64,000 bases of DNA from an uncultured archaeon. GTDB lineage: Archaea > Asgardarchaeota > Lokiarchaeia > Sigyniarchaeales > SOKP01. Shown here piece by piece: positions 1-64,000 of the stretch. How positions within the stretch are numbered: position 1 is the first letter of the stretch; each line of letters starts with the position of its first letter. A program made the translations under genes and the position numbers. The notes under the pieces are model-generated. The model was not told where the DNA came from. It was given only the letters and a program-made list of their open reading frames with translations, and searched no databases. The stretch lies in assembly GCA_964508365.1 (NCBI GenBank), contig CAZDTP010000005.1:32001-96000 (forward strand). Reading direction: 5' to 3'.

Positions 1-747
1 CTTGAGAATCTCCTCTGGATCTCCTCTAATCATTTCTATATCAAATACATTTTTTAAAATTTCTTTGTAAAGCGCTTCATCCTTTCTCCACTGGTGTGCT
101 TGATCTAAACCAACCGTATCGGTATAGAATTCAAATTCCTTATCGCTACTCATTTTACCTACTTGATCCAAGAACTCTGGATGATTTTTAGCTATTCGCA
201 TTCGTTCGGGATTAAATAACCCTAATATGACATCCCAGTTCATTTTGATGACGTCTTTGGCGTAAACCAAGACCCTTTTTCCTCTTAAACGCAGGAGATT
301 AAACATGTTTTCAAACATTTTGTTAAAATCTTCTAATTTTTTTGAAGATAAAATTGATATCTGAAAATTCTTGTCTTTAACACTTGAGAATATTTTTGTG
401 AAAGTATGGTCTCCAGCATACATATAATTGGCTAATATTACCGGTTTTTTGCTCTCAATAAATTCAATGCCAGCTTGAACAATCCCTGGATCTCCATAAT
501 GCCCTATAGTAAAAACTATAACCCCATCAGCCTCTTCGATATTTTTTTTAATCTGGTTAACTAATTCGCTATCGTATGTTGTAATAATCTTACTATAGTT
601 AAATTCAATTTTATTAAATTTCAGGTTTAGATGATTTCTAATGGAATCTATCGTTTCGTTATTATCAAATCCCAAATAGGGCCACCCAGCTTCCCATTGT
701 GGTTTTCCTATAAACACAACTTCTATTTTTACATCTTTATAATTCAT
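1..747 (-). CDS. Partial CDS running off the window start; probable L-fucose/L-arabinose isomerase-like protein (N-terminal 249 aa)
   Basis: Hand-translated from ATG at 747 with no stop to position 1: MNYKDVKIEVVFIGKPQWEAGWPYLG...FDIEMIRGDPEEILK. Absent from the ORF track because truncated. Family call is by general resemblance only. Confidence 0.45.
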   Translation of the reverse strand, partial: MNYKDVKIEVVFIGKPQWEAGWPYLGFDNNETIDSIRNHLNLKFNKIEFNYSKIITTYDSELVNQIKKNIEEADGVIVFTIGHYGDPGIVQAGIEFIESKKPVILANYMYAGDHTFTKIFSSVKDKNFQISILSSKKLEDFNKMFENMFNLLRLRGKRVLVYAKDVIKMNWDVILGLFNPERMRIAKNHPEFLDQVGKMSSDKEFEFYTDTVGLDQAHQWRKDEALYKEILKNVFDIEMIRGDPEEILK

Positions 748-861
748 AATAAAATTCACTACGAATTATTAAATTATTTCACTTATAAAATAGATTTTAA
801 ACTTTAAAATCTTTAAACTTTAAAAATAAGATATTTGTAAAAACCTTATTGAACTAATTAG

Positions 862-2304
862 TTAAATGCTTCTTTCACGTTTCCAATCAGAATTATCGCT
901 CGTTCTTAAGTACCACCGGAGCAATTGTTCTTTGAGATCTGCTTTTACCTTATCATAAGCATAAATATCGATAAGATTGTTCGCTTCGTTAGGATCGTAC
1001 ATAAGATCATACAGCTCTTCTTTACCCTGATCGCGAATAACGAGTTTCCATAATTTAGTTCTTATCATAGCAGAACGTGCAACAGTAGAACTATCTTCTT
1101 TAGGGATATTCGTTTTATCGTAGTAAATTCCTAATCCCGGTAGCTCTGGATTCGCGATAACAGGTTCAAAACATTGAGGTTCGCGAGGATTATATCCTCC
1201 TTCTGCAAAGACAGCATTCCTGAGTTTTGCTAAATCACCTTGGAGAAGGGGAATTAAACTTTTACCAAAATGAGTATATTGTGTTTCAATTTGAGCGATA
1301 TGCAATATAGTTGGAAAAATATCAATGGATTGGACGAGTTGGTCGTAAATTACATTTTTACCTTCAATGCCAGGAATTTTTAGAATTAAGGGGATGTTAA
1401 TTAAACAATCTTGAAATGCGTTCGGCCATTTCTCTGTTAACCCATAATCACCAGTAAAATCTCCATGGTCTGCAAAGAAGACTATTACACTATTTTCATA
1501 AGCCCCTATTTCTTTTAGTTGGTTTATTATCAAACCAAACTGGTGATCTATGCGAGAAACCATTCCGTAATAAGTAGCAATAATTTCCTTGAAGTCTTCT
1601 TTTGTTAAGTTTTTCAAACCGTATCTTTCATGAATTAATTGCATAAACTCTGGTTTGTCATCTAATTTTGGGGGTATTGGAGCGGGAACATTTTCTCGAT
1701 TGTACATTGAAAAAAATGGTTCTTCTACTGTGTAAGGGGGATGAGGGAAGTTTAATGCTATGAACAAGCAAAAAGGATTTTTATGGTTTGAATTTAAATA
1801 GTTAATCGCTTCTTGGGTGTTGTAGTAGTCAATATCCTTTGCTTCTTCTTCCGTTCTTTTTCCAAAATAGAAAGATTTTCTCAAGGGATGTTCTAATGGA
1901 TAAGGATTCGTCTTAATCATTCTAGTTTTGATTCTAATTTTTCTTGATATACTGCCTTCGATTGCATCTTTTCTAAAAACATCGTTCCGACCTACCCAAA
2001 TCACTTCATACCCTTTATCTTTTAAAAATTTAAACAGATTTTCTTCATGGGGTTGCAGTAATTGATAAAGACTTCTATGATTGTTGGAATGAACATATTG
2101 TCCTGTAAAAGTACAACATCTTGAGGGCCCACAGACAGGATTAACAGTAAAGCAATTTGTAAAAGCAATACCATCTTTTGCTAATTGGTCAATATTTGGT
2201 GTTTTAATTATTGGATTTCTCTTTCCTCCAAGAGAAACACAGTCTCCTCTTAGTTCATCAGGTACAAAAAATATAATATTTGGAAGAGATTTCTCTTGTT
2301 CCAT
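862..2304 (-). CDS. Sulfatase (Cys-type, arylsulfatase/choline-sulfatase-like)
   Basis: N-terminal PNIIFFVPDELR, formylglycine signature CGPSR (CxPxR), ADHGD and ELYDL motifs; no signal peptide. Confidence 0.92.
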   Translation of the reverse strand: MEQEKSLPNIIFFVPDELRGDCVSLGGKRNPIIKTPNIDQLAKDGIAFTNCFTVNPVCGPSRCCTFTGQYVHSNNHRSLYQLLQPHEENLFKFLKDKGYEVIWVGRNDVFRKDAIEGSISRKIRIKTRMIKTNPYPLEHPLRKSFYFGKRTEEEAKDIDYYNTQEAINYLNSNHKNPFCLFIALNFPHPPYTVEEPFFSMYNRENVPAPIPPKLDDKPEFMQLIHERYGLKNLTKEDFKEIIATYYGMVSRIDHQFGLIINQLKEIGAYENSVIVFFADHGDFTGDYGLTEKWPNAFQDCLINIPLILKIPGIEGKNVIYDQLVQSIDIFPTILHIAQIETQYTHFGKSLIPLLQGDLAKLRNAVFAEGGYNPREPQCFEPVIANPELPGLGIYYDKTNIPKEDSSTVARSAMIRTKLWKLVIRDQGKEELYDLMYDPNEANNLIDIYAYDKVKADLKEQLLRWYLRTSDNSDWKRERSI

Positions 2305-2437
2305 AATTAACTCATTATCATTAAGACTTTAAAAATTTAATAATTAAGAAATCAATAACTATGTAAATAGTATTAAATATCTTAAGATTTCATTAATTAC
2401 AAAGTAGATAAGATAACTATTAAATGGTGTTGAAATC

Positions 2438-3598
2438 ATGAATTCGAGGAATAGAGTAAAAACAACATTAAACCATAAAGAACCGGATAAAGTACCGATT
2501 GATTTAGGTGGCAATCAATCAAGTATCCATATCATAGCTTACAAAAAATTGCTTAAATATCTTGAAATTGAAGATGATAACATACAGTACGCAGATTTCG
2601 TTCAACAGATTGTACGACCTTGCGAAGAAGTTTTAAAAAGATTCCAAATTGACATAAGGTATATTCAACCTTTAGGAGGAATGATTAGGGTTCAAGATAT
2701 GAAACCACAAGTTGAACAGAAATATCTGGGTGTTTACGACCAATTTGGCGTGTTTTGGGGAAATGACGCTAAAAAAAATATCATCGACATTTTATACTAC
2801 GATCCTGTTATTCATCCCTTTGCAGATTTTAAATCTGTAAGTGATGTAAAGAATTACGATTGGCCAGATGGGCTAGATAAATCTCCTTTTATTGGTTTGA
2901 AAGATTTTGCAAGAAAATTGCATGAAAATACAGAATTTGCTTTATCAACACCTCCAATTGGTTGTGTTTACGAATACTGCACATTTTTATTCGGTTTTAC
3001 TAAGACATTAAGGTTTTTAAAGACTAAACCAGAAATCATAATTTCAACTATGGAAGAATTACTTAAATATTGGATCAATTATGCTACAACTTTCCTTGCT
3101 GAAGTTGGAGGTTATCTAGATGTTGTTAGCATTAACGGAGATATTGCAGAACAAGCTGGTCCTATAATGAGTTTACAACTATACGAGAACATGATAAAAC
3201 CTATAGAACGGAAGTTATCACAGAAAATTCACGAAATTGTAGACGCCAAAATAAACTACCATTCATGTGGTTCGATTTCTCAATTTATTCCTCACTTCGC
3301 TGACATCGGATATGATATCGTTAATCCAGTTCAAATAAGCGCCTATGATATGGAACCTTGTTCTCTAAAAGAAAGATATGGGAGTATTATGTCGTTCTGG
3401 GGAGGTTTATGCAACTCACAGAAAACTCTACCGTTTGGAACTCCTGAACAGATTAGAGAGGAAGTTAGAAGAAACTTCGAATGCTTGAAGCCAGGAGGGG
3501 GTTTTATAGCCTCAAATATTCATAACATCACAGCTGAGGTTCCGCCTCAAAATATAGTAGCAATGTTTGATGCAGCTAATGAATTTAGAAATTATTAA
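2438..3598 (+). CDS. Uroporphyrinogen decarboxylase / MtaA-CmuA methyltransferase family protein
   Basis: MNSRNRV..TLNHKEPDKVP start, YHSCG, NPVQ, FWGG, GTPEQIREEV, GGGFIASNIHNI. Confidence 0.85.
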   Translation: MNSRNRVKTTLNHKEPDKVPIDLGGNQSSIHIIAYKKLLKYLEIEDDNIQYADFVQQIVRPCEEVLKRFQIDIRYIQPLGGMIRVQDMKPQVEQKYLGVYDQFGVFWGNDAKKNIIDILYYDPVIHPFADFKSVSDVKNYDWPDGLDKSPFIGLKDFARKLHENTEFALSTPPIGCVYEYCTFLFGFTKTLRFLKTKPEIIISTMEELLKYWINYATTFLAEVGGYLDVVSINGDIAEQAGPIMSLQLYENMIKPIERKLSQKIHEIVDAKINYHSCGSISQFIPHFADIGYDIVNPVQISAYDMEPCSLKERYGSIMSFWGGLCNSQKTLPFGTPEQIREEVRRNFECLKPGGGFIASNIHNITAEVPPQNIVAMFDAANEFRNY

Positions 3599-3660
3599 TG
3601 AAAGAATTTTAAGCTAATCATTAATTTTACTCCAATAGAAATAGGTGATTTATTTTAAGG

Positions 3661-4521
3661 ATGCAACAGTATAAAATTTTTGATGCTCACTTGCATACAT
3701 TTGGCACTTTTCTAGCAAAAGATGACGATCTCATCTCATATTTGGATAGATATAACGTTGAAAAAGCTATAATAACTACAGTCAATAGAGCAGCGAGTTC
3801 TAAAATTTACGCGAATGACAATAATGGAACTGAAGAAGAGGTGTTAAATGAAAACCTGGTTAAAAAAGCTTTTGAAAATTTGAGAAAATTGATGCCTAAG
3901 GATCAATTAGATCACCAGGATGTTATAAGTATCTCAAACTTAGATCCCGAAAGATTTTTCAAGTTCTTTTGGTTCAATCCTAAAATTGATCTGGAAGAAG
4001 TAGATAAAAACTATAGGATATTAGAAAACCATTTTAATATGGGATTTTGTGGGGTAAAAATCCATTCAGGAATTCATCTAATAAAAGTTCCGAGAGATAT
4101 TATCTCTTTGGCCTCTTTTATGCAAGAATACAACAAGAATTTTCCTTTATTTATTCACTTTACACCGAAATTTTCAGCTTTTGGAGGGATTTCCTCGAAT
4201 GATATTGCAAAATTAGCTCAAAGTTTTCCAAACTTAAATATCATTATTGGACATGCTGCGTTGGCAATGGAATTTGCAATTGACTTTGGATTGAGCTTAA
4301 AACAATATAAAAATGTATTTTTTGAAACTTCCTGTTCAATACCTTACGGGATATTAAATTTGATAAAAATGGTCGGCCATAAACGATTGTTATTTGGCTC
4401 AGATGCGCCAGTTACTAATCCTATAAAGCTTGAAATTGATAAGATATTGTGTTTACCCATTACGAATGATCAAAAGCAAGATATTTTCTATAACAATACT
4501 AACAATTTAGTTCAAAATTAA
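3661..4521 (+). CDS. Metal-dependent amidohydrolase (amidohydrolase_2 type)
   Basis: IFDAHLH, GVKIH, IIGH, LLFGSDAP, DIFYNN. Confidence 0.85.
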   Translation: MQQYKIFDAHLHTFGTFLAKDDDLISYLDRYNVEKAIITTVNRAASSKIYANDNNGTEEEVLNENLVKKAFENLRKLMPKDQLDHQDVISISNLDPERFFKFFWFNPKIDLEEVDKNYRILENHFNMGFCGVKIHSGIHLIKVPRDIISLASFMQEYNKNFPLFIHFTPKFSAFGGISSNDIAKLAQSFPNLNIIIGHAALAMEFAIDFGLSLKQYKNVFFETSCSIPYGILNLIKMVGHKRLLFGSDAPVTNPIKLEIDKILCLPITNDQKQDIFYNNTNNLVQN

Positions 4522-4733
4522 CGATACGAGTATTCACAAATTTTATTTATTTTAAGTAATCTTTCAGACATTTGTCGGATATTCCATCTATATTAATCAG
4601 TTAATTAGTACTTACTTGAAATTAATTGTCAAAAAATTACTAATGGATATAGTCAATTATTTTTGTTTTAATAATACATTATATAAGGGTAATTTTGTAA
4701 TTTAAAATTATACTTAAGATTTAATTATATCGA

Positions 4734-5294
4734 GTGTATATTGTGAAATATTTAGGGGATGATATCAACAACACGGATAATCCTAATTGGGATGTCATTG
4801 AAGTTTCAAAAGTTAACGACAAAATAATTATGAAGCTTTTAAATTATCTGAAATATGATATATCGGATAAATTCTTTATTTCTTTTGAAAGTCTTTTAAA
4901 GTTGGGGAATAGAGTCCCAGAAACAACGATTAAAAATATTGTTAAAGAATTGGACCAATCTCACGATTTCAAAAAAGAATTATTTCAGTTTATTCTCAAT
5001 TTTATAAACAATGACACTGTAGAATACCATTTGCTACCACAATTATATAGTCCCGATTTTATCGTTAGAGCTCGAGCTATAATGAAAATCAAAGAGAATG
5101 ATGATGTAAGATATCTGAAATTCCTACTTCCTTTATTAGACGACCCAGATGATTCGGTAAGATGGAGCGTCATTAAATTTTTATCAAAACACTTCAAAAA
5201 TCCTATAATTTATTCTGAATTGAAGAATCATTTAAATAAAGAGTTAAATCCAATTATATACGATAATCTAAAAGAAGTTTTTGAACAAGAATAA
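4734..5294 (+). CDS. HEAT-repeat protein
   Basis: FIVRARAIMKI, LLPLLDDPDDSVRWSVIKFL helical repeats; GTG start. Confidence 0.7.
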   Translation: MYIVKYLGDDINNTDNPNWDVIEVSKVNDKIIMKLLNYLKYDISDKFFISFESLLKLGNRVPETTIKNIVKELDQSHDFKKELFQFILNFINNDTVEYHLLPQLYSPDFIVRARAIMKIKENDDVRYLKFLLPLLDDPDDSVRWSVIKFLSKHFKNPIIYSELKNHLNKELNPIIYDNLKEVFEQE

Positions 5295-5497
5295 AGTCCT
5301 TATAATTGTTTCTTATCTCTTCTCTTTAATTTGTTCTTTGATATCTCATTTTAAACAAAAAGTAAAGAATTAAAAACGACATTTTTAATTATATATATAA
5401 ATAGGATTTAAGACCCAACATATGAAATTTTTAATAAAATCTAAACATTACTTAATATTAATTAATAAGGTTAAAGGGATAAAAAAAATTTTCAAAG

Positions 5498-6037
5498 GTG
5501 TTAAAGATATCGTCGTATGACTATACATTTAAAATTTTACTGCTCGGTGACGCATCCGTTGGTAAAACTTCTTTCACTAAACGATATTGTTATAATGTTT
5601 TTAACCCTAGCGAGCGATTAACTATTGGGGTTGATTTTCATGTTAAAACGATTGAACTACAGGGAAAAAAGATAAAACTTCAAATCTGGGACGTTGGAGG
5701 AGAAGAAAGGTTTAGATTCCTACTCCCTACATATTGTTTGGGTGCAAACGCTGCTTTTCTACTTTACGATGTCACACGGACTCAAACTCTTGACAATATC
5801 AATGAATGGACTAATATTGTTCACCAGAAAGGAGGTCCTATACCAATTATGCTTGTTGGGTCTAAAATTGATCTTATAGATAATCAACGCGAAGTCTCTC
5901 GAGAATATGGTATACAAGTTGCTGAAAAGAATAATATGGCATCATTTGGCGAAATATCCAGTAAATCAGGACAAAATGTAAATAAAACATTTGAGGTTCT
6001 AACAGAGCTAACATTAGAAAGAATTGAAAATAGGTGA
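5498..6037 (+). CDS. Rab-like small GTPase (eukaryotic signature protein)
   Basis: G1 GDASVGKT, G2 TIGVDF, G3 WDVGGEERF, G4 SKID, G5 ISSK; N-terminal YDYTFKILLLG; no C-terminal Cys prenylation motif. Confidence 0.93.
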   Translation: MLKISSYDYTFKILLLGDASVGKTSFTKRYCYNVFNPSERLTIGVDFHVKTIELQGKKIKLQIWDVGGEERFRFLLPTYCLGANAAFLLYDVTRTQTLDNINEWTNIVHQKGGPIPIMLVGSKIDLIDNQREVSREYGIQVAEKNNMASFGEISSKSGQNVNKTFEVLTELTLERIENR

Positions 6038-6041
6038 TTTG

Positions 6042-7004
6042 ATGTCTGACCGTGAATATTTAGCTCTCAGTTCTCTATTTGATGCAATAGGAATTATTGA
6101 AAAAGGTATCGAGAAAATATACCACTATTTGCTTAAACATAAGAGAATTGACAATTTACAAGAAGTCAGTACGCAATTCAATTTGACCTTAAAAAGAGGA
6201 TATAAAATTTGTGCGGTTTTGAACGATCTAGGATTAGTTCAAATATACGATCGTCCAATGAAAATTCATTTAACAACTCCACCTATCTCGATATGGCAAA
6301 CTATTATTAACGAAAGAATTGAGGAATTGTCTCAATTGTTCCAAGAGAAAAAAGAGGAGGCAGAAAATGCTTTGTCAGATTTTAGTCAAAATTTTAATTT
6401 GAATGAACAAATAACTCAAGAGTTCGTAGAGTTCGTTAATTATAACCTAAAAAATTTTGGAGAGACCTATCACTCATTTTTAGCTGAAAAAGAATGCAAG
6501 ATCGCCTTAGGAATCCGGTATGAAAACGAATTTAGTTCAGTTATTAAAAAATACGGGATTTCTAGTATTCCTGAAGATTTAAGTGAATCTATGCGATCGG
6601 GTATAACAAAAATTAAAGAAAACCTAATCAATATTGATATCCAAGTAATCTTTAGTACAGAAGTAATTAAGGAATTATTAGTTAGTGAAGAATTTCAACT
6701 GGTTTCCAATTATCTCAAATCATTCGAATTGACTTTTAAAAAAATTTCTGTTCGCGTTACAAGTGAGGATTTCAGTAATTTTAATTTAACCGATAGTGAA
6801 TTGGTTCAACCAAGTTTCGATCCTACTAATAGATTGATAGGAGCTTATATATCGCGAAATACTAATATTTATCAAATTTTCTATGAGAAATTTAACGAAC
6901 TATATGAAAAAGGTATTCCATTAACACAATTTCTAAAAGAACAGAGCGATGTTAAAGAAGAATCTTATTCTAATACACAATTATTTGGTTTGTGCTTGTT
7001 ATAA
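6042..7004 (+). CDS. TrmB-like transcriptional regulator (N-terminal HTH plus effector domain)
   Basis: HTH-like EVSTQFNLTLKRGYKICAVLNDLGLVQIYDRP followed by a helical stretch. ATG 6042 preferred over 6024 because AGGTGA lies just upstream. Confidence 0.55.
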   Translation: MSDREYLALSSLFDAIGIIEKGIEKIYHYLLKHKRIDNLQEVSTQFNLTLKRGYKICAVLNDLGLVQIYDRPMKIHLTTPPISIWQTIINERIEELSQLFQEKKEEAENALSDFSQNFNLNEQITQEFVEFVNYNLKNFGETYHSFLAEKECKIALGIRYENEFSSVIKKYGISSIPEDLSESMRSGITKIKENLINIDIQVIFSTEVIKELLVSEEFQLVSNYLKSFELTFKKISVRVTSEDFSNFNLTDSELVQPSFDPTNRLIGAYISRNTNIYQIFYEKFNELYEKGIPLTQFLKEQSDVKEESYSNTQLFGLCLL

Positions 7005-7068
7005 AAAAGAATTTTTAAATATCTTATATCAAAAATAAAAAATAAAATTAAAAAAAAAAATTAATTAA

Positions 7069-7527
7069 TTAGTCATATCTTTTATATGTGAAAAGTAACC
7101 ATACAAATCCAAGTACCCCAATTATAAAGGCACCCAGAATTATATAATTTGGCCAATAAGCTAAGTCAAATGATGCAGGATTAGTTATCCATCCTATAAC
7201 TGCGTTTACTCCAGTAAGTGCCATGATAGAAAGAACGACTAAACCTATTCCCATAGCGTATTCTTCCTCTTTGAACATACCAATTCCCGCTACAAGGCAC
7301 CAGAAGCCTAGTGCTATTGAGATTAAGCCTTGACTTCCGAACAATGTAAGAGCTGCAGCTAAATCAGGATCAGTGGCGAAATCACCTAACCAAGAAGGAA
7401 CTATGATTCCTGCCCATGCTAAGAAATCCATTATGCCTTTAAACAAGAAAAGTATACCCAGTATAATCATTAAAAAATTTAAAAGTTCGTTCGAATCTTT
7501 CTTCTTTATTTCTTTTTCTTCACTCAT
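7069..7527 (-). CDS. Hypothetical membrane protein (about 4 TM)
   Basis: Four hydrophobic segments in the 152-aa ORF. Confidence 0.75.
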   Translation of the reverse strand: MSEEKEIKKKDSNELLNFLMIILGILFLFKGIMDFLAWAGIIVPSWLGDFATDPDLAAALTLFGSQGLISIALGFWCLVAGIGMFKEEEYAMGIGLVVLSIMALTGVNAVIGWITNPASFDLAYWPNYIILGAFIIGVLGFVWLLFTYKRYD

Positions 7528-7728
7528 TTTTTAATAACCCTTTTTATTTTTAATTAAGATTATGTGTTGATTATGAAAATATCTTCCCACATATATAAAT
7601 TTAATTTATTGAGATTATAAATCCGATAATAAGTTCCTTCAAATTTCATTAGTTTTAATTAAGCAAAATTAATTAAATTTTAAAGACAATTTAGTGTTAA
7701 CTATTGATTTTTTCAATTTCAAGTATAA

Positions 7729-8715
7729 ATGAAAAACTTCTTATCGCCGGATAAAATTTATTCTAGCGTAGCAAATGGGAAAGTAAGTAAGGCTATGGCC
7801 ACTGAGCAGTTGATCTCATTAATAGAAGGAAGCGATAACCCAATAACTCGTGCTGAATCAATTGAAATTTCTGAGAAATTGGAAATTCACGATCAAAAAA
7901 TCTTTAAAATCTTAGAAAATTCTCTATTATCCGACGAAAGCCCATTAGTTAGGAAATCAGCTGCGAATTTCATTGGACAAATTTTTTTAAAAAAAGGTTT
8001 GAACACGCTAATATGGGTTTTGCAGCACGATAAATCTCCAATAGTTCTAAAAGTAATTTCTGATTTGAATAGCAGTCTTAATAGCGCCCGATTTGAATTG
8101 TTAAGTAAAGAAATAAATGGGTTTTTGGCAGAAATAGCGTTATCCGTTGGTATTGTTCAAAATGAAGCAAAATTTATATTAGATTTGGAGGCTATATTTG
8201 CTCAAAACGAATCTGATTATGAGTCCGAGTTAAAAACTTATCAATTCTACAAAAAATTAAAAGATAATAAACTTGGAGAATCTTGGCTTACGATAAGGAA
8301 TAAACACATTGAATCCTTGAGTTTCAATTATTACAATTGGAAATACTTGAAAGAAATCCCTAGTATGTTCGACTCTATTTCTAAATTGCAAGATTCCATG
8401 GTTTATTTAAATTTCATAGGAGAACTTGGTCTTAAAAGCAACACGATTCTCAAATTACCCGACTCTCTAGCGCTACTCACAAATCTTAAAAAACTGAATT
8501 TAAGCAGAAATAATATTAAGGTATTTCCAAAATCAATTTTTTCACTTTCTTATCTTAAGTATTTAGACATAAGTCATAATAAAATTTCTAAAATACCTGT
8601 GGAAATTAAAAACTTAACCTCACTAGATATTTTGAGAATTAACCATAATCAAATTCGAAAAATTCCAAATTATTTAAGAGAATTCTTACTTACACTTCAA
8701 GATTTTAAAATATAA
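7729..8715 (+). CDS. HEAT-repeat plus leucine-rich-repeat protein
   Basis: N-terminal LLSDESPLVRKSAA HEAT repeats; C-terminal LKKLNLSRNNI, LKYLDISHNKI, LDILRINHNQI LRRs. Confidence 0.85.
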   Translation: MKNFLSPDKIYSSVANGKVSKAMATEQLISLIEGSDNPITRAESIEISEKLEIHDQKIFKILENSLLSDESPLVRKSAANFIGQIFLKKGLNTLIWVLQHDKSPIVLKVISDLNSSLNSARFELLSKEINGFLAEIALSVGIVQNEAKFILDLEAIFAQNESDYESELKTYQFYKKLKDNKLGESWLTIRNKHIESLSFNYYNWKYLKEIPSMFDSISKLQDSMVYLNFIGELGLKSNTILKLPDSLALLTNLKKLNLSRNNIKVFPKSIFSLSYLKYLDISHNKISKIPVEIKNLTSLDILRINHNQIRKIPNYLREFLLTLQDFKI

Positions 8716-8807
8716 ATACTTCTACTCTTTTATCTAAGATAATTATTTAAACAATAAAAACCAAATTTAAAATCAATATAACAATTTAGGATGGAAGGTG
8801 CAAAAAT

Positions 8808-10520
8808 TTGGAAGAAAAAAAGAATATTATAAATGGTGGCGATGTTCTTATCAAATCCTTACTTGAAGAAGATATCAAATATTTGTTTGGGATCATTGGT
8901 GGCCAATTTTTAACTATGTTTGATGCTGTATACAAGTGGGGGCGTGAAAAAGGAATCAATACTGTTATGTTTAGACACGAGCAAGCTGCAGCGCATGCAG
9001 CTGATGCTTGGGCAAGAGTGACGAATAAACCCGGAATTTGTTTCGGTACTGTTGGTCCTGGTGCAACTCAACTAGTCCCCGGGGTAGGAGCAGCATGGAG
9101 CGATAACATCCCAATGATCGTCTTAGTACCTCAAGTAAATAGCAAATTTGCTGATTCTTTCACTCTGCAGGGAAATTTAGACCAAATTACAATGTTCAAA
9201 CCAATTACTAAATACCAGAAATCAATACGAACGATAGAAGAAATTCCTGATGCCGTTCAAAAAGTTTTCCGGGAAGCTACTAGCGGGCGTCCAAGACCAG
9301 TTTTATTGGAGATTTACGAGGACGCTTTTTTAAGCCAGAAAGAAGAAAGTGAAATTCCAATTACGTCTCCTGATCAGTATCGATGCTTTGAGAAACCAGC
9401 AGTTAGTAATGAAGTAATCCAAAAAGCCATGGAAATGTTATTAAAAGCCGAGAAACCCTTAATCGTCTCTGGAGGTGGAGTGTCAAGATCAGAAGGATGG
9501 AATGAACTTCAAGAATTTGCTGAATACTTAAAAATTCCCGTTATAACCACTATTATGGGTATTGGCACTATCTCAAGTAGATCAGAAAGTTTTGTTGGTA
9601 CAACTATAAATGGCGTGGGTTTAAAAGCAGCCCCAGAAGCAGATGTTGTTCTTGCTCTCGGATGCAAGTTCACTTATGTTATGGGTCATGGAGACGAGCC
9701 ATTTTGGAAAAATTCTCAAAAAATGATACAAGTAGATATAGATCCAGGAATAATAGGGCGAGCTAAACCTATTACTCTAGGTATTATAAGCGATTGCAAA
9801 CAATTTTTAGCGCAAATACTTGAAGCTGCTAAAAAAGTTCAAAAAGTTGAAAAAAGAGAGTGGTTAAACGAGTTAGTGAATTTAAGAAAAACACAAATGG
9901 CTGGTATGATGAAAAAAGCAACAAAGGATAAGATCCCAATATTACCTCAAAGATTGGTCAAGGATGTATTAGAATTTATGGATGAGGATGCGATATTCAT
10001 TAACGATGGTGGGGATATAGCTTGTTATTCTATAGAACAAATAGATTATTATAAACCAAGACCACCACTATCCTTCTTACAAGCTGTCGGTATGGGCCAT
10101 TTGGGGACTTCTGTTGGTTATGGAATCGGAGCTAAGTTAGCAAAACCGGATAAACAGGTTATTTCAATATCTGGTGATGGTAGTTTTATGATGAATATTC
10201 AAGATCTCGAAACCGCTGTTAGATTAGGTTTAAAGAATCTCATATTTGTTATAGCAAATAATAGTGCTTGGGGGATGCTTAAATCGGGTCAAAAATTATT
10301 TGTAGACAAGCATTATATCGATGTCGAGTTACCTGAATTTAACTTTGCCAGATGTGCTGAAGGGTTTGGGTGTTATGGAGAGGTTGTAGTTGATCCTAAT
10401 GAGATTAAACCCGCGCTTGAAAGAGCTAAAAACTCTGGAAAACCTGCTGTAATAGATATTAAGACTTCTTGGTCAATTCCGGACGTGACTAAGCTCCTAG
10501 GAAGCATGGGAATACTTTAA
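8808..10520 (+). CDS. Thiamine-diphosphate-dependent enzyme (acetolactate synthase / 2-hydroxyacyl-CoA lyase superfamily)
   Basis: RHEQAAAHAADAWAR, GPG, TPP-binding GDGSF...NNSAWG. Confidence 0.9.
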   Translation: MEEKKNIINGGDVLIKSLLEEDIKYLFGIIGGQFLTMFDAVYKWGREKGINTVMFRHEQAAAHAADAWARVTNKPGICFGTVGPGATQLVPGVGAAWSDNIPMIVLVPQVNSKFADSFTLQGNLDQITMFKPITKYQKSIRTIEEIPDAVQKVFREATSGRPRPVLLEIYEDAFLSQKEESEIPITSPDQYRCFEKPAVSNEVIQKAMEMLLKAEKPLIVSGGGVSRSEGWNELQEFAEYLKIPVITTIMGIGTISSRSESFVGTTINGVGLKAAPEADVVLALGCKFTYVMGHGDEPFWKNSQKMIQVDIDPGIIGRAKPITLGIISDCKQFLAQILEAAKKVQKVEKREWLNELVNLRKTQMAGMMKKATKDKIPILPQRLVKDVLEFMDEDAIFINDGGDIACYSIEQIDYYKPRPPLSFLQAVGMGHLGTSVGYGIGAKLAKPDKQVISISGDGSFMMNIQDLETAVRLGLKNLIFVIANNSAWGMLKSGQKLFVDKHYIDVELPEFNFARCAEGFGCYGEVVVDPNEIKPALERAKNSGKPAVIDIKTSWSIPDVTKLLGSMGIL

Positions 10521-10561
10521 ATCTATTTTTTATTTTTTTTTATAAATTGAGGTGTAAATAA

Positions 10562-11581
10562 GTGAAGGGCGTATCTTATGAAGGTGTTGGAAAAATTGTT
10601 GTAAGACACGATTTACCAATGCCTAGTGTTAAACCAGACGAGGCTCTAATCAAAGTTAAATATTGTGGTATTTGTGGTTCGGATGTTGAATCTTTTAAAA
10701 AGACAGGTATGTATGGTTCAGGGACAATTATAGGGCATGAAATATCTGGAGAAATAATAGAAATAGGCGATAATGTAAAAAAATTGAAAATTGGAGATCG
10801 TGTAACTATAAATCCGAATGTTCCATGCTACAATTGTTATTGGTGTAATCAAAATCAAGAGAACAAGTGCAAATTTGCCCCTAGAGCTTTAGGATCGCTT
10901 ACTGATGGTGCAATGGCCGAATTTATTAATATAAACGAGGAAAGGATTCACATTTTGCCTGAATCAATCTCATTAGAAGAAGGAGCCATGATCGAGCCAC
11001 TGGCGGTTGGTATTTATTCTGTTCAAGAGTCTGACATAAAAATAGGTGATAGCGTTGCGGTTTTTGGAACGGGAACTATTGGTTTAATCACAATTTTAGC
11101 GTTAAAAGTAGCAGGTGCCGGTAATATTTATGCTTTAGAACCAGTAGAATCAAAACACAGAATAGCGTTAGAGATGGGGGCCAATAAAGCATTCACCCCA
11201 CAAAACTGGAAAAAGATTAAAAAATTATGTGATAAAATAGGACCAGCTCACATATTTGATTGCGTAGGAATAAATGAAACAATTACATCAGCAATAGATC
11301 TTGTAAGAAGAGGAGGGTATATCACAATGATTGGTATGGATCCTGAAATCACAGACCTAAAAAATTTCTATGGTATTGCAATTAAAAATATCACTTTGAG
11401 AGGTATTTTTGCCTATAACCAAGATACATTTAAAACTGCTATAAATTTATTAGATCAGAAAAGGGTGAATATAAAACCACTAATATCTAAAATAATAAAA
11501 CTAGATGAAGTTCCTGCCGCAATTGAAGATTTATCAAAAGGATTACATGATGATATAAAGATCATGGTTGAGATAGAATAA
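10562..11581 (+). CDS. Zn-dependent alcohol dehydrogenase (MDR family)
   Basis: CGICGSD, GHEISG, structural Zn CYNCYWC...C, GTGTIG. Confidence 0.92.
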   Translation: MKGVSYEGVGKIVVRHDLPMPSVKPDEALIKVKYCGICGSDVESFKKTGMYGSGTIIGHEISGEIIEIGDNVKKLKIGDRVTINPNVPCYNCYWCNQNQENKCKFAPRALGSLTDGAMAEFININEERIHILPESISLEEGAMIEPLAVGIYSVQESDIKIGDSVAVFGTGTIGLITILALKVAGAGNIYALEPVESKHRIALEMGANKAFTPQNWKKIKKLCDKIGPAHIFDCVGINETITSAIDLVRRGGYITMIGMDPEITDLKNFYGIAIKNITLRGIFAYNQDTFKTAINLLDQKRVNIKPLISKIIKLDEVPAAIEDLSKGLHDDIKIMVEIE

Positions 11582-11758
11582 TTCTTTAATTTTTCACTAT
11601 TTTTTTTACTTTTTTTAACATTATAGCATTCTTGGATTATGATCAATTTACTATTTTTACAGATTTAATTTGTTGATTTTGGTAAATATTTATAAATTCA
11701 TGTAACAATAAATAAGATATTCATCAATTTTGTGAATAAAAATTAAGAGGTTAATCTA

Positions 11759-13492
11759 ATGGGAGTTAAAATGAGTCCATATGATGCGAAAATATGGACG
11801 AAATCTTATGATAAACATGTTAAACCGAATTTAGAATATCCCAAAGAAAGTCTTGGCGATTTATTTGATAAAGCTATGGCTAAATACCCAGAACGCATCG
11901 CTTGCTATTTTATGAAGCGAGAAATGCCTTTCAGTGAACTTAGAGAATTTACTCACAGATTTGCGACATTTTTACAGAAAAATGGTTTAAAAAAAGGAGA
12001 TCGCGTAGCTATAAATTTAGCTAACTGCCCTCAGTATTTAGCTGCACACTTTGGAACAATTTTAGCGGGTGGAGTAGCATCCGGGTGTTCACCGCTTCTA
12101 AGTCCGACTGAAATTGCTTACCAAATAAACGATAGTGGAGCTAAATTTTTTGTTACCTTGGATGCTGTATATGAGAAAGTATTAATGAAAGTAATAGAGA
12201 AGCTGCCAAATCTTAAATGCGTGATTACAACTAATATTTCTGATTACATGGGGCTTTCTAAACCTATAGTATTTCTTGGTAAGCTACTAGGTAAAATACC
12301 AAAAGGAAAAGTTGAACCGTATTCCGGAAAATTAATTATTGATTTCAAGGATGTGATGGAAACATCCATTGACTTACAGGCCGTAATTATTGATGTGAAG
12401 AACGATCTTGCCCTACTTCAATATACTGGCGGAACCACTGGATTACCTAAAGGCACAGAACTTACTCATCTTAACTTAATTACTAACATAGTTCAAGTAG
12501 CTACATGGCTTAATAGAAGTGAAGCAAAGGAAGGAGAAAATAACTTATCTGCTTTTCCGCTCTTTCATTTAGCTGGTTTAGCTATGAGCATGATAACTTT
12601 ATATACTTCAGCTGGACAAATCTTAATTGCAGATCCCCGAGATACCAACCATATTATAGAGGAAATGATAGAAAAAAACCCAAAAATAATAGTGAATGTA
12701 CCAACATTATTTTTATCAATTAAAAACAATCCAAAAATAAAGGATGTACCCAAGGCTACCCTAAATAATATAGATATCTATGTTTCTGGGGCTGCGCCTT
12801 TTCCAGCAGAAGCAATTAAAGATTTCGAAGAATCTATGCTTGGTACTAATAAACTATTAGAAGTTTACGGGATGACTGAAACAAGTCCAATTCTTACCAT
12901 GAATCCTTATAGCGGTAAAAAGAAAGTCGGTACTGTCGGCTTACCCGTACCCGACACTGAATTAAGGCTTGTAGATATTGAAACCGGAGAACAAGTAGAA
13001 CTCGGGAAACCTGGAGAAATAATTTGTAAAGGACCTCAAGTTACAAGAGGATATCTCAACAAACCAGACGCAAACGCAAAGACTATTATTGATGGATGGT
13101 TTCATACTGGTGATGTAGGTGTAATGGATGAGGATGGATTCATAACGATTGTGGATCGTACTAAAGATATGTTAATCGTAAGTGGGTATAAGGTGTACAG
13201 CGTTCATGTTGAAGATATCTTAACAAAACATCCCAATATTGAAATGGTAGCGATTATTGGCTTAAAAGATCCCGATCGGCCTGGAAGTGAAATCGTAAAA
13301 GCGATAGTTCAGCTTAAAGAAGGAATCGAACCATCCGATAAGATTAAAGTAGAATTAAAAAATTACGCTGCTGAAAATCTCTCGAAATATGAAAATCCAA
13401 GAATATGGGAATTTAGAGAAACTTTGCCCTTAACTACTGTAGGAAAAGTCTTAAAACGGGCATTAAGAGAAGAATCAAAAGAATTAAATTAA
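11759..13492 (+). CDS. Long-chain fatty-acid--CoA ligase (AMP-binding)
   Basis: QYTGGTTGLPKG, YGMTETSP, GWFHTGD, GKVLKRALRE. Confidence 0.93.
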   Translation: MGVKMSPYDAKIWTKSYDKHVKPNLEYPKESLGDLFDKAMAKYPERIACYFMKREMPFSELREFTHRFATFLQKNGLKKGDRVAINLANCPQYLAAHFGTILAGGVASGCSPLLSPTEIAYQINDSGAKFFVTLDAVYEKVLMKVIEKLPNLKCVITTNISDYMGLSKPIVFLGKLLGKIPKGKVEPYSGKLIIDFKDVMETSIDLQAVIIDVKNDLALLQYTGGTTGLPKGTELTHLNLITNIVQVATWLNRSEAKEGENNLSAFPLFHLAGLAMSMITLYTSAGQILIADPRDTNHIIEEMIEKNPKIIVNVPTLFLSIKNNPKIKDVPKATLNNIDIYVSGAAPFPAEAIKDFEESMLGTNKLLEVYGMTETSPILTMNPYSGKKKVGTVGLPVPDTELRLVDIETGEQVELGKPGEIICKGPQVTRGYLNKPDANAKTIIDGWFHTGDVGVMDEDGFITIVDRTKDMLIVSGYKVYSVHVEDILTKHPNIEMVAIIGLKDPDRPGSEIVKAIVQLKEGIEPSDKIKVELKNYAAENLSKYENPRIWEFRETLPLTTVGKVLKRALREESKELN

Positions 13493-13521
13493 TTTTTTTT
13501 ATAAATATATTATTTTTTTTT
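13493..13521 (+). terminator. Oligo-T tracts, probable archaeal-type terminator
   Basis: T8 and T9 runs immediately after the ligase stop, before a convergent gene. Confidence 0.4.
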
Positions 13522-13683
13522 AATTTATCTTATTCTCTCAAGTTAGTAGTTAAAATTTCAGACTTCCTATTTTTAAGATGCATCATTGACCATCAATTAC
13601 TGCCTCTATTTTGGAGATTGTATATATTATAGATTTAAAGATATATGATTAGAATAAAATAAGAAAAAAAAAATGATTTTGTA

Positions 13684-14172
13684 TTAAATAGGATATGATT
13701 GCACAGTAAGCAAACACTCTCTGATAATATTTCCAGTAGTCTCGGACCAAAAGGCGATAGATATATTGTGGCGTCCCGCAGGGAATGACGCATTAAAATA
13801 TTGTAAGGTAACTGAATGATAATCATAGATCGATGTTCCTTTGTATGGTCCTACACGAGTATAAGGATTCAACAATCTCGTACCATCTATCATAATATAA
13901 AAAATGATGTCTGCAAAAGTGATGGGATCTGGAAGAATTTTAGTACTCGCTGAAAACGTGACATAGAGTTGGACTGGAGACCTTAAATCTACGATGACGT
14001 AAAGATCTGGAATTGTTTCGTACGATAAATCAGGGGCTGTGAAATAATCTGGCTCATAATCATTCCAAATGTTTACTTGTGACTGATTTATCCCGGTTAT
14101 TACCCCAAAACCTAATCCTATAGAACCTATCAAGATACCAATTATCCCTAATATAATACCAGCTTTTCCCAT
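13684..14172 (-). CDS. Hypothetical N-terminally anchored surface or secreted protein (beta-rich)
   Basis: Hydrophobic N-terminus MGKAGIILGIIGILIGSIGLGFG; similar to the interrupted gene at 36093-36674. Confidence 0.7.
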   Translation of the reverse strand: MGKAGIILGIIGILIGSIGLGFGVITGINQSQVNIWNDYEPDYFTAPDLSYETIPDLYVIVDLRSPVQLYVTFSASTKILPDPITFADIIFYIMIDGTRLLNPYTRVGPYKGTSIYDYHSVTLQYFNASFPAGRHNISIAFWSETTGNIIRECLLTVQSYPI

Positions 14173-14688
14173 GAGGAATTACCTTCTTATTCTTTGTTTT
14201 ACATTAAATGTTATTTTTAATAGATTATAAGAACTAATTACTTGATCAGAATAATAAATATTTGTATTAAAATGATTTTTTCACATAATCAAAATTCAGA
14301 TTAAGAATGAATATGATAACCAATTCGAAGGAAATTTACCATATTAAAATTATTCATTTAGGAACAAAATTCTTTTTATCCTCATTAATAAATCCATGCT
14401 GTTCAAGTATAGAAAAGTTATATACCATAAAAGAAACAATCAAAATAATTAACCGGATTTAATAAATCTTAATTCTCATTTTTTTTAAAGCTTTTATCTT
14501 TTTGTTTGAATATCTTAAAATATATAAAATATTATGGAATACTTTTAAAGACTTTCTGTAAATTATAGAGAAGTCTATATGGGAACCTATTAAATTAAAT
14601 TAATTTTTTTTACTCATTATTATAAACTTATTTTAAGGAATTAATCAAATACATATCATAATTATTAAATTATTTCTAAATCAAAGAG

Positions 14689-15978
14689 TTGATAAAAGTG
14701 AATAATAAAAAAGGACAAGTTCAATGTATTAACGATGAAATTCTCGAAAAACTCTCGTTAAAGACCCGAAATAAGTTTTTAAATTACAATTTGATGAGTT
14801 TTTTAAAACCGAAACACTTCGATTTCCTTAAACAAGCCCAAAAGTTTTTCGTGAAATTTGAAAAAGACAATAATATAACCCATAACGAAGATTTCTATGA
14901 ATGGATACCAGAAATTGGCAGAAACGGATATATTACTCATATGTACAAATTTGATTCTCTTGGGTTAAACTTCGAACCTTATGGGATGACTGCTGAATTT
15001 ATGAGGGTTTTAGCAATGGATTTTTTTGATCCTCAGCTATCAATGGGTGCCGGAGCTACAGTTTTAGCAGTGAATCCCTTATTACTCCATCACGAAGATG
15101 TTGATGTTCGATTGAAAGCTTTAAAAGAATTAGTAACAGGTGAAAAAATAGGTTGTATATGTATCACAGAACCAGATAGAGGATCTGATGCAGTGCATAT
15201 GCTAACTACATGTGATGAACAAAATGATGGAAATTTTATTCTCAACGGAGAAAAAATATATCAAACTAACGGTAGTAAAGCAGATTGGGCGGTTGTATAT
15301 GCAGTTACCGAAAAAGATAACGGCAATACTATGGCTCAGTTTTTAGTTGATACATCATGGGAGGGGTGGAATGCTGAACGGGTTAATATTCCTTGGACTC
15401 CGAGGATTCATATAGGAAAGGAAACCATATCAAATTTGAGGGTCCCTTCAGAATATGTCTTAGGAAAACCGGGCGAAGGGAGGTCACATTTATTCGAAGG
15501 GCTCAATCTAGAACGATTAGGAATCGTATGTTTAAATCTAGCGGAAGCTTGGAATGCGATTACACACGCTGTAATATATTCTAACATGAGAAAGCAGTTC
15601 GATAAGGAAGTCTTGAAGTATCAAGGAGTAGGATTTCCGCTTTCTGATTTATGGGCTCAAACTATGAGCTTGACATTAGCAAATTTAAATATTTGTCAAA
15701 TAATTGATGATAAAATGGAAAAATCAGGCACGTTACCCAAGGAATTTAATTTAGCGCTGGTCGTTACTGCATCACAACTTAAACTTGTTAGCACAAAACT
15801 ATGCGAACGTGTTGTGTATGAATGTGCTAATCTTATGGGCGGAGCTGGAGTTTGTGATAATACAATAATGCATGATCTACTAGGAATTACTAGAATTCAG
15901 GAGATAGGCGGTGGAACAAGGCAAATACAACAATATATTCTAAGTTTATCTCTAAGACAGTTATTTAAAATGCTTTAA
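14689..15978 (+). CDS. Acyl-CoA dehydrogenase
   Basis: CITEPDRGSD, LNGEKIYQTNG, RKQF, EIGGGTRQIQ; true start may be downstream of 14689. Confidence 0.92.
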   Translation: MIKVNNKKGQVQCINDEILEKLSLKTRNKFLNYNLMSFLKPKHFDFLKQAQKFFVKFEKDNNITHNEDFYEWIPEIGRNGYITHMYKFDSLGLNFEPYGMTAEFMRVLAMDFFDPQLSMGAGATVLAVNPLLLHHEDVDVRLKALKELVTGEKIGCICITEPDRGSDAVHMLTTCDEQNDGNFILNGEKIYQTNGSKADWAVVYAVTEKDNGNTMAQFLVDTSWEGWNAERVNIPWTPRIHIGKETISNLRVPSEYVLGKPGEGRSHLFEGLNLERLGIVCLNLAEAWNAITHAVIYSNMRKQFDKEVLKYQGVGFPLSDLWAQTMSLTLANLNICQIIDDKMEKSGTLPKEFNLALVVTASQLKLVSTKLCERVVYECANLMGGAGVCDNTIMHDLLGITRIQEIGGGTRQIQQYILSLSLRQLFKML

Positions 15979-16094
15979 TGCTTAAACTTTTTAAATTAAG
16001 TATAGATTTTTTTTCTTTTTTTTAGTTGAAAACAATTATAAGGGAGTAAATCCAACTCTATATATATTCAAATTAAGGTTATTGAGAATTAATA

Positions 16095-16916
16095 ATGAAA
16101 ATTGAAGATATTCAAGATATCATTTATAGGAAGGAAGATAATGGAATCTGTACAATAACAATTAATCAACCTAAAAGGAAAAATGCTATGTCGTTCCTAA
16201 CCTTTTTGGAAATTGAGACTGTGTTAACTGATATGGAAGCAGATAAAAATGCAAAAATATTAATTATTACTGGTTGCGAGGAAGCGAATGCTTTCTCGTC
16301 AGGTGGTTATTTTAACATGAATATTTACCCTCAACTCCCTCCTGAAATATTGAAAGAGATTGATTTAACTGATATTGCTGTAAAAAGGTTATGCATGAAA
16401 TTCTGGTCCTTTTCTAAACCAGTTATAGCTGCTATAAATGGATTAGCGGTAGGTGCGGGATTTACCATGCCTTTAGCCGCAGCTGATTTAATTTACATGG
16501 CTGACGACGCATGGATAGGATTTTACTTTGTAAAACGTGCGGTTATGGCGGAGTTTAGCTCTCATTTTTTACTTCCTTTTTACATAGGTTTTCAGAAAGC
16601 GAAAGAACTGCTCTACTTTGGAAAGAAGATTACTGCTCAAGAGGCTTATGAACTTGGTTTTGTGAACCAAGTTTTACCGCGTGAAAAATTAATGCCTTTT
16701 GTTAGAGAACAAGCTTTAAAATTAATACCTCCTAAAGGACCATCTTTATCAATAAAATTAATGAAAAAAACATTACATGATTATTTTAAGGAAATTTTAT
16801 CAAAAACTCTAGACCTTGAAAACGAAGGCCTGAGAGAACTTTTAACTACACGAGATTTCAGAGAATCATTAAAATCCTTAAGTACTAAAAAAGCTCCAAC
16901 ATTTAAAGGAAAATGA
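16095..16916 (+). CDS. Enoyl-CoA hydratase/isomerase family
   Basis: TITINQPKRKNAM, AFSSGG, KPVIAAINGLAVGAG. Confidence 0.9.
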   Translation: MKIEDIQDIIYRKEDNGICTITINQPKRKNAMSFLTFLEIETVLTDMEADKNAKILIITGCEEANAFSSGGYFNMNIYPQLPPEILKEIDLTDIAVKRLCMKFWSFSKPVIAAINGLAVGAGFTMPLAAADLIYMADDAWIGFYFVKRAVMAEFSSHFLLPFYIGFQKAKELLYFGKKITAQEAYELGFVNQVLPREKLMPFVREQALKLIPPKGPSLSIKLMKKTLHDYFKEILSKTLDLENEGLRELLTTRDFRESLKSLSTKKAPTFKGK

Positions 16917-16959
16917 ACTAAATTAGTATCACTACAATGTAAGGTTAATTCTAATTATA

Positions 16960-18480
16960 ATGATAGAACAAAAAATTGGATTTGATAATGAAAAATATCT
17001 AAAGGAACAATCTGAGAGCATCCTAGATCGAGCAGCTCAATTTGGGAATAAATTATACCTTGAATTTGGCGGAAAGCTTGTATACGATTATCACGCTTCA
17101 CGAGTTCTCCCTGGATTCGATCCAAATGTGAAAATGAAGCTTCTAAAGGTGCTTAAGGATAAAATAGAGGTTATTATTTGTATATACTCCGGAGATATAG
17201 AAAGAAGGAAGATCCGAGCAGATTTTGGTATAACTTATGACCTAAATGCAATGAAATTAATCGATGATCTTCGAGATGGAGAAATTAAAGTAAGCGGGGT
17301 GGTTGTTACACGTTACAATGGACAACAAGTAGTAAAACAATTTTTGAATAAACTAGAGCGCCGTAATATTAAGGTTTATACGCATAAGTTAATTAGAGGT
17401 TATCCAACTAATATTGATTTAATTATAAGTGAAGAGGGGTATGGTACTAATCCCTACATAGAAACTTCCAAACCAATAATAATAGTTACTGCACCCGGTC
17501 CTGGTAGTGGAAAATTAGCAACATGTCTTTCACAAATATATCACGAACACACAAGGGGGATAGATGCGGGTTATGCTAAATTTGAGGTGTTTCCAATTTG
17601 GAATTTACCATTAAAACACCCCGTAAATATGGCGTATGAATCTGCAACTGCTGACCTTGGTGATTTTAATCAAGTAGATCCTTTTCATCTTGAAGCTTAT
17701 AATATAATGGCAGTTAACTATAACAGAGATGTAGAGATTTTTCCAGTAGTTAAGAAAATAATGCAAAGAATTATGGATAGCAGATTAGTCTATAAATCAC
17801 CTACAGATATGGGCGTAAATAAAGCAGGTTTTGCGATAATTGATGATAATCTGGTGCAACAAGCCGCAAGACAGGAACTCATCAGAAGATATCTACGATA
17901 TAGTTGTGAATATGCGATTGGCGTTTCAGATAAGATGACTGTTCAAAGAGCGGAATTGTTGATGAAAGAACTAAATCTCACTGTACTTGATCGAAAAGTT
18001 GTAAATGAGGCTCGACAGGCTTCTATAGCTGCTAAAAAAAAAGGGAAAGGGAACGAAGGGGTATTTGCTGGAGCTGCATTACAATTGGCAAATGGAAAAA
18101 TTATGACTGGTAGCAATTCTCCTTTGATGCATGCGGCTTCAAGTTTAATCCTAAATACCTTAAAAGAATTGGCGGGTATTCCTAAAAATATACATCTTCT
18201 ATCTCCCAATATTTTGGAATCCATTAGTTATTTAAAATCGGAAATTTTCAATAACAAACGATTAAGTCTCAATCTTGAAGAAACTCTAATAGCTTTAAGC
18301 ATCAGTGCTGATTTCAACCATTCTGCTAAGGTAGCCATAGATAAACTTAAAGAATTAAGTGGATGTGAAATGCACTCGACTCATATACCCACTCCTGGAG
18401 ATGAAGCTGGTTTGAGACGATTAGGTCTAAATATAACATCTGATCCAAACTTTTCATCGAATAGCCTATTTATAACCTAA
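16960..18480 (+). CDS. DUF1846 / UPF0371 family P-loop protein
   Basis: KIGFDNEKYL, LYLEFGGKL, RADFGITYD, GPGSGKLATCLSQ, SPTDMGVN. Confidence 0.85.
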   Translation: MIEQKIGFDNEKYLKEQSESILDRAAQFGNKLYLEFGGKLVYDYHASRVLPGFDPNVKMKLLKVLKDKIEVIICIYSGDIERRKIRADFGITYDLNAMKLIDDLRDGEIKVSGVVVTRYNGQQVVKQFLNKLERRNIKVYTHKLIRGYPTNIDLIISEEGYGTNPYIETSKPIIIVTAPGPGSGKLATCLSQIYHEHTRGIDAGYAKFEVFPIWNLPLKHPVNMAYESATADLGDFNQVDPFHLEAYNIMAVNYNRDVEIFPVVKKIMQRIMDSRLVYKSPTDMGVNKAGFAIIDDNLVQQAARQELIRRYLRYSCEYAIGVSDKMTVQRAELLMKELNLTVLDRKVVNEARQASIAAKKKGKGNEGVFAGAALQLANGKIMTGSNSPLMHAASSLILNTLKELAGIPKNIHLLSPNILESISYLKSEIFNNKRLSLNLEETLIALSISADFNHSAKVAIDKLKELSGCEMHSTHIPTPGDEAGLRRLGLNITSDPNFSSNSLFIT

Positions 18481-18605
18481 TTCTTTTACATCAATATCTA
18501 GTTTTGAGATAATCTCGAAATTCTTATTAAATGTGTTTGATATTTAATATTTTTATAATAAAATTATTATTATTTTTGATCCCATCAGAGAAGTGTAATA
18601 TAAAA

Positions 18606-20297
18606 TTGACAGCTGCGATTAACAGTAATACTCGATTTATATTCGTTACGGGAGGTGTAATGTCAGCCGTAGGAAAAGGTGTAGCTACAGCAAGTTTAGG
18701 AAAAGTACTCCAATTCCGGGGATTCAACATCTCTGTAGTTAAAATTGATCCTTACCTAAATGTTGATCCAGGAACACTTAATCCAATAGAACATGGCGAA
18801 TGTTTTATAACCGAAGATGTATGGGACTTTACACCTGTCCATGGATCAGACGAAAGGTCCTATAGAATCTCTGAAATAGACCAAGATTTTGGAACATATT
18901 CAAGATTCCTTGGTATTGAGATGCATCCTTCCCATAATATCACTTCTGGTCAAATTTATCTCTCAACAATTTTAAGTGAGAGAAAAGGTAAATTTTTAGG
19001 TAAGACTGTTCAATTAATTCCTCATGTAACTAACATAATAAAAGAAAGATTAATGGAGATATCCAATAATGAAAATTTAGATGTGCTTTTAATCGAATGT
19101 GGAGGAACTGTAGGCGATTTAGAATCCAGCATTTTTCTAGAAGCTTTTCGTCAAATTAAATTAGAATATCCTAATCGTACAGCCTTAGTTCATGTTACAC
19201 TTGTTCCATATTCTCGCGCAGTTGGTCAACAAAAGTCTAAACCAACTCAACATTCTGTTAAAATGCTTCAAAGTATGGGATTACAGCCAGATATAATAAT
19301 AGGTAGGAGTGAAAAACCTCTCACAGATGATATAAGATCAAAAATATCCCTTTATTCGAATGTTCCAGAAGCCGCAGTAATTTCGAATCCTGATTTAAAT
19401 ATCGTATATGAGCTACCTATATTATTTGAAGAACAGGGATTAGGAGACTTTCTCTGCGAGCTAATAGATTTAAAAGCTAAGTTGGTGTCTTATAGCGAAG
19501 TTAATAATTATTCGGAATGGCTTAAAATGGTTGAGATGTATAAGAATGCCAATAAAAAAATAAAAATAGCCATGCCTGGAAAATATTTCAATATCTCCGA
19601 TTCATATATCTCGATAAATGACGCCTTAGAGCACGCTGCAGCTCATCAAGGCTATAAGATAGAATTGAAAATGATAAATATAACGGAAGAAACAAACATA
19701 GAAGAGGAGTTAAGGGATTGCGATGGAATACTATTAACCCCTGGATTTGGAGAGAGAGCTGTTGAAGGAATGATTCAGTCGGCAGAATATGCTATGGCTG
19801 AAAAGGTGCCATTTTTAGGCATCTGTTTTGGTGCTCAACTATTTTATGTAGCCTTTTGTCGAAAATATTTGGGGTTAAAAGGTGCAAACTCGACTGAAAT
19901 CAACCCAGACACACCCTACCCTGTTATCGATCTTCTTGAAAGTCAGAAAGTTGTTACTGAAAAAGGAGGTACAATGAGATTAGGCGCTCATAAAATTGTA
20001 CTTAACGAGGGTACGAAATTATTTGAAACATATAAACAAAATGAGATAAAAGAACGATTTAGGCATAGATATCACATACAAGAAAGATATTTAACTGAAG
20101 AAGCAAAACAAAAAGGCTTAATTGTATCGAGTAGAGATGAAACTGGAAAAATTATTAATAGTATTGAGTTAAATAGGGAAGATCATTGGATGGTTGGAGT
20201 ACAATTTCATCCCGAGTTTAAATCACGACCATATGCTGCGAGTCCTTGTTATACGGCATTCATCAAAGCTTGTATATCCTATAAGAATTGTAAATAA
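18606..20297 (+). CDS. pyrG: CTP synthase
   Basis: FIFVTGGVMSAVGKG, KIDPYLNVDPGT, ECGGTVGDLES, KSKPTQHSV, GICFG, QFHPEF. TTG 18606 preferred over the track start 18531. Confidence 0.95.
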   Translation: MTAAINSNTRFIFVTGGVMSAVGKGVATASLGKVLQFRGFNISVVKIDPYLNVDPGTLNPIEHGECFITEDVWDFTPVHGSDERSYRISEIDQDFGTYSRFLGIEMHPSHNITSGQIYLSTILSERKGKFLGKTVQLIPHVTNIIKERLMEISNNENLDVLLIECGGTVGDLESSIFLEAFRQIKLEYPNRTALVHVTLVPYSRAVGQQKSKPTQHSVKMLQSMGLQPDIIIGRSEKPLTDDIRSKISLYSNVPEAAVISNPDLNIVYELPILFEEQGLGDFLCELIDLKAKLVSYSEVNNYSEWLKMVEMYKNANKKIKIAMPGKYFNISDSYISINDALEHAAAHQGYKIELKMINITEETNIEEELRDCDGILLTPGFGERAVEGMIQSAEYAMAEKVPFLGICFGAQLFYVAFCRKYLGLKGANSTEINPDTPYPVIDLLESQKVVTEKGGTMRLGAHKIVLNEGTKLFETYKQNEIKERFRHRYHIQERYLTEEAKQKGLIVSSRDETGKIINSIELNREDHWMVGVQFHPEFKSRPYAASPCYTAFIKACISYKNCK

Positions 20298-20371
20298 ACC
20301 AGATAGATAAGAGAATCAAATCATTTTTATAAATAATAATCGAATTAAATAAGAAAATTAAAAAAAGATTG

Positions 20372-21823
20372 TTATTCTGAGTTTATATCAAGGATTCTCT
20401 TAACTAAATTTTTCTTTTCCTCTAGATTTGCTTGGCGAGAAATCATGATTCTCTGAGCTTGAGGAGAACCTGCTCCATGCATAGATTCTGTTCGATAACT
20501 CACAGAAGCAACTCCCATTGTGAGATTTTCAATGAACCGAAGTACTTTATATCGATCTTCAGTGCACATTCCTTCACATGTCGTTAAATACTTCTCGATT
20601 AAAGGACCTATCTCCTTCGACTTGAGATCAGCCTCAGAGGGCATTGTACATATCATTCCTCCTGCAATATCTTCAGCTAATCTCCCGATCTCGTAGGGAA
20701 AGCGCGTGACATTTAGTTTACATACATTTGCTAATAACATGTCCATTTCATAATTACCTGACTCTCGTTGGAAACCTAGTGAACTACAAGCTATTCCACA
20801 ACTATACAAAGTTTCATTTAAATGGGTCATCTCAACTATTTTATCTTTTATGTGTGATGCATTTTGGGTTCCATTATATTCTGAAATTAATGCAGTTGCT
20901 CCTATTAACACATCTCCTACTCCAACCTTACATCCCCCATAAGATTGTCGATGAAATCCCGCAAAACGGTTAACTAGTTCTCCAGAAAATTCAACTTCAC
21001 CGTTCATAAAAATATTTTCTTTAGGTACAAACACATTATCAAATACTACGAAAATTTCTTGACCACCGTACTTAAAATTTCCAATATCTAACTCACCAGG
21101 TTCCATTTTTCGTGTATCACAAGATTGCCTTCCATAAATCATTGTAATTCCTTTTGCATTTGTGTCTATTCCAAAGCTTACTGCATAATCCTCCTCTCCT
21201 TGTCTTAGAGAAAGCGTGGGCATGATAATAGCTCGATGCGAGTTTAAGAATCCAGTTTGATGAACTTTAGCTCCTCGAACAATGATTCCATCCTCGTTAG
21301 AATCTATGACATGTAAGAATCCATCGGGATCTGGTTGATCTTTCGGTCTTTTACTCCTATCGCCTTTTGTATCTGTCATTGCTCCATCAACCATGAGGTC
21401 GTGATTTTGGACTTCAATCCAATAATTTTTAAATCTGGAATGGTAATTTGTACCATATTTTTTGTCAATTTCATGAGTCACGCTATATAATGCATTAGCA
21501 GTATCAAACCCTACACATCTTTGGAAGCAGCAGGCAGTTTGCTGTCCTAATAATCGTTGCATTTTGACTTTATTAACCAAATCTTCAATCGATTGATGTA
21601 TGTGAGTAAATCGATTGATTAATTCTCCGGTTAAATGAGATTTTGTAGTCATTAAATCTTTATACTCGTCCATCTGAGCTAATTCATAAATTTTCATAAC
21701 GGTGTTTATCGAAGGTTTAATGATTGGATGATTCCAAAATTCTTCTACTTTTTCACCGAACATATACAGATTAACAGGTCGCTGGATGCTTTTTAAATAC
21801 TCTTCGGGGGTTTTTAATGTCAT
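20372..21823 (-). CDS. abfD: 4-hydroxybutyryl-CoA dehydratase
   Basis: Fe-S ligand motifs CFQRCVG and HRQSYGGCK, GAMTDTKGDR, ESMHGAGSP. Confidence 0.85.
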   Translation of the reverse strand: MTLKTPEEYLKSIQRPVNLYMFGEKVEEFWNHPIIKPSINTVMKIYELAQMDEYKDLMTTKSHLTGELINRFTHIHQSIEDLVNKVKMQRLLGQQTACCFQRCVGFDTANALYSVTHEIDKKYGTNYHSRFKNYWIEVQNHDLMVDGAMTDTKGDRSKRPKDQPDPDGFLHVIDSNEDGIIVRGAKVHQTGFLNSHRAIIMPTLSLRQGEEDYAVSFGIDTNAKGITMIYGRQSCDTRKMEPGELDIGNFKYGGQEIFVVFDNVFVPKENIFMNGEVEFSGELVNRFAGFHRQSYGGCKVGVGDVLIGATALISEYNGTQNASHIKDKIVEMTHLNETLYSCGIACSSLGFQRESGNYEMDMLLANVCKLNVTRFPYEIGRLAEDIAGGMICTMPSEADLKSKEIGPLIEKYLTTCEGMCTEDRYKVLRFIENLTMGVASVSYRTESMHGAGSPQAQRIMISRQANLEEKKNLVKRILDINSE

Positions 21824-21898
21824 TTTTATTAGTTTTCCTATCTTTTTGTTATAATTACATATATCTCAATTAGTTATTAAAAATGATTCTAATATTTG

Positions 21899-22552
21899 TT
21901 AACTTTTTCCTACTGGACAAGATTCAATGCATTTATTACACCAAATCACAGTATTTTCTGACAAATTTTTTAAATTCTTCAGGCAATAATTAAGGCATAA
22001 CTCTTTATTATACTTTCCTTCTTCTAGAGCGCCAGCAGGACAAGAATCAAGGCAAATGTCACAATTTCCACAATAAGCGCTCTCATGAATAGGTGTACCG
22101 TAGGATAATTCTGCTACAGTTACCAATGCCCTTAATCTTATTTGAGATCCAAAGGTTTTTGTAATAAGGAGATTGTTTTTTCCAATCGGACCAATTCCAG
22201 CTAGCGCAGCAGCATCTTTTAAGTATAATCCTGGTTTATAAGGAATAACTTCTGATTTGAAACCTTTTTTAGCTAAAAAACTCTTGATTTGATGGCATTG
22301 ATCCAGTAAAATTGAATCAGCAAAATGATAACTTTTTCCTTTCTTTTCGTCTTTACTCCAAGCATCTAGACTAAGATCGTATAAGTGAAATCCAATTACG
22401 ATTACAGTTTTAGAATTTTTCAGATATGATTCAGGAGTATGATCCTTATCAAATTTATTGAAATTAGTCGGATCACAAAATCCTACAATATCTATACCTA
22501 TTTTATCACAATAAGCAATAAGTTCATCTGTGAGTTCTTTAATCATTACCAT
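21899..22552 (-). CDS. QueG / reductive-dehalogenase-like 4Fe-4S dicluster protein
   Basis: AALAGIGPIGKNNLLIT, FGSQIRL, CGNCDICLDSCP, CLNYC, CNKCIESCP. Confidence 0.8.
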   Translation of the reverse strand: MVMIKELTDELIAYCDKIGIDIVGFCDPTNFNKFDKDHTPESYLKNSKTVIVIGFHLYDLSLDAWSKDEKKGKSYHFADSILLDQCHQIKSFLAKKGFKSEVIPYKPGLYLKDAAALAGIGPIGKNNLLITKTFGSQIRLRALVTVAELSYGTPIHESAYCGNCDICLDSCPAGALEEGKYNKELCLNYCLKNLKNLSENTVIWCNKCIESCPVGKS

Positions 22553-22845
22553 AATTTCGCTTTAACTATATAGTATATTATTTATTAAGAGAAAGTAAAA
22601 TTTCATTTAGAATTAAAAAATACGAGAGAACGAACTTTTTTTCGTTAAGTGCTTTTTAACCATTGTTCCTTAATATTATCTATATAAATTTTTAATTCAA
22701 TATAAAATGAAACCAAATAATTTATACCTATTTTTAATGAGAGATTAAGCTAATGCAAACAATAATTTATCCAGTTAATAAATAAGCTTAAAAAATGTAA
22801 CTTGTTATCTATATGTTAAGAATATAAAAGAAGATAAATACATTT

Positions 22846-23985
22846 TTGTCGATGCTATACAAGAAAGAAAGACCAGCAATTTTAATGTTTAAAGATGGTC
22901 GTTATTTCGAAGGGATTGGATTTGGAGCGACTAAAAAAGTATATGGGGAAATTGTATTCACGACAATTACGGGTGCTGGATATAATGAAACTCTAACTGA
23001 TCCTTCATATAAGGGACAAATAGTAGTTATGACTCATCCCCTGGTTGGAAATTACGGCGTTCCTGCTTGGGAAAAAGATTCACACGGGATTCATAAATAT
23101 TTTGAATCAGATTCGATAAAAGTAAGTGGATTTGTCGTTAACGAATGCTGCAAAAATCCTAGCCATTACGAAAGCGTGAAAACCCTAAACGAATTTCTAT
23201 TGGAAGAAAACATTCCTGGAATCGAATGGATAGACACCAGAGCAATTACAAAACTATTAAGGGAAGAAGGAGTGCAATTAGGAATGCTAGCAGTTTTCAA
23301 CCCAGGAGAATCTCCTAACTTAGATATTTTGAAAGAAGAAGTCAAAAAAGTGGAAGACCCAAACCTTAGACACTTAGTAAGCGAGGTATCCACTAAAGAA
23401 GTTAAAATATTTACTCCCTTAAATCCTAAAGGTAAAGTAGTGGTATTAGATTTAGGAGTAAAGAATAATATCTTAAGAAATTTCTTACAGAGAAAAATCG
23501 AAGTAATATTAGTACCGTATAATTATACATTTGAAATGATTTTGTCTTACAAACCAAATGGAGTATTTATTTCCAATGGTCCCGGAGATCCTGCAAAATA
23601 TAAAAATGCTATTGAAGTCGCTCAAGAATTAATCAATAATAGCATCCCTACAATGGGTATCTGTTTAGGAAACCAAATAATTGGTCTGGGTGCGGGGGGT
23701 TCATCTTACAAATTAAAATACGGTCATAGAGGAGGGAATAAGACCGTTATAAACGGTAAAACAAACAAATGTTATATCACCTCACAAAATCACGGTTATT
23801 GTGTAAAAGAATTCAATCAAGGAGGGTTTTCAGAATTTCTTTATAATATCGACGATAAATCTAATGAAGGAATAATTCATGAAAGTAAACCTATTTTTGC
23901 TGTTCAATTTCACCCTGAAGCCTCGCCTGGGCCTTTAGACTCGCTTTATCTTTTTGATAACTTTATTAACTTAATGGGGCTATGA
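22846..23985 (+). CDS. carA: Carbamoyl-phosphate synthase small subunit
   Basis: THPLVGNYG, IDTRAIT, SNGPGDP, GICLG, QFHPEASPGP. Confidence 0.96.
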   Translation: MSMLYKKERPAILMFKDGRYFEGIGFGATKKVYGEIVFTTITGAGYNETLTDPSYKGQIVVMTHPLVGNYGVPAWEKDSHGIHKYFESDSIKVSGFVVNECCKNPSHYESVKTLNEFLLEENIPGIEWIDTRAITKLLREEGVQLGMLAVFNPGESPNLDILKEEVKKVEDPNLRHLVSEVSTKEVKIFTPLNPKGKVVVLDLGVKNNILRNFLQRKIEVILVPYNYTFEMILSYKPNGVFISNGPGDPAKYKNAIEVAQELINNSIPTMGICLGNQIIGLGAGGSSYKLKYGHRGGNKTVINGKTNKCYITSQNHGYCVKEFNQGGFSEFLYNIDDKSNEGIIHESKPIFAVQFHPEASPGPLDSLYLFDNFINLMGL

Positions 23986-23989
23986 TTTC

Positions 23990-26900
23990 ATGCCGTTAGA
24001 TAAATCGATTAAAATAGCGCTAGTTCTAGGGTCTGGGGGAATTCGGATTGGACAAGCTGGAGAATTTGATTATTCTGGAAGTCAAGTTCTTAAGGCCCTG
24101 AAAGAAGAGGGTATTAAAACAATACTTATCAACCCAAATATTGCAACAATCCAAACTGACCCTGAGTTATCTGATCAAGTCTACTTGCTCCCAATAAATG
24201 TAAAATATGTCGAAGAAGTTATAAAGAAAGAAAAACCTGATGGGATTATATTAGCGTTTGGTGGGCAAACAGCTTTGAATGTTGGAGTCGAGCTAAAAGA
24301 GCAAGGAATATTAGAAAAATATAATATACGCGTTCTTGGTACGCCGATAGAAGCGATCGAGGTTACAGAAGATCGAGATTTATTCGTAAAAGCTATGAAT
24401 AAAGCAGATGCAAAAGTGTGCCAAAGTAAAGCGGTAACATCATATAAAGAGGCGATTAAAGTAGCTCAAGAATTTGGTTTTCCTTTAATGCTCCGAGTAG
24501 CTTATACTTTAGGAGGTAGAGGTTCAGGTATCATTGATGATATGAAAGATTTCGAAAGAATGGCAAAAAAAGGGTTAGCCCAATCAAGGATTAACCAAAT
24601 CTTAATCGAGGAATCCGTTTGGGGTTGGAAAGAAGTTGAATACGAAGTGGTACGAGATTCTGCGGATAATTGCTTTATAAACTGTAACATGGAAAATTTT
24701 GATCCTGTGGGAATTCATACAGGAGAGAGTATTGTAGTTGCACCGAGTCAAACTTTAACTAATGAAGAATATCATATGTTACGCTCTGCGTCAATCCGGG
24801 TTATCAGAAGTCTTGGGATCATTGGTGAATGCAACATTCAATATGCGTTAAATCCCTTTTCAAAAGAATTTCGTGTAATTGAAGTTAATGCCCGTCTTTC
24901 AAGATCGTCCGCATTAGCTTCAAAGGCAACAGGATACCCCTTAGCATACATTGCCGCTAAACTGGCCATAGGATATAATTTACCTGAGTTAAAAAATAAG
25001 ATTACTGGTATAACTACAGCTTGTTTTGAACCAGCCTTGGACTACTTAGTTCTTAAAATTCCCCGATGGGATTTAACTAAATTTCAGAAGGTGGATCGCC
25101 GTATTGGAAGTCAGATGAAATCCGTTGGAGAAGTGATGGCCATAGGGAGAACTTTTGAAGAAGTTCTCCAAAAAGCAGTAAGAATGTTAGATATCGGTAT
25201 GAAAGGATTAGTAGCGAATGATTTAGAAGAAATTGAAGATATAAACGAATTAAAATATGCGTTAAGAAACCCCACTGACTTAAGGCTTTTTAGAATTGCT
25301 GAAGCGATCAAGAGAGGCATATCAATAGATGAGATATATCGATTATCAAGAGTAGATAAGTGGTTTTTGTATAAATTAAAAAATATTGTAGATCTTAACC
25401 GTCAAATCCAAGACATTGAATTACTTGAATCAGATGATAATACGAAAAAATATTGGTTAGAAAGAGCTAAAAGATATGGTTTTTCAGATGGACAGATTGC
25501 TAAAATAATGGGTGTCGATTCAATTTTCATTCGACAAATGAGAAGAAGATTAAATATTCAGCCTTATGTTAAAAGAATTGACACATTAGCAGCTGAATGG
25601 CCTGCCGTGACTAATTATCTTTACCTTACTTACAGTGCTTCTGAACACGACATTGATTTTGAAAGCGAATATAAATCTAACCTTACAAAAGTTATAGTGT
25701 TAGGTTCAGGGACTTATCGTATTGGTGCTTCTGTGGAATTTGATTGGGGGTCGGTCAATTGTTTATGGGGATTAAAAAAGCTAGGAATAGATCAGGCAAT
25801 AATGATAAATTATAATCCAGAAACAGTATCGACTGATTACGATATATCCGATAAGCTTTATTTTGAAGAATTATCTGGAGAAAGAGTGCTGGACATTTGC
25901 GAGCTTGAAAAAGCTGATGGTTTAGTAGTTTCTGCAGGAGGGCAAATAGCTAATAACTTGGCCGCTAAATTTTCTAAGTATTCCGATTTTTTTAGAAAGA
26001 CAAGCATAAAAATTCTCGGTACTCACGGAACGCGTATAGATATGGCGGAAGATAGGAGCAAGTTCAGCACTTTATTAGATCAATTACATATTAAGCAACC
26101 CGAATGGAATGCTTTGACTACTAAAGAAGAAGCCATTGAATTTGCTCAGAAAGTTGGTTACCCTATACTAGTTAGGCCTTCATATGTATTAAGTGGCGCC
26201 GCTATGAGGGTCTCCTATGACGAAAAGACGCTTCAAGATACCTTAGACCTCGCGGCATCTATATCAAGCGAATATCCCGTTGTCATAACTAAATTTTTTA
26301 TTAATGCCCGAGAAATTGAGTGTGATGGCGTATGCGATGGTGAAAATGTGCTTATCGGTGCAATTGTAGAACATATTGAGAATGCTGGGATTCATAGTGG
26401 AGATGCAACTATGGTTATACCACCACAGACGGTATCCAAAGAAGTTATATCAAAAATTGAAGATTATACCAAAAAAATCGCCTTGGCATTAAAAATTCAC
26501 GGTCCTTTTAATGTTCAATATCTTGTTAAAAATAACGAGGTTTATGTTATTGAATGTAATCTGCGCTCAAGTCGAAGTATGCCTTATGTTTCCAAATCTC
26601 GGGGAATTAATTTAATGAGACTTGCAGCTGAAGTTATTATGGGCGGTAAAATTCCAAAAAGGTTAATGAATCTTCCTTTAGGAGACTATGTTTCAATTAA
26701 AGCCCCTATGTTTTCTTTTATGAGACTTGACAAAGCTGATCCCGTTCTGGGCGTAGAAATGAGCTCTACAGGAGAAGTAGCATGTATCGGAGAAGACTTT
26801 CCAGATGCATTGATGAAATCATTAGAAGCTGCTGATATGAATGTTCCAATAGAGGGAGGAAATATATTAATTTCGGTAGGTGGAGAAAAGTTGAAAAATG

Positions 26901-27301
26901 AAGTAATTCCCTTGGCGAAAGAGATTAGTAAACTAGGATTCACTATATTTGCTACAGAAGATACAAAAAATGCTTTAACAAGGAATAACATAAACGCTGT
27001 GAAACTTTATAAAGTTCACGAATATGGTTTGGAGCCTAATATTATGCAATGTTTGCAGGATGGGCGTATAGACATGGTAATAAACATCCCATTGCCAACT
27101 ACAGTAGAAGAGAAATTTAAAACCATAATGGAAGACGAATATCAAATTAGACGCATGGCAGTAGATTATAATATTCCTGTGATAATTAATCTACAATTAG
27201 CAAAAGCTATTATCGACGCTATAAGAAATATGCGTGAAAAGAAAATTGAAATAAAGTCGCTTAACGAGTATCATCAAACGCTAAAAGAAGTATACTGGTG
27301 A
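23990..27301 (+). CDS. carB: Carbamoyl-phosphate synthase large subunit
   Basis: GSGGIRIGQAGEFDYSG, two ATP-grasp halves, EVNARLSRSSALASKATGYP, C-terminal MGS domain. Confidence 0.97.
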   Translation: MPLDKSIKIALVLGSGGIRIGQAGEFDYSGSQVLKALKEEGIKTILINPNIATIQTDPELSDQVYLLPINVKYVEEVIKKEKPDGIILAFGGQTALNVGVELKEQGILEKYNIRVLGTPIEAIEVTEDRDLFVKAMNKADAKVCQSKAVTSYKEAIKVAQEFGFPLMLRVAYTLGGRGSGIIDDMKDFERMAKKGLAQSRINQILIEESVWGWKEVEYEVVRDSADNCFINCNMENFDPVGIHTGESIVVAPSQTLTNEEYHMLRSASIRVIRSLGIIGECNIQYALNPFSKEFRVIEVNARLSRSSALASKATGYPLAYIAAKLAIGYNLPELKNKITGITTACFEPALDYLVLKIPRWDLTKFQKVDRRIGSQMKSVGEVMAIGRTFEEVLQKAVRMLDIGMKGLVANDLEEIEDINELKYALRNPTDLRLFRIAEAIKRGISIDEIYRLSRVDKWFLYKLKNIVDLNRQIQDIELLESDDNTKKYWLERAKRYGFSDGQIAKIMGVDSIFIRQMRRRLNIQPYVKRIDTLAAEWPAVTNYLYLTYSASEHDIDFESEYKSNLTKVIVLGSGTYRIGASVEFDWGSVNCLWGLKKLGIDQAIMINYNPETVSTDYDISDKLYFEELSGERVLDICELEKADGLVVSAGGQIANNLAAKFSKYSDFFRKTSIKILGTHGTRIDMAEDRSKFSTLLDQLHIKQPEWNALTTKEEAIEFAQKVGYPILVRPSYVLSGAAMRVSYDEKTLQDTLDLAASISSEYPVVITKFFINAREIECDGVCDGENVLIGAIVEHIENAGIHSGDATMVIPPQTVSKEVISKIEDYTKKIALALKIHGPFNVQYLVKNNEVYVIECNLRSSRSMPYVSKSRGINLMRLAAEVIMGGKIPKRLMNLPLGDYVSIKAPMFSFMRLDKADPVLGVEMSSTGEVACIGEDFPDALMKSLEAADMNVPIEGGNILISVGGEKLKNEVIPLAKEISKLGFTIFATEDTKNALTRNNINAVKLYKVHEYGLEPNIMQCLQDGRIDMVINIPLPTTVEEKFKTIMEDEYQIRRMAVDYNIPVIINLQLAKAIIDAIRNMREKKIEIKSLNEYHQTLKEVYW
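27239..27301 (+). repeat. Direct repeat copy 1 (last 21 codons of carB)
   Basis: AAGAAAATTGAAATAAAGTCGCTTAACGAGTATCATCAAACGCTAAAAGAAGTATACTGGTGA; 53/63 identical to 28031-28093 by hand alignment. Confidence 0.9.
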
Positions 27302-27382
27302 TTTTGCATATCTTGGTTATGATCTCTTCTTTCTTTTTAAAATTACTAGTCGTTCTAAAATCTCCAATTTAATGGCAATAAT

Positions 27383-27955
27383 TTATGCATAAATTTCCTG
27401 TCTCGAAATTGAAAGATTTTTGTAGTTTAAAACGAGTTTAATGCACTCCCTATAATTAGAGACCCAGCGAGAATTTATAACGTATGGTCTCCTATCTCCA
27501 AAATAAATCCGAAGTTGAATAGTCTTCCGCCTTCTAGGTTCTTTAGAAGAATAAAAAAGAACCCAAGATGATAGCAATCGACGGTGATCTTCTTTTATTT
27601 TTACGTAATCTATATCGGCAATATCTTCAAAAGGGATAAATCTGGTTTTTAGAGATAATAAAATCGTTGGTTTACGAAGCATTATACCGTTCTCGTAAAT
27701 TATGATGTAACTTAAAAAATATCTAACGACGGATAAGAATGTGATTATACCCATAATGCACCAACCGAGAAGCAGCACAATTGCTATGATTGGACCGCCT
27801 TCACGCATTAAAGATTCATTAAAAAAATAGAAAATAAAAAACACAATGAACATTAATGTAGAACTAAGCCCATAGCTGAGATCGCCCTTCCAACCACTTT
27901 TGTTCCATTGAGCAAGCTCGTTCCTCCATATTTCTTTTAATAGCGATTTTTCCAT
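27383..27955 (-). CDS. Membrane protein (2 TM) with possible C-terminal PH-like domain
   Basis: Two hydrophobic helices then YIIIYENGIMLRKP...FIPFEDIADIDY; ATG 27955 preferred. Confidence 0.6.
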   Translation of the reverse strand: MEKSLLKEIWRNELAQWNKSGWKGDLSYGLSSTLMFIVFFIFYFFNESLMREGGPIIAIVLLLGWCIMGIITFLSVVRYFLSYIIIYENGIMLRKPTILLSLKTRFIPFEDIADIDYVKIKEDHRRLLSSWVLFYSSKEPRRRKTIQLRIYFGDRRPYVINSRWVSNYRECIKLVLNYKNLSISRQEIYA

Positions 27956-28030
27956 GTTGAACTGTTTATTTCCTTTTATATTCAAAATAATAGTATTATC
28001 TTTTCGTTTAAAATATTATCGGAGGCATTA

Positions 28031-28093
28031 AAAAAAAATGAAATAAAATCGCTTAACAAGTATCATCAACCGCTAAAAAAAATGTATTGGTAA
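28031..28093 (+). repeat. Direct repeat copy 2: decayed duplicate of the carB 3' end
   Basis: Translates KKNEIKSLNKYHQPLKKMYW* versus carB KKIEIKSLNEYHQTLKEVYW*. Confidence 0.9.
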
Positions 28094-28131
28094 GAGAAAT
28101 AAAAAAAAGATTTTAGATTTTTAAATTTATT

Positions 28132-29082
28132 TTAATCTCGTTTAATTTTTGTGAAGATCCAAGGGACTAATGTAATAACTAAAAACGCTAATACGAAATA
28201 TTTAGTAAATCTCCAAACAAAAAAATCAGAAGAATAAACGCTTAATGTAAAATAAAAAACCAGAGTTAAAACTATCCCTATTACAAGATTAACAAGTTTC
28301 TGTTTGTTATTGAGTGCTTTTGGGTCGTAATGAATTTTTTCGTTTTCGATTAAATAACCAAGCGCTATCCCCATTAGCCCGCCACAACACAAACCGTAGT
28401 CAAGCGTAGTAGCAGGAAATATAATAAGAGCTATAGTTAACATGACAATAGGAATTATTATTGCTAGAATTATCTTGGTTAGAAAATTCAGAGATTTGGC
28501 TTTTTCAGAGATTAGTGGCTCAAAGTAGATGAACAAAACCAAGAAAAGAGTGCCATAAAAGAATCCCCCCCATACATCTTCTAAATCGTGTACTCCGACT
28601 ACGATTCTCGATATTCCGATTAAATAGATGAATATTATAAATAACCATTGCAGAATTTTATTATCTTTTTTGTACGACTCATAAGACATTAGTCCCCAAA
28701 CTGCTACGGCATTTTGTGAATGCCCAGAAGGAAAACCAAAGCCTGTTTCATATGTGTTAGTCACAGGACGGGGATCTTGAAAGATGTCCTTTAAAATTCC
28801 GTTAATGTAATAAGAACCTAAAAGAGAGAACCCTACATTTCTTCCAAATTTTATATCGTATACGAATATTAAAGCCGCAAGTAATAGGATCTGTACAATA
28901 TCTTCTCCTATATAGGATATTGCCCGAAAAATTGTGAAAGTGACTGTATTACCATAAAATACTAGGTTGAAATATATGTTAAGTCCTAATAGTAACAAGA
29001 TTCCTCCAACTACGAAATTGACCGCTGCGAGTATTACTATAATGAGTAATATTTTTTTTGATAAAGTACTAATTTCGCTCAA
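28132..29082 (-). CDS. PAP2 family integral membrane phosphatase
   Basis: KDIFQDPRP, FPSGHS, SRIVVGVH; multiple TM. Confidence 0.9.
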   Translation of the reverse strand: MSEISTLSKKILLIIVILAAVNFVVGGILLLLGLNIYFNLVFYGNTVTFTIFRAISYIGEDIVQILLLAALIFVYDIKFGRNVGFSLLGSYYINGILKDIFQDPRPVTNTYETGFGFPSGHSQNAVAVWGLMSYESYKKDNKILQWLFIIFIYLIGISRIVVGVHDLEDVWGGFFYGTLFLVLFIYFEPLISEKAKSLNFLTKIILAIIIPIVMLTIALIIFPATTLDYGLCCGGLMGIALGYLIENEKIHYDPKALNNKQKLVNLVIGIVLTLVFYFTLSVYSSDFFVWRFTKYFVLAFLVITLVPWIFTKIKRD

Positions 29083-29315
29083 TATTTTTCACTTTTTATT
29101 TTAGATTTTCAAAAAAACAATTAATATGATAATATTTTTTCAAACTATTATAAAAGGTTTTCTTCAAAAATTACAGATAAATATATAATTTCACTATTAA
29201 TAAAAATCATGAAAAACAATAAATAGTAATTAAAGTTTGCTTTAGATAACTGTTTAAATGTGATGAATAACAAATTATATCGGGTGTTAAACGCATTTAC
29301 TATCGAGGATACATT

Positions 29316-29582
29316 TTGGTTCGCTTGAAGATTATCGGAACTCAGTGGAAGATCGTAGAGAAATTAAAATACTTTCAACCTATTGAAGGTCACGATTGGA
29401 AAATTACTTACTCATCACCTACTTACGGTGGATGGGATTTAATTATAGAATGCGTATTTAATAATCTAGATGATTTGGATGAGATCGTATCTTTTTGTCG
29501 GATGGACAACGATTTGAAAGAGTGGATCGATGCAACAACCACCCTAATTAGCACAAAAAAAAACTTTGATATCAAATCATGA
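29316..29582 (+). CDS. Small Lrp/AsnC ligand-binding (RAM)-like domain protein without HTH
   Basis: TYGGWDLIIECVFNNLDDLDEIV resembles the AsnC C-terminal motif. Confidence 0.55.
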   Translation: MVRLKIIGTQWKIVEKLKYFQPIEGHDWKITYSSPTYGGWDLIIECVFNNLDDLDEIVSFCRMDNDLKEWIDATTTLISTKKNFDIKS

Positions 29583-29588
29583 ACAATT

Positions 29589-30587
29589 TCAAATCAAATT
29601 ATTGATAATTATTTCTGAAATATCTGACGAATATTCGCCAGTTCTCCTTATACTCTCAATAATAAAACCTATTTCTACAAGGTATTCTGAGTTAGGGCTA
29701 ATTTTAATGGCGTTACACGCTTTTATTAACTTTTTTATCGATTCAATATTTTCATTTGCTAACTTTAAATCTTTTTGGAGCCAAGCATCTAAACTCATAT
29801 TAAGTAATTCAAGAGAGATTTCGCTTGCTTTCATGATGTTATTGTATAATTCCTTATCGATTTCTTGATAGTCTATTAGAATTACATTTCTAGCGATTTT
29901 CACGGCATGATCTCCTATTCGTTCTAAAAATCTGCTAATAAATTTGTAATTACTAGCATCCTCTAAGGTGATATCTAATTTTTGACACAAAATTATATCT
30001 CGTAATACGATATGAGCCTGGCGCTCAACTAACCAATTCAATCTATCAATATCATCATCAATTTCAATTACTTTTTTTGCTAATGTTTTATCCCCTGTTT
30101 CCAAGGCTTTAAGTGCGTCTTCGTGCATACCGTTAGCTAAAATATACATTCTTTTTATGGTTTTTTCAAAGGGCATTTCTGTAGGGTCTACTAAATCTTT
30201 CATTTTAATACTATTTTCTGATTCTTCTTCGATTTCTATACCTATAGTAATTTTACTAAACTCTCTTACTGTGTGTTTAATATCGGAGTTAAACTTTCTA
30301 CTAGATATCACTTTTATAACATTGTAACCCATGATATAAGCACCTATTAAGAGTCTGAATAAAAAATCTGGATCCTTAATTTCCTCAACATCAAAGATTT
30401 TTTCTTTAATATTTTTCTCTGAACTCATGTATGGAATAATTAACAAATTCCCATCGGGTTGTGAAATAATACCAATTGTATCTTTAGCTTTAATTTCGTG
30501 CCTATTAATCCATTCCTTTGGTAAGCTAATAATAAAAGAAGAACCACCCGTTTTTTGTACTTTTCTTGCCTCAATGTTGAAAGACAT
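29589..30587 (-). CDS. phoU: Archaeal phosphate uptake regulator (AbrB-like N-terminus plus PhoU domains)
   Basis: RKVQKTGGSSFIISLPKEW, DDDIDRLNWLVERQ, LERIGDHA. Confidence 0.85.
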   Translation of the reverse strand: MSFNIEARKVQKTGGSSFIISLPKEWINRHEIKAKDTIGIISQPDGNLLIIPYMSSEKNIKEKIFDVEEIKDPDFLFRLLIGAYIMGYNVIKVISSRKFNSDIKHTVREFSKITIGIEIEEESENSIKMKDLVDPTEMPFEKTIKRMYILANGMHEDALKALETGDKTLAKKVIEIDDDIDRLNWLVERQAHIVLRDIILCQKLDITLEDASNYKFISRFLERIGDHAVKIARNVILIDYQEIDKELYNNIMKASEISLELLNMSLDAWLQKDLKLANENIESIKKLIKACNAIKISPNSEYLVEIGFIIESIRRTGEYSSDISEIIINNLI

Positions 30588-30802
30588 AACTTTTTCACCT
30601 TATTTAATATTTTATATATATATAATATAATTTTTATGATACTAAATATATACTATCTCTATATTCTATATATATTGATCTTAAAATGCATTAATCCCCG
30701 ATTGGAGAGTTTATAGTTTAAAATTTAAAGTTTAAGATACCTTTATATAACTGAAATGCATCTCTTTTTTTATATAAGAAGACATCAAAAAATCCTTTCA
30801 AA

Positions 30803-31000
30803 ATGGAAAGTAAGTTTAACCTCTGCCCTCGATGCAAAGGTACTAGAATAATTGATATAGGCGATACCATTGAATGCCCAGATTGCAGATTAGAATTTGA
30901 AAAAGCTGATATTGAAGCCCTTGAGTCTGACCAAATTTTCGCAATATCTGAAAAACTAGAGTTTATTAGGGGCATTAAGAACAATAATAATAATATTTGA
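30803..31000 (+). CDS. Small Zn-ribbon protein
   Basis: CPRC...CPDC. Confidence 0.7.
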   Translation: MESKFNLCPRCKGTRIIDIGDTIECPDCRLEFEKADIEALESDQIFAISEKLEFIRGIKNNNNNI

Positions 31001-31141
31001 TCTTTTTTTTAAGTAAATACCTTTTCTGTTAGTTTTTACTTATAGGTTATTATAAAAATTCTATTAACGAATCGTTATTTTTCTAATTTATAGTTGAGAA
31101 TTACAAAATAACTTTTTATTAATTATAATCATCGAAATGGA

Positions 31142-31273
31142 ATGACGCTGAATAAGAAAAAATTAGTTTCTGAACCGTTAGTGGAATTTTCTCCGGGTAA
31201 AGATCCTTATATTAAAGCGCGGAAAAAAGGGCCTAGCTGGTTTAATAATATTAAAATCTTTTTCTACCAATAA
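31142..31273 (+). CDS. Possible 43-aa small protein below the track cut-off
   Basis: Hand translation MTLNKKKLVSEPLVEFSPGKDPYIKARKKGPSWFNNIKIFFYQ*; more GC-rich than its flanks. Confidence 0.3.
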   Translation: MTLNKKKLVSEPLVEFSPGKDPYIKARKKGPSWFNNIKIFFYQ

Positions 31274-31303
31274 AAAGGATATTCTAATTAAAAACAAATA
31301 ATT

Positions 31304-31984
31304 ATGTCTATTATGAACATTAAAAATTGGAAAAATCGCGCAGTTTTTTCATTATTTCTGAGTTCTGTGATATTTCTAGTATTAGTTTTTCTTGCGATGG
31401 CGTTCTATGCAGGTGGAACACGCGATAATCCCGCTTTTCCAGGATATTCTTTTTGGGGGAATACGATAAGCGACTCTGGGCGTTCTATTGCATGGTCTGG
31501 GATAATCAACACCACATCGATGGTATTTTTATCTTTGTCCTTGATAATTTATGGGGTATTTTACATACCGTTTTATCTTTTGGTTTCGGATTCACTTACC
31601 GAAGGAAAGTTAGAAAAGATTTCAAGTAAAATTGGTGCAATTTTTGGCATTCTGTCCTCAATTTCTTTAATAGGAATTGCATTTACTCCCGCTGATATTC
31701 TCTATATCTACCACATGATTTTCGTCTTCATTGGATACATCTCCATTTTCTTAAACGGCGTATTCTTTTCAATCGCATTTTATAAAAATAAGGAATTTTC
31801 AAATACATATGCTCTAATCTTCGGAATTTATACGATATTTTATTTCATGTCCATTCTTCTAAGCTTGATTGGGTTATTGATTGATAGAAACCTTATGGTG
31901 CTTTTTCAAAAACTTGGAACTTTTGCCGGTCTCGTTGCTTTTCTCATTATAGGATATGGATTTTGGAAATTTAAGAAAGCATAA
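31304..31984 (+). CDS. Multi-pass membrane protein (DUF998-like)
   Basis: YSFWGNTISDSGR, five to six TM, HMIFV motif. Confidence 0.6.
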   Translation: MSIMNIKNWKNRAVFSLFLSSVIFLVLVFLAMAFYAGGTRDNPAFPGYSFWGNTISDSGRSIAWSGIINTTSMVFLSLSLIIYGVFYIPFYLLVSDSLTEGKLEKISSKIGAIFGILSSISLIGIAFTPADILYIYHMIFVFIGYISIFLNGVFFSIAFYKNKEFSNTYALIFGIYTIFYFMSILLSLIGLLIDRNLMVLFQKLGTFAGLVAFLIIGYGFWKFKKA

Positions 31985-32164
31985 AAAAATAAAATCCTTT
32001 TTTTTTCCCTTTAAAAATTTAAAACTGGAAATCTTCTTCAAATCCCAGAAGCGCTTTTACTTATTTAAATTATCTGCACTAATTGTCTTCTTTTATATTT
32101 CGAGTTCTAAATCTTGTCCAAATTCCCTGAAAATTATTTTTTAAAAAAAAAATAGAGAAAAAAA

Positions 32165-33529
32165 TTATAAACGAGTTATATATCTATTTCGCTCCCATTC
32201 AGACACTACAAGTTTATAAGCGTCGTTTTCTTCTAATTTCGCATAATAAAAGTTTTTGAACGGTTGTTCCCCGAAGATTTCTTTCATGTATTCAGAATTT
32301 CTAAATTCTTTCAGCGCTTCCATTAAACTTCCAGGGAGAGAATTGATTCCTTCCTTCTCCATTTCTTTCGATGTCAGATGATACACATTTCTATCAGTAG
32401 GTTCGTAGAGTTCAATGTCATCAGATAAAATTCCATATAAACCGGTACTTAATAGAACAGCGAACTGTAGATAAGGATTACCCGCGGGATCTGGGCAACG
32501 AATCTCGCACCTAGCAGCAGTTCTCTTGCCATGGAAGTCTGGAACTCTGATTAATGGTGATCTATTCCGGAATCCCCATGCTATATATACCGGAGCTTCA
32601 TACCCAGGTACTAATCGCTTATACGAGTTTGGCCAACTGCTTAATACTGCACACATAGCTTTCGCATATGTCAGCTGACCAGCAATCCACTTTTTCATTA
32701 ATAAAGATATATGTGCTGGGTCTGATTCATCATAAAATACGTTTTTACCTTCTTTCCATAGGCTCTGATGACAGTGCATCCCAGATCCGTTTATCCCATC
32801 AAAAGGTTTAGGCATAAAAGTTGCCGTCATATTATTCTGAGCAGCCACAGTCTTTATAATTGCTTTTATCGTAATTGTATTGTCCGCACTTTCAACTGCT
32901 TTGTCGTAGCGAAAATCAACTTCGTGCTGACCAAAAGCTACCTCGTGATGAAGCGCTTCGATTTCAATTCCCATTTTATCACAGTATTCTGCAATCGTGT
33001 AGCGCATACGTTCATTAATATCATATGGATCATAATCAAAATATCCTCTCATATCAGAAGGTTTAAAAGCAGCCTGGCTATTTTCTTGGTCCAATATAAA
33101 AAACTCCATTTCTGGAGCACAAACATAATCAAATCCATGCTTTCTTGCTTTTTTTACAGCCTTCTGTAGAATATAGCGAGGATCTCCATCGTATCTCTCC
33201 CCACTTGGAGTATAAATATCGCAGATTGCTCTGGCTACTCTGTTATTTGTCGCATTGTTTCGCCAAGGTAATATATAAAAAGTACTAGGATCAGGCAATG
33301 CAACCTTATCGGATTCCTCGATTGCCCCATACCCCGTTATAGAACTCCCATCAAAATTCTCGCCTATTTCAAAACATTCCTCTATTCGTTTTGAGTTAAT
33401 TTCAAAGGATTTAATTATCCCATGAATATCGGTAAATTGAAGGTATATAAACTTAATGTCCTCCTCTTTAACCCGCTCGATTACGTCTTCACATAATCCC
33501 TTCCTATTTGGATCTCCCTTTTCAATCAT
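32165..33529 (-). CDS. glnA: Glutamine synthetase type I
   Basis: FDGSSI, HHEVAFGQHE, FMPKP..GINGSGMH, NSYKRLVPGYEAP, RCPDPAGNPYL. Confidence 0.95.
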   Translation of the reverse strand: MIEKGDPNRKGLCEDVIERVKEEDIKFIYLQFTDIHGIIKSFEINSKRIEECFEIGENFDGSSITGYGAIEESDKVALPDPSTFYILPWRNNATNNRVARAICDIYTPSGERYDGDPRYILQKAVKKARKHGFDYVCAPEMEFFILDQENSQAAFKPSDMRGYFDYDPYDINERMRYTIAEYCDKMGIEIEALHHEVAFGQHEVDFRYDKAVESADNTITIKAIIKTVAAQNNMTATFMPKPFDGINGSGMHCHQSLWKEGKNVFYDESDPAHISLLMKKWIAGQLTYAKAMCAVLSSWPNSYKRLVPGYEAPVYIAWGFRNRSPLIRVPDFHGKRTAARCEIRCPDPAGNPYLQFAVLLSTGLYGILSDDIELYEPTDRNVYHLTSKEMEKEGINSLPGSLMEALKEFRNSEYMKEIFGEQPFKNFYYAKLEENDAYKLVVSEWERNRYITRL

Positions 33530-33612
33530 TTTTTATCTCATCTTAATTTATTCAGTAAAATCTAAAGATTTACATTTTGGTTAGATTATATAAATCAAAG
33601 TTCTATAATTAT

Positions 33613-33981
33613 TCATTCATAGATTAACAAATAATTTTTTTCTTTTTCGAAGATTTTTGATTCAATATTTGGTAAATTTTTGATAGTTTTTAATTGAGAA
33701 ATTCCATATTTTAAATTGAAGAAATTTCTAAATTTAAGACTCGAATTACAGTTCCAGATAAACTCCTCTTTTGGTTTAAAATCAGAAAATTTAGGTTCAG
33801 AAGCGATCTTAATGTAAAATTCATCTGGTTTTTGATGACCAAATGCAGTTGTTTGTTCATAATGAGAGTAAGTGTAGTTCTCGGGGATATTTATGCTATC
33901 AATTGATTTATCTTCACATGTGTGGCATATTTTTCTGTCGTAATAATATTCCTTTCCGCAAATTGGGCATTTTAATGACAT
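33613..33981 (-). CDS. Zn-finger protein upstream of glnA (paralog of 43395-43622)
   Basis: KCPICGKEYYYDRKICHTC ... WNCNSS. Confidence 0.7.
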   Translation of the reverse strand: MSLKCPICGKEYYYDRKICHTCEDKSIDSINIPENYTYSHYEQTTAFGHQKPDEFYIKIASEPKFSDFKPKEEFIWNCNSSLKFRNFFNLKYGISQLKTIKNLPNIESKIFEKEKNYLLIYE

Positions 33982-34017
33982 TTATAATCAATATTCAAAT
34001 CTAATTTTGTTACTAAA

Positions 34018-34032
34018 AGGGATTAATTCCCT
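34018..34032. promoter_or_regulatory. Inverted repeat AGGGA-N5-TCCCT, candidate operator of the Zn-finger/glnA unit
   Basis: agggattaattccct, 37-51 bp upstream of the ATG at 33981, in the divergent region shared with the Lrp gene. Confidence 0.35.
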
Positions 34033-34271
34033 AATTTTAATTTAATAAATATTATAATGATCACATATATAAAAATATTGACTTTTTTTAGTACATTTGT
34101 TAACATTATTGGAAGAAAAAGTTTTAACATGGTAACTTATTGAATAAGAAAATGAACGAATGAATAATTTTATACTTTTTGTCGTTATGAAAAATGATCA
34201 ACCGAATATATTTTCACTTAATTTTTGGACAATTGCATACTTTTATAATGATTATATAACTTTCATATACT

Positions 34272-34766
34272 ATGACGGAACAATCTAGCCTTGACAACAT
34301 TGACGATTTAGATTTTGAGATCTTAAAGAAATTGAGCGCTGACGGTAGGATTTCCCTTCGACAGCTTGCAAATGATTTAGGAAAAAAATCGCCTGTAACG
34401 ATTAAAAATCATGTTGAGAAATTGGAGAACAATGGTATTATCACGAGTTATGGAGTTCAAATTGACTACGAAAAATTGGGATATGAAATTATTGCGCTTA
34501 TCGAAATAACAGTTTCCAAAGGTAAACTGCTTGAAGTTGAAAAGAAGATTGCCCATAATCCAAATGTTTTCGCTGTATACGATATTACTGGAACGTATGA
34601 TGCACTTATTCTTGCACGATTTAAAACGAGGGCAAAGCTCAGTGAAATGATAAAAGGCGAGCTTCTTGCTTCTCCTTTTGTTGAGCGAACAAATACTCAT
34701 TTAGTCTTAAACGTGATTAAGGAACGTAGTTCGTTTAATGAGTTAATGAAGAAAAAAGAGAATTAG
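34272..34766 (+). CDS. Lrp/AsnC family transcriptional regulator
   Basis: LDFEILKKLSADGRISLRQLA HTH; VYDITGTYDAL RAM domain. Confidence 0.93.
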   Translation: MTEQSSLDNIDDLDFEILKKLSADGRISLRQLANDLGKKSPVTIKNHVEKLENNGIITSYGVQIDYEKLGYEIIALIEITVSKGKLLEVEKKIAHNPNVFAVYDITGTYDALILARFKTRAKLSEMIKGELLASPFVERTNTHLVLNVIKERSSFNELMKKKEN

Positions 34767-34986
34767 AAATCTCTAATTCTAATTAAGAAAGTTTAAATAA
34801 ACATTAGCATGTCGAGTCTTTTTACCACCGATACCGCAATTAGCGCTATTAGGAGCCCGAACACGCTCATTACTTGAGATAATTCGGAAACGATAATATC
34901 AAGAAATTAGAAAACAATTTTTAAAATATAATAATCCTGTTATTTTGAGAATTAGGAATATTCATTAAATACAATTGATCTTAACT

Positions 34987-35733
34987 ATGGATCGCAATCA
35001 GAAGAAAATTAGCATCGTCATAATTGTAGTATTGCTTGCCACATCATCAATATTAATACCATTTATTTTTGTATTCTTGAGCAATACTGCAACTAAACCT
35101 CAAATAGTTTTCACTCCCAATTATTTAAAGTCCTTTCCAAACCATACAGTATGGTTATTAGCGGAAGCATATTCGGGAGAAACAGATTTTAGCGGTAACT
35201 ACTCAGTAAGAATTGAAGCAAATGAATCAATTGATATAGAGTATAAAGTTTGGGACAATCAGGTTAATTATAAAGTTATAGAATTATTCATCAAACCAAA
35301 CTCTACACATCTAAATCATAAAATAGAAATAAAACTAGAGCTTGTAGATAATGAAATTATTTTAGAAAGTTTTGCCACTATCGATGTCATTGACTGGGCA
35401 CCTAAGAATATCACAGAAGTTGAAATAATGAGAGATGCTTTTATTTCTTATCTTTCATCAAATGCGAGTTCGATTGGAATCAATGAAAGTATAATATGGG
35501 ACGGGTTTGACAACGCGCCACAAATTTTGATTGTGGAGCATTATCTTTTTAGATCTGAATTTTGGGAATTGGAACTTTCTAGACATGTTACAACTGCCCC
35601 ATATGACTGGGTAAAGGTTTACATTAGGCCCAGAAATCAAATTAGTCCTATTTGGTCAGGAATCATCGAATCGTGGATTAGTGGTAACCATAATGTGTCT
35701 GAAATTGAACCTCCATCATCCATTTATCGTTAA
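34987..35733 (+). CDS. Hypothetical N-terminally anchored extracellular protein
   Basis: Basic residues then one hydrophobic helix (MDRNQKKISIVIIVVLLA...) and a soluble domain. Confidence 0.7.
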   Translation: MDRNQKKISIVIIVVLLATSSILIPFIFVFLSNTATKPQIVFTPNYLKSFPNHTVWLLAEAYSGETDFSGNYSVRIEANESIDIEYKVWDNQVNYKVIELFIKPNSTHLNHKIEIKLELVDNEIILESFATIDVIDWAPKNITEVEIMRDAFISYLSSNASSIGINESIIWDGFDNAPQILIVEHYLFRSEFWELELSRHVTTAPYDWVKVYIRPRNQISPIWSGIIESWISGNHNVSEIEPPSSIYR

Positions 35734-36092
35734 ATCTTAATAAAGATTTAAAATTTGAAGAAATCAACAACATCTCCATTATAAACTTGATACCCTTTTT
35801 TCTTCATATTTGTCCTTTTAAATTCAAATTCCTTTTTTGCAAAGATTTTAATCGAGATGTTCCTTAATTTTTTAGTTATTCTTATTCTTTTTAAAAAGTC
35901 ATTTCGATTTTCCTCTGGAAAAAACTTATTTATATTGTGAGTTTTTTTATTTTTCTTTAATATATTGATTATTTTACTATTCCATCAGCCCACAGTTCAC
36001 ATGTCTTAAAATGTGCTTAAATTTTCGCGAATTTTTATCTAATTAGGATTTAATTTCTTAAAAAAATAAAAAGAATATGGTTATTTCAATAA

Positions 36093-36674
36093 TTAAATTG
36101 GTTTTAATTCTTGGACGAATAAAGTTCTTGTATAGTTATATGTTGGAGCATGTGCAACACTTAATGAGTTAGCTGATCCTGTAGCGTCCCAAGTGGATTT
36201 CCAATATATTTCAATAGAATAAGTTCCAGTTGGTAGAGGTTGAGTTAATAGATTGATATGCAAATTATATGTAAGCTGACGGAAATATCCTCCTGAAGGT
36301 TCAGAATCGTAGTATAAAACTATAATAGTACGATTAGTTACACCGGTGACTACTAATGAAACATTGTAGCTAGACCTTATAGTAAAAGTATTATCCAGCG
36401 ATAAGAGCGCAATGGCAGAAAATTCAACAAACAATCTTGAGTCTTGATTAATTGTTATATTTACTTAGGTATCATCCATTTTCTTATAAGTTAATTCATT
36501 ATCAAAGATATATGCTGGAGAGTTCCATTCTTCGTATTGATATTGAAGGACGATATTGCGTTCAAGAGATCCTGGAAGAAATACTGGTGCCATGAAGTAA
36601 ATAAGAGCACTCGTAATTATAACGGAAAGTATTACACTCCCAATAATGCTCCCTAAAACTCCTTTTCCTGACAT
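36093..36674 (-). pseudogene. Surface-protein gene interrupted by one in-frame TAA (36465-36467)
   Basis: Track ORFs 36465-36674 and 36093-36434 share a frame: ...KMDDT*VNITINQDSRLFVEFSA...; joined product aligns with 13684-14172. Confidence 0.75.
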
Positions 36675-37081
36675 TTTTTCACCTTTAAAGTTATGCAGAA
36701 TTTTTAAAATTAAATTGATTTAAATTTATATTAGCACAAATAAATATAAATGGTTTCACTAACTAATATGCTCTGAATTCTGTAAAAACTTAATCTGTCT
36801 TTACATTTCTACGAATTTATGAATTTAAAATAAATTAATATTCCAATTCGATTTTTTAAAAGATGCTTTCATTTCTATATTTGCGTGTTTGCATTAACGT
36901 CTTATTGTATATTTTCATTTTCTCTTATAAATTCGGCAATTTTTGGGCGTCTTATGTTCATCAAATTTTCATTGGAAAAAAACTCTGAATTTACCTTTAT
37001 AAACAGTAAATATTTTCAAACGATACAATTAAAGAAAAAGCTAATAATTCTTTTTTTGATTTAGTGATAATTATTCTCAAA

Positions 37082-37504
37082 TTATTCAACAATTCTTGAG
37101 ATCCTGGATAACGGATGCCCCTTAGCTTTCATTTCTAACTCATTAAACCATCCAAAAGGAAGGCGGAGCACTGAATAATCCTTTAATTTTAGATTCGATT
37201 CGATTTTTTTAAAAGACATGAAGGCAAATTCTAAAGTGCTAAGTTGGCCAAAAAGATGAGCAAACGGCACAATTACAATATTTGATATTTTTAGTTGTGC
37301 TGTAATTTTTTCAATTTCAACAATCCCTTTTTCTAAAAACTCTGGATTTTCTTCGTCTCGTTTTTCTGTACTAATAAATAGAACTAAAGCATTTTTGATT
37401 TGAGCTTCTCTATTATTTTCCGTAATTTCTTCAATAATCTTTGACCGACCTTTCTTGGTTACTTTATATCGGAAATAATCAACATGAAACGATAAAAATC
37501 TCAT
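37082..37504 (-). CDS. Free-standing archaeal-type threonyl-tRNA synthetase editing domain
   Basis: MRFLSFHVDYF, VPFAHL, PFGWFNELEMKAKGHPLSRISR. Confidence 0.85.
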   Translation of the reverse strand: MRFLSFHVDYFRYKVTKKGRSKIIEEITENNREAQIKNALVLFISTEKRDEENPEFLEKGIVEIEKITAQLKISNIVIVPFAHLFGQLSTLEFAFMSFKKIESNLKLKDYSVLRLPFGWFNELEMKAKGHPLSRISRIVE

Positions 37505-37543
37505 CTTTCTTCTAAACTTTTTATATTTGAATGTTACTTTAAT

Positions 37544-37864
37544 TTATTCAGATAAATTGGATCCACAAAACGGGCAAAATTTAATATCTTCTTCGATTTT
37601 TTCGCCACAATACTTACATTTAGCGCTCAACTTTTCTGTAGTCAAAACTCCTTGCTCTATCTTTACATTGGTAGTCCTAGTATTATCAGAGCCCAATTTC
37701 GGCACTTTAAATGTCGTTTTTGTGTCATGATCTACATTGCTATGGAGAAGTTTGTAAACGACAATAATTATAATGATGAAAACAATAATTACAACAACAA
37801 ATATCAGAACAAAAATACTAGTTATAAACCCAAAAATGTCAAACGGGAAGGAATTTTGCGGCAT
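37544..37864 (-). CDS. Single-TM protein with C-terminal zinc ribbon
   Basis: Long hydrophobic helix; CKYCGEKIEEDIKFCPFCG. Confidence 0.75.
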   Translation of the reverse strand: MPQNSFPFDIFGFITSIFVLIFVVVIIVFIIIIIVVYKLLHSNVDHDTKTTFKVPKLGSDNTRTTNVKIEQGVLTTEKLSAKCKYCGEKIEEDIKFCPFCGSNLSE

Positions 37865-38081
37865 CTTTATTCTATCAATATGATTTAAATTTTATGCATA
37901 TTAAACAAATTCAACTTAATAAAACTATGCCTAGACGAGTTTTTCATTGGAGTAAAATAATATATCCGAACCTAGATATAAAAAAGTTCGTATCTATTCC
38001 CTAGTTTTAGTTTTACCATTAAATACATTTAAATATCCCATCTTTCTATATATCCCATAAATTTAAAATTTTAAATAGAGA

Positions 38082-38864
38082 ATGAAAATGATATTTCAAG
38101 GATTTGATCTGTTATTTATAATATTGCCTATTGTAATCGTTCTTTTAATTTTTTTGGCATGCTTTCTACTTGCAGGGATAAAGGTAATATTGGAATATGA
38201 ACGGCTTATAATATTCCGTCTTGGTAAATATAAGCGAACTATAGGACCAGGTGTTGTATATGTACTCCCAATCCTCGAAAAGTCTAGAAAAGTCGATTTG
38301 AGAATTGTAACCGCTGACATTCCTCGGCAAGAAGTCATTACGAGGGATAACATACCCGTTTTGGCGAATACAGTAGTTTACTTCAAGGTAGAAAAACCAT
38401 CGGATGCAATCATCAAAATAGAGAACTATGCTTTTGCCGTTAGACAATACACACAGGCGGCTTTAAGAGATGTTGTCGGTAATATGGAATTAGATAGTGT
38501 TTTAACTGAAAGGGATAAAATTGCTGCCGACATTAGAAAGATTGTTGATCAAGAAACTAACGAATGGGGTATTGATATAAAAGCCATAAAGATACAAGAA
38601 ATAGAATTACCTGCTGAAATGAAAAGAGCAATGGCTAAACAAGCAGAGGCAGAACGGGAAAAACGGGCAGCAATTATTGCTAGTGAAGGTGAGCTTGCGT
38701 CAGCAAGAAACCTAGCGGAAGCAGCCACGATGATGTCATCTCAACCTGGGGCTTTACAACTTAGAACTCTTCAAACTATTAGAGATATTTCTCAAGATCC
38801 TTCTGAAAAGATAGTTATATTCATGCCGTCTGATATAGGTAATATTCTTAAGAAATTTACGTGA
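38082..38864 (+). CDS. SPFH / band-7 stomatin-like protein
   Basis: YERLIIFRLG, QEVITRDN, AMAKQAEAEREKRA, ALQLRTLQT. Confidence 0.93.
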   Translation: MKMIFQGFDLLFIILPIVIVLLIFLACFLLAGIKVILEYERLIIFRLGKYKRTIGPGVVYVLPILEKSRKVDLRIVTADIPRQEVITRDNIPVLANTVVYFKVEKPSDAIIKIENYAFAVRQYTQAALRDVVGNMELDSVLTERDKIAADIRKIVDQETNEWGIDIKAIKIQEIELPAEMKRAMAKQAEAEREKRAAIIASEGELASARNLAEAATMMSSQPGALQLRTLQTIRDISQDPSEKIVIFMPSDIGNILKKFT

Positions 38865-38865
38865 T

Positions 38866-39552
38866 ATGGAGGGTTCAAGGATGAGTAGAACTTTCTTAGA
38901 TAATCAAAGATACGTACAAATAGCTTTCAATCATACAGCGGCAGATGTTTTAAGAATTTTACCCAAGATACCCTACGATCCTCGCTTAATTATCGAAGCT
39001 GGTACGCCATTCATTAAAAGAGAAGGAATTGCAGGGATAAGGTTGATTCGAAGACTTTGGCGAGGATTGCTTGTTGCGGATTTAAAAGTTACAGATGGAG
39101 CATACGAGGAAGTAGGATTCGCATATAGCGTCGGAGCTAATGCAGTTACTGCCGCGGGAACGGCCCCAACGGAAACTCTGGATTTCTTTAACGAAATTTG
39201 TGAAAAATATGGATTAATTTCTATGATTGATATGCTTGGTCAAGAAAATCCTTTACGTAAATTGCTCCCGTTAAAATTTAAACCTAAAGCAGTGGTAATT
39301 CATAAGGGTAGAGACGAAGAAATCAATCCACGAAGTATTATCAGATTTAAAGATATAAATAAGGTCCGATCAAAATACGGCGTTTTAATATCTGTGGCGG
39401 GTGGTTTAGATCACGATTCGGTAAGAAAAGCTTATTTCAATGGAGCAGATATAGCAATTTTAAATATTGTTAAACCCTCAGATGAGAACAAAGGATTAAT
39501 AGATACCGTGAATTTTCGATCACTGATTCCCTCAATCCTAAAAGAAGTTTAA
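38866..39552 (+). CDS. 3-hexulose-6-phosphate synthase-like (OMPDC/HUMPS TIM-barrel) protein
   Basis: LIIEAGTPFIK, LVADLKVTDG, MIDML, SVAGGL. Confidence 0.75.
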   Translation: MEGSRMSRTFLDNQRYVQIAFNHTAADVLRILPKIPYDPRLIIEAGTPFIKREGIAGIRLIRRLWRGLLVADLKVTDGAYEEVGFAYSVGANAVTAAGTAPTETLDFFNEICEKYGLISMIDMLGQENPLRKLLPLKFKPKAVVIHKGRDEEINPRSIIRFKDINKVRSKYGVLISVAGGLDHDSVRKAYFNGADIAILNIVKPSDENKGLIDTVNFRSLIPSILKEV

Positions 39553-39587
39553 TAAAGTAATTTAATTACTTATTTTTTTATTTATCT

Positions 39588-39755
39588 CTATTCTATTCTA
39601 ATCGTATTTTTACAATCTTTACAGAATAATTCTAAGTAATTATGAGATTCCTTTAAGAATAACTTATGTCGTTTTATATCGCAACCATAACATTTTCTCT
39701 TTCTATAAAAGAAATTGGGGGTAAAAAAGTTATTAGATTCTTTTATTCTACTCAT
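39588..39755 (-). CDS. 55-aa Zn-ribbon protein missed by the ORF track
   Basis: Hand translation MSRIKESNNFFTPNFFYRKRKCYGCDIKRHKLFLKESHNYLELFCKDCKNTIRIE*; two CxxC pairs. Confidence 0.6.
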   Translation of the reverse strand: MSRIKESNNFFTPNFFYRKRKCYGCDIKRHKLFLKESHNYLELFCKDCKNTIRIE

Positions 39756-39886
39756 GAAGAGGAAAGATCAAGATTTTTATTTAAATCCCGCCTCGGTAAC
39801 GATTTCTCGTTTTTAAAATATAATAACTAAAATTTTTGTTTTATTTTTCCTTATTAAAACCTCAGAATCTTTCTTTGGTATTTTGA

Positions 39887-41443
39887 TTAATATTCTTCTT
39901 TTTTAGCATAATTCACTTTGAATAGATCAAGCCATGGAACGAATGAAGTTAACCGTTTCTGAAAAGATTCAAAATTTTTCTTGTTTTTTAGCGACCATCC
40001 CGTTTCTGCAACAGCAATTAAGCGAGGAAATGTTTCCCAATCTAAAATTTCCTTAGTTGGTACAAATTCAGTCCATAAACAGGCTTCAAGACCCAATATA
40101 TTCTTATGAAATTTTTCTTCTAAATTGCTTGGGATGGGATCATAGTTATATGTTTGATGGAGTGGAATTAATTTATAAGGATAATCAAAATAAAGAGTTT
40201 TCATTTCCGACATCACAACTTCTCTCCCTCTGCGTACATGATCTAGCACCTCATTAAAATTATTTATCCAATATTGACACAAAGCGCTACTAATAAGATC
40301 ATCGTTAAGAATATCGTTCCAAACTATTATCCTTCGACCTTTAGATGCTAAATATCTAGCAATTCTATTTGTAAAATATGATTGTAAATTCGCAACAGTG
40401 TTAAGCCCTTCAGTTTGAATAAGAGCTTGACATTTAGGACATTCTTTCCATCTCATTGTAGGAACTTCATCTCCACCTACATGGATTATCTTAGAAGGAA
40501 AGATATTAACAATTTCGTCTAAAACATTTTCTAAAAACTCAAAAATTTCGCTGTTACCAACGCAGAGGACATCTCTATGAACGCGAAACCGGGTGCTTAC
40601 TTCAAAAGGACCTCCAGTACAACTTAGATGGGGATAAGAAGCTAAAATAGCAGTTGTATGACCGGGAATATCAATCTCGGGAATAATGGAAATATGGCGT
40701 TCAGTAGCATAGCATATTATCTCTTTTAATTCTTTTTGAGTATAATATCCCATTACTGGTATTCCATCAATAGGAATTTTCTGTTTTTCAGAGCAAAGGA
40801 GTGCTTTTTGCCTAGCTGTAATAGTTCCTTCTCTCTTTGAACCAATTTCAGTAAGTAAAGGATATTTTTTTACTTCAAAGCGCCAACCTTGGTCATCTGT
40901 AAGATGCCAGTGAAATTTATTTAACTTTAAAAATGCCATTAAATCGAGGATATACTTTATAACTTTTTTTCCAAAAAAGTGACGAGATTCATCTAACATA
41001 AATCCTCGCCACTGGAATCGAGGATAATCCTCAATTACGACACACGGAATAGAGAATTCCAAATTTAAGTTTTTTTTTCCATTTAATTCAAGTGGAATTA
41101 ACTGTCGCATTGTCTGGATACCGTAATATACCCCATTAGGTGTAGAAGCCATTATCTTAATATGATCTTGTGAAACTATTAAATCGTATCCTTCTTGGTT
41201 TAGCTGTTTTTCGTTATTAATTAGTTTAAGAATAATTACGTTATTATTTTCCTTAGTTTGCAAATCTTCCTTTATAACAATATTTAATCCGAATGTGGAC
41301 AATAAAATATCCTTCAATTGCTCGGCAGTTTCTTTTAAATTTAGATCTGTCAAAATTATTGTTTGTTCGTTTAGAGTAAATACCCCCTCTTTTGAAGAGA
41401 TATTAACAGGCTTCGGGATTATTTTCAGATATTCTTCAATCAT
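39887..41443 (-). CDS. Beta-N-acetylhexosaminidase, GH20
   Basis: IIPKP, DYPRFQWRGFMLDESRHF, HWHLTDDQGWR, catalytic HVGGDE; ATG 41443 preferred; no signal peptide. Confidence 0.93.
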   Translation of the reverse strand: MIEEYLKIIPKPVNISSKEGVFTLNEQTIILTDLNLKETAEQLKDILLSTFGLNIVIKEDLQTKENNNVIILKLINNEKQLNQEGYDLIVSQDHIKIMASTPNGVYYGIQTMRQLIPLELNGKKNLNLEFSIPCVVIEDYPRFQWRGFMLDESRHFFGKKVIKYILDLMAFLKLNKFHWHLTDDQGWRFEVKKYPLLTEIGSKREGTITARQKALLCSEKQKIPIDGIPVMGYYTQKELKEIICYATERHISIIPEIDIPGHTTAILASYPHLSCTGGPFEVSTRFRVHRDVLCVGNSEIFEFLENVLDEIVNIFPSKIIHVGGDEVPTMRWKECPKCQALIQTEGLNTVANLQSYFTNRIARYLASKGRRIIVWNDILNDDLISSALCQYWINNFNEVLDHVRRGREVVMSEMKTLYFDYPYKLIPLHQTYNYDPIPSNLEEKFHKNILGLEACLWTEFVPTKEILDWETFPRLIAVAETGWSLKNKKNFESFQKRLTSFVPWLDLFKVNYAKKEEY

Positions 41444-41589
41444 AATATTAACTTCCGTTCTTAAATTTAATAGGAATAGATAAAATGGTTGATCGTAAGA
41501 AATTCTCATTCGAATAAAAATATTGTTTATTAAGAGAATATGTATTGAACCAAGAAATCTTAAAATTAGTTCATACTATTTTGATCACC

Positions 41590-41855
41590 ATGACCGATAA
41601 GTTACTTTTTGTTGAATTCTTAGAAAAAGAGAGGAAAAAGAAAGAGGAGTTAGAGGAAATAAAAGAGTTAAAGGATTTAGAGACTCCTTAAGAGAAATCG
41701 ACGAACAAATTTCAAAAAATGAAAGTAGCGATTAAAAAAGACAGATAAAAATAGGTAAAAATCGTAGGGAGAATGAGCTAGTAATAGTTAACGGGAAATA
41801 AATAGTTGTTGAAAGCAAAACCCTTAATCTTATAGATTTTGGGATTATTATCTGA
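41590..41855 (+). pseudogene. Decayed coiled-coil plus PD-(D/E)XK-like gene remnant
   Basis: MTDKLLFVEFLEKERKKKEELEEIKELKDL, frameshift, DSLREIDEQISK, then KIGKNRRENELVIVNGK*IVVESK. Confidence 0.3.
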
Positions 41856-41964
41856 GTTCTTATAATTTATTTTTAATAATTACCTTATTTTTAAAATAGA
41901 AGTTAATCACTAACGCTATCCCCTTAGGTTATACAAGGATAATTCAATCAATCTCAATCCATTA

Positions 41965-42642
41965 CTATAACTTTGATTTATTCTTTCTTTTAGTTCTTAT
42001 TAGCGAAAATATTCCGTAAATTAACATTATTATTAATAAAATTAGTACTGGGAACATATCAATAATGAATGATGAATAAAATGAATCTGTAACAACTGGA
42101 ACTAAACCACATATAAATAAAGAAATAATATAAACTATTGAAATAAAAAAAGTTGTTAATAGAACAACACCAAGAATTCTTTCGTTCTTAGCATTTACTA
42201 TACCTTTTTTAGTATAAAATAAATTAAGCTCCTTATTCCCTATAAGAGCAAAAAATGCGCTAAAGATAAATCCCCAAATCGATAACCGCATAACAACTAA
42301 CCCGGAAAATTCATAAAATTGACTTACCATTAGTTGTATAACTGCAATTATATAAATTCGATTTTTATCGTATTGATTACCAAGTTTAGCATTACGCAAC
42401 TGAACAAAATATACCCTTAATAAAACAATAGCACTAATTAACAAGAAAAGTTCAAGAAAATTGAAAACGAATTTTGGTTCCCCAACTGGATTACGAGGTA
42501 TAAGGATATAAAATCCATAAACCCAATGAATCATATCACCAATATCATATCCTATAGCATGAGTTACATGAGTAGGGAAAATAAATCCACACAACGAACA
42601 ACCAAGCGATAAATAAAAGTATATACTAATTTTCCAAGGCAT
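41965..42642 (-). CDS. Hypothetical multi-pass membrane protein
   Basis: About six hydrophobic segments. Confidence 0.65.
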   Translation of the reverse strand: MPWKISIYFYLSLGCSLCGFIFPTHVTHAIGYDIGDMIHWVYGFYILIPRNPVGEPKFVFNFLELFLLISAIVLLRVYFVQLRNAKLGNQYDKNRIYIIAVIQLMVSQFYEFSGLVVMRLSIWGFIFSAFFALIGNKELNLFYTKKGIVNAKNERILGVVLLTTFFISIVYIISLFICGLVPVVTDSFYSSFIIDMFPVLILLIIMLIYGIFSLIRTKRKNKSKL

Positions 42643-43019
42643 GTGTTCCTTCTTGTTTTATAAGTTGTGTAAAATTCTCTAATAATACATTGGTTTTTGT
42701 CAATTTAAATATATTTCTCATTTCTAGAGTAGACTCTTCAAGAAATTTTTTAGTAATACGCTATTAAATTCTCAGTTTTTTGTCGGTACGCGTTTTTTTG
42801 TGGTTAAAAATTTTTTAGCGCAAAACAATAAGTTTATAAGCAAGAAGAGCTAATTCTAAACAAAAAATGAAAATCTCGAACATAAAATGAACAAATTTTA
42901 AGAAAAATAACGAGACAAAAGACTTAAAAGGCTACAAACCTTACTAAATTTAAAATATTTTCATTTGAGGGAAAAGATTCCCATAAAAAAATTAAAAAAA
43001 AATTGGATGTGAATTATGA

Positions 43020-43274
43020 ATGATGTTGGAAGAAATAGAAAAAAGCCCTGAGGCTGCAATAATTGCAGTAAACGAAGTATTTAAGACATACGAGCTAATG
43101 TGTTTGGATAAGTTAAAGGAAATTGGAAGATCAACAGCTCGAGAATGGTCTTTCGCAATGGGCTACACACATCGTTCTTCACTTGCGAAAATCATACGAA
43201 GAATCACAGAGAGATACCCTGAGATGATTAAAATCTATGATAACCAGTTTCCTCGACTTTACGAAGCAATATAA
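43020..43274 (+). CDS. Small helical protein, possibly winged-HTH
   Basis: CLDKLKEIGRSTAREWSFAMGY..RSSLAKIIRRI...PRLYEA. Confidence 0.55.
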   Translation: MMLEEIEKSPEAAIIAVNEVFKTYELMCLDKLKEIGRSTAREWSFAMGYTHRSSLAKIIRRITERYPEMIKIYDNQFPRLYEAI

Positions 43275-43394
43275 TGTTCACTAAAGAAATGTAAGCTGAG
43301 ATGTCTTTCTGGAACTTTTTCACGCATTTGATTTCGCACAAATTAGAAATTCAATTTTTTTATAAATATGAAGATCAATTAAAGTGGTTGAAAA

Positions 43395-43622
43395 ATGATA
43401 ATAAAGTGTAAAGATTGTGGAATAGAGTACTCATATAGCCGAAATATTTGTCATATGTGTGGAGGTAATACATTATTCTTTGGTGCAATTTTTGAAGAGG
43501 AATTATCAGAACGCAATTGGAACTGTGTTTCAAGTGCTCAATGTATTGAGATTTTATTAGAAAAACATGAATTACCTGAATCAATTATTGAAGTATTTCC
43601 TGAAAATAGGAGGGAGCTGTGA
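43395..43622 (+). CDS. Zn-finger protein upstream of glutamate synthase (paralog of 33613-33981)
   Basis: KCKDCGIEYSYSRNICHMC ... WNCVSS. Confidence 0.7.
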   Translation: MIIKCKDCGIEYSYSRNICHMCGGNTLFFGAIFEEELSERNWNCVSSAQCIEILLEKHELPESIIEVFPENRREL

Positions 43623-43628
43623 TATAGA

Positions 43629-45278
43629 ATGACAAAATTTTCTATGACAACACACCAGACAAGCATGATTGGTTCAAGGACAAGGGTTGAAGATTCTTGC
43701 GAGTCTGGATTATGTCCAATATGCATTGCAGATTGTCCTGTGTTCTGCGAAGTTTCGAAATCAGCATTAAGAGGTCGCGAAGCGTTATATCCTCGAAGAG
43801 AATATTTTGGAAACTCAACTGCGGGAACACCAAAAGATTTTGGGTTAGCCTATGGTGATTTCCAAATTCAATTTGAAGTGCGAGGCGCTCAAGGGATCGA
43901 AGCTCATGAAGACAAGGTGATTTTTCCAAATGTGGATATGACGATGCGTTGGGGTAACATACAGCAAAAATTACCTATCGTGATTGCTGGACTTGGCAGT
44001 ACGTACGTAGCTAAACGAAATTGGGAAGGTTTAGCAATTGGCGCTGCTTTAGCAGGTGTAAGTCTTACAATTGGAGAAAATGTAGTTGGAATGGATCAAT
44101 TTGCTCAATTCGCAAATCACAGCGTTTATCCCAAAGTAACTGATACAGATGATATGAAATTTCGTGTTAACACCTATCGAGATTTTTGGGATGGAAAGCA
44201 TGGTGATATTATTGTACAGAAAAATGTTGAAGACACTAGGCTTGGAGTATTCGATTATGTAATGTCAAAATTGGATATAGAATCACTTGAGTTGAAATTC
44301 GGTCAAGGAGCAAAAGCAATCGGTGGGGAAGTAAGGTTATCATCTTTAGAAAGAGCACAATTACTTCAAGAACGAGGCTATTTAGTCTTTCCTGATCCCT
44401 CAGATCCAATGGTTGTAGATCAATGGAACGCTGGGTTAATACCTGATTTTGAGAGGCATAGCAGAGTAGGATTGTCCACGACTGAAGATGTTTTAGAAGA
44501 AATAGATCAAGTTCGCTCATCAGGAGCAAAAAATATATTTATTAAAACTGGAGCCTATCGTCCAGCGGCAACAGCATGGCTATTAAGGTTAGCAGTGGAA
44601 GGAAAGGTAGATGGAATAACATTTGATGGTGCTGGAGGAGGAACAGGGATGAGTCCAGTGAGTATGATGAATGAAGGGTCAATTCCAACCGTTTATTTAG
44701 AAGCTCTTGTAGTTGGATGTTTGGATATGATAAAGAAGAAGAACCCTAATGTTAATATTCCAACCGTAGCCATCGCGGGAGGAATCGCAAACGAGACGCA
44801 GATGTTCAAAGCTCTTGCCATGGGTGCCCCCTATGTGAAGTGTATCGCCATGGCAAGAGCTCCGCTTACAGCTGCTATGAAATCTAAGTATGTTGGTGAA
44901 ATAATATCAAAAGGAATGGTCACTCCAGCAATGCTGAAGAACTTAGGATTTCCTAGAGATAAGGATCCTTCAAGTTTAAGCCTTAATGAAGCTTTCGTAG
45001 AATACGATAAATTGCAGAGGACTTACGAAGGAAAAGAAATTCCTCCCTCCGCAGTGGGAGTTTATACATATTTTGAAAGTAAGCTCGGTATAGGTCTAAA
45101 ACAACTATTAGCTGGGGTTAGAAAATTTAATTTGGACCTTTTAGATCGTCATGATATCGCTTACATTTCTCAACGAGCTAAAGATGTATGCAATAAATGG
45201 GATTTGCAAATTGAGTCTCAAGAGTCTCTTGATTTTGAATTGGTAAAGAACGAGATATATTCGGGTAACTACGAATAA
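43629..45278 (+). CDS. FMN-binding glutamate synthase family protein (stand-alone archaeal GltB FMN domain with N-terminal Fe-S motif)
   Basis: CPICIADCPVFC, ELKFGQGAKAIGG, FDGAGGGTG, IAGG, ALAMGA. Confidence 0.85.
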   Translation: MTKFSMTTHQTSMIGSRTRVEDSCESGLCPICIADCPVFCEVSKSALRGREALYPRREYFGNSTAGTPKDFGLAYGDFQIQFEVRGAQGIEAHEDKVIFPNVDMTMRWGNIQQKLPIVIAGLGSTYVAKRNWEGLAIGAALAGVSLTIGENVVGMDQFAQFANHSVYPKVTDTDDMKFRVNTYRDFWDGKHGDIIVQKNVEDTRLGVFDYVMSKLDIESLELKFGQGAKAIGGEVRLSSLERAQLLQERGYLVFPDPSDPMVVDQWNAGLIPDFERHSRVGLSTTEDVLEEIDQVRSSGAKNIFIKTGAYRPAATAWLLRLAVEGKVDGITFDGAGGGTGMSPVSMMNEGSIPTVYLEALVVGCLDMIKKKNPNVNIPTVAIAGGIANETQMFKALAMGAPYVKCIAMARAPLTAAMKSKYVGEIISKGMVTPAMLKNLGFPRDKDPSSLSLNEAFVEYDKLQRTYEGKEIPPSAVGVYTYFESKLGIGLKQLLAGVRKFNLDLLDRHDIAYISQRAKDVCNKWDLQIESQESLDFELVKNEIYSGNYE

Positions 45279-45375
45279 CTAATTGAGAATTTAATAAAAT
45301 AACCTAATTCTTTCATACTAATTTTATTTCTTTTAACTGAAATAATTCAATGATGAGAAAAAAATAATAAAAAAA

Positions 45376-47175
45376 TTAATTCATTGCTTTTTCAAATTCG
45401 TTAACAAATGCTTCATATTGGTTTATCCCTAACTCCCAGAAATCTTTTTTTGTGATATCTAATCCAACTATCTCACCTAAATCTTCTGGAGATAAACTAC
45501 CGCCAGCCGCCAACAATTTCTTAAATTTAGGAACAAAGGCTTTACCCTCTTTTTTATAAGTCTGATACAACGCATATACAAAAAGCTGAGCGTAAACATA
45601 GGGATAATTATAGAATCGAAAATTCGGGAAAAAGTAATGCGGTTTCATTGTCCATTCCCAGTCCATCTCTTCGAACCATTCAACAGAATTTCCGTAAATC
45701 TTATCTCTTCCAGCGCACCAGTATTTTGAAATCGTTTTACCATCTAAATTTTCACCATTTTCAATAGCTTTATACAAATCTTGTTCAAACCACACCCTCG
45801 CGCTTACTTGAAATACTGCTTGTCCTGCGTCGTCTAAAACATGTGCTAAAATAGCTAATTTTTCTTCCTTAGAGTTAGCCTTTTCGAGGAGGAGATCTGT
45901 CATTAATAACTCTCCAAAAGTGGATGCTGTTTCTGCAACTGTGTAACCTGGAAATGTGTTAAAGTACGTTTGTTCATCAATCGCTAGATAATTGTGTATA
46001 GCGTGGCCAAGTTCATGCATTAATGTAAATATTTCAGTCAATTCTCCAGTATAGGTCATGAGAATATAAGAGGATTTCCCTTTAAACCAAGAAGCGCAGT
46101 TTGCTCCATTCCGTTTTCCCTCCCGTGGACTTGCATCGATATGATTTCGATTAAACATATCACGTACAATCTCTACACATTCTGAATCGAATTTTTCATA
46201 TGCTTGAATTACTAATTCTATTGCATCATCCCAGGAATGCTTTGTATGTGGAACATTAGGCAGTGGAGCTCTGATATCCGCGCAATTTAATTTAGGAAGG
46301 TTCAAAACATCAGTTTTAAGTTTTAAATATCTACGGTACACACCTACACCCTTCTCAATAGCTTTCATCAAATTATCGATAATCTCTTGCCTTGTATCAT
46401 TAGCTAAGAGACTATGGTGCATTGGACTATCGTACTTGCGCCTTTTAGAATTATTTACCCAATCTCCACATATACTTCTTAATGCTAAAGAAAATACTGT
46501 TTCCTCTTTCCCTAGTAAGCCATAAATCGATTTATTTGCTGATATTCGGGTCCCTCTATCTGGGTGAGTAAGTAATGCGTTAGCTTCCCCATACGATAAT
46601 TCTTTATCTTCACCTTCGACATTTACTGTGAATTTTCTTGTATTCAACCACTTAGACTGCAAGGTACTCCATGCTCTTACTCCATATTGATCCTTTTCAA
46701 GAATTAGTTGTTCTTCTAATTCGGTTAGATTATGAGGAAACTTTCTTTTAATATTTTCTAAAATATGTTGATACTTCAATAAAATGGGATCATCTACTAA
46801 AACTGGATTATCATTGACTAACTTCGCTACATCGAGTTCTAAAAAAGCTAAGTCCTTAGATATTTTAGTCGTGAAATCTTCAACTTTGTTTTTTAAAGCT
46901 TCACTCTCAGGAACAGTCATTTTTGCACTATATAGCCTATTCTGATAGAGGTCAATTTCGCTTATATCGGCTTGAAATTTCTCTTGTCTCTTGAATAAAT
47001 CTAACAAGTTTTGTGGAGTAAAGCTAGCAGAAGTAATCTTTCCTTTGTAATCGTTTATAATATTTTCTGTTTCTTTTTTAAGGCTGTTCAATATTTCAGC
47101 TATTTTGGGATCATTATGACTTGCAAAGATTTCAGTTAAATCCCATGCAATTTCATTTTCGGTCATAATAAACAA
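45376..47175 (-). CDS. pepF: Oligoendopeptidase F (M3B)
   Basis: WDLTEIF, PREGKRNGA, HELGH, AETASTFGE, FYNYPY; ATG 47166 is an alternative start. Confidence 0.9.
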   Translation of the reverse strand: MFIMTENEIAWDLTEIFASHNDPKIAEILNSLKKETENIINDYKGKITSASFTPQNLLDLFKRQEKFQADISEIDLYQNRLYSAKMTVPESEALKNKVEDFTTKISKDLAFLELDVAKLVNDNPVLVDDPILLKYQHILENIKRKFPHNLTELEEQLILEKDQYGVRAWSTLQSKWLNTRKFTVNVEGEDKELSYGEANALLTHPDRGTRISANKSIYGLLGKEETVFSLALRSICGDWVNNSKRRKYDSPMHHSLLANDTRQEIIDNLMKAIEKGVGVYRRYLKLKTDVLNLPKLNCADIRAPLPNVPHTKHSWDDAIELVIQAYEKFDSECVEIVRDMFNRNHIDASPREGKRNGANCASWFKGKSSYILMTYTGELTEIFTLMHELGHAIHNYLAIDEQTYFNTFPGYTVAETASTFGELLMTDLLLEKANSKEEKLAILAHVLDDAGQAVFQVSARVWFEQDLYKAIENGENLDGKTISKYWCAGRDKIYGNSVEWFEEMDWEWTMKPHYFFPNFRFYNYPYVYAQLFVYALYQTYKKEGKAFVPKFKKLLAAGGSLSPEDLGEIVGLDITKKDFWELGINQYEAFVNEFEKAMN

Positions 47176-47254
47176 AATGTAGGTCGTCTAATAAAAAAAT
47201 ATGTTTTTATACGAGAAAACGAATCTTCACAGTGTTTTTAAGATAGGAATGAGG

Positions 47255-48814
47255 CTACTCATATTCAATTGTGCTTGGTGGCTTGTTAGAAATATCATAC
47301 ACGACGCGATTAATTCCCTTTACTTCGTTTATGATGCGAGTGCCAATTTTTTCTAGTAATTCCCAATCTAGCTTGGCAAAGTTGGCAGTCATAGCGTCTA
47401 AGGACTCGACAACTCGTATAGCACAAATGTATTCATAGGTACGATAATCTCCCATAATTCCTACGGTTTTTAAAGGTAAAAATACGCAAAATGCTTGCCA
47501 AAGATTATCGTAAACTTTAGCTTTCCTGACCTCGTCGATTAAAATCTCGTCAGCGTCTCTTAGGATGTCTAGTTTTTTCTTTTCAATTGGACCAATTATT
47601 CTTACTGCCAATCCAGGACCCGGAAAAGGATGCCGTAAAACAATACTTTCAGGTAACCCTAATTGTATTCCGATTTTTCTTACCTCATCTTTATATAGCT
47701 CTTTCAGTGGCTCTATAATTTTTAACGTCATATCATCTGGTAAAGTTAAATTATGGTGAGATTTAATTTTTACTGATGCACTGCTCGTAGCGCTCGTTTC
47801 TACTCGATCAGGGTAAATAGTTCCCTGAGCTAAATATTTAATATCTGGATAAGCCTTTTCTAATTCGATTGTTTTTTTTTCAAAAACCTCAATAAAAGTG
47901 TGACCGATAATCCGCCTTTTTTCTTCAGGATCATCAATGTTTTTTAACCTTTCTAAAAATAAACCTTCGGCGTTAACATAATGGAAATTTTCAAATTTTA
48001 ACTCTTGTTTAAATGTTTTTTGGACTTGAATTTCCTCGTTTTTCCTTAGTACCCCATTGTTTACAAAAATACTATGCAACCTGTTTCCAATGGCTTTTTG
48101 AAATAGTGCTGCTACAACAGAAGAATCTACTCCTCCGCTTAGACCTAATATAACTCTGTTTTTCAGTCCAACTTCTTTCTTAATATTTTCAATTGACTTT
48201 TCTATCCAATTCTCTAAGTTCCATTCTTTTTTGGCGTGAACAATTTTCTCAATAAAATTTTTCAAAATCTTCGTGCCTTTTTGGGTGTGTACTACTTCAG
48301 GGTGAAATTGAACGCCATACAATTTTAAATCTTCATTTGCATAAACTGCTATTGGACATGTAGCTGTTCTGGCTAATATTTCAAAGCCTTGTGGCATTAT
48401 TTCTACTTGATCTCCATGGGACATCCATACAGTTTCCTTTTCATTTAGTGAATCTAATAATTTCCCCGGTTTCAGGATTTCCAATTCAGTTTTTCCATAT
48501 TCTTTTTTAGCATATGGTTTAATTTTACCCCCTAATTGATGGATGATTAAGTGTAAACCATAACAGATTCCTAAAACTGGAATTTTGTCATTTTTTATAA
48601 ACTTAAAGAAATCGTCTGTGAGATGGGGGCTACCATCCTCATATACACTACTTGGTCCTCCTGAAAGAATTATCCCTATTGGTTTATACTCCCTTAGCTT
48701 TTCAATTGCAATGTTATTTGGTAAAATCTCAGAATATACTCCTAGTTCTCTAATACGTCTAGCTATTAAATGAGAATATTGAGATCCCATGTCAATAATA
48801 CAAATTTTATCCAT
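47255..48814 (-). CDS. guaA: GMP synthase, fused GATase plus ATPPase
   Basis: GSQYSHLIARRIRE, GICYG, QFHPEV, SGGVDS, IKSHHN, HPFPGPGLAVR, KPPSTIEYE. Confidence 0.96.
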   Translation of the reverse strand: MDKICIIDMGSQYSHLIARRIRELGVYSEILPNNIAIEKLREYKPIGIILSGGPSSVYEDGSPHLTDDFFKFIKNDKIPVLGICYGLHLIIHQLGGKIKPYAKKEYGKTELEILKPGKLLDSLNEKETVWMSHGDQVEIMPQGFEILARTATCPIAVYANEDLKLYGVQFHPEVVHTQKGTKILKNFIEKIVHAKKEWNLENWIEKSIENIKKEVGLKNRVILGLSGGVDSSVVAALFQKAIGNRLHSIFVNNGVLRKNEEIQVQKTFKQELKFENFHYVNAEGLFLERLKNIDDPEEKRRIIGHTFIEVFEKKTIELEKAYPDIKYLAQGTIYPDRVETSATSSASVKIKSHHNLTLPDDMTLKIIEPLKELYKDEVRKIGIQLGLPESIVLRHPFPGPGLAVRIIGPIEKKKLDILRDADEILIDEVRKAKVYDNLWQAFCVFLPLKTVGIMGDYRTYEYICAIRVVESLDAMTANFAKLDWELLEKIGTRIINEVKGINRVVYDISNKPPSTIEYE

Positions 48815-49159
48815 ATGGTGTTAACTCGTTTACTATCAAATTTATGTTAATATTGATTTGATACAATAATTAACTTTCTGAATATATATTATATATCTCT
48901 TTAATATGCACCCTATTAATACAAGAAATTACTTGGTTAGTTATAGGCTTAGTGTTATAATTTTAGCTTATTTTTAGAAAAACATATATCACTCTAAAAT
49001 TAATAACATAAAATGAAAAACTTTTTTATCTTTTAATTTTTAATGAACAAAAAAACAATTCTTACCTACTAATAGATTGTTTTATTAAAAATAATTTAAT
49101 TTTAAATACAATATTAAATATAAATTAATTAAAATAATAATAATTTAGAGTCTAAGCTT

Positions 49160-50410
49160 ATGATAATAAACCCCTATGAGAGTGCTAAAAAGAAAATTGA
49201 TATAGCAGCAGAATTAATTAATTTACACCCGAATACTTTAGAATATCTCAAAAAGACGGAAAGAGCGCTCGTTGTTTCTATCCCAGTAATGATGGATGAT
49301 GGTTCTCTCGAAATTTTTGAAGGATTCAGAGTTCATCATTCTACTTTACTAGGTCCAGGAAAAGGAGGTGTAAGATTTTCTCCCTTTGTGACTCTTGACG
49401 AGATGAAAGCTTTAGCCCTTTTGATGACATTTAAGACAGCTTTATTAGGGTTACCTCTTGGTGGTTCTAAAGGTGGTATAAGAGTCGATACTAAAAAGTT
49501 ATCAGAGAGAGAATTAGAGAATTTAACGAGAAGATACACCATGGAAATTATAAATATGATTGGACCTGATAGAGATGTTGCCGCACCAGATATGTATACA
49601 GACTCGCGTATAATGGCTTGGATGATGGATACTTATAGTATGCAAAAAGGTCGAACTATTCCTGGAGTAGTTACTGGTAAACCAATTGAGATTGGAGGCT
49701 CTATAGGAAGGACTGAAGCTCCTGGTACAGGAATGATTTATTTACTACAGCATTTATGTCAAAAATTAAATTATAATTTGAAAAAAATGAGTGTTGCAAT
49801 TCAAGGTTTTGGAAAAGTGGGATCTGTTGTTGCCAAGCAATTATGTAACAACTCCTGCAATGTTATAGCAATCTCTGAAGAAGAAGGAGGAATTTATTCA
49901 CCAGATGGTTTAGATATAGACACATTAATCAAATGGAAACTACAAGGTAATTTATTAAAAGAATATGAGGGTAAAAATACAAGCCCAATAACTAATGATA
50001 AATTATTAAGCACTGAATGTGATGTTTTAATTCCTGCTGCTGTTGAAAATCAGATTTATAGCAAAAATGCAGATAAGATAGATTGTAAAATAATATTAGA
50101 AGGAGCAAATAGTCCAACAACTTCCCAAGCAGATAAAATCTTGGAGGAAAAAGAAATAATAGTTGTTCCAGATATTCTTGCAAATAGTGGAGGAGTTTGT
50201 GTATCTTATTTTGAATATATTCAAGATATGCAGAGTTATTTCTGGAAGTTAGATCGCGTTAATCAAGAAATGAAATCGATTCTTATAGATACATTTGAGA
50301 AAATATTTGAATTTTCAAAAAAAACGGATTCATCACTCAGAACGGCAGCATATGCTATTAGCGCAAATCGATTAGCAAAAGCACATGAATTGAGAGGGTT
50401 ATTTCCATAA
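49160..50410 (+). CDS. gdhA: Glutamate dehydrogenase paralog 1 (some motifs diverged)
   Basis: GPGKGG, GGSKGG, QGFGKVG, EGANSP, PDILANSGGV. Confidence 0.85.
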   Translation: MIINPYESAKKKIDIAAELINLHPNTLEYLKKTERALVVSIPVMMDDGSLEIFEGFRVHHSTLLGPGKGGVRFSPFVTLDEMKALALLMTFKTALLGLPLGGSKGGIRVDTKKLSERELENLTRRYTMEIINMIGPDRDVAAPDMYTDSRIMAWMMDTYSMQKGRTIPGVVTGKPIEIGGSIGRTEAPGTGMIYLLQHLCQKLNYNLKKMSVAIQGFGKVGSVVAKQLCNNSCNVIAISEEEGGIYSPDGLDIDTLIKWKLQGNLLKEYEGKNTSPITNDKLLSTECDVLIPAAVENQIYSKNADKIDCKIILEGANSPTTSQADKILEEKEIIVVPDILANSGGVCVSYFEYIQDMQSYFWKLDRVNQEMKSILIDTFEKIFEFSKKTDSSLRTAAYAISANRLAKAHELRGLFP

Positions 50411-50505
50411 ATATGTGAGTTTTAGTTTATGAGGAATAATTAATTATTAGATTTAGCAGAAATTATTATATAAAATAAAATAAAAAAGAAAAAAAGTGTA
50501 AAATT

Positions 50506-51756
50506 ATGGCCGTCAATCCTTTTGAAATGGCAAAAAAACAGATTGATATTGTAGCAGAAGTGCTGGATTTAGATCCAAATATTCATAAGTTTTTAAAAAG
50601 AGTAGAACGTTCTTTAATAGTTTCTATTCCAATTATGATGGATGATGGTACTGTAAAAATTTTTGAAGGTTATAGGGTTCATCATTCTACAATCAGAGGA
50701 CCTGGGAAAGGTGGTTTACGATATTCTTTAGGTGTTAATCTTGATGAAGTTAAAGCTTTAGCAACATGGATGACATGGAAAACTAGTCTTTTAAACTTGC
50801 CTTTAGGGGGTTCTAAAGGAGGTATATGCGTTGATCCTTTTAAATTGTCTAAAAAAGAGCTAGAAAGACTTACAAGAAGGTTTACTGCTGAAATTATTAA
50901 TATCATAGGACCAGATATTGATATTCCCGCTCCAGATGTAAATACTAACCCACAAATTATGGCTTGGATAATGGATACATATAGCATGCAAAAAGGACGA
51001 ACGATTACTGGCGTTGTAACTGGAAAACCCGTTGAAATTGGCGGTTCTGTTGGCAGAGCAGATGCTACCGGAATGGGCTTGTATTTTGTACTCCAAGCTA
51101 TGGCTGAAAAACTTAGATTAGAATTAAAGTCCTTAAAGATTGTAGTTCAAGGATTCGGTAATGTAGGAGGTACGATTGCTAATCTACTTTATAAACACGG
51201 ATGTAAAGTTATTGCCGTCTCCGATATTTCAACGGGCATTTGCTGCGAAGATGGTTTAGATGTAGAAAAATTATTAGATTGGGCTAAACAAGGTAATTTA
51301 TTTAAAGATTATAAAAACGAGAATTATAAACTTATTGGTAACGACGAGTTACTTACATTAAAATGCGATGTATTAATCCCGGCAGCTATAGAAAATCAAA
51401 TAACAGAAAAAAATGCGGAGAAAATAAACTGCAAAATAGTTTTAGAAGGTGCAAATGGTCCTACAACACCAGAAGCGGATAAAGTTTTGTTTAAGAAAGA
51501 AATTTATGTTGTACCAGATATTCTCGCCAATAGTGGTGGGGTTTGCGTATCGTACTTCGAATATGTCCAAGATATTAATTCGTACTTCTGGAAACTTGAT
51601 CGTATTAATGAAGAACTTAAAAGAATCATAATTGAAGCATTTGAAGAAACATATAAAATCTCAGAAGAGAAAAAGATACCCCTTCGGACAGCAGCTTACA
51701 TAATAGCGGTATCAAGAATTGCAAAAGCAATTGAATTGAGAGGAATCTTTCCTTAA
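50506..51756 (+). CDS. gdhA: Glutamate dehydrogenase paralog 2 (canonical motifs)
   Basis: RGPGKGG, WMTWK, PAPDVNT, GRADATG, QGFGNVG, EGANGP. Confidence 0.93.
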   Translation: MAVNPFEMAKKQIDIVAEVLDLDPNIHKFLKRVERSLIVSIPIMMDDGTVKIFEGYRVHHSTIRGPGKGGLRYSLGVNLDEVKALATWMTWKTSLLNLPLGGSKGGICVDPFKLSKKELERLTRRFTAEIINIIGPDIDIPAPDVNTNPQIMAWIMDTYSMQKGRTITGVVTGKPVEIGGSVGRADATGMGLYFVLQAMAEKLRLELKSLKIVVQGFGNVGGTIANLLYKHGCKVIAVSDISTGICCEDGLDVEKLLDWAKQGNLFKDYKNENYKLIGNDELLTLKCDVLIPAAIENQITEKNAEKINCKIVLEGANGPTTPEADKVLFKKEIYVVPDILANSGGVCVSYFEYVQDINSYFWKLDRINEELKRIIIEAFEETYKISEEKKIPLRTAAYIIAVSRIAKAIELRGIFP

Positions 51757-51788
51757 ACCAAAATATCGATCTTTTTTTTAATTTTCCT

Positions 51789-53090
51789 TTAGGTAAAAAG
51801 AATAATGATAAACAGAAACCCCATTGCACATGCAATATGAATTAATGCAAAAATAGCTCCAGTTTTTAATAATCGTTTGTATCCAAGATTTTCAACGCCA
51901 TTATCTTGTGCTACCTTAAGTGTCATGAGATCTGCTGCAGCTCCTTGTGGAATCAGATTTCCACCTAAATTAATTGCTATAATAAAAGCAAATAAAAGAG
52001 GAACAGAAGGAAAATTAAATGTAGTAATAAGAGTTTGAATGATGGGTATAAAGATTAATGTAGTAGGGGTATTAGCAACGAAACCTGAAATCAAACTTAC
52101 TAAGATAAGAATAATAAATGCTATCAATATCGGATTAAACGATTCAAAAGGTATAGCAATAAAAATTTCCTGAAAACCGGCTTTTAAAAGACATCCAACA
52201 ATAACATATAAAGAAATAAAGAAAAAGATTATCTCCCATTCAATATCTTTTAATAATTCCCCCATTGGTTTTTTAGTATAGTTCCGATTTACTAAAACAA
52301 GTATTAAGGCTGCGATGATTGCCGTTAAGTACAAAATAGGTAAGATCATAAAAAGCACGATGGTAACAATAAGCGCAAAACTATTGAAATAGAACATCTT
52401 TTTATTTTTGATCATAATATCTGCATCCACGAGTTCTAACACGAATTTCTTGGTTTGTTCGTCAATTTTCGGCTCTTTCGAGAGTATAAAGCGATCTATT
52501 AAAAATATTGTAAAAAACAATAATAGAAAAGAGAAAACCCAATAATATTGGATGAAATATAGTGTATCAAGCCTAAACGCTGTAGAAATGATAATATTTT
52601 CTCCTGACGAGAAGGGTGTGATAATGCTCCCGATGTTTATACAAATAGTCATTCCCATAAGATAAGTACCTGCTCTAATTTTTAAGAAATGACACAATCG
52701 GACAACGACAGGAGCCAAGATTAAAACTACAACAACATCAGTAATGACTGCTGCTAATAGCGTTGTAATCGTACAAAGAAGATAGAGAAAAGTTCTACGA
52801 TTTCCTCTTGATAGTTTAAACAATTTTACTGCTACATATTCTAAAACATTTGAATCTTGTGCGATTTTAGTCAATATGCTCATGCTTAAGATAATAAGAA
52901 TAGCTTCCCATTCTACATCGAGAATAAATACCTTTATATCAATTCCTAATTGAAGACCCGTAATTGTAGCACCCAAAAACATGCAGAATAAGGATATTGC
53001 CACAAAATCTGAGCCTTTTATGGAATAACTTATAATTATTATGATAAAAAGCACTAAAAGAAAAATTAAAAGCGGTAGATTCATCGGCAC
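51789..53090 (-). CDS. ArsB/NhaD/SLC13-type ion or anion permease
   Basis: About 11 TM; INIGSIITPFSSGENII; NLGGNLIPQGAAADL. Confidence 0.85.
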   Translation of the reverse strand: MPMNLPLLIFLLVLFIIIIISYSIKGSDFVAISLFCMFLGATITGLQLGIDIKVFILDVEWEAILIILSMSILTKIAQDSNVLEYVAVKLFKLSRGNRRTFLYLLCTITTLLAAVITDVVVVLILAPVVVRLCHFLKIRAGTYLMGMTICINIGSIITPFSSGENIIISTAFRLDTLYFIQYYWVFSFLLLFFTIFLIDRFILSKEPKIDEQTKKFVLELVDADIMIKNKKMFYFNSFALIVTIVLFMILPILYLTAIIAALILVLVNRNYTKKPMGELLKDIEWEIIFFFISLYVIVGCLLKAGFQEIFIAIPFESFNPILIAFIILILVSLISGFVANTPTTLIFIPIIQTLITTFNFPSVPLLFAFIIAINLGGNLIPQGAAADLMTLKVAQDNGVENLGYKRLLKTGAIFALIHIACAMGFLFIIILFT

Positions 53091-53215
53091 CTAAATGATA
53101 GATTTAATGTTTTATTATTTAAGTTAATAAATACCTTTTAATAAATCTAATTAAAGTATAAGATTTAACATTTTCATTACTATAAATTAAGATATGGATA
53201 TGTATGTAAGTTAAA

Positions 53216-54064
53216 TTACTTGAATAAGAAAAGCTGTAGAAGAAATTTAAATAAGTTTAATTCGTTTAATAGAGTAATATTTGAGATGAGGTAATCAAAG
53301 ATATTTTCTTCGATAAAATAATGTAAAGTTACATAATAACCTTCTTCATGCTTTATCATCTCGGTGATCTTTTTAACAAGATTGATGATTTGCTTCTCTA
53401 CTACAAGCATATCGCAGTTTTTAGGATTTATATTGATAATATTGATGCCAGAATTACGATTAAACGAGAATTTACTTAATTCCGGATTATTTTGAACATA
53501 TTGATGGTTCAAATAATTAGTAAACATGGATTCGATCTGAACATAAATGTTCTCTTTTTTCTCGGTTGTAAAATGGCCTTCAATTACATTTATGAGTAAA
53601 TTTAAAATCTGTTGAAAGACACCTAAAATATCGAAATATTCAGCAATCGTTGATATATCTTCAGCTGTTAACCATTGGGAGTAGTACTCGTCGATAATAT
53701 CTTTAAATGAACTGAAATGTTCGGTGTTGCCTTTCCATAAGCTTTTCCATTCATCTCTATTTTTAGAAACAAATTGTTCTAGGAAAGAATGCTTGATAAT
53801 GTTAAGTCGAGCTTTTAACATGTTTGAACTGATGTTTTTTTCTGAAGTTGCAACAAATAATAAGTTAGCTGATTTTTCCTCCAAATAGCACCATCTTAGG
53901 CCACCCATTTCGATGCTTTCTATCCCCTCTTTTAATTCATAGGTCGTAAACTGGTTTAGGGCAGCTAATAAACCACTTATAAGATCTTCGTCTATTGGTA
54001 AATCCATATAGGGCTTGTATAATAGCGTTATACCGCTTTCTGAATCAAGAATCCAAATATTCAT
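53216..54064 (-). CDS. Longin-like domain protein (Asgard type)
   Basis: MNIWILDSESGITLLY...DEDLISGLLAALNQF...IESIEMGGLRWCY...LLFVAT. Confidence 0.65.
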   Translation of the reverse strand: MNIWILDSESGITLLYKPYMDLPIDEDLISGLLAALNQFTTYELKEGIESIEMGGLRWCYLEEKSANLLFVATSEKNISSNMLKARLNIIKHSFLEQFVSKNRDEWKSLWKGNTEHFSSFKDIIDEYYSQWLTAEDISTIAEYFDILGVFQQILNLLINVIEGHFTTEKKENIYVQIESMFTNYLNHQYVQNNPELSKFSFNRNSGINIININPKNCDMLVVEKQIINLVKKITEMIKHEEGYYVTLHYFIEENIFDYLISNITLLNELNLFKFLLQLFLFK

Positions 54065-54146
54065 AATAGAATGCGTTTTTAGAAATTACTATTGATATAT
54101 AAAAGCACGATTTAATAAATGATTATTTTTAAATAAAATTTAAATA

Positions 54147-54644
54147 TCATTGTAAAAAATCTTTTAGATCTTTGGTTTTGCAATATTTTTCAATGTTCCT
54201 TAACATTTCAGAGATTTTATTTTGCAGAACTAAATCACTTACACCGCCTATAATACTTAAGAAATCGCTACTAAGCGTAAAACTTTCCACAAAAACCCCA
54301 ACTTTTGACTTATTGGGAGATAATGGTTTGATGCGTATTCTTCCCTCCAATTCTCGGATATCTTTATTATTCCTTACATTAAATTCGATCAGATGTCCTT
54401 TACCGGGATCTTGACCCCTATCAGACAGTACCAGTTCTCCTTCCATTTCGATTGGAATTTTTATTACATCTACTTCATCATATATTTTAGTATGTAGTAC
54501 ATTTGGTGCGGTAAATTTTGCTTCCATTTTCTTGGAAGGGTTAATTTCTTCCCAGAATTCTGGTACATAGAGTGCTTTAAAGAGGTTGTTCTCATTACAG
54601 TTATCAATTTCTAAAACTTTCGAGATTTTAGCCGTAATTTTCAC
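54147..54644 (-). CDS. Hypothetical protein, possible START/SRPBCC (CoxG-like) fold
   Basis: Helix-grip-like pattern: N-terminal strand and helix, beta meander, C-terminal helix. Confidence 0.45.
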   Translation of the reverse strand: MKITAKISKVLEIDNCNENNLFKALYVPEFWEEINPSKKMEAKFTAPNVLHTKIYDEVDVIKIPIEMEGELVLSDRGQDPGKGHLIEFNVRNNKDIRELEGRIRIKPLSPNKSKVGVFVESFTLSSDFLSIIGGVSDLVLQNKISEMLRNIEKYCKTKDLKDFLQ

Positions 54645-54851
54645 CTTAATTTATTTTAAGTATGATTTACTTATAAAAATCGAAAGTTTTTAACTTTTTA
54701 TATTAATGAATACAAAAGATAGAATGGTAGCCTCAGACTTCCTTGATTATTTCATCTTTTAGACATTAAATCATTTTTAGTTTGTCATCATTGGCTCTTG
54801 TGCAAATCTCTTCAACTTAAAGAATCAGATTGATTTTAATTTTACTATAAT

Positions 54852-55052
54852 TTATTTATCACGAAATAACATACTTTTACCTAGATTTCGTTCTTCTTTA
54901 CAATTGGGACATACCCAAGTAGCATCGTTTTTTTTTATCGAATTTATGCACATATCACAAATAGCTGTGTCGCAAATGCAGTAATAGCACCTATCTAGTT
55001 TATCTTCACAACTTTTTCCGCATATATAACAATTTGGAGGATTTTTAGACAT
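54852..55052 (-). CDS. Stand-alone C4C4 RING-like Zn finger
   Basis: C8-x2-C11-x13-C25-x-C27-x4-C32-x2-C35-x12-C48-x2-C51. Confidence 0.7.
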   Translation of the reverse strand: MSKNPPNCYICGKSCEDKLDRCYYCICDTAICDMCINSIKKNDATWVCPNCKEERNLGKSMLFRDK

Positions 55053-55134
55053 ATCTATATTACAATTTATATTCTTTTATAATATTCATAATTATATTTA
55101 TTATTAATTAAATTTAACAACATTTCTGAAGATA

Positions 55135-55320
55135 ATGGATAAATTTAGGTCGCGAATTCAAATACTCTCCTTGTTCATAATATTCTTTATGTATAGAGCG
55201 ATTTCAGCAGGAATCTACAATAATGCTCCAGAATTTATACTTTGGTTGCTGATCTCTATAATTTACGCGATCTCTCTTACGATTTTATATATAGTTTTCA
55301 GACAAAGAGAAAATCGTTAA
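55135..55320 (+). CDS. Small 2-TM membrane protein
   Basis: Two hydrophobic helices in 61 aa with basic termini. Confidence 0.55.
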   Translation: MDKFRSRIQILSLFIIFFMYRAISAGIYNNAPEFILWLLISIIYAISLTILYIVFRQRENR

Positions 55321-55375
55321 TTTTATTCTCTGAGAGATAAGAAATAGGCGAACATATATTTAGAGTCGTTTTAGT

Positions 55376-55645
55376 TCATTTATCCCTTTTTTTAAAAATG
55401 TCAGGGATTAAACCCTCTATTCCTAAACTCTTTAACACGCTATCCCTAACATCTACTTGTACCCTCATGTCTTGCATTACTTTTAATGTATCTCCTAAAG
55501 ATCTTGAGAAAGTATCGCTCATTTCCTTAATAGTATCTGATGTAAGTTTTAGAGATTCTCGAATTGATAAGTTAGTTTCATGCAATTCCGCTGTTAACTC
55601 TTCCATTGTTTTTCTCATTTCTGAGAGTTCTTCTTTCAGTCCCAT
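55376..55645 (-). CDS. Small coiled-coil protein
   Basis: Heptad-like LKEELSEMRKTMEELTAELHE. Confidence 0.65.
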   Translation of the reverse strand: MGLKEELSEMRKTMEELTAELHETNLSIRESLKLTSDTIKEMSDTFSRSLGDTLKVMQDMRVQVDVRDSVLKSLGIEGLIPDIFKKRDK

Positions 55646-55806
55646 TTATACTTGAGATTAACAATTATTCTAATAATCTTCTTAAAGTAAGTTTGATTAA
55701 AAGTTTTTTTTATCCTAAAGTTTAAAACATTATCAAATATAATCAATAGTCTTTTAAGAATTCATTATTATATTAGATCAATAATAAGAAGACTCTTGTA
55801 AATATT

Positions 55807-55953
55807 ATGTCAGAATGGAAAAACAGAATTAAAAAGCCAGTTTCAGACGAGTATTACTGTACGGGCTGAAATATTGTTGATGGATTTATACAAATAATCA
55901 ATTCATTAAAAAAAAAACGTAAAGTAAAAAAAGCTATAAAAAATACAAATTAA
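55807..55953 (+). CDS. Candidate 48-aa selenoprotein (CxxU) or nonsense-interrupted small gene
   Basis: MSEWKNRIKKPVSDEYYCTG-TGA(55867-55869)-NIVDGFIQIINSLKKKRKVKKAIKNTN-TAA. Confidence 0.35.
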
Positions 55954-55977
55954 AACAAATCTCATAGATTAAATCAA

Positions 55978-56032
55978 AAATTTTAGGATTTTATCTAAAG
56001 TTCCGCAAGAACTCGAGATTCTACTAAAATTT
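55978..56032 (+). other. Long imperfect stem-loop 24 nt downstream of the CxxU ORF
   Basis: aaattttag/ctaaaattt, atct/agat and agttc/gaact arms around loop cgcaa. Confidence 0.45.
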
Positions 56033-56174
56033 AAAACAAAAGAACTCAAAGCAATTTTTAGATTTATAGGAATTTTCATCATTTAATTTTTAGCGATATT
56101 ATTATTTTTAATAAAAAAATGATAGAACGAAAAATCAAGGTTACTTTCAACAATGATTTTTATTTAAATAGACA

Positions 56175-57539
56175 TTAAACCGGTTTTTTAGCACCTTCTC
56201 CGACTTTCCGGTAAATGAATCCTAATTTTTCAACAGTTTTCTTATCGAATATGTTTCTTCCGTCAATAATAATTGGAGTATTTACTCTTTTTTTAAGATC
56301 ATCCAAATCTATATCGTAATATACAGAATGATTCGTAGTGAAAAGTAAAACATCAGCATTATCAACAGCTTTGTTGAAATCGCTTGTAAGTTCAGTAAGA
56401 TTATAATCTCGCTCTTTTACAAAAGGATCATGGGCTAAATAGATGATATTGTGTGAATGATATCGTGTTTTTAGGATTTTTACAATATTTTCAGTTGGAG
56501 TATTTCGGGTATCGTCAGTATTTGCCTTGTAAGAAACACCTAAAAGAGTGATTTTAATATTGTCTACTAACCGATGCGAGTCTCTAAATACATTTTCCAT
56601 CAACTCGATCATATGATATGGCATGAAATCATTTAATTTTCTTGCATCAGGAATAATTTTCATTTTCGATTCGTTAATTCTTTCAGTGTATTTGTTAAAA
56701 CCGTAAAGTAAAAGCCAAGGATCCTTCGTGAGACAATGACCTCCTACTCCAGAACCGGGATAATGCATCATTCTGTCATGACGGTTATTGATTAAAGGGA
56801 TAATTTCGAATATATTTCTATTAAAATCTTCACATAATAAAGCCATTTCATTTGCAAATGCGATATTCACATCTCTATAAGCATTTTCTATGCATTTTGT
56901 TAGTTCTGCTGTAAGCGTATCAGTTACTTGTAGTTCTTTTTTAACGACCTTACCGTATAAAAATTTAGCTCTTTCATTGGCTTGTTCGCATCCACCTCCT
57001 ATTACGCGAGGAAAATCTGTAATATATTCAATTAATTTTCCCGGCATAACTCTCTCAAACGAAAACACTAAATAAAAATCAATTCCTCTTTTTAGACCAC
57101 TTTTTTCCTCCAATATAGATTGAACAATGTTATCTGTTGTTCCAGGGGCGACCGTAGATTCAATTATTATTGTTGCTCCCTTTTTTATATATTTGGCAAT
57201 ATTTTTGGATACTTCCTTTAAAGAAGAATATCTTGGAACTTTTTCGTCATCAACGGGAGTTTGGACATCAATCAAAATGAAATCAGCTTCGTTTGCATCA
57301 TCGTAGCTATCTGTAACTTTAAATTTTCCTGTTTTTACCACTCTCTCGATTAGTTGATCTAAACCCGGTTCTTCTCCCTCGTAAGGATTCTTACCGTTAT
57401 TAAGCCAATCAATTTTCCATGCTGATCTGTTCGATCTCCGCTGAATTCCTGTAACATAGAAGTCATCAACATCAGCTAAAATTGCTGCCATAGGAATCCC
57501 AACATATCCCATTCCAATTACTACGATTTTTGTTGTCAT
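56175..57539 (-). CDS. Nucleotide-sugar dehydrogenase (UDP-ManNAc/UDP-GlcNAc dehydrogenase family)
   Basis: GMGYVG, ESTVAPGTT, ENAYRDVNIAFANE, GVGGHCL, GVSYKANTDD. Confidence 0.92.
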   Translation of the reverse strand: MTTKIVVIGMGYVGIPMAAILADVDDFYVTGIQRRSNRSAWKIDWLNNGKNPYEGEEPGLDQLIERVVKTGKFKVTDSYDDANEADFILIDVQTPVDDEKVPRYSSLKEVSKNIAKYIKKGATIIIESTVAPGTTDNIVQSILEEKSGLKRGIDFYLVFSFERVMPGKLIEYITDFPRVIGGGCEQANERAKFLYGKVVKKELQVTDTLTAELTKCIENAYRDVNIAFANEMALLCEDFNRNIFEIIPLINNRHDRMMHYPGSGVGGHCLTKDPWLLLYGFNKYTERINESKMKIIPDARKLNDFMPYHMIELMENVFRDSHRLVDNIKITLLGVSYKANTDDTRNTPTENIVKILKTRYHSHNIIYLAHDPFVKERDYNLTELTSDFNKAVDNADVLLFTTNHSVYYDIDLDDLKKRVNTPIIIDGRNIFDKKTVEKLGFIYRKVGEGAKKPV

Positions 57540-57662
57540 TTTCTTAAATTAAAATTGAGTACTATTTTTGAGTTATTAGTGGATTAAATAAATCATAGTT
57601 CAATAAATTATAGATCAAAAAGTAAAAAAAAAGATAAAAAGTTAATTATTTGTTTTTTATAA

Positions 57663-58334
57663 TTACTTCGGTTTCTCCTTATAAGAACTACCTTTTACGG
57701 ATTTAAAGATTATCGCTATTATTGCACCAGCAACAAAGCCGCCTACATGGGCAAAATGAGCTGTTCCAGTTAACTCAAAAGAGAAAAATGCATAAATCAA
57801 TTCCGTAATAAAGTAGGTAATTATAAAGTAACTTGCAGTCACTTTACGCATGTAAGTTCCGGTAGGGAGATAAAACTTATTATTGGGATAGAGTATCACA
57901 TATACTGCCATAAGGCCAAAAATCGCTCCGGACGCTCCAAGTGAAGGGATATATTGTGCTATTGTTGTCCCCCAGAAAGGAATGAAGACCGTACTCCAAG
58001 CGTGAAGCATTGTCGCGAAAATACCAGAAGCGAAATATGTTATTAAATATAGAAGATGCCCCATTGCGTGTTCGCAATTATCCGTAATAACCAAAAAAAA
58101 CCACATATTCATAATAATATGAACGAAATCTCCATGCATAAACATAGAAGTGAAAATAGTCCATAATTTCACTCCTGCAAAGAACTCTGCAGGGACAAAA
58201 GCTGCTTCAATATGCATTTGACCAGAAGGATCCATCAATTGCCAAATGAAGAAACCTATATTCGCTATTAAAATTAAAACCGAAAAGTACTGCTTAAAAA
58301 AAGAAATTTTGTCATCAGTTGCTTCTAATACCAT
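57663..58334 (-). CDS. Rhomboid intramembrane serine protease
   Basis: TSMFMHGDFVHIIMNM, GASGAIFG, AHFAHVGG. Confidence 0.93.
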   Translation of the reverse strand: MVLEATDDKISFFKQYFSVLILIANIGFFIWQLMDPSGQMHIEAAFVPAEFFAGVKLWTIFTSMFMHGDFVHIIMNMWFFLVITDNCEHAMGHLLYLITYFASGIFATMLHAWSTVFIPFWGTTIAQYIPSLGASGAIFGLMAVYVILYPNNKFYLPTGTYMRKVTASYFIITYFITELIYAFFSFELTGTAHFAHVGGFVAGAIIAIIFKSVKGSSYKEKPK

Positions 58335-58489
58335 ATTAAAACATCGATTAGTTATTGTTTGATTAATACTTAAATAAATATATTGATTTAAAGAGTTATT
58401 TAAAATTATTCTAAATAATTAATAAAAAATTGGAAAACTTTATCCAAGGAAATTAAAAATTAAAATACTAATTAATGCTTATTTAAACT

Positions 58490-59674
58490 ATGAAATTAGG
58501 TAAATCGAGTTTAAACGATATAGCAAGGATACAACCAGATTCCGTGAAAAGAAGAAGAATTTCGAGTTATGATGTTTCTGGTGGCAATCATGATTGGGTT
58601 GATATCGAACCAAGGGAAAAGGTTGTAATAGGCGAAGTGAATGATCCAGGTTGCATTACTCATATTTGGTGCACGATTTTATGCAAGTCACGCTATTATC
58701 TAAGGAATATTATACTAAGAATGTATTGGGATAACGAACAAGAGAATTCTCCGAGTGTAGAAGCCCCTATAGGAGACTTTTTCGGATTAGGTCATGCCAA
58801 ACACAAAAATTACGTCTCATTACCGCTCCAAATGAGTCCTCAGTGGGGTAAAGGATTTAATTGTTGGTGGCCGATGCCGTTTTTAAAAGGGTTCAAAATT
58901 ACAGTAGAAAACGATAATTCAAAACCCATGAGATTTTTTTTCTATATCGATTACGAAATATATCAAGAGGGATTTGAAAACGAAAAAGATTATGGCCGGT
59001 TTCACGCTCTCTGGCATCGAGTAAATCCAACAATACCAAAAAAGAAAGATAGCAATACGAGCAAGAAATTTACTAAAACAAAACCTAAAAACTATTGCTA
59101 TGAAGGATGTAACATCGAAGACCCCCAATCTCAGAATTATAAAATTCTCGAAGCCCGAGGAAAAGGTCATTTTGTAGGATGTCATTTAGATATTGATAAC
59201 ATAACATTTCTCCCGTGGTATGTAAATTGGCCAGGTGAAGGCGACGATATGATATATATCGATGAGGATATAGACAGAAAAACTCCCACCTTACACGGAA
59301 CTGGAACCGAAGATTACGTAAACCAGTCTTGGGCGCCATTTCAGAAATATCACGCTCCCTACCACGGTACAATCAAAGCGGGGGGAATAAATTGGTGGGG
59401 AAAAATTTCTTATTACAGATACCACATTGAGGATCCTGTCTATTTCAACAAAAAGATTCTTGTAACCATTGAACATGGACACGATAATCATCGTAAAGAT
59501 GATTGGTCTTCCACTGCCTATTGGTATCAGATAGAACCACACGATCAAGCTTTATTTCCTAACTTATTGGATAAAAAAGGAAGAAAACCACGCTTTCACT
59601 ATGCACATATGGCTAGAAAAACATGTTGTATTGTTTTAATACTTAGTATTGCATACGTTTGGATTTTTTTTTAG
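58490..59674 (+). CDS. DUF2961 / GH172 family protein with C-terminal hydrophobic tail
   Basis: PGCITHIW, EAPIGDFFG, GEGDDMIYID, GTGTEDY, SSTAYWYQ. Confidence 0.85.
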   Translation: MKLGKSSLNDIARIQPDSVKRRRISSYDVSGGNHDWVDIEPREKVVIGEVNDPGCITHIWCTILCKSRYYLRNIILRMYWDNEQENSPSVEAPIGDFFGLGHAKHKNYVSLPLQMSPQWGKGFNCWWPMPFLKGFKITVENDNSKPMRFFFYIDYEIYQEGFENEKDYGRFHALWHRVNPTIPKKKDSNTSKKFTKTKPKNYCYEGCNIEDPQSQNYKILEARGKGHFVGCHLDIDNITFLPWYVNWPGEGDDMIYIDEDIDRKTPTLHGTGTEDYVNQSWAPFQKYHAPYHGTIKAGGINWWGKISYYRYHIEDPVYFNKKILVTIEHGHDNHRKDDWSSTAYWYQIEPHDQALFPNLLDKKGRKPRFHYAHMARKTCCIVLILSIAYVWIFF

Positions 59675-59758
59675 CTTTTTGACTTTATTGTTTAAAAAGT
59701 GAGCTGAAAAAATTAACAAGTGAAAATTATAAGATATAATAATTTTTAACTAATATCT

Positions 59759-60766
59759 ATGTCAGAAGTTAATTTAATTAACGTAATTGTTGGAATAATT
59801 CTTGCTTTAATCACTACTTTTTGTTTTAATATAGGAATTGTTTATCAAAAAAGGGGTTTGAAAGAAGCTGCAGTGAAGGGCATTGAGATAAAAACTGAAG
59901 AAGGCTTTATCAACGTAATAAAAACTTTTTTGAAGTTATTTAAAATTAGGCCATGGTTAATTGGTGCGATTTTAGGAGTCGTAGGTTGGTTTCCGTATAT
60001 CATTTCTATTGGACTGGTTGGAGTTCTAGTTACAGAACCTGTAATGGCGACCGGTTTTATATTTTTTGTATTTGCAGCTATGAAAATATTAAACGAAAGA
60101 GTAGGCATTATCGAATACATTGCAATAGGAATATTAACGGTTTCGCCAATTCTCATTGGACTCGCCGGGATATCCGATGTTGATCTAAATCTGTACGAGT
60201 TTGTGCCTTCCCTTATTCTATTTTTAATAGTATCGCTTTCGCTCAGCATTATATCTTTGACAATCGCAAGGAAAAATAGAGGGAAGAGCTCTGAGGGACT
60301 CTTTATAATGTTTGGAGGCGCTATCCTTTTCGCTCTCGGAGGATCTGCTACAAACATATTAGCACAAGCGTTAATTCAGACAGGCGAAGGTTTTCAATGG
60401 TATACTTTATTCCAATTACCTTTTGGCATATTCTGGTTTATTTTTGGAGGAAACTACGCTGTTTTATGGGTATTTTTAGGATTTTGGATGATGGCTATTT
60501 TTAATCTTAGTAGTCTTCCGTATTATCAAGGTGGATTCCAAAAAGGGAAAATTCTTATAATGTATCCAATATTAGATTCAATTGCTTTACTCTTTCCCAT
60601 TTTTGCGGGTATTTTTGTATTCAAGCAAACTTTTGCGAATTTTCCGTTATTCTTTATTGCTTTACTCCTTACAGTTTTTGCGACAATAGTTCTAAGTAAG
60701 TATCAAGTAGCAGTTGAAGAGATGGGCACTGTTCGTAACCCAACTAAAGAAAATGTAGATAGCTAA
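59759..60766 (+). CDS. DMT-superfamily (NIPA-like) transporter
   Basis: FNIGIVYQKRG, PWLIG, LVTEP; about nine TM. Confidence 0.65.
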   Translation: MSEVNLINVIVGIILALITTFCFNIGIVYQKRGLKEAAVKGIEIKTEEGFINVIKTFLKLFKIRPWLIGAILGVVGWFPYIISIGLVGVLVTEPVMATGFIFFVFAAMKILNERVGIIEYIAIGILTVSPILIGLAGISDVDLNLYEFVPSLILFLIVSLSLSIISLTIARKNRGKSSEGLFIMFGGAILFALGGSATNILAQALIQTGEGFQWYTLFQLPFGIFWFIFGGNYAVLWVFLGFWMMAIFNLSSLPYYQGGFQKGKILIMYPILDSIALLFPIFAGIFVFKQTFANFPLFFIALLLTVFATIVLSKYQVAVEEMGTVRNPTKENVDS

Positions 60767-60958
60767 TCAGACATCTCCATAAAATCGGGCTGATATTACT
60801 GTTATTTTCTATTTTAAAATAATTCTACTAAAATAAAATTATTAAATTGACAATTTTTCAATCAATGTAATATATCAAATAGTAATTAATCAGAAAAAAT
60901 TAACGAAATATCTTTTCAATAGTTCCTATTATAGTTAGTTTTAATAGAAAGTCAATTA

Positions 60959-61342
60959 TTAGTTTGATTTTGTTTTGAGGATATTTTTAATGTAAGCTAA
61001 AATTTCATTACCAGAAACAGCTTTGACCAAGTAACCATCAGCTCCTAATTCCTTACCTTTTTGAATATCTTCAAAAAAATTTTTCACAGAAAATAAAACT
61101 ACAAGAATATTAGGATATCGTGATTTGATTTCCGTTAATATTTCATATCCGTTCCTTCCAGGAAGCATAATATCAAGCAAAATAAGCGCTATGTCGTCAT
61201 GTTTTTCTTCTACTATATCTAACGCATCGTATCCATTACTACAAGTAATTGTTTCATATTTCTCCAATTGCAAAAACTTTTCAGTCAAATGTGTAATATC
61301 TTCCTCGTCGTCAACTATTAAAATCTTTTTTATTAATGACAT
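60959..61342 (-). CDS. Stand-alone response regulator receiver
   Basis: ILIVDDE, LLDIMLP (phospho-Asp), GADGYLVK. Confidence 0.92.
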   Translation of the reverse strand: MSLIKKILIVDDEEDITHLTEKFLQLEKYETITCSNGYDALDIVEEKHDDIALILLDIMLPGRNGYEILTEIKSRYPNILVVLFSVKNFFEDIQKGKELGADGYLVKAVSGNEILAYIKNILKTKSN

Positions 61343-61576
61343 TGAAACGCTAATTTCAGATAAATCTAATTTTTATTTAAAATTCTTAAAATTTAATCTT
61401 TTTTTAATAACTACCTAATATTGTTTCATTTTAGTTATATAAAAAGTATATATAATTCGCAGGTTTTGATCCCTAGGCTCGATCAATTTTTTTATTTAAA
61501 AAGGGATTGAATCCTTGTGATTAAGCATTAAGAGATGTTATAAAAGTCCGATAATTGAACTAATAATCAATAAAAC

Positions 61577-61957
61577 TTAATTATTTAATATTTTCTTTAC
61601 ATAAGATCGAAGCTCGTTTCCTGAAAATGGTTTAGTTACATAACCATCTGCACCTAATTCCTTTCCTTTTTCTATATCTTCCTTAAAACTCTTAACTGTA
61701 AAAAGAATTACTTTAACATTTTTATAGGAATCCTTCGATCTAATGGTTCTCAGAACTTCAAATCCGCTGAGCGCTGGCATCATAACATCTAACAATATTA
61801 ATAAGATTTCATCATATCTTTCTTCTAGAATTTTTAATGCTTCTTTACCGTTACTACATGTAAGGGTATTGTAATTATCAAGCTGTAAAAATTTTTGAAC
61901 GAGACTAACTATATCAGGCTCATCATCACAAATAAGAATAGAATTTTTATCTGACAT
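61577..61957 (-). CDS. Stand-alone response regulator receiver
   Basis: ILICDDE, LLDVMMP, GADGYVTKPF. Confidence 0.93.
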   Translation of the reverse strand: MSDKNSILICDDEPDIVSLVQKFLQLDNYNTLTCSNGKEALKILEERYDEILLILLDVMMPALSGFEVLRTIRSKDSYKNVKVILFTVKSFKEDIEKGKELGADGYVTKPFSGNELRSYVKKILNN

Positions 61958-62070
61958 ATTAAATCTTAATTCCTTTTTTTAATCACTAATATTAAATTTC
62001 GTTTAAATATATCAATTTATTTAACTAATTTATATGTATACTTTTTACTATTCTTAATTAAAATTCAATT

Positions 62071-62727
62071 ATGTCAAATCACGATAGCACTCCGAAGTTC
62101 CCTGACTCTTATCTTGGGAATAATTCCCTAGACTATGATTCATCAATATGGATGGAGAGAAATCAAAAAAAAACTACACTCCTTTGTTTACAATATTTGT
62201 ATGATGAAAGATTAGATAATCTAGAGAAACCGGATTTTTTAAAAGATGAATCTTTTTTCATTATTGATTTAGGCTGTGGAACTGGTTTTTCCACTGAGAT
62301 TTTAATAGAGAGAGGTTTTAGAGTAGTTGGAGTCGATGTCTTACACGACATGCTTTCAAAAGTGAAACCTAAGAAGAATCATATGAACAATCAAAACAAC
62401 CTCGAGCTCATTTTAGCAGATATAAACTATATACCCTTAAGAGGTTCCTCAATTAATCACGCAATTTCTATCTCAGCCTACAATTTCATCACCCATAGAG
62501 CAGAGTCGATTCGAGACAAAACGAAAATTACAAATAATACCGCAGAATATTTGTATAAAATATTAAAACCAGATGGAAGAATTATAATCGAATTTTACCC
62601 TAAAGACGAAAATGAGCTGGAAATGTTTACTTCATCATTTAACAATAATGGGTTTAATGGGTTTGTCATCAAACAGAATCCTAATCAAAAATCAGGACAG
62701 ACTTTCTTATTGCTAAAAAAGCGGTGA
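62071..62727 (+). CDS. Class I SAM methyltransferase, Bud23/WBSCR22-like
   Basis: IDLGCGTGFS, VGVDV..DML, IPLRGSSINHAISISA, EFYPKDENE. Confidence 0.75.
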   Translation: MSNHDSTPKFPDSYLGNNSLDYDSSIWMERNQKKTTLLCLQYLYDERLDNLEKPDFLKDESFFIIDLGCGTGFSTEILIERGFRVVGVDVLHDMLSKVKPKKNHMNNQNNLELILADINYIPLRGSSINHAISISAYNFITHRAESIRDKTKITNNTAEYLYKILKPDGRIIIEFYPKDENELEMFTSSFNNNGFNGFVIKQNPNQKSGQTFLLLKKR

Positions 62728-62733
62728 TTAAAT

Positions 62734-63831
62734 ATAGGAACATGTAAATTTTGCGGTAGCTCTGACAAAACCATTTCAAATATACTCAATACATGTAGGA
62801 ATTGCATTATTAACAACAATTGGAATTTAATTAAACCACACATCTTAGATGTTCATAAACAAGTTAGAAAGTTAGTGGAATTACCATCTACACCCCCAAG
62901 AGCAAGTAAAAATGAACTAAAGTTGAAATGCAACTTCTGTATTAACGAATGTGCGTTATCTGAAAACGATATTAGTTATTGTGGGTTGCGAAATATTAGC
63001 AAAAATAAAAGTGGGAAACTACCATTACCTTCGAAACAAAAAGGATATATGCATGGTTACCTCGATCCGATACCTACCAATTGTTGTAACGCATGGTTTT
63101 GTTCTGCCGATAACAATACTTATTCTTACGCAGCTTTTCTATATGGCTGCTCATTTGACTGTCTTTTTTGTCAGAATGCATCTCATAAACATTTTTCTAA
63201 TTATAACTTAACTGATGTTGAACTTATAGCGAATAAAATATATATGAATAAAAAAATTACCTGTATATGCTATTTTGGTGGCACACCAGAAGTACAACTA
63301 CCTTTTACAATTAATTTAGCTAATTTAATTATTGAGAAGATTGAGAAGGAAGATATTTCACGAAAATTTAGAATATGCTGGGAATGGAATGGAACTGGGA
63401 ATACGGGTTTGGTTGAGGAATGCATGAGAATTGCAATTAGTTCCGGAGGTAATATTAAGTTCGATTTAAAAGCATTTAGCGAAAAGTTAAATATAGCATT
63501 ATGTGGAATAAGCAATAGGCGAACGCTGGAAAATTTTCGATACTTGGGGGAAGAATATTTTGGTAAGCGAAATAATGATGTACCAGTAATGAGTGCCTGT
63601 ACTTTATTAGTTCCAGGGTATGTAAACCACGAAGAGATTAGTCTGATTGCAAAATTTATTAGTGATATTGACATAAACATACCTTATAGCCTGTTAATCT
63701 TCCATCCTGATTACCAGATGAAGGATTTACCTATAACACCTCGAAAACAGGTAGATCAGTGTATCAACGCTGCAAAGAAATATCTAAACAGAGTTAATTT
63801 AGGAAATAAGTTTCTACTAGGATTCTCGTAA
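62734..63831 (+). CDS. Radical SAM protein (PflA / pyruvate-formate-lyase-activating-like)
   Basis: CSFDCLFC (CxxxCxxC), CNFCINEC, NCCNAWFC. Frame stays open upstream of the track start to 62728 and encodes GTCKFC...TCRNC; 62734 (ATA) is an inferred start. Confidence 0.8.
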   Translation: MGTCKFCGSSDKTISNILNTCRNCIINNNWNLIKPHILDVHKQVRKLVELPSTPPRASKNELKLKCNFCINECALSENDISYCGLRNISKNKSGKLPLPSKQKGYMHGYLDPIPTNCCNAWFCSADNNTYSYAAFLYGCSFDCLFCQNASHKHFSNYNLTDVELIANKIYMNKKITCICYFGGTPEVQLPFTINLANLIIEKIEKEDISRKFRICWEWNGTGNTGLVEECMRIAISSGGNIKFDLKAFSEKLNIALCGISNRRTLENFRYLGEEYFGKRNNDVPVMSACTLLVPGYVNHEEISLIAKFISDIDINIPYSLLIFHPDYQMKDLPITPRKQVDQCINAAKKYLNRVNLGNKFLLGFS

Positions 63832-64000
63832 TTTTCTTTAAAATTTCCATAATATTCTATAAATTTAAGTCAATTTTTAGAGATTTTTCCAATTTTACGA
63901 CTACTTTTCTTTCAATAACAATCATTAATAGTAAAACAACATTTTTGTATAAATATTATAGGAAAAAAAATGGGATAGAAAAATGAAGAGAGTCCAGACC

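What the first reader, a model, noticed from the sequence alone, without database searches (positions are those of the whole stretch)
33613..33981. The same Zn-finger family leads both glnA and glutamate synthase: candidate Asgard nitrogen-control system
The genes immediately upstream of glnA (33613-33981) and of the glutamate synthase gene (43395-43622) share KC-x2-CG-x-EY-x-Y-x-R-x-ICH-x-C and a later WNC-x-SS. Their spacers differ in length and several codons differ synonymously (TGC/TGT), so conservation is at protein level (seen). Two unlinked halves of the GS/GOGAT cycle each carrying a copy is unlikely by chance. It suggests a dedicated regulator, leader protein or enzyme modulator that I cannot assign to known nitrogen regulators (NrpR, GlnK/PII, GlnR/TnrA) (inference). 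The second copy is in frame with the synthase, separated by TGA plus two codons.
Basis: partly seen in the sequence, partly recalled or inferred. Interest (0 to 1): 0.78.

Follow-up and report, generated by a model that had tools for sequence, protein, structure and literature searches.

The report
Zinc-ribbon proteins heading Asgard nitrogen genes
Two small zinc-binding proteins encoded just in front of glutamine synthetase and of a glutamate-synthase-like gene belong to an undescribed family, confined to one group of uncultured Asgard archaea, whose copies sit almost only beside ammonium and glutamate enzymes and Lrp-type regulators; they are probably regulatory partners in an unknown nitrogen-control system.

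Summary
P0001 (33613-33981, minus strand) lies 83 nt upstream of glnA. P0002 (43395-43622, plus strand) lies 6 nt upstream of a 549-aa GltB-like gene. They are true paralogs (profile-profile 98.4%, E 4.7e-15).

Three corrections:
- P0002's WNC aligns with a first WNC that P0001 has lost.
- The in-frame TGA is not conserved.
- The 'glutamate synthase' has only a partial FMN-domain match, and this genome has no canonical GOGAT.

In relatives, subfamilies precede glnA (about 30 loci), the true split GOGAT operon, the GltB-like gene and carbamate kinase, and lie in glutamate dehydrogenase clusters. In five fully enumerated genomes, 15 of 20 copies lie within five genes of such enzymes.

Copies also lie next to Lrp/AsnC or 84-aa HTH-like genes. 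In six genomes the zinc module is fused to a complete Lrp. A GGGA-N5-6-TCCC box precedes the units. Most copies end in hydrophobic-hydrophobic-Y/F-Glu. This genome lacks PII, NrpR and Amt.

Best reading (0.45): Lrp-linked co-regulators or adaptors. Binding is not shown.

The family matches no Pfam or PDB family, and I found no paper on it. The scan noted the same family in three other genomes.

The parts
33613..33981 (-). P0001: 122-aa zinc-ribbon protein, glnA-type subfamily. It has an N-terminal CPxCG...CHxC knuckle, conserved SEPKF and WNC motifs, and ends in LLIYE.
   Evidence: (only residues 1-25 are predicted folded; the rest is disordered)
32165..33529 (-). glnA: type I glutamine synthetase, 83 nt downstream of P0001.
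   Evidence: TIGR00653 489.8 bits against a cut-off of 429; Pfam Gln-synt_C and Gln-synt_N. The same gene order holds in about 30 loci of relatives.
34272..34766 (+). P0065: Lrp/AsnC-family regulator, transcribed divergently from P0001-glnA.
   Evidence: Pfam HTH_24 plus AsnC_trans_reg. Its best NCBIfam match is the haloarchaeal Lrp model, 113.6 bits, below the 190-bit cut-off. It is conserved as the divergent neighbour in most glnA-type loci.
34019..34031 (.). Palindromic box GGGAATTAATCCC (read on the minus strand), ending 37 nt before the P0001 start codon and downstream of an AT-rich TATA-like stretch.
   Evidence: A GGGA-N5-6-TCCC box at -37 to -52 lies upstream of 12 of 30 glnA-type zinc-ribbon genes, and a 13th has one at -111. 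None lies directly upstream of glnA.
42969..42982 (.). Second box, GGGAAAAGATTCCC, ending 37 nt before the start of the 84-aa gene.
   Evidence: A box is present upstream of 12 of 13 relatives' 84-aa genes that have enough sequence.
43020..43274 (+). 84-aa conserved protein, first gene of the unit. It is HTH-like, but that is a lead only.
   Evidence: No Pfam, NCBIfam or PDB match. Language-model look-alikes are small winged-helix families (DUF7123, FaeA, HTH_5; scores 0.86-0.90). Four of 10 members give weak HTH_18 hits. It precedes the zinc-ribbon gene in GltB-like and GOGAT units.
43395..43622 (+). P0002: 75-aa zinc-ribbon protein, short subfamily. It has the knuckle plus FGAIF...WNC and the tail IIEVFPE, and no terminal Y-E.
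   Evidence: A GGAGG lies inside its 3' end, about 15 nt before the next start codon.
43629..45278 (+). P0004: 549-aa GltB-like FMN protein with a Cys-rich N-terminus. It is not a canonical glutamate synthase.
   Evidence: Pfam Glu_synthase at 54 bits, partial. No NCBIfam equivalog. No PDB relative at E 1e-3. The genome has no GXGXG domain and no GOGAT amidotransferase or FMN-subunit homologue.

Best explanation
P0001 and P0002 are paralogs of an undescribed small-protein family. Its common part is a module of about 50 residues: a C-x2-C ... (C/H)-x-C zinc knuckle followed by G-hydrophobic-hydrophobic ... W-N-C. After it comes a fast-evolving, largely disordered tail that differs between subfamilies and usually ends in hydrophobic-hydrophobic-Tyr/Phe-Glu.

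Shown: each subfamily is encoded at the head of one operon of the ammonium/glutamate node. The operons are glnA, the split GOGAT operon, the GltB-like gene, carbamate kinase, and glutamate dehydrogenase clusters with a two-component system. Each copy lies beside a DNA-binding regulator gene (Lrp/AsnC or the 84-aa HTH-like gene), and the units carry a common palindromic box.

Inferred: the zinc module works together with the Lrp-type regulator as a co-regulator or anti-regulator. The paralog-specific tail gives each operon its own input, possibly by touching the enzyme it is made with. The result would be feedback control of nitrogen assimilation in archaea that lack PII and NrpR.
For: Homology and reality of the genes.

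Context:
- About 30 loci have the order zinc gene then glnA, with gaps of -8 to 100 nt.
- Other subfamilies precede the true GOGAT operon, whose genes carry CCG/Fer4, GATase_2, Glu_synthase (425 bits) and GXGXG domains.
- Others precede the GltB-like gene and carbamate kinase (TIGR00746, 363 bits), or lie in clusters of GDH, histidine kinase, response regulator and RR-Lrp fusion.
- 51 of 64 copies lie within five genes of such enzymes, and 15 of 20 in fully enumerated genomes.

Link to regulators:
- In six genomes the module is fused directly to a complete Lrp/AsnC protein (197 aa). Its Lrp part folds confidently. One database representative, P0088, has the same fusion.
- 46 of 64 copies lie within two genes of an Lrp or 84-aa gene, or are fused to an Lrp.
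- In sister genus g7, lrp and glnA are a divergent pair with no zinc gene between them. The same pairing occurs in haloarchaea, where Lrp activates glnA (PMC2894021, PMC8229911).

Shared GGGA-N5-6-TCCC box ahead of the first gene of the units.

Precedent: Brz, a small zinc-finger protein encoded directly upstream of bop and required for bop transcription (PMC2253796).

Missing known regulators: PII, NrpR and Amt are absent from this 100%-complete genome. PII was found in 0 of 41 genomes of the genus.
Against: No binding of any kind is shown. All support is gene context plus one fusion class.
- The zinc module is predicted with low confidence both alone and in the fusion, so there is no structural support for a module-Lrp interface.
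- Tight operon coupling with the enzyme gene and one paralog per enzyme fit a direct enzyme partner at least as well.
- The fused class lacks the Y-E tail and is not next to an enzyme gene, so it may work differently from P0001.
- 13 of 64 copies are near none of these enzymes; some of these lie beside PfkB-like/radical SAM, metallo-beta-lactamase or MFS genes.
- The box is missing upstream of more than half of the glnA-type genes.
- The sample of loci is not random, and the genomes come from two related genera.
Confidence: 0.45

Rival explanations
1. Direct enzyme modulators. Each paralog binds the enzyme it is co-translated with (GS, GOGAT, GltB-like protein, carbamate kinase) through its disordered, subfamily-specific tail. 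It would tune activity or assembly, as sP26 and GlnK1 do for Methanosarcina GS or IF7/IF17 for cyanobacterial GS, with no role in transcription.
For: There is one paralog per enzyme, each with its own conserved tail motifs. Operon coupling is tight: gaps of -8 to 100 nt, and a GGAGG inside P0002's 3' end. Predicted disorder with conserved short motifs is typical of proteins that fold on a partner. The enzymes all act on or make glutamate, glutamine or ammonia, and the terminal Glu is nearly invariant. Precedents: 10.1101/2020.05.06.080432 and PMC10651883.
Against: This does not explain the fusion to Lrp, the steady pairing with regulator genes, or the 84-aa/zinc gene pairs kept where the GltB-like gene is absent (L046, L049). 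P0002 and the GDH-cluster copies lack the Glu tail.
Confidence: 0.25
2. Autonomous DNA-binding regulators. The zinc module itself recognises the GGGA-N5-6-TCCC box and autoregulates the operon it heads.
For: The gene sits first in the unit, directly behind the box. Small archaeal zinc-finger proteins can regulate adjacent genes (PMC2253796). Tandem two-module proteins exist and could match a two-armed palindrome.
Against: In GOGAT and GltB-like units the box precedes the 84-aa gene, and an Lrp is nearly always nearby, so better DNA-binding candidates exist. The module is acidic to neutral in many copies, and no nucleic-acid-binding family matches beyond generic knuckles.
Confidence: 0.1
3. Glutamate-tailed carrier or pseudo-substrate. 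The free C-terminal Glu is acted on or bound as a glutamate mimic by GS, GOGAT and related enzymes, in the manner of the LysW amino-group carrier.
For: The combination of a zinc ribbon and a nearly invariant C-terminal Glu recalls LysW. Only 5 of 3,748 gene calls in this genome end in that motif, and 2 of those are family members. The neighbouring enzymes act on glutamate or its amide.
Against: There is no significant similarity to LysW (E 1.7 and 0.33). No ATP-grasp LysX-type ligase appears in any neighbourhood annotated. A carrier would be one protein serving all enzymes, not one paralog per enzyme. P0002 has no terminal Glu. GS needs the free alpha-amino group of glutamate (established enzymology).
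Confidence: 0.05
4. Proteasome adaptors. The hydrophobic-Tyr-X C-terminus is an HbYX motif that docks on the 20S proteasome and delivers the neighbouring enzyme for degradation.
For: The C-terminal L-I-Y-E fits the Hb-Y-X pattern.
Against: In HbYX motifs the last residue is free to vary, whereas here Glu is nearly invariant. Phe replaces Tyr in several copies. No proteasome genes lie nearby. P0002 lacks the motif.
Confidence: 0.05

Closest known systems
Brz of Halobacterium salinarum and the loose class of small CPxCG zinc-finger proteins of archaea (PMC2253796)
   Same: It is a small protein with a CPxCG-type knuckle, encoded directly upstream of and co-oriented with the gene it controls. It works together with a larger regulator encoded nearby.
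   Different: No sequence relationship was tested or is claimed. The present family has its own WNC motif, Glu tail, tandem forms and Lrp-fused forms. It is tied to nitrogen enzymes, not to bacteriorhodopsin.
Haloarchaeal lrp-glnA pair (PMC2894021, PMC8229911)
   Same: An Lrp/AsnC regulator is encoded next to glnA in the opposite orientation. P0065's best NCBIfam match is the haloarchaeal Lrp model. Genus g7 of the same family has the plain pair.
   Different: Here a zinc-ribbon gene lies between lrp and glnA and heads the glnA unit. P0065 scores below that model's cut-off.
PII/GlnK network with its adaptor PipX, and Bacillus GS-TnrA/GlnR
   Same: The logic would be the same: a small protein links nitrogen enzymes (GS, an amino-acid-kinase-fold enzyme) to a transcription factor. 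The set of neighbouring genes resembles PII's set of targets. The zinc family is commonest in the genera where PII is rare.
   Different: There is no homology (no P-II domain). There is one paralog per operon rather than one hub protein. Where PII exists in genus g12 it lies in the same loci, so the two are not mutually exclusive. The inverse pattern rests on a few related genera.
Small-protein GS modulators: sP26 and GlnK1 of Methanosarcina mazei (10.1101/2020.05.06.080432, PMC10651883), IF7/IF17 of cyanobacteria
   Same: These are small, partly disordered proteins dedicated to GS.
   Different: They are not encoded as the first gene of the glnA operon, have no zinc ribbon, and have no paralogs for other enzymes.
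LysW amino-group carrier protein
   Same: It is a small zinc-ribbon protein ending in Glu.
   Different: There is no significant sequence match, no LysX-type ligase nearby, and the tail here is hydrophobic-Tyr-Glu rather than the acidic EDWGE.

Membership tests
Small CPxCG zinc-finger regulators (Brz-like class) | Small protein with a pair of CPxCG-like metal-binding knuckles | tested here: met
   P0001 has C-P-I-C-G ... C-H-T-C and P0002 has C-K-D-C-G ... C-H-M-C. Across 30 modules, C5, C8 and C22 are invariant, and every module but L004's has C19 or H20.
Small CPxCG zinc-finger regulators (Brz-like class) | Required for transcription of the adjacent gene | not testable with these tools
   Only the position (directly upstream, same strand) is shown.
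LysW amino-group carrier | Sequence similarity to LysW | tested here: not met
   A profile of the module searched against PDB gives LysW chains at E 1.7 and 0.33, not significant. Pfam and NCBIfam give no LysW model.
LysW amino-group carrier | Adjacent ATP-grasp ligase (LysX/ArgX) and a C-terminal Glu | tested here: not met
   The terminal Glu is present in P0001 and most copies but not in P0002. No ATP-grasp gene is among the neighbours annotated.
HbYX proteasome ligands | C-terminal hydrophobic-Tyr-X with a variable last residue; binds 20S alpha-ring pockets | tested here: inconclusive
   The pattern is present (LIYE), but the last residue is nearly invariant Glu and Tyr is sometimes Phe. 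Binding is not testable here.
PII (GlnB/GlnK) | P-II domain (PF00543) | tested here: not met
   No P-II match in P0001 or P0002. No P-II gene anywhere in the genome.
Type I glutamine synthetase (the gene after P0001) | Score above the cut-off of the GlnA equivalog model | tested here: met
   TIGR00653 at 489.8 bits against a cut-off of 429.15.
Glutamate synthase / GOGAT (the gene after P0002) | Full FMN domain plus amidotransferase and GXGXG parts | tested here: not met
   The Glu_synthase match is 54 bits over residues 283-404 only. No GXGXG domain in the genome. tblastn with GOGAT subunits of relatives found no amidotransferase, FMN or GXGXG homologue at E 1e-10.
Lrp/AsnC regulators (P0065 and the 197-aa fusions) | N-terminal HTH plus C-terminal AsnC/RAM ligand-binding domain | tested here: met
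   Pfam HTH_24/HTH_AsnC plus AsnC_trans_reg. The fusions match Lrp models over residues 48-195, and that part has pLDDT 75-90.

The most novel reading that the evidence does not exclude
A PII-independent nitrogen-control system built from paralogous 'glutamate-tailed' zinc-ribbon adaptors. Each paralog would insert its invariant free C-terminal Glu, preceded by an aromatic residue, into a glutamate site of the enzyme it is co-produced with, while its zinc module docks on an Lrp-type regulator. Occupancy of GS, GOGAT, GDH and carbamate kinase by their real substrates would then be reported directly to transcription.
Probability: 0.12. Interest if true: 0.85.

Novelty: new variant of a known kind. 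Interest (0 to 1): 0.64.

Why it matters
How Asgard archaea, the closest known prokaryotic relatives of eukaryotes, sense and control nitrogen is unknown. This genome, estimated 100% complete, has no PII, NrpR, Amt or canonical GOGAT. PII was found in none of the 41 genomes of its genus.

A lineage-specific protein family marks nearly every operon of the ammonium/glutamate node, is paired with Lrp-type regulators, and shares an operator-like box with them. That yields a concrete, testable candidate regulon with named parts: the Lrp, the zinc protein, the 84-aa protein, the box and the enzyme. It could reveal a new way of coupling enzyme state to transcription.

It also adds a clear functional context for small zinc-finger proteins, which are abundant in archaea and mostly uncharacterised.

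Tried and rejected
- Complex prediction of two GlnA chains with P0001 residues 36-122 gave no answer (score 0.00, controls not run). It counts neither for nor against binding.
- Structure prediction of P0001 with 41 relatives gave mean pLDDT 56. Only the knuckle is ordered.
- Structure prediction of the Lrp fusion gave pLDDT 34-48 for the zinc module. I therefore ran no fold searches, since low-confidence models give meaningless matches.
- Pfam, NCBIfam, a PDB profile search and the ESM Atlas found no family for P0001 or P0002 beyond generic zinc knuckles.
- Rfam found no known RNA element between 31000 and 46000.
- TGA read-through joining P0002 to P0004 is rejected, because the in-frame spacing is not conserved.
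- The box does not define a regulon genome-wide. Of 58 GGGA-N5-6-TCCC sites (about 15 expected from base composition), only 9 are intergenic, which is about the share of non-coding DNA. The site at 62116 lies inside a methyltransferase ORF.
- Weak phmmer hits turned out unrelated: C1:40318 is spurious, and C28 and C1:77948 are DUF35-type zinc ribbons.
- A 98-aa ORF on C105 ending in IYE looks by eye like a nucleotidyltransferase-type protein; it has no Cys knuckle or WNC motif.
- The search for related loci with the module alignment failed for lack of a conserved stretch. With the glnA-type alignment it returned mostly Asgard MAGs plus two weak bacterial MAG hits covering only the knuckle, and no cultured strain.
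- Literature searches for Asgard or Lokiarchaeal nitrogen regulators found nothing relevant.

Full report
THE OBSERVATION

P0001 (window 33613-33981, minus strand, 122 aa) and P0002 (43395-43622, plus strand, 75 aa) are real ORFs. P0001 lies 83 nt upstream of a type I glutamine synthetase gene on the same strand (TIGR00653, 490 bits, above the cut-off). P0002 lies 6 nt upstream of a 549-aa gene carrying a partial Glu_synthase FMN domain.

The two N-termini share 13 of 27 residues (pairwise E 4e-8). They find each other in a phmmer search of all 16,919 ORFs of the genome. Profiles of their orthologue sets align over 71 columns at 98.4% probability, E 4.7e-15. Their Cys codons differ, so this is protein-level conservation.

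Both have orthologues: 52 and 10 clusters in a 5.8-billion-protein collection, all 'hypothetical' and from Asgard MAGs apart from one record labelled as bacterial. Both evolve under purifying but relaxed selection, with dN/dS 0.09-0.65 against 0.03 for glnA.

CORRECTIONS TO THE OBSERVATION

- The longer glnA-type relatives (about 130 aa) carry two WNC motifs. P0002's WNC aligns with the first. P0001 and its closest kin have lost the first and keep only the second.
- The in-frame TGA between P0002 and the next gene is not conserved. The gaps in six relatives are 1, 19, 19, 19, 29 and 59 nt.
- The '549-aa glutamate synthase' is not a canonical GOGAT. It scores 54 bits over residues 283-404, against 425 bits for a true FMN subunit. 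It has no NCBIfam equivalog and no PDB relative. The genome, 100% complete by marker genes, has no GXGXG domain and no GOGAT amidotransferase or FMN-subunit homologue.

THE FAMILY

- The common part is a module of about 50 residues. C5, C8, C22 and W42 are invariant; N43 and C44 are nearly so. Every module but L004's has C19 or H20.
- A profile search of 1.84 billion representative proteins found about 95 true members. All are 44-197 aa. The only larger architectures are a tandem double module and a fusion to Lrp.
- Among 399 genomes of the phylum, 124 match. Of these, 104 are in the window's own family: 38 of 41 genomes in genus g1 and 48 of 54 in g12. There are up to 7 copies per genome. Matches outside that family are weak.
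- Named records are mostly Asgard MAGs labelled Promethearchaeia or Promethearchaeota, with two weak bacterial MAG hits covering only the knuckle and no cultured strain.
- This genome has three copies. The third is at C12:67849-68076, beside PfkB-like, radical SAM and FGase genes.

GENE CONTEXT

I fetched 61 loci from relatives and clustered their genes. The subfamilies sort by their downstream gene:

(a) Copies of 117-147 aa precede glnA in about 30 loci, with gaps of -8 to 100 nt. An Lrp/AsnC gene is transcribed divergently in most of them.
(b) Copies of 71-108 aa (165 aa for one tandem form) precede the GltB-like gene, and are themselves preceded by a conserved 84-aa gene.
(c) Copies of 66-170 aa, some with tandem modules, precede the true split GOGAT operon. 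Its genes carry CCG/Fer4, GATase_2, Glu_synthase and GXGXG domains.
(d) Copies of 62-84 aa, or a 197-aa form in which the module is fused to a complete Lrp/AsnC protein, lie in clusters with a histidine kinase, a response regulator, an RR-Lrp fusion and, in most of these loci, a glutamate dehydrogenase within five genes.
(e) The remaining copies lie beside carbamate kinase (TIGR00746, 363 bits), PfkB-like/radical SAM, metallo-beta-lactamase or MFS genes.

Overall, 51 of 64 distinct copies lie within five genes of a GS, GOGAT, GltB-like or GDH gene. 46 of 64 lie within two genes of an Lrp or 84-aa gene, or are fused to an Lrp. That sample is biased towards the best-scoring matches. I therefore enumerated every copy in five genomes, and 15 of 20 are near these enzymes. 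By my rough estimate, such neighbourhoods make up about 1% of a genome.

REGULATORY SIGNALS

- A palindromic box, GGGA-N5-6-TCCC, ends 37 nt before the start of P0001 and 37 nt before the start of the 84-aa gene that heads the P0002 unit.
- I tested the lead across relatives. The box is present upstream of 13 of 30 glnA-type zinc genes and 12 of 13 84-aa genes, and never directly upstream of glnA. I estimate about 5e-4 per 130-nt region by chance.
- The zinc gene or the 84-aa gene is therefore the first gene of each unit, and the units probably share one regulator.
- The box's shape, 13-14 bp with an AT-rich centre, is typical of Lrp-family sites. That is my own knowledge, not tested here.
- Genome-wide the box does not define a regulon.
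- P0065's best NCBIfam match is the haloarchaeal Lrp model; in haloarchaea an Lrp is encoded next to glnA and activates it (PMC2894021, PMC8229911).
- In sister genus g7, lrp and glnA form the plain divergent pair with no zinc gene between them. This suggests (inference) that the zinc gene was added to an existing lrp-glnA pair in this lineage.

THE TAIL

- P0001 is predicted to be disordered after residue 25. Even so, it keeps conserved short motifs: E-P at 62-63, W-N at 76-77, and Y-E at the very end.
- Most stand-alone copies end in hydrophobic-hydrophobic-Y/F-E.
- In this genome only 5 of 3,748 gene calls end that way, and 2 of those are family members.
- P0002's subfamily and the Lrp-fused forms lack the tail.

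KNOWN NITROGEN REGULATORS

The genome has no PII, NrpR or Amt. Across the phylum PII is rare: 37 of 399 genomes, 0 of 41 in g1 and 6 of 54 in g12. Where PII does occur in g12, it lies in these same loci. Related genomes are not independent, so the inverse pattern is only suggestive.

MECHANISM

What is shown is context. There is a dedicated paralog at the head of each ammonium/glutamate operon, next to a regulator gene and behind a shared box, and one natural fusion to Lrp.

The fusion and the steady pairing with regulator genes are the only evidence that distinguishes between models. They point to the zinc module working with Lrp-type regulators. I therefore rank 'co-regulator or adaptor of Lrp-type control' first, at 0.45.

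The one-paralog-per-enzyme pattern, the operon coupling, the disorder and the Glu tail fit a direct enzyme partner nearly as well (0.25). The two readings can be combined into an adaptor in the style of PipX, or of GS with TnrA. Autonomous DNA binding (0.1), a LysW-like carrier or pseudo-substrate (0.05) and an HbYX proteasome adaptor (0.05) are less likely, for the reasons given under rival explanations.

COMPARISON AND NOVELTY

The closest known case is Brz, a small CPxCG zinc-finger protein encoded directly upstream of the gene it regulates (PMC2253796). The lrp-glnA pairing is known from haloarchaea. No family, structure or paper covers these proteins.

The kind of thing is known: a small zinc-finger regulator of adjacent genes, or a small protein dedicated to nitrogen enzymes. 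The family, its Glu tail, its fusion to Lrp and its coverage of the whole ammonium/glutamate node are new.

The scan has noted the same family in three other genomes, with similar follow-up conclusions. I re-tested the claims of theirs that I use.

Noticed in passing
whole genome G000 (window = C5:32001-96000): The genome, 100% complete by marker genes, has no PII, no NrpR (NRD1_2 domain), no Amt ammonium transporter and no canonical GOGAT. Two glutamate dehydrogenase genes and one GS are the visible ammonium entry points.
   Followed up: partly
window 49160-50410 and 50506-51756 (+): Two tandem 416-aa glutamate dehydrogenase paralogs lie about 4 kb downstream of the P0002 unit. GMP synthase (47255-48814, minus strand) and an M3 peptidase (45376-47175, minus strand) lie between. 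The window is rich in nitrogen-metabolism genes.
   Followed up: partly
G000 C12:67849-68076 (L001:7850-8077): This is the third family copy of this genome, 75 aa and ending in LLIYE. It lies beside a PfkB-like kinase, a radical SAM protein, an acyl-CoA dehydrogenase and an N-formylglutamate amidohydrolase-family gene. Part of this neighbourhood (PfkB-like and radical SAM genes) recurs in two other genomes (L050, L056), and the FGase-family gene in L050. The pathway is unknown.
   Followed up: partly
L032-L037, L052, L054, L058, L059 (relatives): A conserved cluster holds a histidine kinase, a response regulator and a response-regulator-Lrp fusion (Response_reg plus HTH_AsnC plus AsnC_trans_reg, 225-311 aa), with a glutamate dehydrogenase in most of the fetched loci. 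Phosphorylation-controlled Lrp proteins would be unusual.
   Followed up: no
L046, L049 (relatives): The 84-aa gene and the zinc-ribbon gene are kept as a pair, box included, in genomes where the GltB-like gene that normally follows is absent. The pair therefore seems to be the conserved unit.
   Followed up: no
L038, L039, L041, L060 (relatives): In the tandem two-module proteins (164-170 aa), the first module resembles the glnA-type N-terminus and the second the P0002 type. This hints that modules of different paralogs act together.
   Followed up: no
window 43629-45278 (+): P0004 is a 549-aa protein with a Cys-rich N-terminus (C-x5-C-x2-C-x3-C-x3-C) and a distant GltB FMN-domain core. It is conserved in relatives, always behind a zinc-ribbon gene. 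Its function is unknown, and it is not a GOGAT subunit by the tests run.
   Followed up: partly
window 33530-33612: The 83-nt spacer between P0001 and glnA holds a TATA-like TTTATATAA and a small palindrome AAATCT-TT-AGATTT, so glnA may also have its own promoter. Conservation was not checked.
   Followed up: no
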